Positions 1-64,000 of a DNA stretch of 64,000 nucleotides are shown here, one piece after another. The notes under the pieces were generated by a model. The model ran no database searches, was not told the origin of the DNA, and saw only the letters and a list, made by a program, of their open reading frames with translations. The DNA is from a virus. Lineage: Duplodnaviria; Caudoviricetes. The DNA is taken from positions 1 to 64,000 of the IMG/VR virus record IMGVR_UViG_2871875081_000002; one strand, 5' to 3'. Within the stretch, counting starts at the first letter, position 1. Every line of letters starts with the position of its first letter. The translations under genes were made by a program, and so were the position numbers.

Positions 1-8186: not shown

Positions 8187-8624
8187 ATGATGTATAACAC
8201 CAAGAATCCTCTTGAAGTGCAGAATCTCAGACTAAAGATAGAGAAGCTGATTGAAAAGCAAAGTATGGTAGAGGTCGTGGAAAAGAAGGCTAAATCACTT
8301 CAACAACTGAAGTACCTTCACACGATTCTCGCTTACTTCGGCTTGCAGACCGGCAACACTCTAGATGAAGTCAAGACATGTTACTTCAAGAGGATTGTCA
8401 ACAGAGACTTGTTTGTGCGACAGAAGCACGATGATCTTCTCGGAACAGATAGGGAATACGTAATATCGACCGCAAAGCTTACGAAAGAAGAGCTGTCTGA
8501 GGCTATCGAACGTTTCAGAAACTGGGCTAGTAACGTAGCCGGTATATACATTCCCTCTTCTGAAGAGTATATTGCCCTGCTTCATATTCAACATGACTTG
8601 GAACAGGCAAAGAGTTATTTATAA
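8187..8624 (+). CDS. NinB/Orf-like recombination accessory protein
   Basis: SLQQLKYLH…STAKLTKEELSEAIERFRNWA…GIYIP pattern. Confidence 0.55.
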   Translation: MMYNTKNPLEVQNLRLKIEKLIEKQSMVEVVEKKAKSLQQLKYLHTILAYFGLQTGNTLDEVKTCYFKRIVNRDLFVRQKHDDLLGTDREYVISTAKLTKEELSEAIERFRNWASNVAGIYIPSSEEYIALLHIQHDLEQAKSYL

Positions 8625-8634
8625 ATTTTTAGGT

Positions 8635-9237
8635 ATGGATTTTATTCTGAGCAAAAAACAATATTGTGATTTAATGAAACTTGACGGAAGGAACGCTGTA
8701 AGCTTGTTCCTTTATCTTCTGGATAAAGCAGATGATGAGGGTTCGTTGACTGTTGGCATACGCACGATTTCGAGTGAACTATATATTGGTTTGCAGACGG
8801 TAAGGACATTACTGAAAAAAATGTATCTAACACACATGCTAACACACCAAGTAACACACCAAGGTAGTGTAATAACTATTTGTGATATAGAAAGTTATAG
8901 AGTGAAGAAAAAGCGTGCTAGCACACCTGCTAACACACCTGCTAACACACCAAAAACGATAGAAGAACGCAAGGCTGACTTCGCCGAGAGGCTTAAACCT
9001 TATCTCGAAAAGTATGGTAAAGATACCCTAAACAACTTCTATCAGTATTGGACGCAGGTTAATGATGGTGGGGTAAAGATGTTGTTTGAAAAGCAAAAAG
9101 CGTTTCAGATACCGAACAGACTGGCAACGTGGAGAAGGAATGGTTATGGTTCAAACGAAAAACTTCCTAACGTAATGAATTTACAAAACAGTAAAGAAAT
9201 AGATTATGGAAAAGGTCTTGAAAGATTCGACAGATAG
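8635..9237 (+). CDS. Phage replication initiator (lambda O-like)
   Basis: N-terminal wHTH, internal iterons, C-terminal FYQYW…FQIPNRLATW, coupled to a DnaC-like gene; start refined to ATG 8635. Confidence 0.75.
   Translation: MDFILSKKQYCDLMKLDGRNAVSLFLYLLDKADDEGSLTVGIRTISSELYIGLQTVRTLLKKMYLTHMLTHQVTHQGSVITICDIESYRVKKKRASTPANTPANTPKTIEERKADFAERLKPYLEKYGKDTLNNFYQYWTQVNDGGVKMLFEKQKAFQIPNRLATWRRNGYGSNEKLPNVMNLQNSKEIDYGKGLERFDR
8828..8950. repeat. Iteron array / probable replication origin: six TA(A/G)CACAC units in two triplets with 12-bp period
   Basis: Copies at 8828, 8840, 8852 and 8919, 8931, 8943. Confidence 0.75.
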
Positions 9238-9829
9238 CGAGTACTTTAAAAGCCTCGTAGCTCAGATGCGTGATTGTGGCTACCCACAAGATATTGATAG
9301 GGTTCACATACACATTCCAAACGCAGAGCATCGACTGCGTGGCGGTCTTCAATACTTCGTTAACATGAAGTCTGGGCGCAACGCAGAATGGAACGAAAAT
9401 AATTACCGTCCAATAGTTGACTGGATGGCAGATAATAAAGGAAAAGGCTTGCTTATGCTTGGTGGTTGCGGTCTTGGAAAATCGCTCATAGGGATGTATA
9501 TTCTCCCTCTTCTTATCAAAGATGTACACAGAAAGGTGGTGAATATCTTTAATGCCCAGGAACTCAATAAGAAGATTGATGAAATCCTAAACTTGCATAT
9601 CGTTTACATAGACGATATAGGCACTGAGGATAATCTAAACTCTTACGGCAACAAGAGAATGCCTTTTGCAGAGCTTTGCGATGCTGCCGAAAAGAAAGGA
9701 AAGCTCCTTATTCTTACGACAAACCTAAATCTTGAAGGATTGCAGGAAAGATACGGAGATCGCGTTGTAGATAGATTGATAGCCACAACAAAGGCTGTCC
9801 CTTTTACTGGTGATTCTTTAAGAAAGTAA
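9206..9829 (+). CDS. DnaC/IstB-like AAA+ helicase loader
   Basis: Walker A GGCGLGKS, Walker B IVYIDDIG, LTTNL and YGDRVVDRL. Confidence 0.88.
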   Translation: MEKVLKDSTDSEYFKSLVAQMRDCGYPQDIDRVHIHIPNAEHRLRGGLQYFVNMKSGRNAEWNENNYRPIVDWMADNKGKGLLMLGGCGLGKSLIGMYILPLLIKDVHRKVVNIFNAQELNKKIDEILNLHIVYIDDIGTEDNLNSYGNKRMPFAELCDAAEKKGKLLILTTNLNLEGLQERYGDRVVDRLIATTKAVPFTGDSLRK

Positions 9830-9991
9830 TTATGGCAGACGTAAGTAAAATGGCAGAGGAATGGCTCAGTGAGCATCCTGACGCATCCAAGAAAGAAATA
9901 TGGTTAGCTGGTTATTGGAAATCTACCGATAACTGGTGCAACCGAACCAAGTAAATTTTAGAATTGAAAACGAATTAATATATAGATAAAT

Positions 9992-10735
9992 ATGAGTCAT
10001 TTTTTAACATTGGTAATTGGCGACGAGCCAGAGAAACAACTCGCCAAGTATGCTGAAAATCTAGAGCTGCCTATGCATTTATATATGACTAAAGAGCAGC
10101 TTATTAGTGAGAAACGTAAGGAGATTGAGGAATACAAAAAGAATTACTATGATGTGTTCCTACAAGATAAAGATGCATATCTTGCCAACTGTAGAAAGGA
10201 ACATGCAGATTATATCGAGAACGAATTTCCAAAGCATCTTAACTGGACGGACGAACAGATGTACGAGGATGCCGTGAAGTATTACCGTATGGATATAGAT
10301 GATGGAAGTGAGAATATTGAGATACATGAGGACGGCAGCGTTTGGCGCACCTATAATAATGATGCTAAATGGGATTGGTATCAGATGGGTGGTAGATATG
10401 CTGGAAGACTCAAATTAAAGGATATATCAATGTATGCTCCATTATACTATCCGAAATTTCCAACGTTCTATTCAAGAGAAGACCTTAATTACTTCAAGAA
10501 ACTAAAGGCAGAAGGTCGTTGCGACCAAGCACGCATTAAAGATATATCCAATGTAGAAGAAATATCAGCATTCGCAGTTGTTAAGGACGGAAAATGGTAT
10601 GAGCGTGGAAAAATGGGTTGGTTTGCCGTAGTATCAGACGAAAAAGATAAAGATGTGTGGATTGAAGAAGTGAAACAACTTCTTGCATCACTTCCTCCTG
10701 ACACTCTTCTAACGATGTATGATTGTCACATATAA
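9992..10735 (+). CDS. Hypothetical phage protein
   Basis: 247-aa ORF with YNNDAKWDWYQMGGRY motif. Confidence 0.7.
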   Translation: MSHFLTLVIGDEPEKQLAKYAENLELPMHLYMTKEQLISEKRKEIEEYKKNYYDVFLQDKDAYLANCRKEHADYIENEFPKHLNWTDEQMYEDAVKYYRMDIDDGSENIEIHEDGSVWRTYNNDAKWDWYQMGGRYAGRLKLKDISMYAPLYYPKFPTFYSREDLNYFKKLKAEGRCDQARIKDISNVEEISAFAVVKDGKWYERGKMGWFAVVSDEKDKDVWIEEVKQLLASLPPDTLLTMYDCHI

Positions 10736-10759
10736 TCATTAACAAAAAAATATTTAAAA

Positions 10760-11047
10760 ATGACGCAGACAGAACGTATTGAGAACGCTACCACCAAACA
10801 GGCGGTAGTGTTCATAGTTGTTTATTCTTGGGTTATCCTGAGAAATATAGGAAGAGCAATCAATAAGGCGGTACACAAGCTGCCTTGGTTGTTCATCGTG
10901 ATAACGGTAGTAATATCATTCATCGTTAGCTTCATCTTTATCTCTAAGGCTAGGGCAGAACGAGATAGCTACAACAAGAAGCTAGTACACGCAACACAGC
11001 AGCTTGATAGCTTCTATGCTGCATACGGAAGCATTAAATCAAAGTAA
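10760..11047 (+). CDS. Membrane protein
   Basis: Hydrophobic segments followed by a coiled coil. Confidence 0.55.
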   Translation: MTQTERIENATTKQAVVFIVVYSWVILRNIGRAINKAVHKLPWLFIVITVVISFIVSFIFISKARAERDSYNKKLVHATQQLDSFYAAYGSIKSK

Positions 11048-11049
11048 AT

Positions 11050-11208
11050 ATGAAGAAATACAAACATACAATAGTGATGATCCTGCTCGTTATTGCAGCT
11101 TTCATCGCAGGCTACGGATTCATCTGCTTCATGGTTGGACACATTTTCCTTTCGCTTCTGATGCTGTTCTGTATCAGCTGCGCATTGGCAGTAGAGAAGG
11201 AGGTGTAG
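11050..11208 (+). CDS. Small two-TM membrane protein
   Basis: 52-aa hydrophobic ORF translated by hand. Confidence 0.45.
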   Translation: MKKYKHTIVMILLVIAAFIAGYGFICFMVGHIFLSLLMLFCISCALAVEKEV

Positions 11209-11210
11209 GA

Positions 11211-12095
11211 ATGTCGGCATATAATTTCACACCAAAAGGAGCATTCTTCATCAACTACAAGGAGCCGGACAGGGAAACCGTAGACCATATCACTTCACTC
11301 TATTACCTCATTATCGGTTCTCTCGCTACAATCACACAGACGGCAATCAAAGATTTGCACGACAATCTCAGTGAGAGGAAGGACCTGTTTAAGCATGAGC
11401 TTAAGTATCGCATAAAGGAGGCATTCTCCCGTTCTGAGACTCTTATAGGTATATTCAAGAAGTATACTGCCGAGATTTCGCAGTATGAACTCTGGCTTGA
11501 TATTACAGACAGCATGGAGGAAGACCTGAAGATTGATATACAGAGACTCTTCTACACGACCGATAATATTCTTCTGAAGAACAACATCAAGGAACACAAG
11601 CTTCAGGCGTATGCATGCGTAGCCTACAACCTGTCAATCATGCTGCACGATATGTGTACGAAGTTTGATGACGTTATGAGTGAACGCGGCATCAGTTCCG
11701 GCAGCATAAGACCTTGCGGAGAATTCATCCAGTCTATGTATGGCATGTATGCCTCGATGAGGGAGGTAGCCAGGATCCTTATACCTGATAAGGATGCTGA
11801 ATACTTCAAGGAAGGTGGTCAGATTTACAGGGCTTTGCAGGTGGTTGCAATGAAGGTATGCAATCCGGAAAGGATAGCCAACGCTGCCGACGAAGGACTG
11901 AAGCTTAATGGCGTTGACTATCATGGTGAAGAACACCAGAATAACGCATTCCTACCTTGGAATGGCATCCAGGTTAACTTCCTATCACGCAACTTTGACA
12001 AGATGTCTGATGAAGAACTTGCAAAGGCTCTAGGACGATCTGTTGGTGCAGTAAAGGCAAAAATGAGACAACTTAAATTAAAAAGAACGGAATAG
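11211..12095 (+). CDS. Hypothetical protein with C-terminal HTH/Myb-like motif
   Basis: MSDEELAKALGRSVGAVKAKMRQL; start refined to 11211. Confidence 0.65.
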   Translation: MSAYNFTPKGAFFINYKEPDRETVDHITSLYYLIIGSLATITQTAIKDLHDNLSERKDLFKHELKYRIKEAFSRSETLIGIFKKYTAEISQYELWLDITDSMEEDLKIDIQRLFYTTDNILLKNNIKEHKLQAYACVAYNLSIMLHDMCTKFDDVMSERGISSGSIRPCGEFIQSMYGMYASMREVARILIPDKDAEYFKEGGQIYRALQVVAMKVCNPERIANAADEGLKLNGVDYHGEEHQNNAFLPWNGIQVNFLSRNFDKMSDEELAKALGRSVGAVKAKMRQLKLKRTE

Positions 12096-12096
12096 T

Positions 12097-12456
12097 ATGA
12101 GTGGAGGCGCATTTGATTATGCTCAGTACAGAATTGCTGACATATACACGGAAATAGAGGATGAAATCTACGGTCATAATCTTTATGATGAATTTGACGT
12201 AAATCGGTATATTGAAGATCATTGGTTAGAGGATTCCGAGAAAGAATACGTTCGTAAGCATCATCATACAATACCTAATCGTAGCGAGTATTCTAAGGAA
12301 ACCATCAAGGAGTTCAAGAAAGGTATAGCTCTACTAAAGAAAGCTGAGGTTTACGCACAGCGCATTGACTGGTTACTTAGTGGCGATGATGGCGAATATA
12401 GCTTTCATAAGCGTTTGAAACACGACTTGGAAAAATTAAAACGTAAAAAACAATAG
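12097..12456 (+). CDS. Hypothetical phage protein
   Basis: MSGGAFDY… 119-aa ORF. Confidence 0.7.
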   Translation: MSGGAFDYAQYRIADIYTEIEDEIYGHNLYDEFDVNRYIEDHWLEDSEKEYVRKHHHTIPNRSEYSKETIKEFKKGIALLKKAEVYAQRIDWLLSGDDGEYSFHKRLKHDLEKLKRKKQ

Positions 12457-12459
12457 CTT

Positions 12460-12645
12460 ATGGAAGATTTACCTATAGGTTCGGAAATCGTCTTGAAGGT
12501 GGTTAAGACCGAGAAAGAACAATGTAATGGCTGTTTCTTCGATGAGATAAGTAGCAATATCTATGAGAATGTTTGCGGTGATTTCAACTGTAGCGCAAAC
12601 ACTAGAAAAGACGGAAAGAATGTTCAATTCAAGAGAGTGAAATAA
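12460..12645 (+). CDS. Small Cys-containing hypothetical protein
   Basis: CNGCFF…C…C…RKDGKNVQFK. Confidence 0.6.
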   Translation: MEDLPIGSEIVLKVVKTEKEQCNGCFFDEISSNIYENVCGDFNCSANTRKDGKNVQFKRVK

Positions 12646-12781
12646 TATGGCTACAGCAAATTTTGAATAATAAAACCTCCACGACACAGAATGAGCGAAA
12701 GTAAGTTAAGGCTTTATGCCCATATACCTTCTTAGCCCCAGCACAATACTGGTCGTGGAGGTCATTATAAAATTTAAAATA

Positions 12782-14790
12782 ATGATAGATAAGAAAATAG
12801 AAGAAGCTGCAAGACTTGACGATGAAGAATACTACGATAGTTTATCGGATAATGATAGATGCTTTTTCGAGTATGGTTTTAGACGTGGATATAATCGGGC
12901 TTTGAAGGATTTGCGGCATCCTGCTAGTGAAGTTCCACGAAATAATAATGGTAAGATTCTCGCATTCTCAAAAGTTAATAGTAATATGAACGCTATGTTA
13001 AATGAAACAGCTTGCTACACATATCAAGGAAAGCAGAAAGTTAGAGTTAGAGAATATACTTTTACTGATTTGGCATTCGTGGAAGACTTACTTGATTTAA
13101 TAAAGAAAGGATGCAATCATGATTAAGGAAGTAAAAATGTACTCTGTCGTTTGTGACAGATGCGGAAAGCCCTTTATTGATGAATTTAATGGCATTGTGG
13201 CTTTGGTGGACGAAGGAACTGCCAAAGAGCAAGCAATGGAAAGCGAATGGGCAGAGATAGGTGATAAGCACTACTGCCCAGACTGCTATGAGTTTGACGA
13301 TGAGTTAGATGAGTATGTTCCTAAAAAGAAAGGAGATAAGAATGAGTAGAAATTTAATGAGAATGGCATTGATAATGGCTGCTACGGCAGCTTATGCACA
13401 AGATGATATTTTCGGGTGTTCAAGTCCTAGACTTGACGCACCAAGCGGCAACATTCCTTCCGATAAGCAGAAGTGTCAGCCAAAGGCGCAGCATGAGTTC
13501 ACCATCAAGGGGATAAAAATTATGGCAGCTTCAAAGAAGGATGCTATAAAGAAGTTTAATCATCGTAAAAAGTAAAACGTATGTTATACGAAGCACAACA
13601 AGGAACAAAGGCTTACGAATACGTTAAGAGTATTCTCGATGCTGAATTTGAAGAGCATAAAGCCTACATGAAAAGAGTGGAAGAAGCCGTTGGCTTCGAG
13701 TTTGAAAAATATCAGGGCTATCAGCCTAACAGTACTCTCACAAGAGTGTACGAGATTACTGCTATATGGGTTCTTTCTGAGCGTTACGATACGCTAGATA
13801 AGAAGGTGTGGAAGATAGACGGTGTAAAATTGGAGGACGGTTACTATGTATGCATTGCGCCTAACAAGCGTAGTAAGCAAGGTAAGGCAATAGCAGCAGT
13901 ACTTACATCATATAAATCCTTTACTCATCATTTCAAGATATTGAAGGAACTGAATATCGAAGTTCCGCACGTCAGCCGATTCTCCATCACCCAGCTTTTA
14001 CGTCACAAAGAACGCATTTTCGTTTACTTCGATGATAGTATTAGAGCTGAGAAGCAAAATCCAGACTTCGTGGAAATCACGATAGGTGAGTATGAGGATT
14101 TCATTAATAGCAAAGATTAAAGCGTATGGCACAGAAATATATTGAAGATGACTTTGTGATGACAAGAACAGAGCCAAACAACTTTACACCAAATGGTGTT
14201 GTTTGTAAGTTTGTTGACTATGAAGCAATAGATAAAGTGTTAATAAGATCGATTAATGGCATTGATGGATTTATTGTAGAAAAAGGTCAGTTTGTTCCTA
14301 TTCCTCTTACCCCATCCATTCTAGAGAAGAATGGATGGGAGCATAAGGACGATATATATTTCAAGGAATTTCCACACCGAAAGCTTGTAATCATGGATGA
14401 GAATGCATATATAATCAATGAATGTTGTTCGATGTTTCTTTGTCCAGTCAAGTTTGTTCCACAACTCCAGCACCTTCTCTTCGGTCTTGGTCTTAATCAC
14501 AAAATGGAGGTGTAGGTATGGAGGTAGTAAAAATAACTAAGAAAGTCTACAAAGCGGTAGGGTGTGAAAAAGGATACTTCTTTGGGACGTTTGCTCATTT
14601 TAAGGAGTTGCGTGAGAGTTCTAATTTGTCAGTACAAAAGACTTGCTTTTGCTGTGGGCACAAATTCCAACCAGAAGATTTTATTTCTTTAGCGTGTTTT
14701 GACAAAGGCATGGGAAACAAATTTCTTTGCCAAAAGTGTAAGGATATAGCATTAAAAGATTTAGGTGATAAAAACATCTATTTAGATTAA
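12782..14790 (+). CDS. Run of six small hypothetical accessory genes (12782-13126, 13119-13349, 13342-13575, 13581-14120, 14126-14515, 14518-14790)
   Basis: Abutting or overlapping + strand ORFs; two carry CxxC pairs. Confidence 0.6.
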
Positions 14791-14946
14791 CATAAATAGA
14801 AGTATGAATGCAACAGAAGCAAAGAAGACACTATTTGAGATTAGAAAAAATCTTATTGACGATAAGCAGAAGCATGCTATTTGGTTAGCAATCAAAGCTA
14901 TTGATTATTGTATAAGATTGAGGAAAGGATATTAACAGATAGTAAT

Positions 14947-15132
14947 ATGAAAGCAAGTGAGTTGATAGAGCATTTAAAATCTTACATTGACATCACGGGT
15001 GGAGATTGTGAAATGCTTGTATTTGACAAAGCAGAAGGTGTTTCTTGTGATATTAACGATACTACCAGTGATGGCGATTATGTGTTTCTGCACATTTCAT
15101 CTGATAAATACACAACGAAGACACCAGAGTAA
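14947..15132 (+). CDS. Hypothetical protein
   Basis: MKASELIEHL… start refined to 14947. Confidence 0.55.
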   Translation: MKASELIEHLKSYIDITGGDCEMLVFDKAEGVSCDINDTTSDGDYVFLHISSDKYTTKTPE

Positions 15133-15167
15133 CCAACCATCCCTTATGGGATATAAATATAAGGAAT

Positions 15168-15950
15168 ATGAAGGAATTAAGAAAGAAAACATTTAAAAAT
15201 GGTGTCGTGTATTGCCTTCAATTAGAAGATGGCTTTCTAGTTGAAACTACAGACACGTTCTTACCTTATTACACCAAAGATGCAATAGGCAGACATCAAA
15301 ACAAGCTTGATAACAATGAGCTTGGCGACCGTACAGAACGTTGGATGATTGGAGTATCTACAATGAGTGGGTGTCCAGTAAGATGCAAATTTTGCGCTAC
15401 AGGCAACATGAAACGTTATCGCAATCTTACGGCAGAAGAAATTGTAGAGCAGGTTGAATTTGCCATCAATAAGGCAGGTGCTGACCCAAGCAAAGCAAAA
15501 GAGTTTAAAGTTAACTATACTCGTATGGGCGAGCCATTTCTTAATATTGATGCAGTCAAAGAGGCTATTCGTATTATTACGGAGAAATATCCTAATACTC
15601 ATCATTATGTATCAACGATTGGTATTAAGGGTAGTGATTTCTCTTTCATTAATGGAAATATCACATTGCAGATTAGTTTGCATTCATTTGATGATGACAA
15701 GCGAAATTGGTTGATTCCTTATAAGAACAAAATGACAATTAAGGAGTTGGGACAGATTCGCACAGAAAGCAATCTGAAGACTACAATCAATCTTACACTT
15801 GTTGACACTTCTGATTTTGATGCAGAAAAGCTGAAAAAATGGTTTGATAAGGAGCATTTCTTCGTGAAGTTGTCTCCTATTAATGTGAATAACATATCAG
15901 AGAAAAATCACCTCGGCAATGGTGTTGTAGAAGGAATTAATTTAGTATGA
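15168..15950 (+). CDS. RlmN/Cfr-like radical-SAM enzyme lacking the C-terminal catalytic segment
   Basis: VSTMSGCPVRCKFCATG…RNLTAEEIVEQV…TRMGEP…STIG…LQISLHS…KLSPIN track RlmN motifs; ORF ends before any CGQL motif. Confidence 0.88.
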   Translation: MKELRKKTFKNGVVYCLQLEDGFLVETTDTFLPYYTKDAIGRHQNKLDNNELGDRTERWMIGVSTMSGCPVRCKFCATGNMKRYRNLTAEEIVEQVEFAINKAGADPSKAKEFKVNYTRMGEPFLNIDAVKEAIRIITEKYPNTHHYVSTIGIKGSDFSFINGNITLQISLHSFDDDKRNWLIPYKNKMTIKELGQIRTESNLKTTINLTLVDTSDFDAEKLKKWFDKEHFFVKLSPINVNNISEKNHLGNGVVEGINLV

Positions 15951-16714
15951 AAAAGGGTATTTTCAGATATAGAATTATCACAAATCTGAATTGCAACATG
16001 AACGAAAGTACAGGAGTAAACGGAAATTGTTACTTCTGCTACCAAAAGTTTAAGTCACCATTGCGACTGGATTGTGATAAGATGGAGGAAACTTTGAAGA
16101 AGGTTGGTGTTCTGAAAAGAGCAACTATCATGGGAGGCGAAAGCTTGCTCAATCCAGATTTGGTAAAGATTGTAAAGATAGTCAGCAACTATACGTCAGA
16201 TGGTATTTGTCTTGTTACAAATGGAATACTGCTTAATGAGGACATCATCGTAGCATTGAAAGATGCTGGATTAACTGAGGTTGCTATCAGTGTGTCTTCT
16301 ATCGAGCAGTACGAAAGACGTAGAGACATGGCACTTCAGTGTAAAGAGATTATTCCAAACACAAGAATAAACATTCCTAAGTGTAAGGAAAGCTTGAATC
16401 CACAATTGTTGGAAACAATACTGGAAGATGGCTTCTATAGCATTGTTTGTGAAGATTTACAGGCTAGATATGGTGAGATAAGACTCCCAAAAGGTTCTGT
16501 AAAGGTTGGCGATGACGGGTATGGATTTTACGATTACAAGTGGAATGGTCATACATTTGGAGTATTTGGCAATTATGGGAAGTACAACCGAAGTGATATT
16601 ATCGTAACTCCTCTTGGAAATTTCTGCGATTGGGAAAAGTACTGCAAGGCCGTTAAGAACAATGAACTTGTAAGAAGAAACAATCATATTGATGATGACA
16701 AAATTGTGCATTGA
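15947..16714 (+). CDS. Radical-SAM enzyme with atypical CX11CX2C cluster motif
   Basis: CNMNESTGVNGNCYFC, GGE, VTNG, AISV core motifs. Confidence 0.82.
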   Translation: MKKGIFRYRIITNLNCNMNESTGVNGNCYFCYQKFKSPLRLDCDKMEETLKKVGVLKRATIMGGESLLNPDLVKIVKIVSNYTSDGICLVTNGILLNEDIIVALKDAGLTEVAISVSSIEQYERRRDMALQCKEIIPNTRINIPKCKESLNPQLLETILEDGFYSIVCEDLQARYGEIRLPKGSVKVGDDGYGFYDYKWNGHTFGVFGNYGKYNRSDIIVTPLGNFCDWEKYCKAVKNNELVRRNNHIDDDKIVH

Positions 16715-17135
16715 TTTCGGAAGTGGCTATAATCCAAAAACTGGATATAAAACTTGCGATGTAACAACCCTTCCACAATTGGACTTCCAGTATGATGGAA
16801 AAGATGAGATTGTCGGACTAAGAGAAAAATCAGTAGATGTATTCTATCTAAGAAACGTTGTTCATCATATCCCAGACTTACAGAGAACCTTCACAACCTT
16901 GAAGAAGTATCTGAAGGTAGGTGGAAAGCTGGTTATCATTGACTGCAATTAAGGTCATTACAAGACAAATGTATTTCTTGACAATTTGTGGTATAGATTT
17001 GTTGGCAACAACCACGAAATCTTTATCAGTAAACAGTATAGAGATTACATCAATGTTTTGATCAAGTTAGGCTTTAAGCAATTATATTATAAATCATTTA
17101 AAGAAAAGGAGATTACTAAGTATGAATGCAATTAA
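16689..17135 (+). pseudogene. Class I SAM-dependent methyltransferase interrupted by an in-frame TAA (16950-16952)
   Basis: IDFGSG motif I, RNVVHHIPD…LKVGGKLVIID; the frame stays open for 60 more codons to TAA at 17135. Confidence 0.75.
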
Positions 17136-17241
17136 GAATCAATTGGAAAAGATGGGTTACGATTATGCAGTAGCAATCGCAACAAAGGCTGAAATTGAGA
17201 ATGGAGCTGCTTGTGGTCAGCTCGCTATTATTTGTGAGTAA
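17122..17241 (+). CDS. 39-aa peptide matching the RlmN C-terminal catalytic-Cys segment (…GAACGQL…)
   Basis: MNAIKNQLEKMGYDYAVAIATKAEIENGAACGQLAIICE, translated by hand; absent from the ORF track. Confidence 0.8.
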   Translation: MNAIKNQLEKMGYDYAVAIATKAEIENGAACGQLAIICE

Positions 17242-17291
17242 GTAATTAATCACCCTCTCCTGTAAAAGGGAGAGGGTAAAAAGAAAAGAAT

Positions 17292-18338
17292 ATGAGATTA
17301 AGTGAATATAAAGCAGGTACTATCTTAGTTGCTAGTGATGGTAAAGTGTTTATCCATGATGGCTTTGTTAACGCTGATGGATATGGTGTGATAATTGGTG
17401 AGGATTCTGATGGAATGATTCAGAAATCCAATGGTATTGGCAATTGGATGAAGTGTCACATTAAAGGTGTTGCGACAAAAGAACAGATTCGTGGGTTCTT
17501 TGCCAAGGTTCGTAAAACACAGAAAATTATCAATTACTAAGGAGGGTAAAAAAAGAAGAGAATATGGATTTAGTAATTACAATATTAGGTTGGATTGCAT
17601 TAGGTGTTATATCTGCTTATCTGTTAGCAATAATAGGTAAAATAATCTTTGATGCTGCAACCGCTGATTATAAGTTATACAAGCATGTAAGATTGTGTCG
17701 CAAGAGATTGCTAAGAAAGCGATATGAAGATTATGCTTGGCTATTACTCCAGTTAGAGAAAGATACGGAAATTTTCAATCTTACTCATAATACAAGAGAT
17801 TGGACTTTTGAAGATTGGAGTGAATTTTATCTTAAAAAAGCAAAGGAGGATAAGCAATGAGTAAAGAAAAAGCTAAAGAATACATTAATAATTCCATTGA
17901 GATTTTGAACTCTATGAATTGGCTTATAAATACTCAGAGAACTGAAGCTATAATGTATTTAGATAAAGCACTTAAAGAGTTGGAGGATAGAATATGATAA
18001 GAGAAGAAGTAGAAAGGAATATAGAAAAATGGCGAGAAATCTCCAGACCTTTTATAGATAAAATGGTCAAATTAAATGTAAGACGCGATGAGTTACTTCG
18101 AGAAATGAAACAACTTCAAGAAGACTGTATTAAAGCCTTGTCTGTTAAAATCGGAGATAAAATTATGGATGAAGATGGGCGTGTGGGTTGGCTTTCCAAA
18201 ATAGTTCCTTATCGTTCACCATCGGAAAGGTTTATGGGGTCAACATTACAATTGACTCTCTTCTTCCATATGGAGAAAAAAGATGGTACTCGTGACACTC
18301 ATGAGGTTTATGTTCATGGTCTCCCAATCAAACTATAA
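17292..18338 (+). CDS. Small hypothetical accessory genes (17292-17540, 17564-17860 membrane, 17994-18338)
   Basis: + strand ORFs with A-rich leaders. Confidence 0.55.
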
Positions 18339-18516
18339 CTAATATGACAAGAGAAGAATTACAAAATAAACATGGCGATGCTATCTGTGAGTATTGCAAC
18401 AAGAACATTATTTCAAAATATAACATCGGCATAGGTGGGCTTTGCGAAGGTCAGTATTGCGAGGAAGCACAAGATGGCTACGCAGCAGAAAATAACATAG
18501 AGTTGGAGGATTAATT

Positions 18517-18858
18517 ATGATTCAAAAGCAGTCATGGAAGGATGAAATCAGAATTTTAATAACTGATGAAGAAAATCTTGGCTCAGTTCAAATAGGCATT
18601 CCGCTTTATGTTAGTAATATTTTCGGCAAAGCTGATGCTCTAATATATGCACTCTTTGTAGATAATAATCATAGAAGAAATGGTGTTGCAAAACGCCTAT
18701 TACAACTAGCAGAACAGCAAGCTAAGTTGAATGGAGTGAAGACAATCGGATTGGAATATTATAAAGATGAATCTGATAGATTTGTTCTAGATTGGTATCT
18801 CCGTAGTGGTTATAAACCATTTGATGAGAAAAGTAATTTATTAATTAAGAAGTTATAG
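18517..18858 (+). CDS. GNAT-family acetyltransferase
   Basis: ALFVDNNHRRNGVAKRLL (acetyl-CoA motif A)…WYLRSGY. Confidence 0.85.
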   Translation: MIQKQSWKDEIRILITDEENLGSVQIGIPLYVSNIFGKADALIYALFVDNNHRRNGVAKRLLQLAEQQAKLNGVKTIGLEYYKDESDRFVLDWYLRSGYKPFDEKSNLLIKKL

Positions 18859-18861
18859 CTT

Positions 18862-19227
18862 ATGAAAGCAGAAAATATAAAGTTCAAGGCTAAACAGCTC
18901 AACTCAGGAAAATGGTTTGAGGGCGATTTAGTACACCTTGGGAATAGGGTATGTATAGGAGGAGACCATATAAAAGATGGTATAACTGACGTTGACCCAT
19001 CAACAGTCTGTCAGTTCACAGGGTTGAAAGATTGTAAGGGTAAAGAATTGTTTGAACACGACCTAATACATTTCATAGGGTTTAGCGATGCTGCCGAAGT
19101 GATTTGGTCGGAAGGTAACTGTGCTTTTATGGCGGTCTGCGAGAATAAACATTCTTATTGGCTTCACGATGTTATAAAAATTTGTAGGATAGAAAGAATT
19201 GGCAATAAATTCGATAAGGAGAAGTAG
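18862..19227 (+). CDS. YopX-family protein
   Basis: IKFKAK…WFEGDL…VDPSTVCQFTGLKDCKGKELFEHDLI…IGNKFD. Confidence 0.88.
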   Translation: MKAENIKFKAKQLNSGKWFEGDLVHLGNRVCIGGDHIKDGITDVDPSTVCQFTGLKDCKGKELFEHDLIHFIGFSDAAEVIWSEGNCAFMAVCENKHSYWLHDVIKICRIERIGNKFDKEK

Positions 19228-19230
19228 CGT

Positions 19231-19845
19231 ATGAAGAATAAGATTTTAGACTTAACCAAGTCAGCCGTTTGGTTGGTCTTGTGTCTGATTGTTGGTGCAT
19301 TGATATGTGAGGGCATTTGCTCATTGGCTAATATCAATAAACCAGCAAAGAGAGTTGGTATATCTGTAATCACAGAAGAAGAGCACGATTATCTGGTAGT
19401 GGAAACGAAACACGGAGTTTGTGTTATTCACGCAGAGAGCTGCCCTTGTAATAAAAAGAAGTAGCGTATGAATATAGGAATTTTATATCTTTGTATGAGT
19501 TTTATCTACATCCTGCTTATTTGCTTGGATGGAGAAGATGTAAAACCGAAATGGAAACAATGGCTAGCTGACAAACTAGGCATCAAGCCAAAGATAGAGG
19601 TTAGATACATAAAGCCACAAGTCGTTAAGCTTCATTCAAGAGTTACAATGTCAAATTTTGAAATGCACTATTGCCGTGACAAATTTGGCATGGAGCAATT
19701 GAAGAGAAGAGCAATAGAAAGTGTGTATGATGAAATTCTTAAGGGAATGAAGGCAAATGGATTGGTTTCCATTTCGCAATATAAAGACATCTATACAAAT
19801 AGCACAATTTATGAGGGGACATGTGAAATTTATAAAAACAAGTAG
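19231..19845 (+). CDS. Two small membrane-anchored hypothetical proteins (19231-19464, 19468-19845)
   Basis: N-terminal hydrophobic helices. Confidence 0.55.
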
Positions 19846-19847
19846 CT

Positions 19848-20051
19848 ATGAAGAAGGAAATATTTGACTTCTCGGAGGCTCTGAGAAGAATGAAGGAAGG
19901 AAAGAAAGTGAGAAGGGTAATTTGGGAAGAATGTGGAGCTTATATCTATATTGTCTCTAAGACTATCATAGCTGTATGCGATGAAAAATTCTTTCCTTGT
20001 GTTTTCAAAGATTCTGAGGATATTCTCGCAACAGACTGGGAGGAGGTGTAA
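19848..20051 (+). CDS. DUF2829 / Tad2-like (Thoeris anti-defense 2) protein
   Basis: FDFSEALRRMKEGKKVRRVIW…EDILATDWEEV matches the terminal DUF2829 motifs. Confidence 0.7.
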   Translation: MKKEIFDFSEALRRMKEGKKVRRVIWEECGAYIYIVSKTIIAVCDEKFFPCVFKDSEDILATDWEEV

Positions 20052-20053
20052 GG

Positions 20054-20404
20054 ATGGAAAAGAAAGTATTGACCCTCACCGTCAGCAAGCGATGGTTTGA
20101 AATGATTGCTGACGGAAAAAAGGATGAAGAGTATCGGGAGATAAAGCCGTATTGGGCATCCAGACTTGTAAACCAGCAAGCCGAAGGCGGCGAAGTGCTT
20201 TTTGATGAGTACGGCGGTTATTGTTGTGTGACAGGTGAACCGGAATACAAGCCTTACACCCACGTCCTCTTCATCAACGGCTACCGCAAGGATAGTCCAC
20301 GTATCGAAAAGGAGATTGATAGTATTACCATTGGCAAGCCTAAGAAAGGCTTATGCCCCGACAAGTGGCTTGATACCGAGTTTTTTGTTATTAAGTTTAA
20401 GTGA
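20054..20404 (+). CDS. ASCH/PUA-like domain protein
   Basis: LTLTVSKRWFEMIADGKKDEEYREIKPYW. Confidence 0.75.
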   Translation: MEKKVLTLTVSKRWFEMIADGKKDEEYREIKPYWASRLVNQQAEGGEVLFDEYGGYCCVTGEPEYKPYTHVLFINGYRKDSPRIEKEIDSITIGKPKKGLCPDKWLDTEFFVIKFK

Positions 20405-20405
20405 T

Positions 20406-20681
20406 ATGAGCTACAAAGAAATAGTTTTAAATTACATAAAAACTCACGATGTTCCGTGTCTTCTTAGAGGAGATATAGAAGATGGGTTACGAAAATGTAA
20501 GTCTGACGATGATGTGTATGAATTAATTCTTAGAATTAATCATAGACTTACTGTTAATAATTGTGCCGTAAGGGGCTATAAAAGAGGTTACATTCCTATG
20601 CGTTATGCAGACGAAATAGCTAGTGATTGTATTTTGAAAGTATTAGATAAAGCCAAAAAGGAAGCAACGCAAGATGTATAA
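20406..20681 (+). CDS. Hypothetical protein
   Basis: Start refined to ATG 20406. Confidence 0.5.
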   Translation: MSYKEIVLNYIKTHDVPCLLRGDIEDGLRKCKSDDDVYELILRINHRLTVNNCAVRGYKRGYIPMRYADEIASDCILKVLDKAKKEATQDV

Positions 20682-20817
20682 AGAAAGATGTTGTGGCAAC
20701 TGTCATTGGTTTGGCAACGAAGACGTTTACGGCGTAGGATGGTGCAGCAATAACGAGCATGAATCATCTTGCGACCAAGTATGTGATGAACATGAATTTT
20801 AAACTTTAAATATTAAA

Positions 20818-21465
20818 ATGGAAAAGATTTACAGACATTTTAAAGGAGGTTATTACAGATTTATTACTGAGGTCACTAATAGTGAAACTCAGGAGAAAGA
20901 AGTTGTTTATCAGGCTCTCTATGGAGAGTGCAAGGTTTGGACTCGCCCTGCCGATATGTTCTACGGAAAGGTGAATGTTGATGGCGTGGAGATTGATAGA
21001 TTCACCGAAGTTGTTGGTGTGCCTGTATTATTCAAAAAGACCAACGAGAACGCTATTATGCCAACTAAGGCGCACGATGATGATTTCTGCTATGACTGCT
21101 ATGCCGTATCAGAAGAAGAGGTTGCGCCTAACGTATGGAAATACGGTCTCGGATTTGCGCTACAGATTGAAAACCGAAACAAGCCTGCTGACATTTCAAG
21201 ATGCTTTACGTTCCGTCCTCGTTCTTCCGTATGGAAGACTGGTATGAGTCTCAGTAACTGTGAAGGCACTGTCGATGACCCATATACTGGAGAGATTTCT
21301 GCCGTATTCTATCACTTGTTTCCAAATATGCCAAGATATAAGGTTGGTGACAAAATCGTGCAATTCCACCTCGAAAAAAGTGACAACATCATGCTTATCG
21401 AGACGGACAAATTAAACAAAACAGAGCGCGGCGATAACGGCTACGGCTCTTCTGATAAAAAGTAA
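20818..21465 (+). CDS. dut: DUF1653-dUTPase fusion (trimeric dUTPase)
   Basis: YRHFKGGYY…VVYQALYG…WTRPADMF (DUF1653), then RPRSS, GTVDDPYTGEI, IVQ, RGDNGYGSS dUTPase motifs. Confidence 0.85.
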   Translation: MEKIYRHFKGGYYRFITEVTNSETQEKEVVYQALYGECKVWTRPADMFYGKVNVDGVEIDRFTEVVGVPVLFKKTNENAIMPTKAHDDDFCYDCYAVSEEEVAPNVWKYGLGFALQIENRNKPADISRCFTFRPRSSVWKTGMSLSNCEGTVDDPYTGEISAVFYHLFPNMPRYKVGDKIVQFHLEKSDNIMLIETDKLNKTERGDNGYGSSDKK

Positions 21466-21468
21466 TAC

Positions 21469-22098
21469 ATGAATATAACAGATGAACAGAAAACGTATAT
21501 AAAGGAACACCCTTACGAATCTCCTTACGCTATGGCCAAGAGCTTCGGTTGCGCAGTACAGACTGTTTACTGGTGGCTACATAGGCTGCATGGGAATTCG
21601 TTCAAGGACGCAAGAAAAGAGCAAAGAGAGAAGATCAGGGAGTCTGTCCGTAAGCTGTATCTGGATTATTCTTCTTCCGAAATTTCCAAAGAACTTGGAA
21701 TAACAAAGTCATGTGTAACAAGCATAGCAAAGGCACTTGGCGTTACTCATACCCAGGAAACGGAAGAAAGACTTCGGTTGAAATGTGCACAGGCAATAAT
21801 AAGACCGGAGATAATAGCTAAACGTTCTGAATCTCTAAAAAAGACGCTGAGGCTTGACAGGTACAGAGCAACGAATGGAATAAAACAGAAGACACGACGC
21901 AAGTTCAAGACCATTCCGAGCAGATGTCTCTGCGCAAGGAACTATCTCTGCAATAAATACAACTACTTCTACGACAAAGATTACGGAGAGCTGCTTACCG
22001 TGTTCTACGACAGCGAAACCAAAATGTTGACAGAAGAGCAGCAGAAACACTACGAGACGAAGTATGGTATCAAGTTCCTCCAGGGAGCTGAAGAATAA
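21469..22098 (+). CDS. Tandem-HTH protein, last gene of the early arm (possible late regulator)
   Basis: PYAMAKSFGCAVQTVYWW and SSSEISKELGITKSCVTSIAK. Confidence 0.55.
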   Translation: MNITDEQKTYIKEHPYESPYAMAKSFGCAVQTVYWWLHRLHGNSFKDARKEQREKIRESVRKLYLDYSSSEISKELGITKSCVTSIAKALGVTHTQETEERLRLKCAQAIIRPEIIAKRSESLKKTLRLDRYRATNGIKQKTRRKFKTIPSRCLCARNYLCNKYNYFYDKDYGELLTVFYDSETKMLTEEQQKHYETKYGIKFLQGAEE

Positions 22099-22122
22099 TT
22101 TCTGTGCATTATCTATATGTTT

Positions 22123-22159
22123 AGGGGTGGCTACACATCGCGTGCGGTCACCCCTTTTT
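22123..22159. terminator. Intrinsic terminator between the converging early and late arms
   Basis: AGGGGTGGC…GTCACCCCT stem followed by a T run. Confidence 0.75.
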
Positions 22160-22198
22160 GTTTATAAATCAATAACCAAATAAAAACATTAGAAAAAA

Positions 22199-22801
22199 CT
22201 AAGAACGTTTGTGTAACTTTAATTTCCAGTATATCCAACCTAAAAATGCGAGAATGCCTATGAAAAGGCAAACTGAAGTTATCTTACCTATATTTAAAAA
22301 TGCCATGTCAGTCCTTGATAGCTGTTTCTCGACATATACTTTATCTTTCGATATTTTACTTATCACTGAGATTAAGGAGTCACACTTGCTATGATATATC
22401 GCAGCACTATCCTTGTATTCCTTAAGGCTAGAAATACTATCTCTCAGTATCTGTACATCTTCCTGTGATATCTCGTGATATTCGTAGTGGAATCTGTCTT
22501 CGCCGACTTTGTTTCCGTTCACATCGTACTTCGAAGCTGTACTATCCTTGATATGTGTCTTCTCTTTCGTAGTTGACTTCATAGACTCTTTATGCGATGC
22601 TCTGTATGATTCCAGTTCCTTAATAAGCCTTGCGTTAAAGAGAGAATCCCACTTAGCCTCGTTACGCTTATCGGTGATGTATGTCTGTTTCTCTATCACA
22701 CGTTCTTTCGCCTTACATCTACAGAACATTGATAGAATCAGCATTGCTACTGCAATGGCAATTACAACCCTTGTTATTTTATCAATCAGTTTCATAATCA
22801 A
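22199..22801 (-). CDS. Putative unimolecular spanin
   Basis: N-terminal signal with Cys (LSMFCRC), C-terminal TM (ITSVCLFIGILAFLGWIYW), located in the lysis cassette. Confidence 0.6.
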   Translation of the reverse strand: MIMKLIDKITRVVIAIAVAMLILSMFCRCKAKERVIEKQTYITDKRNEAKWDSLFNARLIKELESYRASHKESMKSTTKEKTHIKDSTASKYDVNGNKVGEDRFHYEYHEISQEDVQILRDSISSLKEYKDSAAIYHSKCDSLISVISKISKDKVYVEKQLSRTDMAFLNIGKITSVCLFIGILAFLGWIYWKLKLHKRS

Positions 22802-23291
22802 GTGAATTAATTCTGTTCAGCCAACCATTCTTGAACTTTTTGTTCTGTGGTCTTGTCTGACAGATACGTTCAATAAAATCCTTCCGTTCCTGCTTGATGG
22901 TATCAAACAGATCCCGGCCATCTCTTGCGTTGACAGCTGCGATAGTCTTCGGCCCGACAATACCATCCACATCAACGCCAAGAACTCTCTGAGGAATCTT
23001 GATACCGTAGGCTCCGCTAGCCCATACCCAGTCGACGAGGATATTGGCTACGTTCTGGTCTTTAATATCATCAGCATTCCACTTATCCCAGTAGTACTTC
23101 TTGAAGATTACACCCCATTGCACACGGGTCATACGCTTTAAATCGTTAACCGTCTTCTTGCTGCCGAATACTGAGCGGTACGTAGCAAGAGTCACACCCA
23201 TATTAGTAGCTCCTCCCAAATCATCCTTGTCGTTAACGAAGCCACCTTCCCACTTTAGGATGAACGGCTCTAAAATCTTACTGTTTGCCAT
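22782..23291 (-). CDS. Endolysin, glycoside hydrolase family 108 with PG-binding domain
   Basis: ILKWEGGFVNDKDDLGGATNMGVT…DVDGIVGPKT…FKNGWLNR; start refined to 23291. Confidence 0.92.
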   Translation of the reverse strand: MANSKILEPFILKWEGGFVNDKDDLGGATNMGVTLATYRSVFGSKKTVNDLKRMTRVQWGVIFKKYYWDKWNADDIKDQNVANILVDWVWASGAYGIKIPQRVLGVDVDGIVGPKTIAAVNARDGRDLFDTIKQERKDFIERICQTRPQNKKFKNGWLNRINSLDYETD

Positions 23292-23790
23292 TTTTGTTTT
23301 CCTCCTCTTTTTTATCAAACTCATTATTGAGTCTGTCAATAATCGGTTTCCAATAACTAGGCAATGCCTTTGCAAACTCGAATCTCAAAATGTAGTAAAT
23401 AACTCTGAATGCTACATTCTTAGGGTATGCCTTGATGAGGTTTTTGAACGCGTTGCATAGATACACATAGCAGAAAATGTATGTAAGCATCTTTATTACA
23501 AACAAAGCCTCATTTCCGTCATTACAGCCTATCATGATACCATATATCACATAGTCAATGGTAAGATAGAGCAACATTTCAAGAATGGCGTTTACAAACT
23601 TTGATGCCGAAAAGTTTTTGCATCGTACAACACTAACGCCATCAGCTCGCATACCACAAAAGATATTGAAGCCGAAAGCAATTACTAGCGCCAGAACGAA
23701 ACCTTCAGTTGGCGTTGCAAAGGCAAGTATAGCAGAGGAAATTGTAACCACTATCTGCCTAATCTGTGAAGAATCTAATAAATTTGTCAT
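23278..23790 (-). CDS. Holin
   Basis: Several TM segments and a charged C-terminus, immediately upstream of the endolysin. Confidence 0.75.
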   Translation of the reverse strand: MTNLLDSSQIRQIVVTISSAILAFATPTEGFVLALVIAFGFNIFCGMRADGVSVVRCKNFSASKFVNAILEMLLYLTIDYVIYGIMIGCNDGNEALFVIKMLTYIFCYVYLCNAFKNLIKAYPKNVAFRVIYYILRFEFAKALPSYWKPIIDRLNNEFDKKEEENKNGKQ

Positions 23791-23840
23791 AATCTGTTAT
23801 CCTGAATAATTAATAAAAATAAAGTTTCGGTCTCTTTCTG

Positions 23841-23848
23841 CAAAGATA
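23841..23848 (-). promoter_or_regulatory. -7 promoter element (TATCTTTG) upstream of the lysis cassette
   Basis: TAnnTTTG match in the intergenic gap. Confidence 0.55.
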
Positions 23849-23888
23849 GCAAAAAAAAACGAAACTTCATTCAGAATAACGAAAAACT

Positions 23889-24317
23889 TTAGACATTCAA
23901 GTCGTAATATGGAAGTCTGCCACTTTCCAGGAAGGAAATACATTCATCGAAAATCTTTTGCTCGTAGTTGTACGTGTTGATCTTCGGGAACCATTTCTTT
24001 ATCTTTGCGTCGTTACGCTTTACCATCTCTCCCCAGAGAACGCACCAGTCTTCGAGATTGATGTTGTCATTCTTGACCTCATGCCAATAGTCCTTGGCCA
24101 CATCTTTAGTATGAAGCTGACCGATGAGGCAAAGATGCATATCTGCCATCTCTTCGTTATAATGACACGATCCAATCTCTCCCTGGACCTGCTTCATCAC
24201 ATCAAGCATTACGCTGTCATTCATTCCGACTTCGCAACAATCTGCCATGATCGTAACACAGTTCTTGATAGCCTGCATATCATTGCTAGCTATAATGTCT
24301 TCGAATACCTTTTTCAT
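23889..24317 (-). CDS. Hypothetical protein (cassette gene 5)
   Basis: 142-aa helical ORF. Confidence 0.65.
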   Translation of the reverse strand: MKKVFEDIIASNDMQAIKNCVTIMADCCEVGMNDSVMLDVMKQVQGEIGSCHYNEEMADMHLCLIGQLHTKDVAKDYWHEVKNDNINLEDWCVLWGEMVKRNDAKIKKWFPKINTYNYEQKIFDECISFLESGRLPYYDLNV

Positions 24318-24335
24318 AACCGTATATTTTTGATG

Positions 24336-24842
24336 TTACTTCAGAAAATACTCTCTGATGTTGTATACACCATCCTTGTCTTTCAACAAATCGAGTGCAA
24401 GGCTGTGGGCATACTTAACCAGATGTTCTGTATCAATGTCCTTAACATCTTCCTTGCCGAGTATCTTAGCAATTGTGCATCCGTGGTCGCTTACAACCTG
24501 ATTCATCGCAACGTACAAAGCGTAATCGTTGTAATAAGGTTTCTCCTCTGTTGCAAGTCCGAGACCGGTCATAGCATTGATCCATGTCTGCATATCCCAG
24601 GTTACTGGTGGATTCATACCGTTTACAATCTCAGAAGCTTCCTTCTTCGTAAGATAGTTCTTCCACTTGATAGCGCAAAGCTTATCAAGATACTCTTGTG
24701 CCAACTCTGGGTGCTTGGATGCCATATCCTTCATCATGCAACGCATCGTATTACCGAATACGTGCATATACTTTACGTTGGTTGACGAAGCCATAATCCC
24801 ATAAAGCTCATCAAACTTACTCATAATGTCTTTTGTTTCCAT
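24336..24842 (-). CDS. Hypothetical protein (cassette gene 4)
   Basis: WKNYLTKKEASEIVNGM…NDYALYVAMNQVVSDHG…DLLKDKDG. Confidence 0.7.
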   Translation of the reverse strand: METKDIMSKFDELYGIMASSTNVKYMHVFGNTMRCMMKDMASKHPELAQEYLDKLCAIKWKNYLTKKEASEIVNGMNPPVTWDMQTWINAMTGLGLATEEKPYYNDYALYVAMNQVVSDHGCTIAKILGKEDVKDIDTEHLVKYAHSLALDLLKDKDGVYNIREYFLK

Positions 24843-24856
24843 ATCTTGTATATTTT

Positions 24857-25288
24857 TTAACCTATTATCAAATCTTTCAATTCTACAAAGTCCTCCTCTG
24901 TGAAGTTGATGCTTCGCTTGCTTCCAAAGAGGATAGCAGTAGCAATTCCATCTGGCAGGTCAATAGACACAACTCCTTTGTCGATATGTCCGTGTATAAA
25001 ACCTACATCGAATTTGTAATCTTCCACGGATTTTAGCATCTGCATCATATCTTCAAATATCGTGTTGGCATCTATGTTGCCGTCTTCATCGGCGATGAAT
25101 AGGGTAGCGTTGTCAATGCTCTTGCCCCAACTATCTTTGTGCTTGGCGATGATGTTGTGCGCCGCACGTTTCATGTACACTGATGGTATGGCGAGCATCT
25201 GGTTAGCCTTAACCATATCGTCTATTCTAGCATCTGCCCACAAATCAAGCGATGTAAGCAGTTTCTCTTTCAATTCTGTTACGTTCAT
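24857..25288 (-). CDS. Hypothetical protein (cassette gene 3)
   Basis: 143-aa ORF overlapping the upstream gene. Confidence 0.7.
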   Translation of the reverse strand: MNVTELKEKLLTSLDLWADARIDDMVKANQMLAIPSVYMKRAAHNIIAKHKDSWGKSIDNATLFIADEDGNIDANTIFEDMMQMLKSVEDYKFDVGFIHGHIDKGVVSIDLPDGIATAILFGSKRSINFTEEDFVELKDLIIG

Positions 25289-25782
25289 TTCTTAGTTCCT
25301 CCCTTCTTTGTCCCTTGAACCATAGCGAGATACTCTTGCCACGTTTTATCACTATGATTTGTCATATAGTCGTTAAGCATAGCGGTTTTCTGCTCTTCCG
25401 CCTGTGCTACTTCTTTTCTCAGTCGTTGCATCAAAGACAAATGTTTCTTTAATGCCTCCTGTCCTTGCTGAGTGCTTTCGATACGAGGGCGTATAATGCG
25501 CAATTCCTCGTCTTGCACTAGCTTAGACACATATTGCAAGCTATTGACGTATTCCTGATTCTGCATCAAGTACTGACGTTGTGCGCCTGTAAGATTGTCT
25601 TCAATCTTATCAATCTCATCCCATAAAGGGGTGGAAGACTGCTGCGCTTGCATGTTGATAGATGCTCGTTTCTGCTGTATTGCCTCATACATCTTCTGTA
25701 GCTCAGCATCCATCATTTGCGGCTGCTGCTGACTTGTACCCATATCCAATAATGGGCTGTTTCCAAAATTCATCATAACCAA
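25285..25782 (-). CDS. Q-rich coiled-coil hypothetical protein (cassette gene 2)
   Basis: 165-aa ORF. Confidence 0.7.
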   Translation of the reverse strand: MVMMNFGNSPLLDMGTSQQQPQMMDAELQKMYEAIQQKRASINMQAQQSSTPLWDEIDKIEDNLTGAQRQYLMQNQEYVNSLQYVSKLVQDEELRIIRPRIESTQQGQEALKKHLSLMQRLRKEVAQAEEQKTAMLNDYMTNHSDKTWQEYLAMVQGTKKGGTKK

Positions 25783-25898
25783 TATCTTTAAGTTGGTGAT
25801 ATATTATAGAGAGGTGAGAGGGCATCCACCACGAGGGCAAACACCCCTCACCAACTCATTTTTTCTTAGTCCGTCTAACCGACTTCCTTACTGCTCTG

Positions 25899-26627
25899 TT
25901 ACGCTCCTGTAGTGGGAGTAGACGGAGCAGTGCAGTTGCAGCCGCTGTAACTACCGAATCCCTGGAGTACTGGAGTGTTCGGGAGCATCAACTGCCCTCG
26001 CAAGCAGTTGCAAGTGTTCTCCTTGACGTAAGCCATCATAAGCTTCTCCTTGTAAGGAGTGAGGGCTTCCATCACGGCTACCTTCTTGTCGAGGTCGCTA
26101 TACTTTGCTTGCAACGCATCGTACTGGTCTCTCTGATTCTTGTACAAGCCAAAATCTGCATCAATCTGAGACTTGTAAAGACCGAACTCAGCCTGCATTG
26201 CACGGCGGTTCTCGGCGTTGATAGCATCGTTAGCACCCTTATACATAGAGAACTTCTCAGCGATGTCTGTCTCGCGCATAGCGTAGAACTTGTTAGCGGT
26301 GTCGAGCTTCATACCGAACATGTAGGTAAGCAACTTCACCTCATCATCGCATTCCTTCTCCATTACCTCAAGGGCTGTAGGAGCAGTATTACTTGCAGTC
26401 ATACCACCATAGGTGTTGATATTCACATTATCTGGCATACCATTACCAAGTGAACCAAACACGCTGCGGTTGTTACCGCCAAGCAACCAAGCACCAGCAC
26501 CGAGTGCTGTGCCGATGATACCAAGGGTAAGACCAGCATTGCCTGTTGCCTTAGAAGCATAATCATCGTGCTTCTTTCCCTCTTCGTAGATTTTCTTCTC
26601 TACGACCTTTGCATCTGTCATTTCCAT
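25899..26627 (-). CDS. Gly-rich TM plus coiled-coil hypothetical protein (cassette gene 1)
   Basis: GNAGLTLGIIGTALGAGAWLLGG, long coiled coil, C-terminal CNC…CNC. Confidence 0.75.
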   Translation of the reverse strand: MEMTDAKVVEKKIYEEGKKHDDYASKATGNAGLTLGIIGTALGAGAWLLGGNNRSVFGSLGNGMPDNVNINTYGGMTASNTAPTALEVMEKECDDEVKLLTYMFGMKLDTANKFYAMRETDIAEKFSMYKGANDAINAENRRAMQAEFGLYKSQIDADFGLYKNQRDQYDALQAKYSDLDKKVAVMEALTPYKEKLMMAYVKENTCNCLRGQLMLPNTPVLQGFGSYSGCNCTAPSTPTTGA

Positions 26628-26687
26628 GATACAATCTTTTTAAGTTATCCTTAATATTAACTAACACTATGTAATCGATTACGGATG

Positions 26688-26695
26688 CAAAGGTA
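26688..26695 (-). promoter_or_regulatory. -7 promoter element (TACCTTTG) for the five-gene cassette
   Basis: TAnnTTTG about 60 nt upstream of the first start codon. Confidence 0.6.
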
Positions 26696-26859
26696 CAAAG
26701 AATAGGGTAGAGCAAATATAATTCTATCACACTTTCTTTTAGTGGTTGATTATCAGAGATTTAAGGTGATATGAGGTAATATCATAAATAACAAAAAAAA
26801 GAGAGGCAGTCACTTACCTCTCTTACTCAACTTGTAAGGAATACTTACATGTTCAACTA

Positions 26860-27201
26860 TTATTTTCTTTTCTTTTTAATGTAGTGCAGTATATCCCACT
26901 TCTTAAAATATCGGGTGTGCCCTCGCTTTTTGCATTCTCCGTTCGGAATGTCACCTCTAGCAACCATTCTATTCAATGTTGCATCAGAAACGTGAAGCTT
27001 CTCCTTGACTTCCTCGGTAGATAGCATCGGATTGAGAGCATACGGCAGATAGTTCTCACAAAGGTCTTCTATCTCATCGCTACTCATTCCGCAAGCAGTT
27101 ACCTTCTCCCCTCTCTTCTCTTGCTCGTCTGCTCGAAAACAAGAATCCGATAACGATTTTAATAACACTCCCAAGGTGTGATAACCAAATAACTTTCCCA
27201 T
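26860..27201 (-). CDS. HTH_17/excisionase-like DNA-binding protein
   Basis: LSTEEVKEKLHVSDATLNRMVARGDIP. Confidence 0.75.
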   Translation of the reverse strand: MGKLFGYHTLGVLLKSLSDSCFRADEQEKRGEKVTACGMSSDEIEDLCENYLPYALNPMLSTEEVKEKLHVSDATLNRMVARGDIPNGECKKRGHTRYFKKWDILHYIKKKRK

Positions 27202-27205
27202 ATCA

Positions 27206-27757
27206 TTATAATCTAGAGATTAAACTTTGACAGCCCTTGCCTGAGAAATACTTATCGGCAAAACCATATACATAAAATATAATGGTCATTACAAGTATTA
27301 CAACATTAGATTCCACCATTTCGTTGGTGGTGAAAACATTCCAGTATACGATATGAATAGCATTTATCCCAAATAGGTAGATTATCATCGGAATACGCCA
27401 TCTGTAGCAGAGCCAAAAGAATCTGCTCGCAATTATAAGCACAAGCGGATGGATGTAAACGGAAAAATAGATAAATGCTGCCGATACCCAATTCTCCTTA
27501 AACCATACGCACATTTCTTTTTCATGAGACGCAAATGTTACCATGCATGCAATATGAAAAAGCATGATAAACAGAGGCATCACTTCACAATAATACTTAA
27601 ACCAAGTGAGTAGCTTTATGCTGTAGCCTCTACCTGCAAGGATAATGACGTTTATCATTTCGCTAACGTCCATGTCCTTAAACATTACTCTTGACAACTG
27701 TACAACACCGACTGATTGAACTAACCGATGGACTTCATCTTCTTCCTCTTTAGTCAT
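27206..27757 (-). CDS. Multi-pass membrane protein
   Basis: About four hydrophobic segments; own -7 element TACCTTTG at 27797-27804. Confidence 0.7.
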   Translation of the reverse strand: MTKEEEDEVHRLVQSVGVVQLSRVMFKDMDVSEMINVIILAGRGYSIKLLTWFKYYCEVMPLFIMLFHIACMVTFASHEKEMCVWFKENWVSAAFIYFSVYIHPLVLIIASRFFWLCYRWRIPMIIYLFGINAIHIVYWNVFTTNEMVESNVVILVMTIIFYVYGFADKYFSGKGCQSLISRL

Positions 27758-27953
27758 AAGCTGTTATATTTTAGTTGATTTAAAAGATTGATGCCGCAAA
27801 GGTACGCATCTTCTAATAAAAGTAATTGGTTTTTGATTGATTTTTGTGTTAAACTATATAAAATGTAACAATCTGAAAGTAGATGGCTACAAAAATAGCG
27901 TTAGAACGGCTTTCTTGCCAAATTCTAACGCTATTATTATATCTACACTGGTA

Positions 27954-28418
27954 TTATCCTATCACAACATCAAGGGTCTCCATATCAGCGAACTTCAAGC
28001 CGCAATCCTTAGCAGCTTTGAACAGCTCCTTCTCGTCAACTTCCTCAATGGCTACCTCTACCTCCTTGTCGGCAAGTTCCTTGAAATACTTTTCGGTCTT
28101 CTGCTTCTGATTGAAGAAGTACTCATTGACCTCAGCGAACTTGGCTGAATCGTCCTTGGTGTATTCGTAGCCTTCATCGGCGTGCTTCTGCTCCAACTGC
28201 TGGCACTCCTGAAGCTTGCACTGCATCTCCTCGAACTTATCGTCCTTCAGGCTCTCCTGCGCTTCCTTCACATCCTTGTCGTAAGTATCGGCTACTTGGC
28301 GCAGTGCCTTCATATTCTTCCAAACTCGCATAGCGGCATCATCACTCATTGATGATGTCTTCAATGCCTTCAATGTTCTGTAGGCATCAACTGCCTCAAT
28401 TGTCTTAATCTTTTTCAT
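27954..28418 (-). CDS. Hypothetical coiled-coil protein (tail-associated position)
   Basis: 154-aa ORF; -7 element TAACTTTG at 28496-28503. Confidence 0.65.
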   Translation of the reverse strand: MKKIKTIEAVDAYRTLKALKTSSMSDDAAMRVWKNMKALRQVADTYDKDVKEAQESLKDDKFEEMQCKLQECQQLEQKHADEGYEYTKDDSAKFAEVNEYFFNQKQKTEKYFKELADKEVEVAIEEVDEKELFKAAKDCGLKFADMETLDVVIG

Positions 28419-28670
28419 AATTGTTTCTTTATTTTTATGTTATACAATATTCTTCGCCAGATTGCCATAGCAGAATACCTTTCCTATTAACAGTGCAAAG
28501 TTAAGAAAATAATTCCGAATAACAATGCAGGAGGAGCAAAATTTACGAATTTTAAAAACAGCTTCCCCACGTTGGATAATCACTAGGACGTAATGTGTCT
28601 GCTTTCTCGGTGAGAACGTAAACCACAAATACATTTCTAGCATATTTGTTATATTAAGAACATCTGCTTT

Positions 28671-29957
28671 TTAATGCATAATATAACTACCACCTGGAGG
28701 AACTTGTTTCCATCCACCATCTATATTAATTTCAAAAGATAATTGACACATTTGTCCATAATAACCTCCTTCATAAACATTATCAAATCTTATATATATA
28801 TCAACATAATCTGTTCTATCACCTTCAGGAATAGTTACAGAACCTGTAATTTGACCAGAGCTATTAGATACATAACCTCTTCCGTATGTTGTCTTATTGT
28901 TACCATAAGCACAAATACTTCTAAATATACCATCAGTAATTGTAATTGTAGCATCAGGAAGTTTATATATTCTAGCTTTACAAATACAACTAGCACCAAC
29001 TAATTCTCTCAACGATGAGAAATCAACAAAACCACTAGAACCACTTTTAATACTTTCCATATTAATTTGTCTAGGATAATATTTAAAACTAATAGCACCT
29101 GGACACTTTATAAAAATTATTTTTGTATTAGCATATAAAGTTGCATTACGAGTATATGCTAAAAAAGGCACAATATCAATAAACTTATCTCCACTGCCTA
29201 TATCAAAAGTTATTTCTTTACTAGCGTATACAAAATCTGTTGGTTTTTGGCAATTACCGACATAATAATTTTTATAAATCTTATCATTAACATTATATGG
29301 TGAATCATAACGAATTTGAATCCAAAAAGACCAAGCTAAATATAAATCAGGAATTATATCTTCCATAGTAACATTTATATTATCAACAACATGCACATTC
29401 TTATATAGAATACAATTAAATTTAGGAGTTGAAGAATAATAAATTTCAACATTACGTAATTCAGGAATAGAAGTTAGAAACTTATTAGTTGTTGCTTTAC
29501 TATTATAGTTTCTAAAATCACTTAATCTATAAGGAGAATTAACACCACCTTTTGGAAAATGTTTTCCTGATACCTTTGTTCTTGTGTTATCACTAATATA
29601 ACCATTATTACCATATACATTATCTTTATAAAGGTTGTTACAAGCTTTAATTGCAAAACCTTCTCCTCCATAATTATTACGTAAGTTCTTATAAGTGTCC
29701 ATAGGTATATTCATACCACAACGAACAACACAAGTATATTTACTATATGAAGATGTTACTATTTCCTCAGAGTCTTCTCTAATAGGATATTCTTTAAATT
29801 CACCTTTACAACTAATAGGTTTATACTTACTCCATATATTTATATTTTCACTCTTACAAAGAGTAGCAAGGTCATTGCTACTCTCTCCAAGAGCTCGTTT
29901 AACATCATCAATGCTAACAGGAGCACTAATAATTCCAGTTTCACTATTGTAAGACAT
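28671..29957 (-). CDS. Putative tail-fibre / receptor-binding accessory protein
   Basis: ISAPVSIDDVKRALG…INIWSKYKP…SPYRLSDFRNY N-terminus and beta-rich C-terminus; strongly AT-rich DNA. Confidence 0.55.
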   Translation of the reverse strand: MSYNSETGIISAPVSIDDVKRALGESSNDLATLCKSENINIWSKYKPISCKGEFKEYPIREDSEEIVTSSYSKYTCVVRCGMNIPMDTYKNLRNNYGGEGFAIKACNNLYKDNVYGNNGYISDNTRTKVSGKHFPKGGVNSPYRLSDFRNYNSKATTNKFLTSIPELRNVEIYYSSTPKFNCILYKNVHVVDNINVTMEDIIPDLYLAWSFWIQIRYDSPYNVNDKIYKNYYVGNCQKPTDFVYASKEITFDIGSGDKFIDIVPFLAYTRNATLYANTKIIFIKCPGAISFKYYPRQINMESIKSGSSGFVDFSSLRELVGASCICKARIYKLPDATITITDGIFRSICAYGNNKTTYGRGYVSNSSGQITGSVTIPEGDRTDYVDIYIRFDNVYEGGYYGQMCQLSFEINIDGGWKQVPPGGSYIMH

Positions 29958-30143
29958 AATCTTTATTTTTTTAATATTCAACTTTAGTTTCTAATTCTGT
30001 TACAACTTCTTTAGTAACAACTCGCTCTACTGTTACATTGAACACTTTCGCAAGCTATAATGTAAATCGTTCCATACGCTTGATATTTAAAACTTAGAAC
30101 ACTAGGCAAGGCAGCTCTATAAGAGCCACCCTGCGGTTAATAC

Positions 30144-30449
30144 TTACTCTGCTGCCTCGCTTGCCATATTAGCGGCGATAGCGGAATTAACCTCCTTAAT
30201 CAATGCTGATACCTCACTGAGCTTGCTCTGCGGAACACCGCTGATGTTGTAGGTCAGCTCGCTGCCGTTGGAGCTTGCGTTCGCATTGCCGAGATAATTA
30301 CCATTTGGGTCACCATAGATACTCATATTGATGCTCTCGATGTTGCCACCCGTCTTGTCAACATTGTAGGTGATTTCTACTCGATAGCCGCCCTTGGTAT
30401 AAGTGGCGGTTGTCTGTTCACTTTTCTTGTTAATCTTTAAATTCTCCAT
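30144..30449 (-). CDS. Small tail-associated hypothetical protein
   Basis: 101-aa ORF directly after the tail fibre. Confidence 0.6.
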   Translation of the reverse strand: MENLKINKKSEQTTATYTKGGYRVEITYNVDKTGGNIESINMSIYGDPNGNYLGNANASSNGSELTYNISGVPQSKLSEVSALIKEVNSAIAANMASEAAE

Positions 30450-30457
30450 TTTCTTAA

Positions 30458-33400
30458 CTAATTTAATGAATTAATATTCTTGTTATCTAATCTCTTCTTG
30501 TTGCAGTCTTCCTTATCTCCACTCAATCGCTGAACCTCTGATTCGAGGAAGACCACCCGAGCCTTCAACCTGCTGACCTCATCGCCCACCTGCTCAATAG
30601 CACCGAATGCCGTTGCAATCAGCTTCGGAGACCAGTAGTTAATCTTGTAGTAGCCCTTCTCGTCAGTCTCCACGATGTCCTTTAAGTGAGGGTTGCACAA
30701 GACGTGCTGGGCAATCCAGCCGATAGACCTTGTGTTGTCCTTCTTCCAAGCGAAGCCATAAGTGCCACCCATTGCCTTGATGATACCCAAGTAGTCCAGC
30801 TTCCGCAAATCCTGCTTCAAGCGGATGTCAGAAGATTGATAAGCTGTAACTCCACCTTTAGCAAGAATGCTATTAGGGAAGTAAGTATTCATATTATAAT
30901 CAAAGTTATATATATGACCTGTATGACCCATAAATCTATCAGTAGGAAATGAATACTTAGTAAAAGAAAATATTCGTATTTTATTTATTGAAGCATTTCG
31001 TAATGCAGTAGTATTTTGGTCATGTTTAAATCTAAAACGAATATATCTTCTATCATCATTTCCTACAGGAAAACCTTCGTTACCTCTAGATAGATTTATA
31101 TAATTAAATTGGTTCCATCCGGTCATATATTTAATATAAGTATTGACTATAACACCTTTACTATTTAAATATTCTACAGTACAAGTAACACCAACACCTT
31201 GTCCCATATCAACACAAGCAAAATATACTTGAGAATAACAAGAGTTAGGAATTTCAAACGAAAACATTAATTCATTCTTTTTTACTTGAGCTAATTTCTC
31301 AGCATCATTATTACCAGTGAAAACATTATAACCTAAGTAAACTTGAGTTAAACCTGCATTACTAGCATATAGATTAAATTTAGTATCATTTGACATCTCA
31401 TAATTAGTCCAATTAGTACCATTATCATTAGAATATTGTACAGTTACTTGATTAACTTGTATACTATCAGTAATAGCAGTAATTCCAGAGCATAAAGCAT
31501 CAGCTGAAACATAACAACCCGCTCCTTTATTATTAACTTCATAATTTGTAGGTAATATACCTTTATTATTTATTAAACCGTTAACTGATAAATTACCAGC
31601 AATAACAGCATTTTTACTAACACTAATACTATCACAACTAATAACATCATTAACAGTAAGACTTTTAAACGTAGCACTACCTAATTGTGTTATGCTCCAA
31701 TAACTACTATTTACTTGACTACACATGTCTTGAACTTTCACAAAACCAGAATTATTAGCATTACCTAAATATAAATCACCACCACTACCTCCAATTCTAA
31801 CTCCACTATCAGGAGTTATAGTTGTAATACCTGGAAATTTAAGTGTACCATTACTTTGTGCACTATTAGCAATAAACACAGAATTATCAGCTATACCAAG
31901 ATAAATAGTTTTATTAGAATGATTATATTTAAGACCAGCCCATTTATTCAAATCCCAAGCAGTTTCACCAAAACGAATAGCCGCACCTGTGTTGAAAATA
32001 ACTTGCGCATCAATGGCACTAATAGGAGTTAACTTGTTGCCAATCTTAAGCGCACCATTCTGCAAGGTGGTACTGATGGTGTTGCTTGCGCTGATGGTGG
32101 TCACACCGCTCAAAGCACCGCTCACGTTAGCCGTTCCGTTGAACGACTGTCCCCAGATGGTTCTTGCCGTTACAAGTTGGTCTGCTTGATTCACGATGCC
32201 AATTCTCGTAGCACCATCAAGCAAGGTGTAAGGGCTATCCCCTGTGGTTGCTGGCAAGCTTTGAGCCGCAGAGAACCATCTATTTGTCACCAAAGTTCCT
32301 TGGCTTGTGAAATCGGTAGACGTGCGTCCTGTCTTCTTGATGATTGTGTAAGACAGACTTCCAAATTGACGTTGGCAATTTCCCCAAAGTTGAACATTGC
32401 CAGTTGCATTGTTGTAGTACACACGCAACCTTGAAGACATGTTTCCAACCAACTCACGCAAGGATATGATAAAGTTGTATGCCCCAGAGTCCTTCGCTCC
32501 ATTCTGACGGATTCTCAACACGACAACCGAAAAGGTATCGTTAAATCCGTTGGAGAAGAGGAACGTGAAATTTCTATCATCATATTGGTTGTCTGTGACG
32601 GTAATGTCAAACAACTTCGCCCAATAGTGGGAAAGGCTTGCGGTGTCGCTGTTTACCGCTCCCGACCATACGATGTTGTTTTTGTGCCAACCATCGAGCA
32701 AATCCGCATTGAGGTTTGTCCATTGTGCGGTAGTCGAAGCTATGTGATTCGAGCCGTTGTAACCGAATTGCATACCTCCCTTGCCGAACTTCACCATTCC
32801 TGCGTTGTTGTTGCCAACGCCCATCAAGCCGATAGTGTTGCCAATGTTACAATCACCTATGTAGCAATCATCGCCAATGCGCAATCCATTGTAAGCACCA
32901 TTCAATGCGCTTGCCACAATCTTAAGCTGACCTGTGAGCGTTCCACCTGTCAAAGGCAAGTACTTTGCGGCGATGGCATCCACCTGTGACTTCGTATAAG
33001 CATCAGTAATGCCATACCCACTTATCGTTGTCGGCTTGCTTGTGAGTTCTGAGAAGGCAAGGCTGTTCTTGATTGCAAACGAGCCGAAAGCACCCTTGTT
33101 GCAATAGGCGAGGTTTGAACTAGTGCCACTATATGCTCCGTTCCAGTAAGCTATGAAGCTCATGTCAGGAATGATGTTGCCATCGATCGATGCGTTAGTC
33201 CATCCCGAAGTGCCCACCGCAGAAAGGCTCTTCTTCGTGTAGCTCTTGGTGTAGGTGATGGCTGTTCCACTGGTGGATATGCCAGTCACGAACACATTGC
33301 TTCCACTTGGCTGAGTAACCGAGCGCAAGCCATCCGTAATGCCAAATCCCGACAAAGTGGTTGGCTTGTTGGTGATATAGCTCCACGCAAGGTTTCCTTG

Positions 33401-36400
33401 GAACGCCGTGAGTGCCTTGATGTGTGGAGCGATGAAGTAAGCATCGCCTTGGTTCGTAACGAAAGAAAGGCTTACACCTGCTCCTATAGTGTCATGGTCA
33501 GTATAAACCAATGCAGCCGATTGAACGCCACTTGCATCAGGGTTATCGCTAGTTGAGAAAACCAATTGCGGACCGCCATCGCCATAGGACAGCTTTCCAG
33601 CCGACTTGATGTAGTTTGCATCGTTGCCATAGGTAGTTCCATAAATCACCAAGCGATTCTGCTCTGCCTTGTAACTTGTGTTGACGGTGACACTAGCCTT
33701 TGACAACTTCAAGATGTTGTCTATCTTGGTGATTCCTGTCAAGGCTTGCTCGGCACTGCTGCCCTGCACCTGTGTCGTTCCCACATAATGAGTATGGTTA
33801 GACAAGCTGAAAGAACTACCCTTCGTCAAGGTCAAGGTATGCCCACTGATAGATGCGGTTGTTATCGCATTCCCAGAACCTGTTACGCTAACGGCATTCA
33901 CACCGTCTGTGATACCATATCCGCTGAGACTTGTTGGCTTAGAGGTCAAACTTGCAAAAGTATGTGTATGCCCATTGAGCGAGAATGTAGAGCCTTTTGT
34001 GAAGGTGATGGTCTTGCCGCTCTTTGTAACGGCAGTAACGGCATTTCCACTTCCGCTAACTGCTATCGCATTCACGTAACCATCGAGCGATTGGTGTGCG
34101 GTAAGGTAGTTTCCCTTCGGTTGATACAAGCTGGCAGCGTCAGTCTTAGTAAGGTAGCTCGCAAGGCTCTGATGTGAAGTCAAGAACGTTGTTCCCTTTG
34201 TCACGATGATAGTCGTTCCACTCTTACTGATGGCTGTCACTGCGTTTCCACTACCGCTAACACTAACGTTCATAGCCGAGCCTCCTTCTAGGCTGGAGAT
34301 ACGAGAATCAAGAGCCTTGATGGAGTAGGCAGAGGCAATCTCACTCAGCGATTCTGATGTAAGCTTCAAGGCATTTGAATAACTCTTCACACTGCCGTTC
34401 AAGCCGCCACCACTGGATGAGGATGTCCCAACACCATAGGCAGAAACACCACCACTAGTATAGAGGTTTGCCACCTCGTTAGTCGTAGTGTTCGTAATCT
34501 TCAACGCCTTATTGGTTGCATCATACTCCATCTTTATGTTGCCGATGGAGATGTACTTTCCGTCAGGCACGATGATACTTCCGTTAATATCGGCAGTACC
34601 GTTAAACGAGTTACCCCAAAGCTTGCGAATATTCGTGAGCTGGAGAGCCTTTTTCGCTGAACCGCTTGTAAAGTAGCCCTGCAAGGTGGTGATACTCGTC
34701 TTGTTGGTGGATATGCCCGAAGCGTTCACCCCTTCTGCCTTTTTCGCTCTTGTTACCTCGTCAGATATAGACTTATTGATTCCATCAACGATACCACTTA
34801 AAGTGTCTGTCTGCGCAATATTTGCGAGGAAGCTAACCACCTCGTTCCACTTATTGATAACGCCGTCCGCAGTCTCCTCGTCAGTAGTTATAAGGGCGTA
34901 CCAGTCATAGGCACTATCCCAACGAGTTACCTTCGTTGATGTAATGCCGTCCAGTACAGACTTATTGCTATGAGTATGCTTTGCCGATACCGCACCATCC
35001 CAAGCCGTCTGCTTTGCCGTTGTCGGTATAGAATAACCCGAAGCAAGACTAATAGCAAACGTACCGCTTGTTGTGATAGTCTTAGTTGCGCACGTCAAAC
35101 CAGTAGGAAGGGTAAGAGCTACAGATGTAACAGTACCCTTATTGGTAGTATAGCCCTTTGCATCAATCTCCGCTTTGGTATAATAGCTTGCGAGAGACTG
35201 ATGAGCAGTCAGATACCCTTTATCATTGGTAAGCTGGCTTACCTTCGTGATGCGGTCAGTGATTTCTGTCCACTTATGGGTATGCGCACTAGGTGTGAAT
35301 GTTGATGGCTTACCCGTGATGTTATTCCAAGAAAGGCTCAGACCGCCAAGTTCTGTGGCTATGTTGTCAATTCGGCTGCTGAGAGCCTTGATAGCATAGG
35401 CATTCGGAATACTAGTCAAGTCTGCATCCGTATAGCTTCCTTCTAAGATTCTCGCATAGCTGATTACGCTTGCATTCAAGCCGCCACCACCCGTGGTAGA
35501 TGCTCCTGCTCCGTATGCCGTGATACCACCTGTGGTATAGAGATTACCATCAATCTTGATAGCCTTGTTTTTGGAATCATACGTGAGCTTAATGCCATGG
35601 AAGGAGATTGCGCCTTCGAATGTAGCATCGCCCGATACGCCAAGTTTGGAGAATGGAGCGTTTGGCTTCAAAGATACAAGGTCAGCAACGCTCGTTCCTG
35701 CACTTCCTTCCTTCCAAGTCGGCTCGAAGAAGGTGAGGTATGCGCCAAGATTCTTCTCACTGATGATAAACGATGTCGGGTCTGCGTGAACCTTTCCGCT
35801 CACATCCCACCAGATAGCACCATTGGCAAGATAACCCGAGCCATCGAAGCGGATGAGGGAGGTTGCAGGGGTAAGATTTCCGCTATTATAGTCCTTATCC
35901 ACCATCTGACCGCCCCACCATGTTGCGATACTCTTCTTTCCTCTATTCTTGTCTATTGCTCCGTTGATACCGCTCTGAACGTTTCCGTCTCCGTCTCTCA
36001 GCGCAAGGAGCGTTGTCATTACAAGACCACCGTCAACATATGTAGTCTGACCGAGCGCATCCTTGAGATACTTGTAACCTGCGAGGTCTGTGATATTCTG
36101 CTTCAAGTCACCATATATCTTGCTAGTGATATAGGCATTAGCCAAACCAAGTTTGTCATAGAATGCGCTGTATGCGGACTGAAAGTTGGTGAACTTCGTT
36201 CCCACGGCAGAGACGATAGCAGCCTTGCCGTTAGTATCAGCCTTATTGTAATTTGTAGATATATCTGAGAGATACGTAACGAGTTCCGTCTTGGCAGTAG
36301 AGAGAGTAGTGAAAGCAGTATTAAGGTCGGTGAGTTCTTTTGTACTCTTTAACACCTCTGCTCCCTTCACTTCATTGTACGACTTCTCGGCAGCTGCGAA

Positions 36401-39400
36401 AGCATCTTCAAGTCGCTTGGAATCCTGCGCCATTGCAGCAATCTCAGAAGGCTCTAGGTAGCCATCTTTGACGTAGCTGTCGAACGTCTTTTTGTTTTCG
36501 GTAACAGTCGTTCCGAGGGCGTTCAAGTTGCTCTGTGTCGTCTTAATCTCTTCTTGCGCCTTCTCAGCAGCTTTCTTTGCTTCCTCTGCCTTCGTGTCAT
36601 CGGTATACTTGCTAGCCAATTTCCAATCTGAAATATTAAACTCTTCACCTTCTGCCTTGGCGGTGGAACACTTCAAGATTTCATTCTTGTAGGTACTGCC
36701 GTCAGAAGGATAAGTTGCGTTGACCCACATATCGTTCACGTCGTATGGTGGAACTGGCTGAGAGCCGAAGATGCGTCTCTTGGTGTTGGCGGTAGCTTGC
36801 GCTCCATTAGCCTTCTTATCCGCAGCGGCTGCATCTTTGAGTGCTTGGCTTGAATCTTTGAGTGCCTTGGTCAGCTCCGTATCTGTGATGATAATCCACT
36901 CATAGGTAGAGCCATCCTTGGCAAAGCGGTATGCCTTGCCCGTCTTGTTGTCATAGTAGAGGTCTCCCAAGTGAGTTTTCTTATCATCGTTGGTCTTCCA
37001 ACTGATGGCTGGAGCATTCTTCAAAGTAGGAACGCCGTCATAGAACCAAGTCTCAATAGCTCCGTCTATCTGGTTTTGAAGGTCGATAATCGTCTGCGAT
37101 TTATTGATAATGGTCTCAACGGCATTCTTATCCAAGCTCTTCTCGGTGATGTACTTATCCAAGGTCTTCCCATCGTAGGTGGACTTTATATCCAAGTCTC
37201 CCTTGATGGTTACTTTCTTCGTCTCGCTATCAAACTTGACATAGGAATCACCCTCGTAGTTATTGGCACTAGTAGGTCGGTCTCCGAAGTACATATCACC
37301 ATAGACGTTGAAGAATGCCTTGCTATTCTGCTTATTCACACCATATTCCACGTACTCCCTATTGGCAAAGGAATAGCTGTTGATGCCGTGATAGAGGCTA
37401 ATGGATGGCGAATAGGTATCTACCGCCGAGAAGATAAGGCAGTTCTGACGTTCCACATCGGTTCTATTACCGCACTGGTTGAGCACATCACCTTTAGCAG
37501 GAACATCGCTTGCCGTAGCGCAATCGGTATCAGAGAGGTCGATATAATGATATTTCTTTCCTTCCAGCTCTACAGGGTCTTCATCACGACCGATTACCAA
37601 TCGCCAATAGAAGTGATTGCCAGCCTTGTGATAAGTGCCCTTGCGAACATTGAATGATTCTGAGCGCACTTGGTCGTTAACCGCGAAGTCGTTATCTACC
37701 TCATCACCATCCTGCTCTGCTAAGAAATAGCAACGATAAGCCTTCTGTGACACATTATTGTATGTCACAGTAACTTCTTCTACCTTATGAGCCACCACGC
37801 CACCAGTAGGAGAGATTATCTCCTTACCACCGATGGTGGATGTTTTATTTATGACCAGCTCCTCGAAGATAGCCTTCATTCTTACCTCCAAGTAATCTGT
37901 GATTAGGTGCGAACGACCTTCTGCGTCTGGAGTCCACGAGCCTCCACCGACAAGCAATCCCTGCAAGAACTTCTGCACCTTTTCCCAAGTGATAGTTCCT
38001 TTTGCGGTGTCATCGTTTATCTTTGAGATGAAGTGCTTACTTCCCTCTGTCGCAACCTGACTCTTGACCTGGGTAGTTGTCAAGCCTGCACCTGTTCCGC
38101 CATTTCCACTTTGGAGCGACGATATCTGTTGCTGAATTTTCTGTATAGTTCCAACCTCCTTATCCTCGCGAAGAGTTATATCGTAGGTAGGAATCTTACC
38201 ATCTTCTTCCTTGATTGTGAGCTGATCTATGGATATTACACCGCCAATTCTGAGGTCAGTATCTTCAAACTCCATCAAGTCTCCGGCTTTGAGCGTATCA
38301 TGAAGACTCTTGATAACTCCTGTAGTATCCTTTTCAGCAAGATCATGCTGTCTTGCCATGAAAATCTCATCAACCTTAGGCTGATAGACGTACCTTGTGT
38401 AGTCGTTCTTGTCAATGAATGCTATGGCGTATTTGAGAAGCTTCAGTGATGCAGCATTGACATACGAATCAGGAAGGGTGATGCCGGTAAGAACGAAATG
38501 GTCGCCTTTCTTGATAGGGTAGTCCTTGTATGGAAACCACAGCTCAAGAGCGTCGTCCTTTACTCTTTTAATAGTAAGCCTCCATCTTCCATCAATCTTG
38601 GTTGAGGATGCTACCTTGAATGTTCGTCCGCCACACATACCATCCTTCATCGAGATGGAGAAGTCGTCATCCTTTAAGTCGTTGATATCAAAGTCGATAG
38701 CCTTTTTAAGATAGATATCAACATTCTTTACGGTTTCATTATCGCCAAATCTTCCGTCATCATCAGGAGCCACACCCTTATCAATCTCATCAACACGTAC
38801 GCCACCGATTTCCATCTCCTCGATAGTAGGGTAGATTTCAATAACTCCATTCGTCTTATCATCGGTATCGAAGAACTGCGATGCAGAACGAAGACCAATC
38901 TGCTCGATGTTGATAGAATCGATGTATGGCCTGTGTGGATCTGTGGAGAATCTGTGTTGTCTTCCGGTAGGATTCACGTACCTCTTCTCTTCATTCGTGA
39001 GTGAGTTATAGAAATCACTCAGCGATACATGAGGGAATCCAGGCAACATAAGTCTATTGATGGACATGTTGTTCGGAAGATTCTTTGCATACTCCTTCAT
39101 AGATGAAGGAACAGCCTTCTTGTTGAGACCGGACGTGATATACATCTTTGTATTTCCGGCCTTGACCTGCGCAATAAACGCATCAAGCTTCTCCTTTGAT
39201 TCCTCATCTCCGGTGTCAGTCTGTGTTCCCTTCAGCTTAGAATAGAATCTACATTTTTTAGAGTCGTATGTCTGTGTTACATAACCGGTAATCTCAGTCT
39301 TGAAATCAAATGTAACCTTAAGTACCCAACCGAAAGACTGTTCGCCAGTTTCTCCAGAAACAATATACTTTCTCGGATTCTTGAAATATGTCTCTATATA

Positions 39401-40288
39401 ATCGAGGTCCAGTTCAAGTGTAACATTCGTGCTGGCCCCGACGACTTTCGTGATGTTCGCCACGTACTTGACACCTAGGTCCGCATAGTAGTGAGAAGGA
39501 AGATTCTTCTCGGAACCATAAGCTCTCAATCTCGTAACGACACTCTGGTCGGAATCAGCGTTCTGAACAATCTCATATAATCCATTACCGAGGCCATACT
39601 TGAAGATATGGTTTGCCTGTATTCCGGTAGTACCGACATATATGTTTCTTCCTCTGACGATGAAGTTTATGTCCCACTTCTCGTTCACAAGCGCAAGGGC
39701 CTGCCAACAGGTCTGCGAATCCACTGTAATGGACATCGATTCGATGACGTTATCGTCGGTTTTCTCACCATAAACCGACAACCACTCACTTTCAAGGGCT
39801 CCACGCTGAACGGAACGGTCCTTGTTTCGGGAGTAAATCTTCCAAAGACCTGCACCAATCTGCTCGTTTAAGCATGCCTGGATTCTGTCTAGCAAATCAT
39901 CCAAAGTCTGCACATAGAATGGGAATTTCGGCAGGGCAGTGTAGTGAAGCTCGTTATCGTTCAATACCACATCGAGGAACTCTGCCCTGGCAAGCTCATC
40001 CTGCAATGCATTGAACTTTACGCTGTCATATACGAAGCCCTCACCGTAGGTGTCAGGTCTTGCCTGCTTATCTTTGCCCGGCTCGTAGTTGAGCTCGAAT
40101 CGCTCGCCACGATAGACAATATAGTCGCCTATCTGAAAGTTGATAGGCACTTCATGCTTGAAGTTGATAGTCAAAAAACACTCACCCATCCAGGAATCAG
40201 AGTACTCCAATCCATGAACGGTTATCTGCTCTCCGTTAACGTCTGTCAGCTTCGAGCCATTCTTATGATAAATATTCCAAGCGCTCAT
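30458..40288 (-). CDS. Giant baseplate-hub/central tail fibre protein (3276 aa) with C-terminal S74-type intramolecular chaperone
   Basis: Follows Dit; Tal-like N-terminus, coiled coils, S/T/G-rich fibre repeats, SSDIRLK…YGFAWK…IGWIAQ chaperone motif. Confidence 0.85.
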   Translation of the reverse strand: MSAWNIYHKNGSKLTDVNGEQITVHGLEYSDSWMGECFLTINFKHEVPINFQIGDYIVYRGERFELNYEPGKDKQARPDTYGEGFVYDSVKFNALQDELARAEFLDVVLNDNELHYTALPKFPFYVQTLDDLLDRIQACLNEQIGAGLWKIYSRNKDRSVQRGALESEWLSVYGEKTDDNVIESMSITVDSQTCWQALALVNEKWDINFIVRGRNIYVGTTGIQANHIFKYGLGNGLYEIVQNADSDQSVVTRLRAYGSEKNLPSHYYADLGVKYVANITKVVGASTNVTLELDLDYIETYFKNPRKYIVSGETGEQSFGWVLKVTFDFKTEITGYVTQTYDSKKCRFYSKLKGTQTDTGDEESKEKLDAFIAQVKAGNTKMYITSGLNKKAVPSSMKEYAKNLPNNMSINRLMLPGFPHVSLSDFYNSLTNEEKRYVNPTGRQHRFSTDPHRPYIDSINIEQIGLRSASQFFDTDDKTNGVIEIYPTIEEMEIGGVRVDEIDKGVAPDDDGRFGDNETVKNVDIYLKKAIDFDINDLKDDDFSISMKDGMCGGRTFKVASSTKIDGRWRLTIKRVKDDALELWFPYKDYPIKKGDHFVLTGITLPDSYVNAASLKLLKYAIAFIDKNDYTRYVYQPKVDEIFMARQHDLAEKDTTGVIKSLHDTLKAGDLMEFEDTDLRIGGVISIDQLTIKEEDGKIPTYDITLREDKEVGTIQKIQQQISSLQSGNGGTGAGLTTTQVKSQVATEGSKHFISKINDDTAKGTITWEKVQKFLQGLLVGGGSWTPDAEGRSHLITDYLEVRMKAIFEELVINKTSTIGGKEIISPTGGVVAHKVEEVTVTYNNVSQKAYRCYFLAEQDGDEVDNDFAVNDQVRSESFNVRKGTYHKAGNHFYWRLVIGRDEDPVELEGKKYHYIDLSDTDCATASDVPAKGDVLNQCGNRTDVERQNCLIFSAVDTYSPSISLYHGINSYSFANREYVEYGVNKQNSKAFFNVYGDMYFGDRPTSANNYEGDSYVKFDSETKKVTIKGDLDIKSTYDGKTLDKYITEKSLDKNAVETIINKSQTIIDLQNQIDGAIETWFYDGVPTLKNAPAISWKTNDDKKTHLGDLYYDNKTGKAYRFAKDGSTYEWIIITDTELTKALKDSSQALKDAAAADKKANGAQATANTKRRIFGSQPVPPYDVNDMWVNATYPSDGSTYKNEILKCSTAKAEGEEFNISDWKLASKYTDDTKAEEAKKAAEKAQEEIKTTQSNLNALGTTVTENKKTFDSYVKDGYLEPSEIAAMAQDSKRLEDAFAAAEKSYNEVKGAEVLKSTKELTDLNTAFTTLSTAKTELVTYLSDISTNYNKADTNGKAAIVSAVGTKFTNFQSAYSAFYDKLGLANAYITSKIYGDLKQNITDLAGYKYLKDALGQTTYVDGGLVMTTLLALRDGDGNVQSGINGAIDKNRGKKSIATWWGGQMVDKDYNSGNLTPATSLIRFDGSGYLANGAIWWDVSGKVHADPTSFIISEKNLGAYLTFFEPTWKEGSAGTSVADLVSLKPNAPFSKLGVSGDATFEGAISFHGIKLTYDSKNKAIKIDGNLYTTGGITAYGAGASTTGGGGLNASVISYARILEGSYTDADLTSIPNAYAIKALSSRIDNIATELGGLSLSWNNITGKPSTFTPSAHTHKWTEITDRITKVSQLTNDKGYLTAHQSLASYYTKAEIDAKGYTTNKGTVTSVALTLPTGLTCATKTITTSGTFAISLASGYSIPTTAKQTAWDGAVSAKHTHSNKSVLDGITSTKVTRWDSAYDWYALITTDEETADGVINKWNEVVSFLANIAQTDTLSGIVDGINKSISDEVTRAKKAEGVNASGISTNKTSITTLQGYFTSGSAKKALQLTNIRKLWGNSFNGTADINGSIIVPDGKYISIGNIKMEYDATNKALKITNTTTNEVANLYTSGGVSAYGVGTSSSSGGGLNGSVKSYSNALKLTSESLSEIASAYSIKALDSRISSLEGGSAMNVSVSGSGNAVTAISKSGTTIIVTKGTTFLTSHQSLASYLTKTDAASLYQPKGNYLTAHQSLDGYVNAIAVSGSGNAVTAVTKSGKTITFTKGSTFSLNGHTHTFASLTSKPTSLSGYGITDGVNAVSVTGSGNAITTASISGHTLTLTKGSSFSLSNHTHYVGTTQVQGSSAEQALTGITKIDNILKLSKASVTVNTSYKAEQNRLVIYGTTYGNDANYIKSAGKLSYGDGGPQLVFSTSDNPDASGVQSAALVYTDHDTIGAGVSLSFVTNQGDAYFIAPHIKALTAFQGNLAWSYITNKPTTLSGFGITDGLRSVTQPSGSNVFVTGISTSGTAITYTKSYTKKSLSAVGTSGWTNASIDGNIIPDMSFIAYWNGAYSGTSSNLAYCNKGAFGSFAIKNSLAFSELTSKPTTISGYGITDAYTKSQVDAIAAKYLPLTGGTLTGQLKIVASALNGAYNGLRIGDDCYIGDCNIGNTIGLMGVGNNNAGMVKFGKGGMQFGYNGSNHIASTTAQWTNLNADLLDGWHKNNIVWSGAVNSDTASLSHYWAKLFDITVTDNQYDDRNFTFLFSNGFNDTFSVVVLRIRQNGAKDSGAYNFIISLRELVGNMSSRLRVYYNNATGNVQLWGNCQRQFGSLSYTIIKKTGRTSTDFTSQGTLVTNRWFSAAQSLPATTGDSPYTLLDGATRIGIVNQADQLVTARTIWGQSFNGTANVSGALSGVTTISASNTISTTLQNGALKIGNKLTPISAIDAQVIFNTGAAIRFGETAWDLNKWAGLKYNHSNKTIYLGIADNSVFIANSAQSNGTLKFPGITTITPDSGVRIGGSGGDLYLGNANNSGFVKVQDMCSQVNSSYWSITQLGSATFKSLTVNDVISCDSISVSKNAVIAGNLSVNGLINNKGILPTNYEVNNKGAGCYVSADALCSGITAITDSIQVNQVTVQYSNDNGTNWTNYEMSNDTKFNLYASNAGLTQVYLGYNVFTGNNDAEKLAQVKKNELMFSFEIPNSCYSQVYFACVDMGQGVGVTCTVEYLNSKGVIVNTYIKYMTGWNQFNYINLSRGNEGFPVGNDDRRYIRFRFKHDQNTTALRNASINKIRIFSFTKYSFPTDRFMGHTGHIYNFDYNMNTYFPNSILAKGGVTAYQSSDIRLKQDLRKLDYLGIIKAMGGTYGFAWKKDNTRSIGWIAQHVLCNPHLKDIVETDEKGYYKINYWSPKLIATAFGAIEQVGDEVSRLKARVVFLESEVQRLSGDKEDCNKKRLDNKNINSLN

Positions 40289-40295
40289 CTGTATG

Positions 40296-40784
40296 CTATA
40301 CTAAATTTGAAATATTGCCCTGTGTATCCTTAATCGGCTTAATATCAGTAACAGGGTCGTTAAACTTGAAAGTAATAGAGAGGACTAGCAAGTCCTCTCT
40401 ATCCGGATCTCTATATAGGTTTGGATCAATATCCTTAAGTCTTACATGCTGTCTTCCGATTCTATTGAAGTCGCAATACATCTTCATCATGCCTGACTTG
40501 CGGATGTAATCAATAAAAGCCTTACATTTCTCGTTAGCGCCGAAAGCCTCGCCGTGGAACATAAACTTTACCTTATTCTCGTATGCCGCCATATAAAGTC
40601 CATCCTTTCCGATATATTCGTCATCACCATGCTCATCGTGCCACTCCCTTTTCGGTGGTTCCTTGACAGAATCGCAAGGCTTGAACGGGTTCTCGGAAAC
40701 ATACATGCCGAAGTCGGCGATGGAGTCCTTCACCTCATTCCCATCGCCTTCCTTCTGCATGTATATCCTGAAATAATCTTTCAT
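40296..40784 (-). CDS. Distal tail protein (Dit)-like
   Basis: Size and position between tape measure and hub/fibre. Confidence 0.6.
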   Translation of the reverse strand: MKDYFRIYMQKEGDGNEVKDSIADFGMYVSENPFKPCDSVKEPPKREWHDEHGDDEYIGKDGLYMAAYENKVKFMFHGEAFGANEKCKAFIDYIRKSGMMKMYCDFNRIGRQHVRLKDIDPNLYRDPDREDLLVLSITFKFNDPVTDIKPIKDTQGNISNLV

Positions 40785-40908
40785 ACCTTAAATCAACTTT
40801 TTATATTTGCAAATATACAAAAAAATGCATAAACATGCAAGAGATGTCAGATTAAAAATGTATAAATATACGAAAGAGGGCGCAGAAATAGATCCGCGCC
40901 CCCGATTA

Positions 40909-43900
40909 TTACTTCATCTTCAATGATTTTGTTCCGTTAAGAACTCTATTGAAGTTGTCGTTATACTCAACGAATATACTTTCAATCCTCTCGGCCGCAT
41001 CCGCATTGCGTAACGTATTTCGAGCAATCGCATTGAGTTGTATCAGCTGAGACTTGGCAATCTCGCTCATCTCTGGATAATACTTAGCTTGTTCTTCTCT
41101 CATGACAGAGCAATCGAGCCTAATTGCGTTGAGGTATGAGGCAATCAAGTCTCCTGTTTCCTCCGTAATGCTCTTGATGGAGTTTCTCGATGATGAACTA
41201 CTGTTGTCAGACCAGCCGTAAGTCTTCTTGAGATAATCTCTCGTTGCCTCGATTTGCTTTGAGAGCTCATCTGTGCTGTTCTTTACGTCGGAATACTCTG
41301 CTCCTGTGTATTCAGAAATAACATTTCCGTTGGAATCCTTAATCTTGTCACCATTCTCTGCGTACTCCTGAGTCTTCTTCAAAAGAGCCTTAATTTTGTC
41401 TCCATATATATTCTCAATCATGGAGTTCAAGATGGTTTTCTTCAGGTTGTCCTCGAAGTGCTCAACGAGATTATCTGACGAGTTAGCCATCGTTGCCATT
41501 GCGTCACCCCAGGAAGACACCAAGTCAGAGAACTTGTTACCGGTCAGTTTCTCTGTAAGAGCCTCAATCATGTCATCAGCCTTCTCTCCGTACTGAATGA
41601 GCTTTTCCAGGTAATCCCTGAACTCAGAGTCCATACTAGCCCAAAGACCGGTATAATCCTTTTTTATCTTTGAAAGAGTATCGGAGTCCATATTGAGCAT
41701 ATCCTCCATTCCATTGAACTGGACTCCGTATTTCGAAGAGATTTCTCCGGCAACATCACGCCAGTTCTGACCATTGTACTTATATGAACCCTTCCACATT
41801 CTATATTTGATAGAGTGTGAGCCAGCTGACGCACCGGCATTGAGCCTCTTCTGCGCGATAACCTTAGTCTGCTCAATCTCCGCCTTAAGCATTTCCTGGG
41901 CTTCCTTGGATGCCTCTGTAGCCTCTGTACCCCAATGGATGTTCATGTACTCAGTCTTCTTGGAGATGAGAGAATCCCAAATTGAGGTCAGGTTGTCGTA
42001 CTCAGCCTTCGCCTTTTCGTAACTGCTGTAGTCTGCGCCGAATGCCTTGATGAGCGAACCGCCAATACTCAACGCTGCGGAAGCGGCTGCTGCGTATGGA
42101 CCAGCCCCCTCTAGGAATCCAAGACCCTTCATTTTACTTAGGGTGTCAAAGGCTCCAGCTGTACTTGCTGCCGAAGAGAATGCGCCTGATGCTCCACCAA
42201 CAATTTGACCAAGGATTGAATCCTCTTCACCCATAGCCTTAAACAGATTGATTACCGGGTCAAGAACCGTATTGAGTGCCTGCATCTTCGTCGCAAGTTC
42301 AGAGATTGCTTTAGACGAGTCGGCGTACGCTGACTGCTGATCATTCTTCAGACTCGCCTTTGTTCTTACGCCGCCTGCGATACCAAGTCTAGAAGCATCC
42401 TCCTTACTAACGAATATCTTCGCAGTATCGTTCATACCGCCAAGATGCTCATTTATGAACTTCCCGATAGCATTGCCACGCTTAACTCCTCCGAATACAC
42501 TAGGGAACGGATTTCTGCTAATCTGCTCATTTCTGAGCTTATCTAGGGCATCTCTGAGTTGTTTGATGGATTCTACAGATAAACCGGTAGTCATAGAAAA
42601 CTGGTCTATCTTCTCGATCATAGAGTTGATTGTTGCCGAAGACACCCTGTCGAGGTCATCGAAGATAGCAACCCAATCAGATTCTTGCTTGAACTGTTCA
42701 AACTGGAGCTTTGCCAAATTCTCGTTGTGAGTCTTTGTGGCTCCTGCCTTGGCTCTGTCTCTCATCTGTGGGTCTTCGATGCCCTTGATGAGGTCAAGCT
42801 GTCTCTCGTATTTTCGGTTTTCATCCTCAATCTGCTGGGCGATGGTTGCATTCTTTTCAATAAGACTAGCCATCAGGTCGATGGTCTCCTTCTTGATCTT
42901 GTTGTTCTCATCTTCCAGTTTCTTGCGGATATCGTAAACACGAGTCTCCTCGCCATACTTATCCTTGACATTTTCAAGACTCATTTCCTTAACCTCATCC
43001 GTAGTAAAGTTGAGGCCGGACTGAACATTGTCGTGCTTTACCGCAATGTCAAGTTGTTCCTCCAGGAACTTCTTGTATGTATCAAATTGAACAGTTCCGC
43101 CGAAAGCGATATTTTCAGAACCCTTTTTATTTCCAGTCAACTCATATATCTTCTTGTATGTATCATACTGTTCGGATATAACATCAAGCTGCTTGTTGAG
43201 CACATTCAGCTCATCTCTTCGCTGGTCTTCAAGAAGCTTTCGGTTTTCAGTCTGAATACCGGCCTTCTCGTTTGCAGCGTAGTCCAATCTCTCCCTTGTT
43301 GAGGCCGGGAGAGTCTTCAAGAGTTCTTTAATAGAGGTCTCATAATTGGTGTAGTCGGAGATAGGAAACCTCTTCTTGTCACCAAAGATAGCCTCAAACT
43401 CTCCGTCGTTGGCAAGTTGACCGAGAGCACCCTCACCGTAAAGTTCCTTAAACTTCTTGATTTCAGCATACATCTTCTTGTATAAGTCGATGCGCTTCCT
43501 CAAATCTTCAAGAGCCTTATCTGTCTGCGCGCCTTTTGGTCTACGGCCACCGGTTTTCTTGTTTTTCTTCTTGTCGTCACCAGTAAACCATTCGCCCCAG
43601 TTATCATGATAAGCCTGCATCTTAAGTTCGTACTCCTTCTGCTTCTGTGTAAACTCATCGAGAGAAAGATTGCCCAGCGCAAGCATCTTCTTTCTGGTGT
43701 TGAGTTCCTTTTTGGCAGCAGTAATGTCCGACTCAGCGTTGCTCTTTGCTTTATCGTAGTCGTCTCCGGCATCCTTTCCCCAACTCTTGACGTACTTGTT
43801 CTTCTCATGGTAGTCGTAACCACTACCCTTGAGATTCTTTTCAAGCTGCTGAGTGAGATCCGAGTCATCGTTCCTGAATACGAGATGAATGACAGCCTCA

Positions 43901-46900
43901 AATCTATCAGCCGCAAGCATTCGCTTCAATGCGTCTGATGCAAAAGGATAGTCTTTCTGAACCTGAGCCGCAGCATCCTTCATCATGTTTGAAACCTGAA
44001 CCTTCTCTGCATCTGTCAATTCCTGGTTGTTGCGAATCTTGTCACCAATCCAAGGAAACGAAGTGTTTACTGCGTTATCGAGAGCATCCTTGAATTTATT
44101 CTCGTAGAAGCCAGTCTCAACACCCATCGCATTAAGAACGTCAGCACGGAACTGATCAGAAACATCCTGGTTCCATCCCTGCTTTGCAAAGAATGACGAA
44201 AGAATCTGGTTAGCCTTACCCTGCAACTCCGGGCTGTTGCTAATATCTCCAAGCTCATCAATGAGATAATCGCGCATGGCTTTCACCTCATTCTTGTATT
44301 TTTCTTCCCAGGAGTTGAAGCTAGCAAAGTCGGATTGGGTGGCATTAATCATATTCGCCTTTGCGGATGCCGAAGAGAACGCTTCTGCTATCTCCTTTGC
44401 AGAAGACAGTTTCTCGTCGAATCCCTTATAGGTATCCTCGTTAGAAAGAGATTTCTGAGTGCTCTCCTCAACCTGTTTGAGAAGGATGAGCTGTTCTTTG
44501 AGATACTTAAGTCTATCCTCATTCGATTTCTTTTCGAGAAGGCTCATTGTGAAAGCATTTTCCTTTTCAGGAGCAATCTCCTTTAGCTTTTCCTTATATG
44601 CGTCAATAAGGTTTTCTATCTCTTTCTCGTCGCCATCCTTAATGGCTTTATCCGCATCGTTATCGCGAAGAAACTCGCCAATCTTAGTGTATCTGTCTTT
44701 CAGTTCGTCAGCAGTAGTCTCCATGTCTTGCTTCAGCTGCTGATGCTTCTGCCAGTAGTATGCAAAGATTGCAGATCCGGCAGAGATAGCGATTCCAGGA
44801 AGACCGCCAAGAAAACCGATGATAGAACTAAATCCGGACTTCAAGCCTCCGAGAAGCAAACCTCCTGCTGCTCCCCATTTGCTAGGGCTAGCCAATCCCT
44901 TCAGAACTCCACCAAGGGAGATTCTGTTTACCTGCCCCTCCTGCTTTGTGAGAGCCATACCTTGCTTGTACATCTCCTTGGTTATCTGTCCGGTAACATA
45001 CAAGCGTCTTAGCTCAGCTTTTGTTATCGCATTTGCCTTTGCGAGTGCCTGGATATCCTGAATCCGAATCTGATTTTTATACTGAAGAATCTGTTTCTCC
45101 ACGGGAGTTATTTTTTCTCCACGCAAAAGCTTGAGTTCAGCTTCTTTCGCAATATTTCCCTTTGAGTTCAGTATTCTTTTCCCGATTCCGCCCTCCAAGG
45201 TCTTTACTCCACGCATAAGAGCAGGTCCGGCGAATGCTGCAACCATAGCAGGACCTAAGACGTGAATCTGCTGCACGAGATTGGTAACAACATCAAGAAT
45301 ACCCTTGAAAGTTCCACCTATAATATTCTTGCCGTTAGCAAAGTCGGCAAGCATGATTTCCCAGGCATCTTTCAGCTTGTTATATCGTCCGAGCAGAGTC
45401 TCACTCAGAACCTGCTGCATATTATAGAACTGACCACCTGCATCAGTCATCTGCCAGAAGATAGACTTTACGTCATCAAAGCTAACATCTCGGCTTGAAA
45501 TTCTGGTCTTAATCTCTGATGTTGAGACATTTCGACCCTCTTGCTTAGAGTAGAACTCTGATAACTTTTCAAGCAGAGGAATACCGGCATAGGCAATCTG
45601 ACGAAGTTCCTTACCATCGAGCCAGCCACGAGCCTGTACCTGACCAAACGCCAATGCGATACGGTCAAAGCTAACACCAAGACCGGAAGACATATCTGCA
45701 AGCCTCTTGGTTGTGTCATAGAGCTGGTCGTACTCAACTCCATACGCAGCCAACTGCTTAACGTCTCGGTTCAATTCAGAGAACGTAAATGGCGAATTAA
45801 GAGCAAGTTCCTTAATCTGATTGAACATTGTATTCGCATTCTGCATGTCACCAAGGATTGACTGGAGAGCAATATGCTGCTTCTCCATCTCACCACCAGT
45901 AGTGATGATGCTCATAGCGAACTGCTGTGCGCCGAACACAAGACCTCCCTGCAAGAAAAGTGACTTCAAATCCTGTACGGTTGAGTTCAACTTTCCTGCA
46001 TGACTGTTAGCTTTCTCGAAGCCGCGAACCAGTTGAGATTGAATCTTAGCTCCTGAGTCAACGATTGCCTGCTGACGCTTCTGTTCAAGCTCAACACCTC
46101 TTTGAATTTCTCGGTTTATTGCCTTCTGGTCTTGAAGAACCCTTGATGCCAATGTGGTATCGTGACCGCTACCGATATTACCAAGCATACCAAGGCTATC
46201 TTTCCAATTTTCAGAATTAAGCCTATCCTTGATAGTTCTGAGACCTCTCATTATGGAAATGAGCCTATTAATCTCTGCTTCTGCCTTACTTACATCTGCT
46301 CCGATGGTAATTCCTCTGCTGTATTCAGAACGAAGCTGGCGAACCTTATTTCCAAGAGAGTCGTATCGGCGTTCTGTGTTCTTCAAATCATTCTGGCGTT
46401 GCCTCTCTGCCTCTTTTGCCTCGCGTGCTGCGTCCTTTATAACCTTTGCATAAGTATTTGCTTTATCTATAGCATTAAGATACCCGGAACTCTTTACGAC
46501 ATCAGTTGCTGTGAGTCCTGTGATAGGATGAATACCTCTGTTATTCCTGATCTGTTCTAACTCAGTTCTGTATTTAGACAGCTCTGACAACGACTGACGT
46601 ATGTTGTTCGTTGAATCGACGCCAAACATCTGTATTCCTTCACCATGGCGTTTGTTGATTTCGTCAATAATAGAAGATAACTTATAAAGTTCTCTCTCTG
46701 CCTTGTTAGCCTCAGTTGCAACGCTGTTAGGAAATATGTTGAATCCAGCACCTTCCTTAGACACCTCTCCGAGTATGCGGCCTATTTTGTATAACCCGTC
46801 CTGGACAGACTCCAACTGCTGGAGTTTTTTGGGACTAAAGAAATCTTCGCTTGAAAATACACCAATGTTACGATGTAATTCTTTAACGAAGTTGTTTAGC

Positions 46901-47091
46901 TTTTCAAAACTACGACCTCCCTTATCTCCAAGACCTTTTGTCGCTTCGGATATTGCTTCCAAAGCATTCTGTGCCTGCTTACCAGTAGCATCAATCTTGT
47001 TTAATTCTTTGGTAATCTTTTTGGTTTCCTCTTCAATTCTCGATTTAAGAGTGAGCGAGAAACTGAGGTCTCCCATATTTCCACCTGCCAT
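40909..47091 (-). CDS. Tape measure protein
   Basis: 2060-aa helical protein; ALNSPFTFSELNRDVKQLAAYG…IALAFGQVQARG tape-measure domain. Confidence 0.93.
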   Translation of the reverse strand: MAGGNMGDLSFSLTLKSRIEEETKKITKELNKIDATGKQAQNALEAISEATKGLGDKGGRSFEKLNNFVKELHRNIGVFSSEDFFSPKKLQQLESVQDGLYKIGRILGEVSKEGAGFNIFPNSVATEANKAERELYKLSSIIDEINKRHGEGIQMFGVDSTNNIRQSLSELSKYRTELEQIRNNRGIHPITGLTATDVVKSSGYLNAIDKANTYAKVIKDAAREAKEAERQRQNDLKNTERRYDSLGNKVRQLRSEYSRGITIGADVSKAEAEINRLISIMRGLRTIKDRLNSENWKDSLGMLGNIGSGHDTTLASRVLQDQKAINREIQRGVELEQKRQQAIVDSGAKIQSQLVRGFEKANSHAGKLNSTVQDLKSLFLQGGLVFGAQQFAMSIITTGGEMEKQHIALQSILGDMQNANTMFNQIKELALNSPFTFSELNRDVKQLAAYGVEYDQLYDTTKRLADMSSGLGVSFDRIALAFGQVQARGWLDGKELRQIAYAGIPLLEKLSEFYSKQEGRNVSTSEIKTRISSRDVSFDDVKSIFWQMTDAGGQFYNMQQVLSETLLGRYNKLKDAWEIMLADFANGKNIIGGTFKGILDVVTNLVQQIHVLGPAMVAAFAGPALMRGVKTLEGGIGKRILNSKGNIAKEAELKLLRGEKITPVEKQILQYKNQIRIQDIQALAKANAITKAELRRLYVTGQITKEMYKQGMALTKQEGQVNRISLGGVLKGLASPSKWGAAGGLLLGGLKSGFSSIIGFLGGLPGIAISAGSAIFAYYWQKHQQLKQDMETTADELKDRYTKIGEFLRDNDADKAIKDGDEKEIENLIDAYKEKLKEIAPEKENAFTMSLLEKKSNEDRLKYLKEQLILLKQVEESTQKSLSNEDTYKGFDEKLSSAKEIAEAFSSASAKANMINATQSDFASFNSWEEKYKNEVKAMRDYLIDELGDISNSPELQGKANQILSSFFAKQGWNQDVSDQFRADVLNAMGVETGFYENKFKDALDNAVNTSFPWIGDKIRNNQELTDAEKVQVSNMMKDAAAQVQKDYPFASDALKRMLAADRFEAVIHLVFRNDDSDLTQQLEKNLKGSGYDYHEKNKYVKSWGKDAGDDYDKAKSNAESDITAAKKELNTRKKMLALGNLSLDEFTQKQKEYELKMQAYHDNWGEWFTGDDKKKNKKTGGRRPKGAQTDKALEDLRKRIDLYKKMYAEIKKFKELYGEGALGQLANDGEFEAIFGDKKRFPISDYTNYETSIKELLKTLPASTRERLDYAANEKAGIQTENRKLLEDQRRDELNVLNKQLDVISEQYDTYKKIYELTGNKKGSENIAFGGTVQFDTYKKFLEEQLDIAVKHDNVQSGLNFTTDEVKEMSLENVKDKYGEETRVYDIRKKLEDENNKIKKETIDLMASLIEKNATIAQQIEDENRKYERQLDLIKGIEDPQMRDRAKAGATKTHNENLAKLQFEQFKQESDWVAIFDDLDRVSSATINSMIEKIDQFSMTTGLSVESIKQLRDALDKLRNEQISRNPFPSVFGGVKRGNAIGKFINEHLGGMNDTAKIFVSKEDASRLGIAGGVRTKASLKNDQQSAYADSSKAISELATKMQALNTVLDPVINLFKAMGEEDSILGQIVGGASGAFSSAASTAGAFDTLSKMKGLGFLEGAGPYAAAASAALSIGGSLIKAFGADYSSYEKAKAEYDNLTSIWDSLISKKTEYMNIHWGTEATEASKEAQEMLKAEIEQTKVIAQKRLNAGASAGSHSIKYRMWKGSYKYNGQNWRDVAGEISSKYGVQFNGMEDMLNMDSDTLSKIKKDYTGLWASMDSEFRDYLEKLIQYGEKADDMIEALTEKLTGNKFSDLVSSWGDAMATMANSSDNLVEHFEDNLKKTILNSMIENIYGDKIKALLKKTQEYAENGDKIKDSNGNVISEYTGAEYSDVKNSTDELSKQIEATRDYLKKTYGWSDNSSSSSRNSIKSITEETGDLIASYLNAIRLDCSVMREEQAKYYPEMSEIAKSQLIQLNAIARNTLRNADAAERIESIFVEYNDNFNRVLNGTKSLKMK

Positions 47092-47109
47092 ATCCTGAAT
47101 ATTTTTAAA

Positions 47110-47516
47110 TTAGAGTTTATTGTTTAAGTAATCTGCAAGACTTATCTTCTTGCCAACGAGGCTTCCCTCATTCTTCTTTTTCTCCACCCACCTGTCGTAG
47201 AGGTCATCCATCTCCTTCTTGGTGTGCTTCTTCGGACCACCTTCCTTCTTGGTCTTAGGATAGACGACAAGAGGCTGGTCTGCAACCATGAGGTCAATCT
47301 GTGCCGATGAATAGCCCCACCAGTAGTCGTAGGCTGCGATGAAGTACTTGCGCTGAAAGAGGAAACCGAACTTCTCTGCTAGTGAGAAGGCTGCTCCCCA
47401 GCTTGTTCTGCTTGGATAGCTTTTGCTTCGCTCCTCGTCATCGTCATCATCACGTCCGTCATCCCGGTCGCTAATATGGTAGCCAGTGAGAATGCGTTCG
47501 ATGGAATTTTTTTTTT
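47110..47516 (-). CDS. -1 frameshift extension of the tail assembly chaperone (G-T type)
   Basis: A10 run at about 47507-47516; the -1 frame is open from the run to TAA at 47110 and has no start codon of its own near its 5' end. Confidence 0.75.
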
Positions 47517-47837
47517 AGAAACATCGAGAACTCTCAGAACCTCGGCCACGTCCACATCATTGATGTAGTAGAGCCAGCGCCAGTAGATCCAATACAGGAA
47601 TCGAATCTTCCAGATGTTGTTGAGGAGAATGCAGACACAAATCTTGACGTTGCGCTTCCATTCGTTCTTCTCCTTTGCCCTGATGTGGGAACACCTGCTC
47701 ATGGTTCCCTTGCGAAGCCAGCCGATCTTGTGCTTCTTTCCACGGAACACGAACTCGGTAGGCTCGTCGTGCAGTACGCTGTCAAGCAACTCCTGCAAGT
47801 CCACTGAAGGCTGCTCTATTTTCTTTTCTTCTGCCAT
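47379..47837 (-). CDS. Tail assembly chaperone
   Basis: Between tail tube and tape measure; contains the slippery run. Confidence 0.75.
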   Translation of the reverse strand: MAEEKKIEQPSVDLQELLDSVLHDEPTEFVFRGKKHKIGWLRKGTMSRCSHIRAKEKNEWKRNVKICVCILLNNIWKIRFLYWIYWRWLYYINDVDVAEVLRVLDVSKKKIPSNAFSLATILATGMTDVMMTMTRSEAKAIQAEQAGEQPSH

Positions 47838-47861
47838 GATTGTATGCTATTAAATGAAGAA

Positions 47862-47893
47862 GGGCGGCACGGCTGTTGATTAGCCTGCCGCCC
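47862..47893 (-). terminator. Terminator/attenuator after the major tail gene
   Basis: GGGCGGCA…TGCCGCCC stem with pyrimidine-rich tail on the - strand. Confidence 0.6.
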
Positions 47894-47941
47894 AACGGTT
47901 TGTTATCCTGAATCTAATTACCTAAAGAAGCCTTTACTTGA

Positions 47942-48553
47942 TTAACCGCCAATGCCTGGTTCACCAGCAGCTGGAGCCTTAGTAAGCCAAGCGATGCTGC
48001 GCTTACCTGCACCCTCGATAGAACCTGAGAACTTAAACGCAACTGGCTCAGTACCGGAGTTGTCCCACTGCAATGTAGCGTAGAGAGCGATGTTGGTAAT
48101 AACCATGAGGTTCTTCTTCTCGTCGTCAACAATAACGATAGTACCCTTGATCTTGAACTTCTTAGGCTCAACAGCGATACCTGTAAAGCCGGTAGTAGCG
48201 TCGAGGGTAGCGTCACCTGTACCCTTCAGAGTAACCTTGGTCAGCTCTGTGATAGCATCCTCGCCGAACATAATTGTCAGCAAGTCCTTTGTCTTTGAAG
48301 GAACAACGAACTCTACATTGAAGTCGCCGAGCTCAGCTGTGGTTGCCCAGTCGCCTGCAAGACCGATAACCTTGTAGTGGTTGATGGTTGGGTCATCCAT
48401 AGTCGCCTTCAGCGAGTCAACGGCAACCGGAAGCTCAACCTCTGGGGTGATGTCAACTGTAGCCTTGCTCAAATCGGTAATAGCCTTTGAGTAGAGCAGA
48501 GTTTTAGGACCATTGAAAATGTCCTTCATCTTGTCAATAGTTGTCATAGCCAT
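47942..48553 (-). CDS. Major tail (tube) protein
   Basis: 203-aa beta-rich protein upstream of the chaperone and tape measure. Confidence 0.75.
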   Translation of the reverse strand: MAMTTIDKMKDIFNGPKTLLYSKAITDLSKATVDITPEVELPVAVDSLKATMDDPTINHYKVIGLAGDWATTAELGDFNVEFVVPSKTKDLLTIMFGEDAITELTKVTLKGTGDATLDATTGFTGIAVEPKKFKIKGTIVIVDDEKKNLMVITNIALYATLQWDNSGTEPVAFKFSGSIEGAGKRSIAWLTKAPAAGEPGIGG

Positions 48554-48588
48554 AATCTAAAATATTTTAAATTGTTATACCTGAATAC

Positions 48589-48996
48589 TTATTTCGTACG
48601 TAACCTTCCCTGTATGATCGTCACGGAAAAACCGGCGCCATCGTCTGTTTGTAGTGTTATACGAGGATTTGAAACAATGAGATTTTTTGTAGAGATTGGA
48701 AATCTGTCCATAATCTCCTGGATTTTCTCGTCAACGCTAGAAACATCAAATGTGTTTGGATTTCTTGCAGAAGCTTTATCGCGCACATACAATTCGATTT
48801 GAGCTGTAGTGGTGAAATCGTTGTAAACTCCACTTGAGTTCATCTCATTGTTATAGATACTAGATGGGAAGTATACCACGATATAGCTGTTGATTTTCGT
48901 ATCAACTGCCTTTGGCCGGCTCCGGGAGTAGAGCTTGTCGCAAATTCCCTTCATTGCATTACCGACATCGAAATATAGAGTCTTAATACTAACCAT
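48589..48996 (-). CDS. Tail terminator-like protein
   Basis: Position and size. Confidence 0.55.
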   Translation of the reverse strand: MVSIKTLYFDVGNAMKGICDKLYSRSRPKAVDTKINSYIVVYFPSSIYNNEMNSSGVYNDFTTTAQIELYVRDKASARNPNTFDVSSVDEKIQEIMDRFPISTKNLIVSNPRITLQTDDGAGFSVTIIQGRLRTK

Positions 48997-48999
48997 ATC

Positions 49000-49533
49000 T
49001 TACATCGTTCTAAAGTATCTAACCAAATATTCTCTAAGAGAGGTAATCACGTCGTGACCTCTCTTAACCTCGACAAACTTAGCGTAATCCACACCGGCAA
49101 CAAGGAGCATCTGCCATGTGGCATCGTACTTTCCTTTGTTGTGCTCCCTGGAAACAAGTTCATCCCACGCCGCGTTTGGACCATATTCACCACCTTCTCC
49201 GTATTCACCCTTGTAAGGTCTCCTTCCGCTGTCCTTGAAGGAGAACGAACTGCGATAATACTTATCGAGGTTGTATCTCTCTCCAGCAGCAAGGGTTACT
49301 CGGGTTGGCTCTGGGCCAGGTGCGTAATGAATCGACTGCAATGAGCCGTTGTAATATGTACCGATGGCTGTTGACTTGTACAAGTTACCGGTTACGTCAT
49401 CATAGTTTCGAGACTTGTCAGCAGCCTTCATTGTCATTTCAGCCGCATGGTCCATCTTCTGCTGCATCTTTGCTACAGCCATCTGACGGATTTTCTTCTC
49501 GACCTGTAAAAACTGACCTGATAAACTTGTCAT
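49000..49533 (-). CDS. HK97 gp10-like tail completion protein
   Basis: YDDVTGNLYKS…AGVDYAKFVE pattern. Confidence 0.65.
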   Translation of the reverse strand: MTSLSGQFLQVEKKIRQMAVAKMQQKMDHAAEMTMKAADKSRNYDDVTGNLYKSTAIGTYYNGSLQSIHYAPGPEPTRVTLAAGERYNLDKYYRSSFSFKDSGRRPYKGEYGEGGEYGPNAAWDELVSREHNKGKYDATWQMLLVAGVDYAKFVEVKRGHDVITSLREYLVRYFRTM

Positions 49534-49536
49534 AAT

Positions 49537-49914
49537 CTAAACCCTTGTCAAATTCCAATATACAACAGTCCTGTTATTATCCGGTTCGCAGTCCTTAACC
49601 ATACCTACCTCGGTGTTGTTGCCGACAGTGGAGTAGATGATGTCGCCGTCAAGAGGACATCTTTCAGCATCCCATTCGTCATATCTGACAGGAATCGATG
49701 CCTTCCTCTTGTTCTGGTCGACGTTCTTGTCTCCCTCTGTAGTGGTATCGGTGTAGCTGCGGCCTTCGCCATAGTAGAGAATGATTTCCTTGTCCTCACC
49801 AACTGGAGCATCATCATCGGCAAACGGGTCATCAGGGTCGGCTTTTCCGACGACCTTCCTCACGATCTTGATGATGTGAGGGTATCTTGGGTTTCTGATG
49901 TTTTCCTTTTCCAT
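49537..49914 (-). CDS. Head closure/stopper-like protein
   Basis: Position; start refined to 49914. Confidence 0.5.
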   Translation of the reverse strand: MEKENIRNPRYPHIIKIVRKVVGKADPDDPFADDDAPVGEDKEIILYYGEGRSYTDTTTEGDKNVDQNKRKASIPVRYDEWDAERCPLDGDIIYSTVGNNTEVGMVKDCEPDNNRTVVYWNLTRV

Positions 49915-49919
49915 ACGCC

Positions 49920-50354
49920 TTATTTGATGATGTGAGGGAGAGGTTCTCCCCAAGGAGAATAATTCGCCCTCTTTACTCCGTGGGAGGTCACCCGGAAGGT
50001 GGACTTCTTCTTGAGCATCGAATCAGGCTCCAGCTCCGCATAGATAGCGTTAGCCTCTGCCTTCATCTCGCTCCTGTCGTTGTCCGACATATCATAGCCA
50101 CCTCCCGAATGAGTCCATCCGTTATCGGAATCGGAGGTATTGTTCACCTTGCTCGGACCAAGAACAAACCATTTCAGCATGTCGGCATAGGCAAGTCTCA
50201 CCTTGTCCTTGTCGCAGGCTTCGAGGTCGATGCCGTTTTCAAGCTCCCTGTCGTGCATGATGCCCAACAGAGCCTTTATCGGCATCTCGAACTTCACCTT
50301 ATTAATAAGGTAGTCGTTCACAGTGTAAATGTTCATCTCCGAATCCATAGTCAT
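49920..50354 (-). CDS. Head-tail adaptor-like protein
   Basis: Directly downstream of the major capsid gene; helical. Confidence 0.55.
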   Translation of the reverse strand: MTMDSEMNIYTVNDYLINKVKFEMPIKALLGIMHDRELENGIDLEACDKDKVRLAYADMLKWFVLGPSKVNNTSDSDNGWTHSGGGYDMSDNDRSEMKAEANAIYAELEPDSMLKKKSTFRVTSHGVKRANYSPWGEPLPHIIK

Positions 50355-50376
50355 ACAATCTAGTTACGTTAAAGAA

Positions 50377-51558
50377 TTAACCCTTCTGGGTGATGTCGAT
50401 AATCCAACGGTAAGGAGCATCGAGCATAGCAGGAACAGAAGCGAGGAACAAGTCTGTCTTGAACTCCTGGAACATACCGTTTGCGGTAACCATGTTACGG
50501 AGCAGACCGAGACCGTTGTTTGTCTGTGCCCAAGCTACATCCACGAGCTTATTGCCGAGAGTATCGAAGATTCGCTTGTCGAGAATCTCCTTGCGCATAA
50601 AACGCAATGGCTTACCAGCAGGGCGAAGAACGACTGTTCCGTCTGCCCAACCACGAATCTCGGTAACTGTTCCGTCGAAGCGCTTGTTGTGCTCAACCTC
50701 ATCGACAATCTCGATAGGAGAAAGGCCATTGAGGTCAACAACAGACTTCAGGAACATTGCGTTGTTCGGACCGTAGTTCTGCAATACTGCCACAAAGTTA
50801 GCGTTCGCCCAGCTCTTGTACAGCTCGGCAATCTGCTTGTTCTTCAAGAATACGTTGTTGTAGTCGTTCTTGGTCATCTGCCATACGAGAGGTACATTGC
50901 GGTACTCAATATGACTGTTGCGCCAATCCTCCTCAAACTTACGCATCTGTTCGAGCAAGTCGCAGTCCGCGTCGTTCCAAGCAAGCTTACCTGCCTTCTT
51001 GAAGTTCTCAACTGGAACCTTTGCGTCATACAGAGGCTCCTGGATACCGCGACCGATCTTGTCGTAGTCGATAACACCCTTAGAACTCAACTGTGCTGAC
51101 ATGTAGGTCATGGTCATGTCAAGAGAGTCATACAATACCTGAACCTTGTCGAGATAAGCATCAACCAGGTCTGCATCGTTGCCGAACTCATCCTGGAGAA
51201 GCTTCATCTTGTGATAACGCTCTGTCGCAGTCTCACGGAAGCCGTCAGCAGCGAAGTCTGGGATTGAAGCGGTATACCACTCAATACCCTCGTGGTCGTT
51301 CTGATAGCCCTCGCCGAGAGGAGCACGGAGGTTCATCAAGGTTGCAGGGTTCAAAGTGCGAAGACGAACCTTGAAGGTTGCGTCGCCATTATTAGATGTA
51401 GGGGTGAGGTTTGGATCAATGTCACCCTGTGTCAGATACCAGCCGTTGTTACAGCGCAATACGCCGTCACGATTGACGAACTTCTGAAGGTAAGTATTGT
51501 TACCCTTACCAGTGAAGAACTTCGCAAGCTGCTCGACACCAATATCAATTTTTGCCAT
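50377..51558 (-). CDS. Major capsid protein
   Basis: 393 aa, after scaffold and decoration genes. Confidence 0.75.
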   Translation of the reverse strand: MAKIDIGVEQLAKFFTGKGNNTYLQKFVNRDGVLRCNNGWYLTQGDIDPNLTPTSNNGDATFKVRLRTLNPATLMNLRAPLGEGYQNDHEGIEWYTASIPDFAADGFRETATERYHKMKLLQDEFGNDADLVDAYLDKVQVLYDSLDMTMTYMSAQLSSKGVIDYDKIGRGIQEPLYDAKVPVENFKKAGKLAWNDADCDLLEQMRKFEEDWRNSHIEYRNVPLVWQMTKNDYNNVFLKNKQIAELYKSWANANFVAVLQNYGPNNAMFLKSVVDLNGLSPIEIVDEVEHNKRFDGTVTEIRGWADGTVVLRPAGKPLRFMRKEILDKRIFDTLGNKLVDVAWAQTNNGLGLLRNMVTANGMFQEFKTDLFLASVPAMLDAPYRWIIDITQKG

Positions 51559-51593
51559 AATCCTGAATCAATCTTTTTACGTTAGACAATAGG

Positions 51594-52367
51594 TTAAATG
51601 TGCCAGAACTCTGGGTAGAGTGACTTGTTCATCGCCTTGACAGCAGGAGGAACAGGACCCATACGGTCAAGCCACATAACGCAGTCTGGATTCAACATAC
51701 AGAAGTTGTTGTTGTTGCGAGGCTGATGATACTTGTCTCCGCCGGCATTGAAATAAGGAAAATCGTTGTCGCTCGGAGCGAAGCAGTTAGGGTTAGTCAC
51801 CATCGGCAATACCGAAGCACCTGCGCCAGCAGCCTCAACCAGTACGTCACCGACCTTCAATGCGCCGAGAGCAGCAGATAGTGTAAGTTTCCAAACATCA
51901 CCTGCTGTGGCATCGGTTGTCGCCTCAACAGCAGAAACAGTCACACCCTTTGCCTTAGTCTTGAAGTCCTTCTGGCCGATCATGATGTTGTCGCCTGGGA
52001 ATGGAATGTGAACGAATCCGTTGCGAACGATGTAGATTTCTGTATCGGTCTCAGCGGTTGTAGCCTTTGCTACACCGTAAGCCTTCAGAATCTTGAATGT
52101 TGCACCAGGACCCTCGTTGCCAGCTGTAAAACCAAGGTCGTGCTCAATCAAGTCACCGGCATAAATCTTAGCCTGACCCTTGAACGGATTGACGAGCTTA
52201 CCACCAATAGGTGGGTGAACGAAGGCATTCTTAATGAGCGCCTCAAGACCGGCAAACACATATCGGGTTCCGCCGACCTTACCTTCTGTCTGAATGATGG
52301 TCGCACCGTGGTTCAGCATGCCACGAGTACCCATCTGTTCCATGTAGGAAATAGAAGTGTTGTCCAT
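51594..52367 (-). CDS. Head decoration / minor capsid protein
   Basis: Between scaffold and capsid; A/T/G-rich beta content. Confidence 0.55.
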   Translation of the reverse strand: MDNTSISYMEQMGTRGMLNHGATIIQTEGKVGGTRYVFAGLEALIKNAFVHPPIGGKLVNPFKGQAKIYAGDLIEHDLGFTAGNEGPGATFKILKAYGVAKATTAETDTEIYIVRNGFVHIPFPGDNIMIGQKDFKTKAKGVTVSAVEATTDATAGDVWKLTLSAALGALKVGDVLVEAAGAGASVLPMVTNPNCFAPSDNDFPYFNAGGDKYHQPRNNNNFCMLNPDCVMWLDRMGPVPPAVKAMNKSLYPEFWHI

Positions 52368-52402
52368 AATCTTTTTACCTTTTTAAAATTGTTATCCTGA
52401 AA

Positions 52403-53110
52403 TTACTTCTTGTCTCCACCGCCGAATCTCTTCTTTCGACGCTCGGCCACTTCTTCCATAAACTTGTCATCATCTGTGGACGTGCCTCCGCTAGACGTGC
52501 GACTGCCTTTTGCAGGAATACCGTTTTCACCGGTAGCCTCCTTGTACTCTGCGGTGTAGATTTTCTCAGCCTTAGAAACCAGGTCGTCGATGTCGACATC
52601 TTCGTCCGGAATCTCCAGCTTTGCGATTGCAGCATTGAGGAAGTAGTTCTTCATTTCAAGGTTTGCCTTGTCGAACTTATCCTTCAAACCTGCCTTTACA
52701 GACTCGATGGTTGCCTTCCTTGCAGCCTTCTTGTCTCTTTCTGCGTTAGCTTCCTTGAGGGCTTTGATTTCTTTGAGAAGCTCGTTGTATTTGTCGTCAG
52801 GATCGCCATTCTTGGCGGCCTCCTTACGCTTGCGCTCCTCTTCCTCTTCCTTCTTCTTGCGTTCAGCCTCCTCCTTGCTCTTCTTTACCTCGTCAGAGAT
52901 ATTCTTGTGCAAGTTGCCGTTGATACGCTTCAGACGGTTTGCTAACTTGGTAACTAACTTGGTAACCAACTTGGAATTTGCTTCCTCGTCATCACCGAAA
53001 TCTTCCAAAACATCATCAAGTTCCTCATCGATGGTCTTTTGGCTAAGTTCTTTGAACTTGGTGGTATCAACCTCCTTGTTCACTAATGCTAAGAGTTCCT
53101 CTCTTGTCAT
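52403..53110 (-). CDS. Capsid scaffolding protein
   Basis: Highly charged coiled coil at the head of the capsid operon. Confidence 0.7.
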   Translation of the reverse strand: MTREELLALVNKEVDTTKFKELSQKTIDEELDDVLEDFGDDEEANSKLVTKLVTKLANRLKRINGNLHKNISDEVKKSKEEAERKKKEEEEERKRKEAAKNGDPDDKYNELLKEIKALKEANAERDKKAARKATIESVKAGLKDKFDKANLEMKNYFLNAAIAKLEIPDEDVDIDDLVSKAEKIYTAEYKEATGENGIPAKGSRTSSGGTSTDDDKFMEEVAERRKKRFGGGDKK

Positions 53111-53164
53111 GTTGTTTTTTTGATTAAAATGTTATCCCGAAAGTGGTCCCTCCACCTCGAAAAC

Positions 53165-53260
53165 GTATAAATATACCTTTTATTTTGCAAATATATGAAT
53201 AAATATGCAATTATCCAAGAAAAATTGTATATTTTTGCAGTATTAAATGTATATTTATGC
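53165..53260. promoter_or_regulatory. Divergent late promoter region: -7 elements TATATTTG (- strand, 53188-53195) and TATTTTTG (+ strand, 53230-53237) with repeated operator-like 12-mers
   Basis: TAnnTTTG on both strands between the divergent scaffold and TerL genes. Confidence 0.6.
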
Positions 53261-55551
53261 AAAAGGAAGTATTTTCAGGATTAAAATTGGATAACGGAGA
53301 GCCTATTTATACTCAAGAGTATATCCAATCATTAAGAGACGCCGATAAGAAGCATCCCGACAAGCTGAAGATCATAGCTCAGCGTGGCGGTCAGGAGCGC
53401 ATGCTGTCTATTGATGCTGATATTAAGATAGTTGGCGGCTCGCGAGGTGGACCTCTGGACGAAGACACGAGAGTGTTAACTACTAGAGGATTTATTAAAA
53501 TCAAGCATCTTAAATATGGCGACACCGTAATAGGACATGACGGTAAGGGACATAGAGTATTAGATCGAATCGATTATCCTGATAGAGATTGCTACGAAAT
53601 TGAACTATCTGACGGATCGAGTGTAGTATGCTCGGATGACCATATCTGGAATGTATCTATCGATGGCGACAGGAGATTTATACCACATCTTGCCTGTGAG
53701 ATAGCTAGTTACATCAACGAAGGCTACGACATCACTATTCCCTGCGTAAAACCTGTAGAGCTTGATGAAAAGTTCGGCCTAGCCTCTGTCGCTGAGAGAA
53801 CTGAGTCTTTAAGACGTATCATCGAAACATCGGGTAGATTTTCCGGAAAATACTGGAAGAAGACTTTCAAGACAAGAAAGAAAGCATTCGATTTCAAGTA
53901 TCTGGTTGATAGTCTCGGTTCTGTTTGCTACGTAAAAAGGAAGTCAAACAAGAAATGGGAGGTTCGATTCGATTACAGAAAGAAAGAATTAGAGAGGAGG
54001 ATTGTCAGCTGTAAACCGGTCGGCAAGCGAAACTGCTGTTGCATCGCCGTTGAGAATCCGGACTCACTATTCGTTGTCGAGGACTTTATCGTCACTCACA
54101 ACTCCAAGTCCTTCTCTTCCCTTATGGAAGTTCTGAAGGATATCAAAAATCCAGATTTTCATGCAACAATTCTTCGTAACGAAAAAGACGACTTGCAGTC
54201 CTTGGTGACAGACTCTTACAAATTGTTCTCCCAATTTGGAACTTACAATAAGTCACAGAACGATATGACCTGGAACTTCGACAACGGAGGATGGCTCAAA
54301 TTCTCGTACTACGCAGGAGCCTATCAGGATTTCAAGACACGATTCCAGGGGCGCCAGTATGCCTATGTCTGCATCGATGAGGGTACTCAGTGTCCATACA
54401 AGAAGTTCAAGTACCTATTGACCAACAACCGAAACGCAGCTCACATACGAAACCGATTCTGGATTACCTGTAACCCTGACCCGGAATCATGGGTGCGAAA
54501 GTTCATCGACTGGTGGGTTGACGAGAATGGATACATAATACCGGAGCGAGATGGAGTTATCCGCTACTGCTTCATGGATGGTGATACACCGGACTCTATC
54601 TACTGGGGTAACACAAGAGAAGAGGTATACGAACAGTGCAAGGGCATCATCGATAGCCTCTGGAAGGACAGCTACGAGGAACTTGGATACACGAAGCTCG
54701 AAATGTTCATCAAGTCGGCAACATTCGTTCGCGCTGACGTATCAGAGAACATTAAGCTTATCTCTACCGATGCCTCATATCTCGCCAACCTTGCCCAACA
54801 GGACGAGGAACAGCGCATGCGAGACCTGGAAGCTAACTGGAACTGGAAAGCTGCCGGTGATGACATGATCAAGATGGAAGACCTTGATGAAATCTACGAC
54901 AATGCAGAACAGATAGGAGATGGAAAACGCAGAGCTTCTGCCGATATCGCATTCACCGGAGGCGATAACTTCGTAATGTGGCTTTGGGAAGGATGGCATT
55001 GTAAAGACTTGGTTGTTCTGAGGCTGGACCCTAAGACACTCGTTTCGGTAGTTGAGGCCAAGCTGAGAGAGTGGGGTGTCGAGGAATGTAACTTCACTTA
55101 CGATATGCAGGGTATCGGTCAGTACTTTAAGGGATTCTTCAAGGATGCCGTCCCATTCAACAACCAGGCAGCACCTATCGCTAGGAATCATCAGGAAGAA
55201 GAAGGAATCAAATACCTATATAAGGATTTGAAGTCTCAGTGCGCATGGTTATTCTATAAGATGATAAAAGAGAAGCAGATTTCCATCGACTCGGCCCTGC
55301 TTGAAAGAAAGTATTCAGGAAACGGATTTGACAAGGTTCCTCTCAGACAGATTCTTCAGAAGGAGCGTAAGATGCTCAGACGTGACGAGAATAGCGATGA
55401 TAGGGGATTCAAGCTATTACCTAAGAAGATTGCCAAGAAATATGTCGGGCACTCGCCTGACTTCTTTGAATCTTGGTTCTACGTAATGATATTCAGTTTA
55501 ACAAAAAAGAAAAATAAAAAGGTAAAAGGATTATGGATGCTATCAAGGTAA
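53257..55551 (+). CDS. terL: Terminase large subunit containing an intein
   Basis: Walker A GGSRGG|SKS split by the intein, Walker B VCIDEG, ITCNP coupling motif, RNase H-like ASADIA…D nuclease domain. Confidence 0.9.
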   Translation: MQKEVFSGLKLDNGEPIYTQEYIQSLRDADKKHPDKLKIIAQRGGQERMLSIDADIKIVGGSRGGPLDEDTRVLTTRGFIKIKHLKYGDTVIGHDGKGHRVLDRIDYPDRDCYEIELSDGSSVVCSDDHIWNVSIDGDRRFIPHLACEIASYINEGYDITIPCVKPVELDEKFGLASVAERTESLRRIIETSGRFSGKYWKKTFKTRKKAFDFKYLVDSLGSVCYVKRKSNKKWEVRFDYRKKELERRIVSCKPVGKRNCCCIAVENPDSLFVVEDFIVTHNSKSFSSLMEVLKDIKNPDFHATILRNEKDDLQSLVTDSYKLFSQFGTYNKSQNDMTWNFDNGGWLKFSYYAGAYQDFKTRFQGRQYAYVCIDEGTQCPYKKFKYLLTNNRNAAHIRNRFWITCNPDPESWVRKFIDWWVDENGYIIPERDGVIRYCFMDGDTPDSIYWGNTREEVYEQCKGIIDSLWKDSYEELGYTKLEMFIKSATFVRADVSENIKLISTDASYLANLAQQDEEQRMRDLEANWNWKAAGDDMIKMEDLDEIYDNAEQIGDGKRRASADIAFTGGDNFVMWLWEGWHCKDLVVLRLDPKTLVSVVEAKLREWGVEECNFTYDMQGIGQYFKGFFKDAVPFNNQAAPIARNHQEEEGIKYLYKDLKSQCAWLFYKMIKEKQISIDSALLERKYSGNGFDKVPLRQILQKERKMLRRDENSDDRGFKLLPKKIAKKYVGHSPDFFESWFYVMIFSLTKKKNKKVKGLWMLSR
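53452..54102 (+). mobile_element. Class 3 intein (Pro1, W-C-T triplet), 217 aa, with degenerate endonuclease region
   Basis: Starts PLDEDTRVLT, block B VCSDDHIW, block F CCCIAV, ends IVTHN before Ser. Confidence 0.85.
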
Positions 55552-57239
55552 CAAATTTCAGAAAGATTCTCGTAAAGAAGCCTTTCTTTGAACTCACGCC
55601 AAAGGGGTACATGACCCACGATGGCTATTGCAGGAACGAGGTGTCCGATAATGAAGACCCTCAGATGCCGCAAGATACATTGTACAGAGTGATTAAGACT
55701 CAGAAGGACTTCCTTCGTGAGTTCTATCCTACGTCCCACAAAATCTTCGACAAGGATCTCTACCCTGACATCTGGAGAAAGAACCCGGAAGACGGGAAAT
55801 GGTATGTCCAGGAGATTCAAAGAACGGCATTTGCTTTCCAGCAAGTTATTCATACGAAGCACGTTCTCCACATGACAGGTAACGATATTCAGTTTGAGCT
55901 TGCCGGTGATCCTGAGATGAAGAAACAGGAAGAGTATATTAATCTTCTTGCCAAGTTTAAGAAGGGATGGTATATGCACGATATGGAGATTCGCCACTAT
56001 GAGGCTGTAAGTTCGTACATGAAGGTTGCTGAGGCTGCTGTAGTCGGATTCTTCGATAAAAACAAGAAATTCGGTACTCGCACATTGGCTTTCGATAGAG
56101 GAGACACATTGTATCCTCAGTTCGACCCTCTTACTGGTGAACTCGTTGTGTTTGCTCGCAAGTATTACGACTTCGATGAGGAAGGCAATGAAAAGATTGA
56201 ATGGGTAGAGGTGTGGGATGACAAGACATTCTACCGCTTCAAGAAGCAAGTTAACGAAGGCAAGGTCAAGGAGACTATCAAGAGAATTGCCAAGATATTC
56301 GGAATCGACGACTACACTTGCGTTGAAGAGAAAGCTCACGGCTTCCCATTTATCCCTGTTGCATACGTAAGAAACGATGACGGCCCATGCTGGTCTGTTG
56401 TGCAGAAGAACATCGAGGACTACGAGGAAGCTTTCTCTTATCTCTGCGAGAACAACAAGGCTTACGCCTTCCCTATAATGAAGTTGAAGGGCGATGGTGA
56501 CGACATTACCGTTGTTGGAGATACAGACGGATCGGCTAAGATGATTCAGATTACCGATACGAATGGTGATGCTGACTTCATTAACGGAACAGACGCTTCC
56601 GATGCATTTGCGACACAGCTCAACAAGTCGTATGACCTCATCTATGAGCTTTCGTTCACAGTAAAGCCACCGGAGCTGAAGTCGGGTGACCTTCCGGGCG
56701 TTGCCATCAAGCTGCTCTATTCTCCTGCTATCGAGGTTGCTGAGAACGATGCCAAGAAGATGCATCCGTTCCTGGATCAACTTGTTCGTATCTCAAAGTA
56801 TGGTATCGGAGTTGAAGAAAACTGCATGGCCACTATGACCGGTCTTCCTATTCACGCTTGGGTGGAAATCTATGTGCATCAGAATAAATCTGAAATAATA
56901 ACAAACTTAGCGACAGCTGTTCAGAACAACTTCCTCTCAAAGCAGACTGCATCTGAGCGTTGTCCAGACTTCCCAGTTAACGATGAATACGACCGTATCA
57001 TGCGCGAGAAGAAGAAAGAGGATCAGCAGGACCTCCTCATGGATATTCAGCGTGCGGATAACGAAACTCAAAATACAATCGAGGAGCAGAAAGCTACTGC
57101 GAATATTCAGAATGGAGGTAGTGGAAACGTACGTACGGGTCGCGGAGCTGGACGCCCAAATAAGTCAGGAACCAAATGGGACGAGAATCGGAACGCCCCG
57201 AATGAGAACAACTGGCAACACTACAACCAAACCCATTAA
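55533..57239 (+). CDS. Portal protein (SPP1-like)
   Basis: 568 aa overlapping the end of TerL; SGDLPGVAIKLLY pattern. Confidence 0.8.
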   Translation: MDAIKVTNFRKILVKKPFFELTPKGYMTHDGYCRNEVSDNEDPQMPQDTLYRVIKTQKDFLREFYPTSHKIFDKDLYPDIWRKNPEDGKWYVQEIQRTAFAFQQVIHTKHVLHMTGNDIQFELAGDPEMKKQEEYINLLAKFKKGWYMHDMEIRHYEAVSSYMKVAEAAVVGFFDKNKKFGTRTLAFDRGDTLYPQFDPLTGELVVFARKYYDFDEEGNEKIEWVEVWDDKTFYRFKKQVNEGKVKETIKRIAKIFGIDDYTCVEEKAHGFPFIPVAYVRNDDGPCWSVVQKNIEDYEEAFSYLCENNKAYAFPIMKLKGDGDDITVVGDTDGSAKMIQITDTNGDADFINGTDASDAFATQLNKSYDLIYELSFTVKPPELKSGDLPGVAIKLLYSPAIEVAENDAKKMHPFLDQLVRISKYGIGVEENCMATMTGLPIHAWVEIYVHQNKSEIITNLATAVQNNFLSKQTASERCPDFPVNDEYDRIMREKKKEDQQDLLMDIQRADNETQNTIEEQKATANIQNGGSGNVRTGRGAGRPNKSGTKWDENRNAPNENNWQHYNQTH

Positions 57240-57245
57240 TAGCCT

Positions 57246-58007
57246 ATGGATGAATTAAAACGTTCTGTCGATTACAGCAGGAAGCGCTTGCAGGCAATCC
57301 GAAACTGCGAGGACCATGTTGCAGATATTCTCTGGAAATCGACACAGAAAATAATTGCCGCAAGTAAGCGATACAGAGGTGCGGGCAGGCTCACAAACGA
57401 GTCAGCCCTGCTCTCTTACGCCAAGAACGTTACTGCTGATGCAGAGGAGAGTATCAACAGTTACATCTCTGCTTACTCCAAGGTTTCATGCAAGATTCTC
57501 GGGATTGACAACGAGAACATAGAATCGTTTCTCGTCAGCGACATCTACGGAAAGACGACATCCGAAAGAAACGCCGTCTATCTCGGAAACTTTGCTGAAG
57601 ATATTGTAAGGATGATCAAGGCAGGAACCTTGATGGGATATTCAGACCAGCAGCTCCTGTCTTCCATCCGCACAGGCTATAAAGACCCATATCACACATC
57701 AGTCATCACCAAGGCGAAGAGAAAGGACATTAACATCGATGTTCCTTCTTACGGAAAGGGCTACTACAAGAACGCCTATCAGAATATCGTAAGAAATGCT
57801 TCTCAAGTGATTGCTTTGGCGTGGGGACAGGCAGAGCAGGAGTATGGACAGGAGAATGGAGCTGTCGGGTACTTCGTTCACAGAGGGTCGTCGTTTCCTT
57901 GCCCTGTTTGCGATGATTTGTGTGGATATGTACATTCGCTTGACACGATGGTTATCCCCGCACATCCAAACTGTGTTTGCCGTGCCGAGTTTGTTTATAA
58001 AAAATAA
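57246..58007 (+). CDS. Head morphogenesis protein (SPP1 gp7 / Mu F-like)
   Basis: C-terminal CPVCDDL…PAHPNCVC. Confidence 0.75.
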   Translation: MDELKRSVDYSRKRLQAIRNCEDHVADILWKSTQKIIAASKRYRGAGRLTNESALLSYAKNVTADAEESINSYISAYSKVSCKILGIDNENIESFLVSDIYGKTTSERNAVYLGNFAEDIVRMIKAGTLMGYSDQQLLSSIRTGYKDPYHTSVITKAKRKDINIDVPSYGKGYYKNAYQNIVRNASQVIALAWGQAEQEYGQENGAVGYFVHRGSSFPCPVCDDLCGYVHSLDTMVIPAHPNCVCRAEFVYKK

Positions 58008-58012
58008 GTAGT

Positions 58013-64000: not shown

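Follow-up and report, generated by a model that had tools for sequence, protein, structure and literature searches.

A gut crAss-like phage was found to encode a relative of the radical SAM enzyme RlmN that is made as two separate chains, an enzyme core (A) and a 39-aa peptide (P) that is the counterpart of the C-terminal tail of RlmN and Cfr. The textbook examples of class A radical SAM methylases are RlmN and Cfr, which methylate C2 or C8 of adenosine in rRNA or tRNA and require two cysteines on one chain. It is very likely that A and P together constitute a two-piece, RlmN/Cfr-like enzyme of the class A type, which would act by the mechanism proposed below. No description of a split RlmN-like enzyme, or of a phage RlmN-like enzyme, was found in the literature. 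The window referred to below is the whole stretch of 64,000 nucleotides that was analyzed.

Gene arrangement of the locus

The preliminary description of this DNA had reported an ORF that follows RlmN motifs (from CxxxCxxC to KLSPIN) and then ends, a short downstream ORF that supplies the missing RlmN tail, and, between them, genes for a second radical SAM protein (B) and a class I methyltransferase (C), and all of these were recovered at the positions given for them (Table 1). It had also described four ORFs that all overlap their neighbors. The overlaps are present between A and B (ATGA at 15947-15950), B and C (16689-16714), and C and P (17122-17135), but C, which starts at 16689/16692, is not a single ORF: an in-frame TAA at 16950-16952 splits it into an ORF at 16689-16952 and another at 16986-17135, of which the latter alone overlaps P.

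Table 1. Features of the A-B-C-P locus in the window
Feature	Position	Strand	Description and basis
A	15168..15950	+	RlmN/Cfr-like radical SAM core, 260 aa; TIGR00048, PDB 6fz6, hhalign
B	15947..16714	+	Second radical SAM protein, 255 aa; PF04055, AF2/Foldseek
C, 5' part	16692..16952	+	Small class I SAM methyltransferase; PF08241
C, 3' part	16953..17135	+	Same frame as 5' part, runs to normal stop
P	17122..17241	+	39-aa peptide, counterpart of RlmN/Cfr C-terminal tail; hhalign
GC-rich hairpin, 10 bp	17252..17277	+	-19 kcal/mol, z = -4.6 versus shuffles

The 1.17-kb B-C block that separates A from P in the window carries the 8-nt repeat AGTATGAA on both flanks (15944-15951 and 17119-17126). Excision of this block at the repeat was considered as the origin of loci consisting of A and P, and was rejected because the A-P spacer in such loci is 17-59 nt. 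The GC-rich hairpin, located 11 nt 3' of the P stop codon, may represent the end of an A-B-C-P transcription unit; it lacks a following T-tract and is not among the matches of the consensus terminator scan, and both the promoter and the terminator scans with consensus elements gave results at background level. The neighbors of A, B and C encode small hypothetical proteins, a GNAT protein and a YopX protein.

The RlmN-like core and the separate peptide

Sequence comparisons of A and P, and fold comparisons of the relative P0127, gave RlmN and Cfr as the best matches (TIGR00048 and TIGR04432; PDB 3RFA, 5HR7, 6FZ6 and 9P0P). A matched PF04055 (E 2e-11), the RlmN family TIGR00048 (E 9e-23, model positions 102-287 of 355), the RlmN structure 6fz6 (E 6e-15) and, by hhalign, columns 76-296 of an RlmN-like profile (E 3e-43). 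It shares with RlmN and Cfr the barrel, the beta-extension that precedes the cluster motif, the (G/R)MGEP motif, and the CxxxCxxC motif of class A methylases; in A this last motif is CPVRCKFC, and its cysteines C69, C73 and C76 are invariant in alignment A2. Unlike RlmN and Cfr, A is phage-borne, contains a conserved insert of approximately 22 residues (LPYYTKDAIGRKQN...) ahead of the cluster motif, and scores far under the family cut-offs, with 80.7 bits against a cut-off of 290 for TIGR00048 and 53-56 bits against cut-offs of 530-550 for the Cfr models. At E <= 1e-5, 2221 clusters (90% identity) matched A, and its only PHROG match was phrog_24834, a family of unassigned function.

The methyl-carrier cysteine loop is absent from A, the chain of which ends approximately 20 residues past KLSPIN and has no fourth conserved cysteine. 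Also absent is the N-terminal helical, HhH2-like RNA-binding domain, as just 56 residues precede the core. The alignments further indicated that the second catalytic cysteine (C118 in RlmN, C105 in Cfr) is missing from A and its relatives. This position, seven residues before the first cluster cysteine, is occupied in A by Gly62, which does not vary in alignment A2, and throughout the wider family by Gly or Ala; the Cys118-less group forms one clade (SH-aLRT 99). No further conserved cysteine is present in either A or P. Lacking both a Cys118 equivalent and the RNA-binding domain, the system must differ from RlmN in the end of its reaction and in its substrate.

The tail is provided by P, the C-terminal end of which is ENGAACGQLAIICE. 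The match of this 39-aa peptide to the RlmN tail rests on profile-profile comparison (hhalign), in which the P profile aligned with columns 311-344 of the RlmN-like profile (E 8.5e-6); HMMER comparisons of P or its profile with PDB sequences gave no match, the peptide being too short for the filters of that program. P consists of the same elements as the RlmN/Cfr tail (helix, beta-strand and AACGQL loop), and its Cys31 corresponds to the methyl carrier of those enzymes (Cys355 in E. coli RlmN, Cys338 in Cfr). A distant family of RlmN-like phage proteins (L104-L127) has a fused tail (...GYDVLVFIASKEEDESRITCGNAILS) that P also matched, and no family for P was found in Pfam, NCBIfam or PHROG. Sixteen positions of P are invariant (alignment A1), and conservation extends over its whole length save the last 3-8 residues. 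Synonymous sites, which are saturated, differed at 68-95%, versus 8-30% of non-synonymous sites, and dN/dS (omega) was 0.05-0.07 where it could be computed, indicating that P is a real gene under strong purifying selection. In the isolated Kehishuvirus 'tikkala', whose host is Bacteroides cellulosilyticus and which carries the minimal A+P pair, the P homologue is an annotated CDS (WEU69813.1) that adjoins the A homologue.

A survey of related loci found P in 87 of 87 that had an intact A and sufficient contig, down to approximately 35% identity. These were 75 of 75 close loci (A identity 68-100%) and, in a distant subfamily (approximately 35-47% identity), 12 of 12; the short contigs of P0133 and P0155 gave no information on neighbors. 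The full-length single ORFs by which a recent disruption would be recognized were not encountered, as none of the longer A homologues, whether close or distant members of the clade, has a C-terminal tail. P either follows A closely, lies 0.2-1.4 kb 3' of it, or is found 1 kb upstream. The conservation of P, the purifying selection on it and its mobility relative to A bear out the natural two-chain arrangement that had been suggested for the window, and the sequence comparisons show that this split is ancient and conserved, and is neither a recent disruption nor an assembly error. Frameshifting or readthrough joining A to P was considered and rejected, because the spacers occur in all three frames, the distance from A to P can reach kilobases, P can precede A, and there are stop codons. 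In five natural variants the end of A was lost by deletion together with P, which indicates that the system is dispensable. In P0329, P0338 and P0341, the ORF just 5' of P encodes a GIY-YIG or HNH endonuclease.

Natural fusions of P were also identified. In P0127 and P0331, P precedes A in a single chain, joined to its N-terminus, and the fusion clusters further include 17 C-P, one P-C and three D-P, where D is a third type of radical SAM protein. The AF2 model of P0127 (pLDDT 89) contained a confident P helix (residues 2-10) and a strand (residues 14-18) assigned to a sheet by DSSP, with the cysteine loop flexible, as is that of RlmN; the top 11 Foldseek matches of this model were all RlmN or Cfr, and PDB 5hr6/5hr7 were among the fold matches. 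Homology and this one modeled natural fusion suggest that P docks on A. The fusions to C and D would suit a carrier or substrate peptide equally well as a structural subunit. The matches of D itself to radical SAM families that modify peptides (YydG and HxsC, for example) were weak and covered the generic core only, and in L079, L080 and L129 D is accompanied by its own small Cys-tailed partner protein.

Split genes are known in other phages: T4 topoisomerase genes 39/60 are genes-in-pieces, and nrdA of Aeromonas phage Aeh1 is split by the mobE homing endonuclease gene. In agreement with genes-in-pieces, A (columns 76-296) and P (columns 311-344) are colinear with RlmN and were co-inherited in all 87 loci, and the system would consist of one enzyme in two polypeptides needing assembly, with foreign genes possible at the junction. 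It differs in that P is only about 40 aa long, holds a catalytic residue and has moved around the locus, and in that the split is ancient and family-wide instead of being found in one phage. A further parallel is GrcA (YfiD), a separate glycyl-radical protein that serves pyruvate formate-lyase as a 'spare part': P, too, is small and homologous to the segment at the C-terminus of a radical enzyme that takes part in catalysis, and would act in trans with the large body. The chemistry envisaged for A and P involves a thiomethylene radical rather than a glycyl radical, and whereas GrcA rescues a damaged full-length enzyme, the A body never carries its own tail, so that P is obligatory.

The radical SAM protein B and the methyltransferase C

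B matched PF04055 (E 3e-13), and a protein atlas look-up returned 'radical SAM protein' clusters only. The AF2 model of B (pLDDT 88.9) had as its best Foldseek matches MoaA (2fb2, E 7e-9, TM 0.65) and viperin (5vsl, TM 0.62). The cluster motif of B is Cx11CxxC, while its relatives have Cx3CxxC or Cx5CxxC (alignment A7), and the long spacer is, judging from this alignment, a lineage-specific loop insertion. An extra invariant cysteine, Cys168 in VCEDL, was identified in the same alignment.

C has the motif I sequence DFGSG and matched PF08241 (E 2.5e-7), and its intact relative in L002 matched phrog_5399, 'SAM-dependent methyltransferase' (E 4e-27). The 3' part of C is colinear with the intact 147-aa methyltransferases of L002, L005, L047, L070, L074 and L079. 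The codon at the position of the internal TAA is AAA, CAA or AAG in 41 relatives and TAA in the window only. Stop-codon reassignment was rejected as an explanation, because this is a single-genome variant of codons that are CAA, AAA or AAG in relatives. C thus appears to be inactivated by a nonsense codon in the window genome, which leaves at most three components intact there.

B and C always co-occurred, and both were missing from 28 of the 81 close loci, about a third, which makes A and P the conserved core; A and P alone were the commonest minimal set. Both genes were present together in seven of 17 divergent loci, in both subfamilies and in the orders A-B-C-P, A-P-B-C and P-B-A-C. This recurrence in distant lineages and in other gene orders, and the C-P fusions, support a functional link of B and C to A and P. 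The proposal of a four-component system is supported with respect to this linkage, and is qualified by the absence of B and C from the 28 close loci and by the broken C of the window.

Proposed mechanism and alternative readings

The RlmN mechanism uses Cys355, the methyl carrier, and Cys118 (PMC9692996). In the mechanism proposed here, A would provide the [4Fe-4S]/SAM barrel, and the helix and beta-strand of P would dock at the site on A that the C-terminal tail occupies in RlmN, placing Cys31, the single conserved cysteine of P, on a flexible loop above the SAM site. By analogy with RlmN, Cys31 would be S-methylated by SAM in A, or by C where present. A 5'-deoxyadenosyl radical would then take a hydrogen, and the resulting thiomethylene radical would attack the substrate at an sp2 carbon; the likeliest substrate is an adenine-type base, either in a nucleic acid or in a nucleotide. 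Given the missing Cys118 equivalent and RNA-binding N-domain, this substrate and the final step would be unlike those of RlmN. B, which is MoaA/viperin-like, and C may form an optional module that acts on the same substrate or on P. With Gly or Ala at the Cys118 position and no other conserved cysteine, the known RlmN chemistry cannot finish, and the real reaction may differ from this scheme.

The missing Cys118 equivalent also bears on the unlikely reading of P as a peptide ligase reagent or suicide co-substrate, in which the Cys31-CH2-substrate thioether would stay uncleaved and a 39-aa peptide would be left on adenine at each turnover. P would in that case be a consumable, swinging-arm 'methylene-carrier peptide', S-methylated by A or by a fused methyltransferase and grafted through Cys-S-CH2 onto adenine, a role that is considered unlikely. 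The same kind of covalent adduct, formed through the methyl-carrier cysteine, accumulates in RlmN C118A (PMC9692996), and 5hr6/5hr7 are among the fold matches noted above; every member of what is a single clade has Gly or Ala at the Cys118 position, and it is the placing of the cysteine on a diffusible peptide that would render such chemistry catalytic for A, which would not be trapped and could turn over. The targets would be adenines of host or phage RNA, of DNA, or of a nucleotide. A nucleotide target is possible in view of the NadR-like/NAMPT NAD-salvage clusters in which A and P sit in some phages and of the MoaA/viperin-like fold of B. However, fused Cys118-less relatives (with ITCGN, GSNCGQ and AACGQA tails) would self-inactivate after one turnover, which argues for resolution of the adduct by some other base or thiol in this clade. 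In addition, a single copy of P is encoded, and nothing points to the strong expression that a stoichiometric reagent would require.

It is quite unlikely that P is instead a carrier or RiPP-like substrate peptide whose cysteine is built upon by A, B and C (and by D elsewhere), yielding as end product either P in modified form or a small molecule set free from it. The fusion of P to three enzymes (C, D and A) in either orientation resembles a swinging arm or a fused precursor, and the weak YydG/HxsC matches of D and its Cys-tailed partner point the same way. However, those peptide maturase matches span the generic radical SAM core only, A, B and C gave no SPASM or RRE match, and their neighbors include neither a protease nor an exporter. 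P is conserved throughout, without the conserved-leader and variable-core pattern of a RiPP precursor, and is homologous to a structural element of the RlmN fold; A and P alone being the commonest set also argues against this reading. Decay or mis-assembly of an RlmN gene, with a recent B-C insertion and P as a non-functional remnant, is extremely unlikely. The repeat-flanked B-C block, the nonsense codon in C and the deletions in five related genomes would be compatible with decay, but A and P are separate also in 28 loci that lack B and C, as they are in an isolated phage, the split persists to approximately 35% identity in the distant subfamily and has no C-terminally fused counterpart in the clade, and P is conserved under strong purifying selection, which refutes a recent disruption of an RlmN gene.

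In conclusion, a phage clade of thousands of sequences has moved one of the RlmN/Cfr cysteines to a peptide of approximately 40 residues and dropped the other, which implies an undescribed way to finish, or purposely to leave unfinished, the methylene transfer, and a new substrate. The arrangement allows the methyl-carrier element of a natural system to be supplied, labeled or mutated apart from the enzyme, and the isolated Kehishuvirus 'tikkala', with its minimal pair, makes the question directly testable. Should the unlikely reading with an uncleaved thioether prove correct, this would be the first natural radical SAM peptide-to-nucleobase ligase, with a use in phage takeover or counter-defence. 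Were a nucleic acid or nucleotide modification the product, the system could represent a new phage modification or counter-defence chemistry in very abundant viruses of the human gut.

Reading frames of the module in the window

Re-examination of the window confirmed the positions given in the preliminary description for four open reading frames, which encode an RlmN/Cfr-like radical SAM core protein (A), a second radical SAM protein (B), a class I methyltransferase (C) and a separate peptide (P) ending in ENGAACGQLAIICE. The overlaps reported between them (A/B at an ATGA, B/C and C/P) and the repeat AGTATGAA were all found to be real. In addition, the C frame holds an in-frame TAA, absent from the earlier account, after which the same frame runs to the normal stop. 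In a comparison of 42 related loci the codon reads AAA in 24, CAA in 16 and AAG in one, with TAA in the window only; since all 41 relatives have a sense codon, the TAA is either a strain-specific (recent) nonsense mutation or a sequencing error, and recoding or a family-wide feature was ruled out.

Directly after P lies a strong 10-bp hairpin (-19 kcal/mol, z -4.6; no T-tract), and approximately 50 nt around it are 88-94% identical to two unannotated gut phage records, MT835597 and MT835610. Five clustered tRNA genes (Arg-CCT, Ser-ACT, Met-CAT, Pro-AGG, Thr-GGT) were identified in the window by ARAGORN, including an odd Ser-ACT tRNA of 90 nt.

Coordinates of the reading frames and other features in the window and in relatives' loci
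Feature	Location	Position	Strand	Remarks
A	window	15168-15950	+	260 aa
B	window	15947-16714	+	255 aa
C, small methyltransferase	window	16689 (TTG) or 16692 (ATG) to 17135	+	normal stop 17135
In-frame TAA in C	window	16950-16952		
P	window	17122-17241	+	39 aa
Repeat	window	15944-15951 and 17119-17126		
Hairpin	window	17252-17277		
Stretch around hairpin	window	about 17241-17294		
tRNA cluster	window	1626-2846		five genes
D and/or its partner or D-P	L079	4783-5133 and 5134-6000		
D and/or its partner or D-P	L080	4883-6100		
D and/or its partner or D-P	L129	4674-5993		
RtcB RNA ligase gene	L129	6470-8049		185 and 276 aa

Homology to RlmN and conservation of the split

Profile and PDB searches identified A as an RlmN/Cfr-type radical SAM protein, with matches to TIGR00048 (E 9e-23; model positions 102-287 of 355 only, 80.7 bits against a cut-off of 290) and to the RlmN structure 6fz6 (E 6e-15). 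On an RlmN-like alignment, the A profile covered columns 76-296 (E 3e-43) and the P profile columns 311-344 (E 8.5e-6), a stretch that takes in helix, strand and AACGQL loop, so that A plus P span the whole RlmN catalytic domain; the break falls within a loop. Independent support came from a more distant phage family (L104-L127, 25-28% identity), in which the tail is still fused, ending ...GYDVLVFIASKEEDESRITCGNAILS, and to which P aligned by tblastn. Family searches assigned no named NCBIfam or PHROG function to A, B, C or P.

The window belongs to a crAss-like phage. The nearest named relative, Kehishuvirus 'tikkala' (Steigviridae; host Bacteroides cellulosilyticus), is without B and C at this locus and encodes a 262-aa A homologue followed, after two nucleotides, by an annotated 43-aa CDS in another frame, which is a clear P homologue. 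A survey of 81 close loci (80 from IMG/VR, in which A is 68-100% identical, and the 'tikkala' locus) found the layout A-B-C-P in 46, A-P in 28 (spacer 17-59 nt in all three frames, except 1.4 kb in L080) and A-P-B-C in one; in one more the contig ends before P, and in five a deletion has taken out P along with either the end of A or part of B. P was present in every close locus with an intact A and sufficient contig. A second subfamily, about 35-47% identical to A, comes from other environments and includes a Vibrio-prophage-like contig; all 12 of its loci have P, placed directly downstream of A, 0.2-0.9 kb downstream of it or 1 kb upstream. The varying position and frame of P exclude its production by readthrough or frameshifting from A.

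Between diverged P genes, 68-95% of synonymous and 8-30% of non-synonymous sites differ (omega 0.05-0.07, where computable), which indicates that P is a translated gene. None of the longer A homologues carries the tail at its C-terminus, the extra length being N-terminal. The natural split and conserved peptide proposed earlier therefore held up against recent disruption or assembly error: P is present in all informative loci of both subfamilies and is under selection, and no close homologue is C-terminally fused. These comparisons indicate that the split is old, conserved and selected, refuting gene decay or mis-assembly as its origin, which we regard as practically untenable.

The five natural deletion variants (L006, L039, L062, L073 and L076) all lost P, plus B/C where present, by removal of the end of A in four and by a break inside B in L006, and join to genes located up to 2.7 kb downstream in the window; the module is thus dispensable. 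A 601-aa A homologue (P0124, 60% identical) has an insert of ~340 residues within the CxxxCxxC motif (CPVRCAF / C LLPE ... VLVHN / CATAKLG), with intein-like ends and a LAGLIDADG-like middle, and so resembles an intein placed in the cluster loop of the radical SAM domain.

Partner genes and natural fusions of P

In the surveyed loci, B was never found without C, nor C without B. They accompany A and P in both subfamilies, the gene order being A-B-C-P, A-P-B-C (L079, L091, L096) or P-B-A-C (L097); the four genes are therefore an old functional set. The four-component system previously suggested is supported to this extent, but A and P stand alone in 28 of the 81 close loci, and A+P is the minimal core.

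The unusual Cx11CxxC motif of B represents a loop insertion; the corresponding motif of other members is Cx3CxxC or Cx5CxxC. A further Cys, in VCEDL, is invariant in the family. The folds closest to the B model (pLDDT 88.9) were MoaA (E 7e-9, TM 0.65) and viperin (TM 0.62); because both act on nucleoside triphosphates, the predicted fold gives a weak hint of a substrate of that type. C is a minimal class I methyltransferase (phrog_5399).

In some relatives a third radical SAM protein (D), with weak YydG/HxsC/MoaA-like matches, lies between A and P. Its own partner (101-116 aa) has a Gly/Ser/Pro-rich C-terminus ending in a CG...C motif, and D itself occurs fused to P in other genomes; D and its partner would form a second pair of enzyme and Cys-peptide. 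At four environmental phage loci (L087, L090, L091, L094), A and P, with or without B/C, are located between genes for a NadR-like nicotinamide-nucleotide adenylyltransferase and NAMPT, both NAD-salvage genes, which are absent from the window.

P is found at the N-terminus of A in two clusters, P0331 and P0127 (315 aa, 49% identical to A). The 11 best Foldseek matches of the P0127 AlphaFold2 model (pLDDT 89, pTM 0.89) were all RlmN or Cfr. Within its P part, residues 2-10 form a confident helix, strand 14-18 was assigned to a sheet by DSSP, which requires a partner strand, all other strands lying in the A part, and confidence is low only around the Cys loop, the mobile element in RlmN too (PMC9692996). 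A profile search found 69 clusters of longer P-containing proteins, including 17 C-P fusions, one P-C fusion and three fusions to D; in the remainder P is joined to unrelated neighbouring ORFs, including GIY-YIG and HNH endonucleases. One locus (L128) has the gene order of the window, with A and B followed by a C-P fusion; in another (L129), A is accompanied by a Cys-tailed protein of 101 aa and by a D-P fusion. From these fusions and layouts, P is a mobile module linked with A, C and D. In L129, an RtcB RNA ligase gene, called as two adjacent pieces, lies 0.5 kb downstream of D-P.

Catalytic residues and proposed mechanism

RlmN has its second catalytic Cys, Cys118 (Cys105 in Cfr), seven residues ahead of the first cluster ligand; A has an invariant Gly62 at this position, and the split family at large has Gly or Ala there. 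The family alignment revealed no conserved Cys in A besides the three cluster ligands, and in P only Cys31 is conserved, C38 not. The helical N-terminal domain of RlmN is absent from A. In a tree of 69 core sequences, all Cys118-less families (the split family, three fused-tail families and one tail-less family) grouped as a single clade (SH-aLRT 99), separate from the sequences that retain Cys118, which are RlmN-like or have a GGGCGQ tail. In RlmN, resolution of the Cys355-CH2-adenine intermediate depends on Cys118, and when this residue is mutated the enzyme is trapped in a covalent adduct with RNA (PMC9692996); the whole Cys118-less clade must therefore have a different base or thiol for this step, or else retain the adduct. 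A sister Cys118-less RlmN-like family (P0178, P0201, P0206, P0207, P0210 and related, 260-280 aa) keeps the tail helix and the GFxYAxR strand and ends just before the Cys loop.

The best-supported reading, which we consider highly probable, is that A and P form a two-chain enzyme to which P supplies the Cys loop in trans. By analogy with RlmN, the Cys of P would be methylated, a hydrogen abstracted, and an sp2 carbon in a base resembling adenine then attacked. That P is instead consumed, ending covalently attached to the target, seems unlikely and is weakened by the Cys118-less fused-tail relatives, which would then be single-turnover enzymes. The fusions of P favour a role as carrier, or as RiPP-like substrate, of A, B, C and D, but P is conserved along its whole length and is homologous to a structural element, and RiPP hallmarks are lacking, making such a role quite improbable. 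The two-chain enzyme may act on phage DNA, on RNA of the host or the phage, or on a nucleotide; the phage tRNAs of the window are possible substrates, because RlmN methylates tRNA A37 as well.

The gene architecture of A/P is similar to that of phage genes-in-pieces, and in function the system resembles the spare-part protein GrcA. Literature searches found no account of a split, two-piece RlmN-like system. The A/P system would work like RlmN/Cfr, yet it departs from RlmN/Cfr in four defining features: it scores below the family cut-off, its carrier Cys is on a different chain, and it has neither the second Cys nor the N-terminal domain.

Follow-up and report, generated by a model that had tools for sequence, protein, structure and literature searches.

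RlmN, which installs the C2-methyl group at A2503 of 23S rRNA and at A37 of tRNA (3RF9/3RFA, 5HR6/5HR7, and 6FZ6), and Cfr, a C8-methyl synthase (9P0P), share a homologous radical SAM core and are the textbook case of methylation via a protein-bound methylene radical. The crosslink between protein and RNA fragments once a proton has been abstracted by a second cysteine, C118 in RlmN and C105 in Cfr, and mutation of this cysteine traps the adduct (PMC9692996; 10.64898/2026.02.27.707579). Met176 may stabilize the thiyl radical that results (PMC9692996). The role of this second cysteine is known from laboratory mutants trapped on RNA, the C118A/S variants of RlmN and the C105A/S variants of Cfr, which stop at a Cys-S-CH2-adenine crosslink (PMC9692996; 10.64898/2026.02.27.707579). 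An earlier note on the DNA considered here had drawn on this chemistry, and did so correctly: both cysteines are needed to break the Cys-CH2-adenine crosslink (PMC9692996; 10.64898/2026.02.27.707579). These laboratory variants are engineered dead ends of a single polypeptide. A comparable division of labor is known from GrcA/YfiD, the 'spare part' of pyruvate formate-lyase, including its homologue in phage T4: there, the catalytic loop of the radical enzyme is supplied by a small separate protein that docks on the large one. That system differs in belonging to the glycyl radical family and in repairing a damaged enzyme rather than serving as the normal partner of a truncated core.

Here, these systems are compared with a locus from an 87-kb record of a crAss-like phage, described as a gut phage, of which 64,000 nucleotides were analyzed as one stretch (hereafter, the window). 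Judged by homology, the phage encodes a two-piece RlmN/Cfr-type radical SAM enzyme that consists of a 260-aa core (positions 15168–15950, plus strand) and a 39-aa peptide (positions 17122–17241, plus strand). The phage system has in common with RlmN and Cfr the CX3CX2C motif, the MGEP, ST, and SxH strands, the beta-sheet extension, and an AACGQL loop that follows a helix-strand unit. It differs from them in that the Cys loop is a separate 39-aa product, in that Cys118/Cys105 is replaced by Gly and Met176 by Thr, and in that the HhH2 domain is absent. The residue missing from the laboratory variants is also missing here, yet the phage state is natural, is conserved in a large clade, and places the Cys on a replaceable peptide. 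No paper on a phage RlmN that is split or lacks C118 came up in literature searches; new here are the probable loss of the Cys before the split, the accompanying loss of Met176, the rejection of the second peptide Cys, the fusion and tandem variants, and the association with NAD salvage.

The core was identified with TIGR00048, with RlmN (6fz6, 3rf9) and Cfr (9p0p) structures, and by Foldseek with a homolog model. RlmN is its best family match, aligned over positions 102–287 of the 355 in TIGR00048 (E 9e-23) with 80.7 bits, a score that does not reach the equivalog cut-off of 290; the core also falls far under every cut-off of the NCBIfam Cfr and RlmN models. The closest solved structures are likewise RlmN (6fz6, 3rf9, and 5hr6) and Cfr (9p0p), and among cultured relatives Kehishuvirus 'tikkala' is the closest, with 70% identity between the enzymes. 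The core retains the SAM-binding strands, the beta-sheet extension, and the CX3CX2C [4Fe-4S] cluster motif (Cys69, Cys73, and Cys76; 15372–15395, plus strand), which is invariant across all alignments. It lacks the N-terminal RNA-binding HhH2 domain: the 56 residues upstream align to the beta-sheet extension, and the homolog model has three strands ahead of the core without a helical domain. At the other end, the C-terminal Cys355 loop is absent, and the ORF stops about 20 residues past the KLSPIN strand without a tail Cys. A single-sequence AlphaFold prediction of the window enzyme reached a pLDDT of 37. The RNA-backbone contacts of Cfr (Ser103/151/153/187), when mapped on the phage core, proved to vary even between families. 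The isoelectric points of cores and peptides gave no separation of classes.

The resolving cysteine normally lies seven residues ahead of the first cluster Cys, and in the phage core this position is Gly62 (codon 15351–15353, plus strand). HMMER pairs RWMIGVSTMSGCPVRCKFC, encoded at 15339–15395, with DRATLCVSSQVGC of wild-type E. coli RlmN (3rf9) and with CISSQCGC of Cfr (9p0p), so that Gly62 falls on Cys118 and Cys105, respectively; MAFFT alignment with E. coli RlmN again placed Gly62 on Cys118. The claim that Gly replaces the resolving cysteine is therefore borne out by two alignment methods, and the homolog alignment that the earlier note had proposed for this column found Gly to be invariant in 8 diverse split-type enzymes and nearly so in 21. 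Among representatives at 50% identity, 32 of the 40 tips of the Gly clade carry Gly at the column, a few members have His, Tyr, or Asn, and one protein (P0149) has Asp. This conservation argues that Gly at the C118 column is no chance substitution. A different cysteine could in principle fill the resolving role, which the earlier note had named as grounds for discarding the claim. The core has four cysteines, namely the three cluster ligands and Cys16, and Cys16 was rejected as a general resolver because it is missing outside the crAss-like relatives; no other conserved core Cys is available for the role.

Loss at this site is accompanied by changes elsewhere. A column comparison found Met176 in 28 of 28 canonical sequences and Thr or Ala at this column in the C118-less clades, with Thr118 (codon 15519–15521, plus strand) in the window enzyme. 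Tyr279, Asn286, and Gln122 are likewise lost in the C118-less clades, and the same comparison detected no conserved acid or base gained within the core. As read from these columns, the residues assigned to the resolving half-reaction are lost jointly.

The missing tail is found on the peptide, which is homologous to the last helix, the strand, and the AACGQL loop of RlmN and which ends in GAACGQLAIICE. Cys31 (17212–17214) is the counterpart of RlmN Cys355, consistent with the earlier description of a methyl-carrier Cys on a free peptide: the Cys355-type loop is indeed on this ORF and not on the core. Taken alone, the peptide had no match in Pfam, NCBIfam, PHROGs, or the PDB. A peptide profile, however, matches the tails of fused RlmN-like proteins (residues 274–303 of P0199, E 3e-7; P0184, 4e-7; P0195, 1e-6) at the expected place, indicating that the helix, strand, and Cys loop of an RlmN-type enzyme have become a separate peptide. 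Within the window this profile matches the peptide's own ORF alone, and the 87-kb genome has one copy. Among 76 crAss-like loci with 34 distinct nucleotide versions, pN/pS for the peptide is about 0.135 (54 synonymous versus 26 non-synonymous variant codons), and 67 of 98 nucleotide changes fall at codon position 3; such purifying selection identifies the ORF as a real gene. Directly past its stop codon, a 9-bp G+C-rich stem-loop, ACCCTCTCC ... GGAGAGGGT, is present at 17252–17277, with an A-rich run behind it, and may mark an operon end or act as an RNA-stabilizing hairpin.

The same small ORF lies behind the enzyme gene in Kehishuvirus, Moorella phage MTATph1, Pectobacterium phage Arno18, Yersinia phage P778, and Vibrio phage D479. 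A 21-sequence profile was too diverse for the locus scan. Among 91 non-identical loci drawn from viral contigs and phage records, all of Gly type except one of Asp type, 88 have the peptide gene, and these are distributed among phages of Bacteroidota, Firmicutes, and Proteobacteria. In two of the three peptide-less loci the enzyme region is truncated or rearranged, whereas the third has no peptide gene within the examined flank; in variants that lose the peptide, the end of the enzyme is gone too. Residues past the Cys loop are variable, with C-terminal extensions of up to ~100 aa in some lineages.

The peptide of the window has a second cysteine, Cys38 (17233–17235), in the IICE motif that the earlier note had described and had offered as an alternative means of resolving the adduct. 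This alternative did not survive comparison with relatives: IICE becomes IITD, IIAE, IIVETE, IIGE, or IIEG in close relatives, and Cys38 is missing in Kehishuvirus, Moorella phage, Arno18, and others, so that it cannot be a general resolver and was rejected as such. A single Cys is invariant across the peptides. In a subclade of proteobacterial-phage peptides (L104, L108, and relatives), a second Cys occurs three residues after the first (ACGQMCLV, ACGMMCLV), a position other than that of the IICE motif in the window and not a general one either.

Natural variants bear on how the two pieces fit together. One protein (P0127; L090, 44–991) is a fusion of an N-terminal peptide module with a core that has Gly at the C118 column, and another (P0149; L092, 67–2154) joins peptide, core, and a second radical SAM domain; relative to RlmN, both arrangements are circular permutations. 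In Vibrio phage D479 (L004, 3800–4081), a single ORF carries two tandem peptide modules, each with an AACGQM loop. An AlphaFold (AF2) model of P0127, built from an unpaired alignment of cores and peptides, reached a pLDDT of 88.4 and a pTM of 0.89, and Foldseek returned RlmN and Cfr as its top matches. Within it, the peptide helix (residues 2–10) has a pLDDT of 93 and the following segment (residues 14–17), a strand or bridge by DSSP, one of 85, while the Cys loop is at 57–72, similar to the RlmN loop in being flexible. From this model it is inferred that the peptide strand complements the core barrel, which would place Cys31 at the position of RlmN Cys355. Two further rearrangements were encountered in core genes: an intein-like insertion right behind the cluster motif of an RlmN-like core (P0124), and an HNH_3 endonuclease placed N-terminal to a 92%-identical core within one gene call (P0006).

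A survey of 150 representatives at 50% identity divided the family into three classes. No enzyme with Gly at the column has a tail Cys. Where the column holds Cys, an [AG]CGQ tail is present in complete sequences, and most of the eight sequences that lack it are short. In the third class the column is Ile, Val, Thr, Met, or Asn, and an SNCGQ tail is still fused to the enzyme. This third class, to which P0185, P0199, and the radical SAM protein of Bacteroides phage Versailles belong, falls in the same derived clade as the split enzymes and likewise misses the resolving Cys, but has residues other than Gly at the column and has the tail fused; its exactly four conserved cysteines are the three cluster ligands and the tail Cys. 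A FastTree phylogeny of 97 tips, with E. coli RlmN as its root, gathers every non-Cys sequence except one into one clade (60 tips; SH-like support of 0.966), and the Gly clade sits inside this larger group (40 tips; support of 0.877). Fused forms with an intact tail Cys belong to the C118-less clade, so that, given the E. coli RlmN root, the resolving Cys was probably lost before the split into two pieces. A related subclade (P0210, P0223, and P0201 in L097, L100, and L101; KIGVSLSSGC...YCFT) lacks both Cys118 and the tail Cys, keeps the helix and strand fused, and has no peptide gene nearby; its context is cellular-looking, with pyruvate kinase, GreA, DprA, and topoisomerase I. On two independent contigs (L098 and L099), the fused C118-less gene P0199 lies behind genes for an isochorismatase-family protein and an FAD-dependent oxidoreductase.

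Two genes separate core and peptide in the window. The first (15947–16714, plus strand) encodes a second radical SAM protein of 255 aa with a MoaA/viperin-like N-terminal half. Its cluster loop is stretched (CX11CX2C), while the orthologue in L093 (1284–2084) has a normal CX3CX2C, which identifies the stretch as an 8-residue insertion. Several lineages have this gene next to the module, and P0149 combines both in a single fusion. The second (16689–17135, plus strand) encodes a small class I SAM methyltransferase (Pfam Methyltransf_11) that is interrupted by an in-frame TAA at 16950–16952. At this codon, 15 relatives that share the upstream sequence read CAA (Gln), and the orthologue in L093 is intact (144 aa, PHROG 5399). 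The TAA, peculiar to the window genome, is a sequencing error or else a nonsense mutation of recent origin. The pair lies between core and peptide in 24 of 91 loci and downstream of the peptide in L093, L108, and L113, and 53 of 91 loci have enzyme and peptide alone. The pair, which most lineages lack, is accessory to the module. No recurrent protease or transporter was found near the module in 27 lineages defined at 75% identity, and Pfam, NCBIfam, and PHROG searches of the core, the second radical SAM enzyme, and the neighbors gave no match to RRE/PqqD-like or SPASM domains.

In other lineages, genes of NAD salvage recur beside the module. NAMPT and/or NMNAT-Nudix genes directly adjoin it on the same strand in 6 of the 27 lineages (L104, L111, L116, L119, L120, and L131), with several gene orders among the six and with the module between the two genes in L104; in a seventh lineage (L096), PncA, NAPRT, and NMNAT lie upstream. 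The pair of NAMPT and NMNAT-Nudix, termed NARP2, occurs in ~1.1% of phages (10.1101/2024.02.11.579819). Of five cultured carriers, three have a NAMPT-like gene at another genomic site. The window phage has no NAMPT near the module, and a TDSYK motif considered as a sign of NAMPT in the window was rejected as a chance match inside the terminase. Other neighbors include RNA-ligase-like (L105, L095), NrdD, and ThyX-like genes, and the fused phage relatives that keep both cysteines sit among tRNA genes.

What the two-piece enzyme does with its peptide can be framed by how the crosslink ends. The reading preferred here, with a probability of roughly 0.38 and by analogy with the trapped variants, is stoichiometric use of the peptide, which would remain linked to its target through an S-CH2 bridge. 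By RlmN/Cfr chemistry, Cys31 would be S-methylated by one SAM, a second SAM would give the 5'-deoxyadenosyl radical that abstracts a hydrogen atom, and the thiomethylene radical would add to an sp2 carbon of the target, which is putatively an adenine-type base, whether in DNA, in RNA, or in a free nucleotide. The steps through radical addition follow from homology. With the general base absent (Cys118 being Gly62), Met176 lost, and no substitute gained, the core would be unable to carry out RlmN-type fragmentation, and the outcome would be that of C118A RlmN. A detachable peptide would allow the core to turn over, while one reaction would use up a fused C118-less enzyme. The covalent peptide-target adduct is plausible on this analogy, and the tandem peptide of D479 fits a stoichiometric need, although the duplication occurs in just 1 of the 91 loci. 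Against the consumed-peptide reading, a sister group of fused C118-less enzymes keeps the tail Cys, where an adduct would be suicidal, and P0127 and P0149 tether the peptide to the core, where an irreversible adduct would destroy the enzyme. These self-destroying forms suggest that some other ending of the cycle may exist, and the Asp of P0149, or the His, Tyr, or Asn of other members, could serve as bases. The main rival is accordingly an ordinary split methyltransferase in which the peptide is regenerated each cycle, the crosslink is resolved by water, a group on the substrate, a peptide residue, or another base, and RNA of the phage or host acquires m2A or m8A. This is somewhat less likely. 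It spares the fused relatives, P0127, and P0149 from a single turnover, and Cys118 acts as a base and not as an obligatory disulfide partner (PMC9692996), so that it is replaceable in principle; the tRNA genes around the both-cysteine relatives and the RNA-ligase-like neighbors are also in keeping with an RNA methyltransferase. C118A/S RlmN and C105A/S Cfr nevertheless fail to resolve the crosslink, the core has no compensating conserved acid or base and has lost Met176 too, the RNA-binding HhH2 domain is absent, and regeneration of the peptide gives no reason for a split kept across distant phages.

The identity of the acceptor, and whether the peptide is itself the product, divide the remaining readings. 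As a variant of the consumed-peptide reading, the acceptor could be a small molecule, namely an adenine or nicotinamide nucleotide in free form (NAD+, ADP-ribose, or a signaling nucleotide, for example). Absence of the HhH2 domain makes a nucleotide target as possible as an RNA target, and the partner radical SAM protein resembles MoaA and viperin, which act on NTPs. The NARP2 pair, found in ~1.1% of phages (10.1101/2024.02.11.579819), adjoins the module in 6 of 27 lineages, with the PncA, NAPRT, and NMNAT genes of the seventh and the isochorismatase-family gene ahead of a fused C118-less relative pointing the same way. A small-molecule acceptor is still unlikely, since the window phage is without NAMPT nearby and the association may merely reflect the nucleotide-metabolism regions of large lytic phages, given the NrdD, ThyX-like, and RNA ligase neighbors. 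A more speculative extension of the consumed-peptide reading, itself improbable as a whole, would make the system a radical 'peptide ligase' in which each peptide is fired once and is joined by a methylene-thioether to the adenine-type or nicotinamide ring of a nucleotide, an immune signal, or an RNA, as a covalent trap or tag in host takeover or counter-defence; such a role would fit the frequent position next to NAD+-reconstitution genes. Alternatively, the peptide would be the product, as in RiPP pathways, with the core modifying Cys31 by S-methylation or radical follow-up, the second radical SAM enzyme and the methyltransferase adding steps, and the modified peptide acting elsewhere. A small conserved peptide gene beside radical SAM enzymes and a methyltransferase does resemble a RiPP cluster, and some lineages have C-terminal extensions of varying length, up to ~100 aa. 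The conserved part of the peptide is, however, exactly the part homologous to the structural tail of RlmN, while the residues past the Cys loop vary; no recurrent recognition domain, protease, or exporter is nearby, and 53 of 91 loci have only enzyme and peptide. A RiPP-like role is for these reasons hard to favor.

The consumed-peptide reading and its main rival both carry consequences beyond this phage. The phage clade is a natural version of the laboratory 'mutant' state, with the reactive Cys placed on a replaceable peptide. Either outcome is directly testable in the cultured carriers Kehishuvirus 'tikkala', Pectobacterium phage Arno18, Yersinia phage P778, and Vibrio phage D479. Should the cycle end in some other way, a second crosslink-resolving mechanism would be at hand, with relevance to the chemistry of Cfr-type antibiotic resistance. 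If instead the peptide ends attached to its target, this would represent a new enzymatic peptide-nucleobase conjugation and a new phage strategy.
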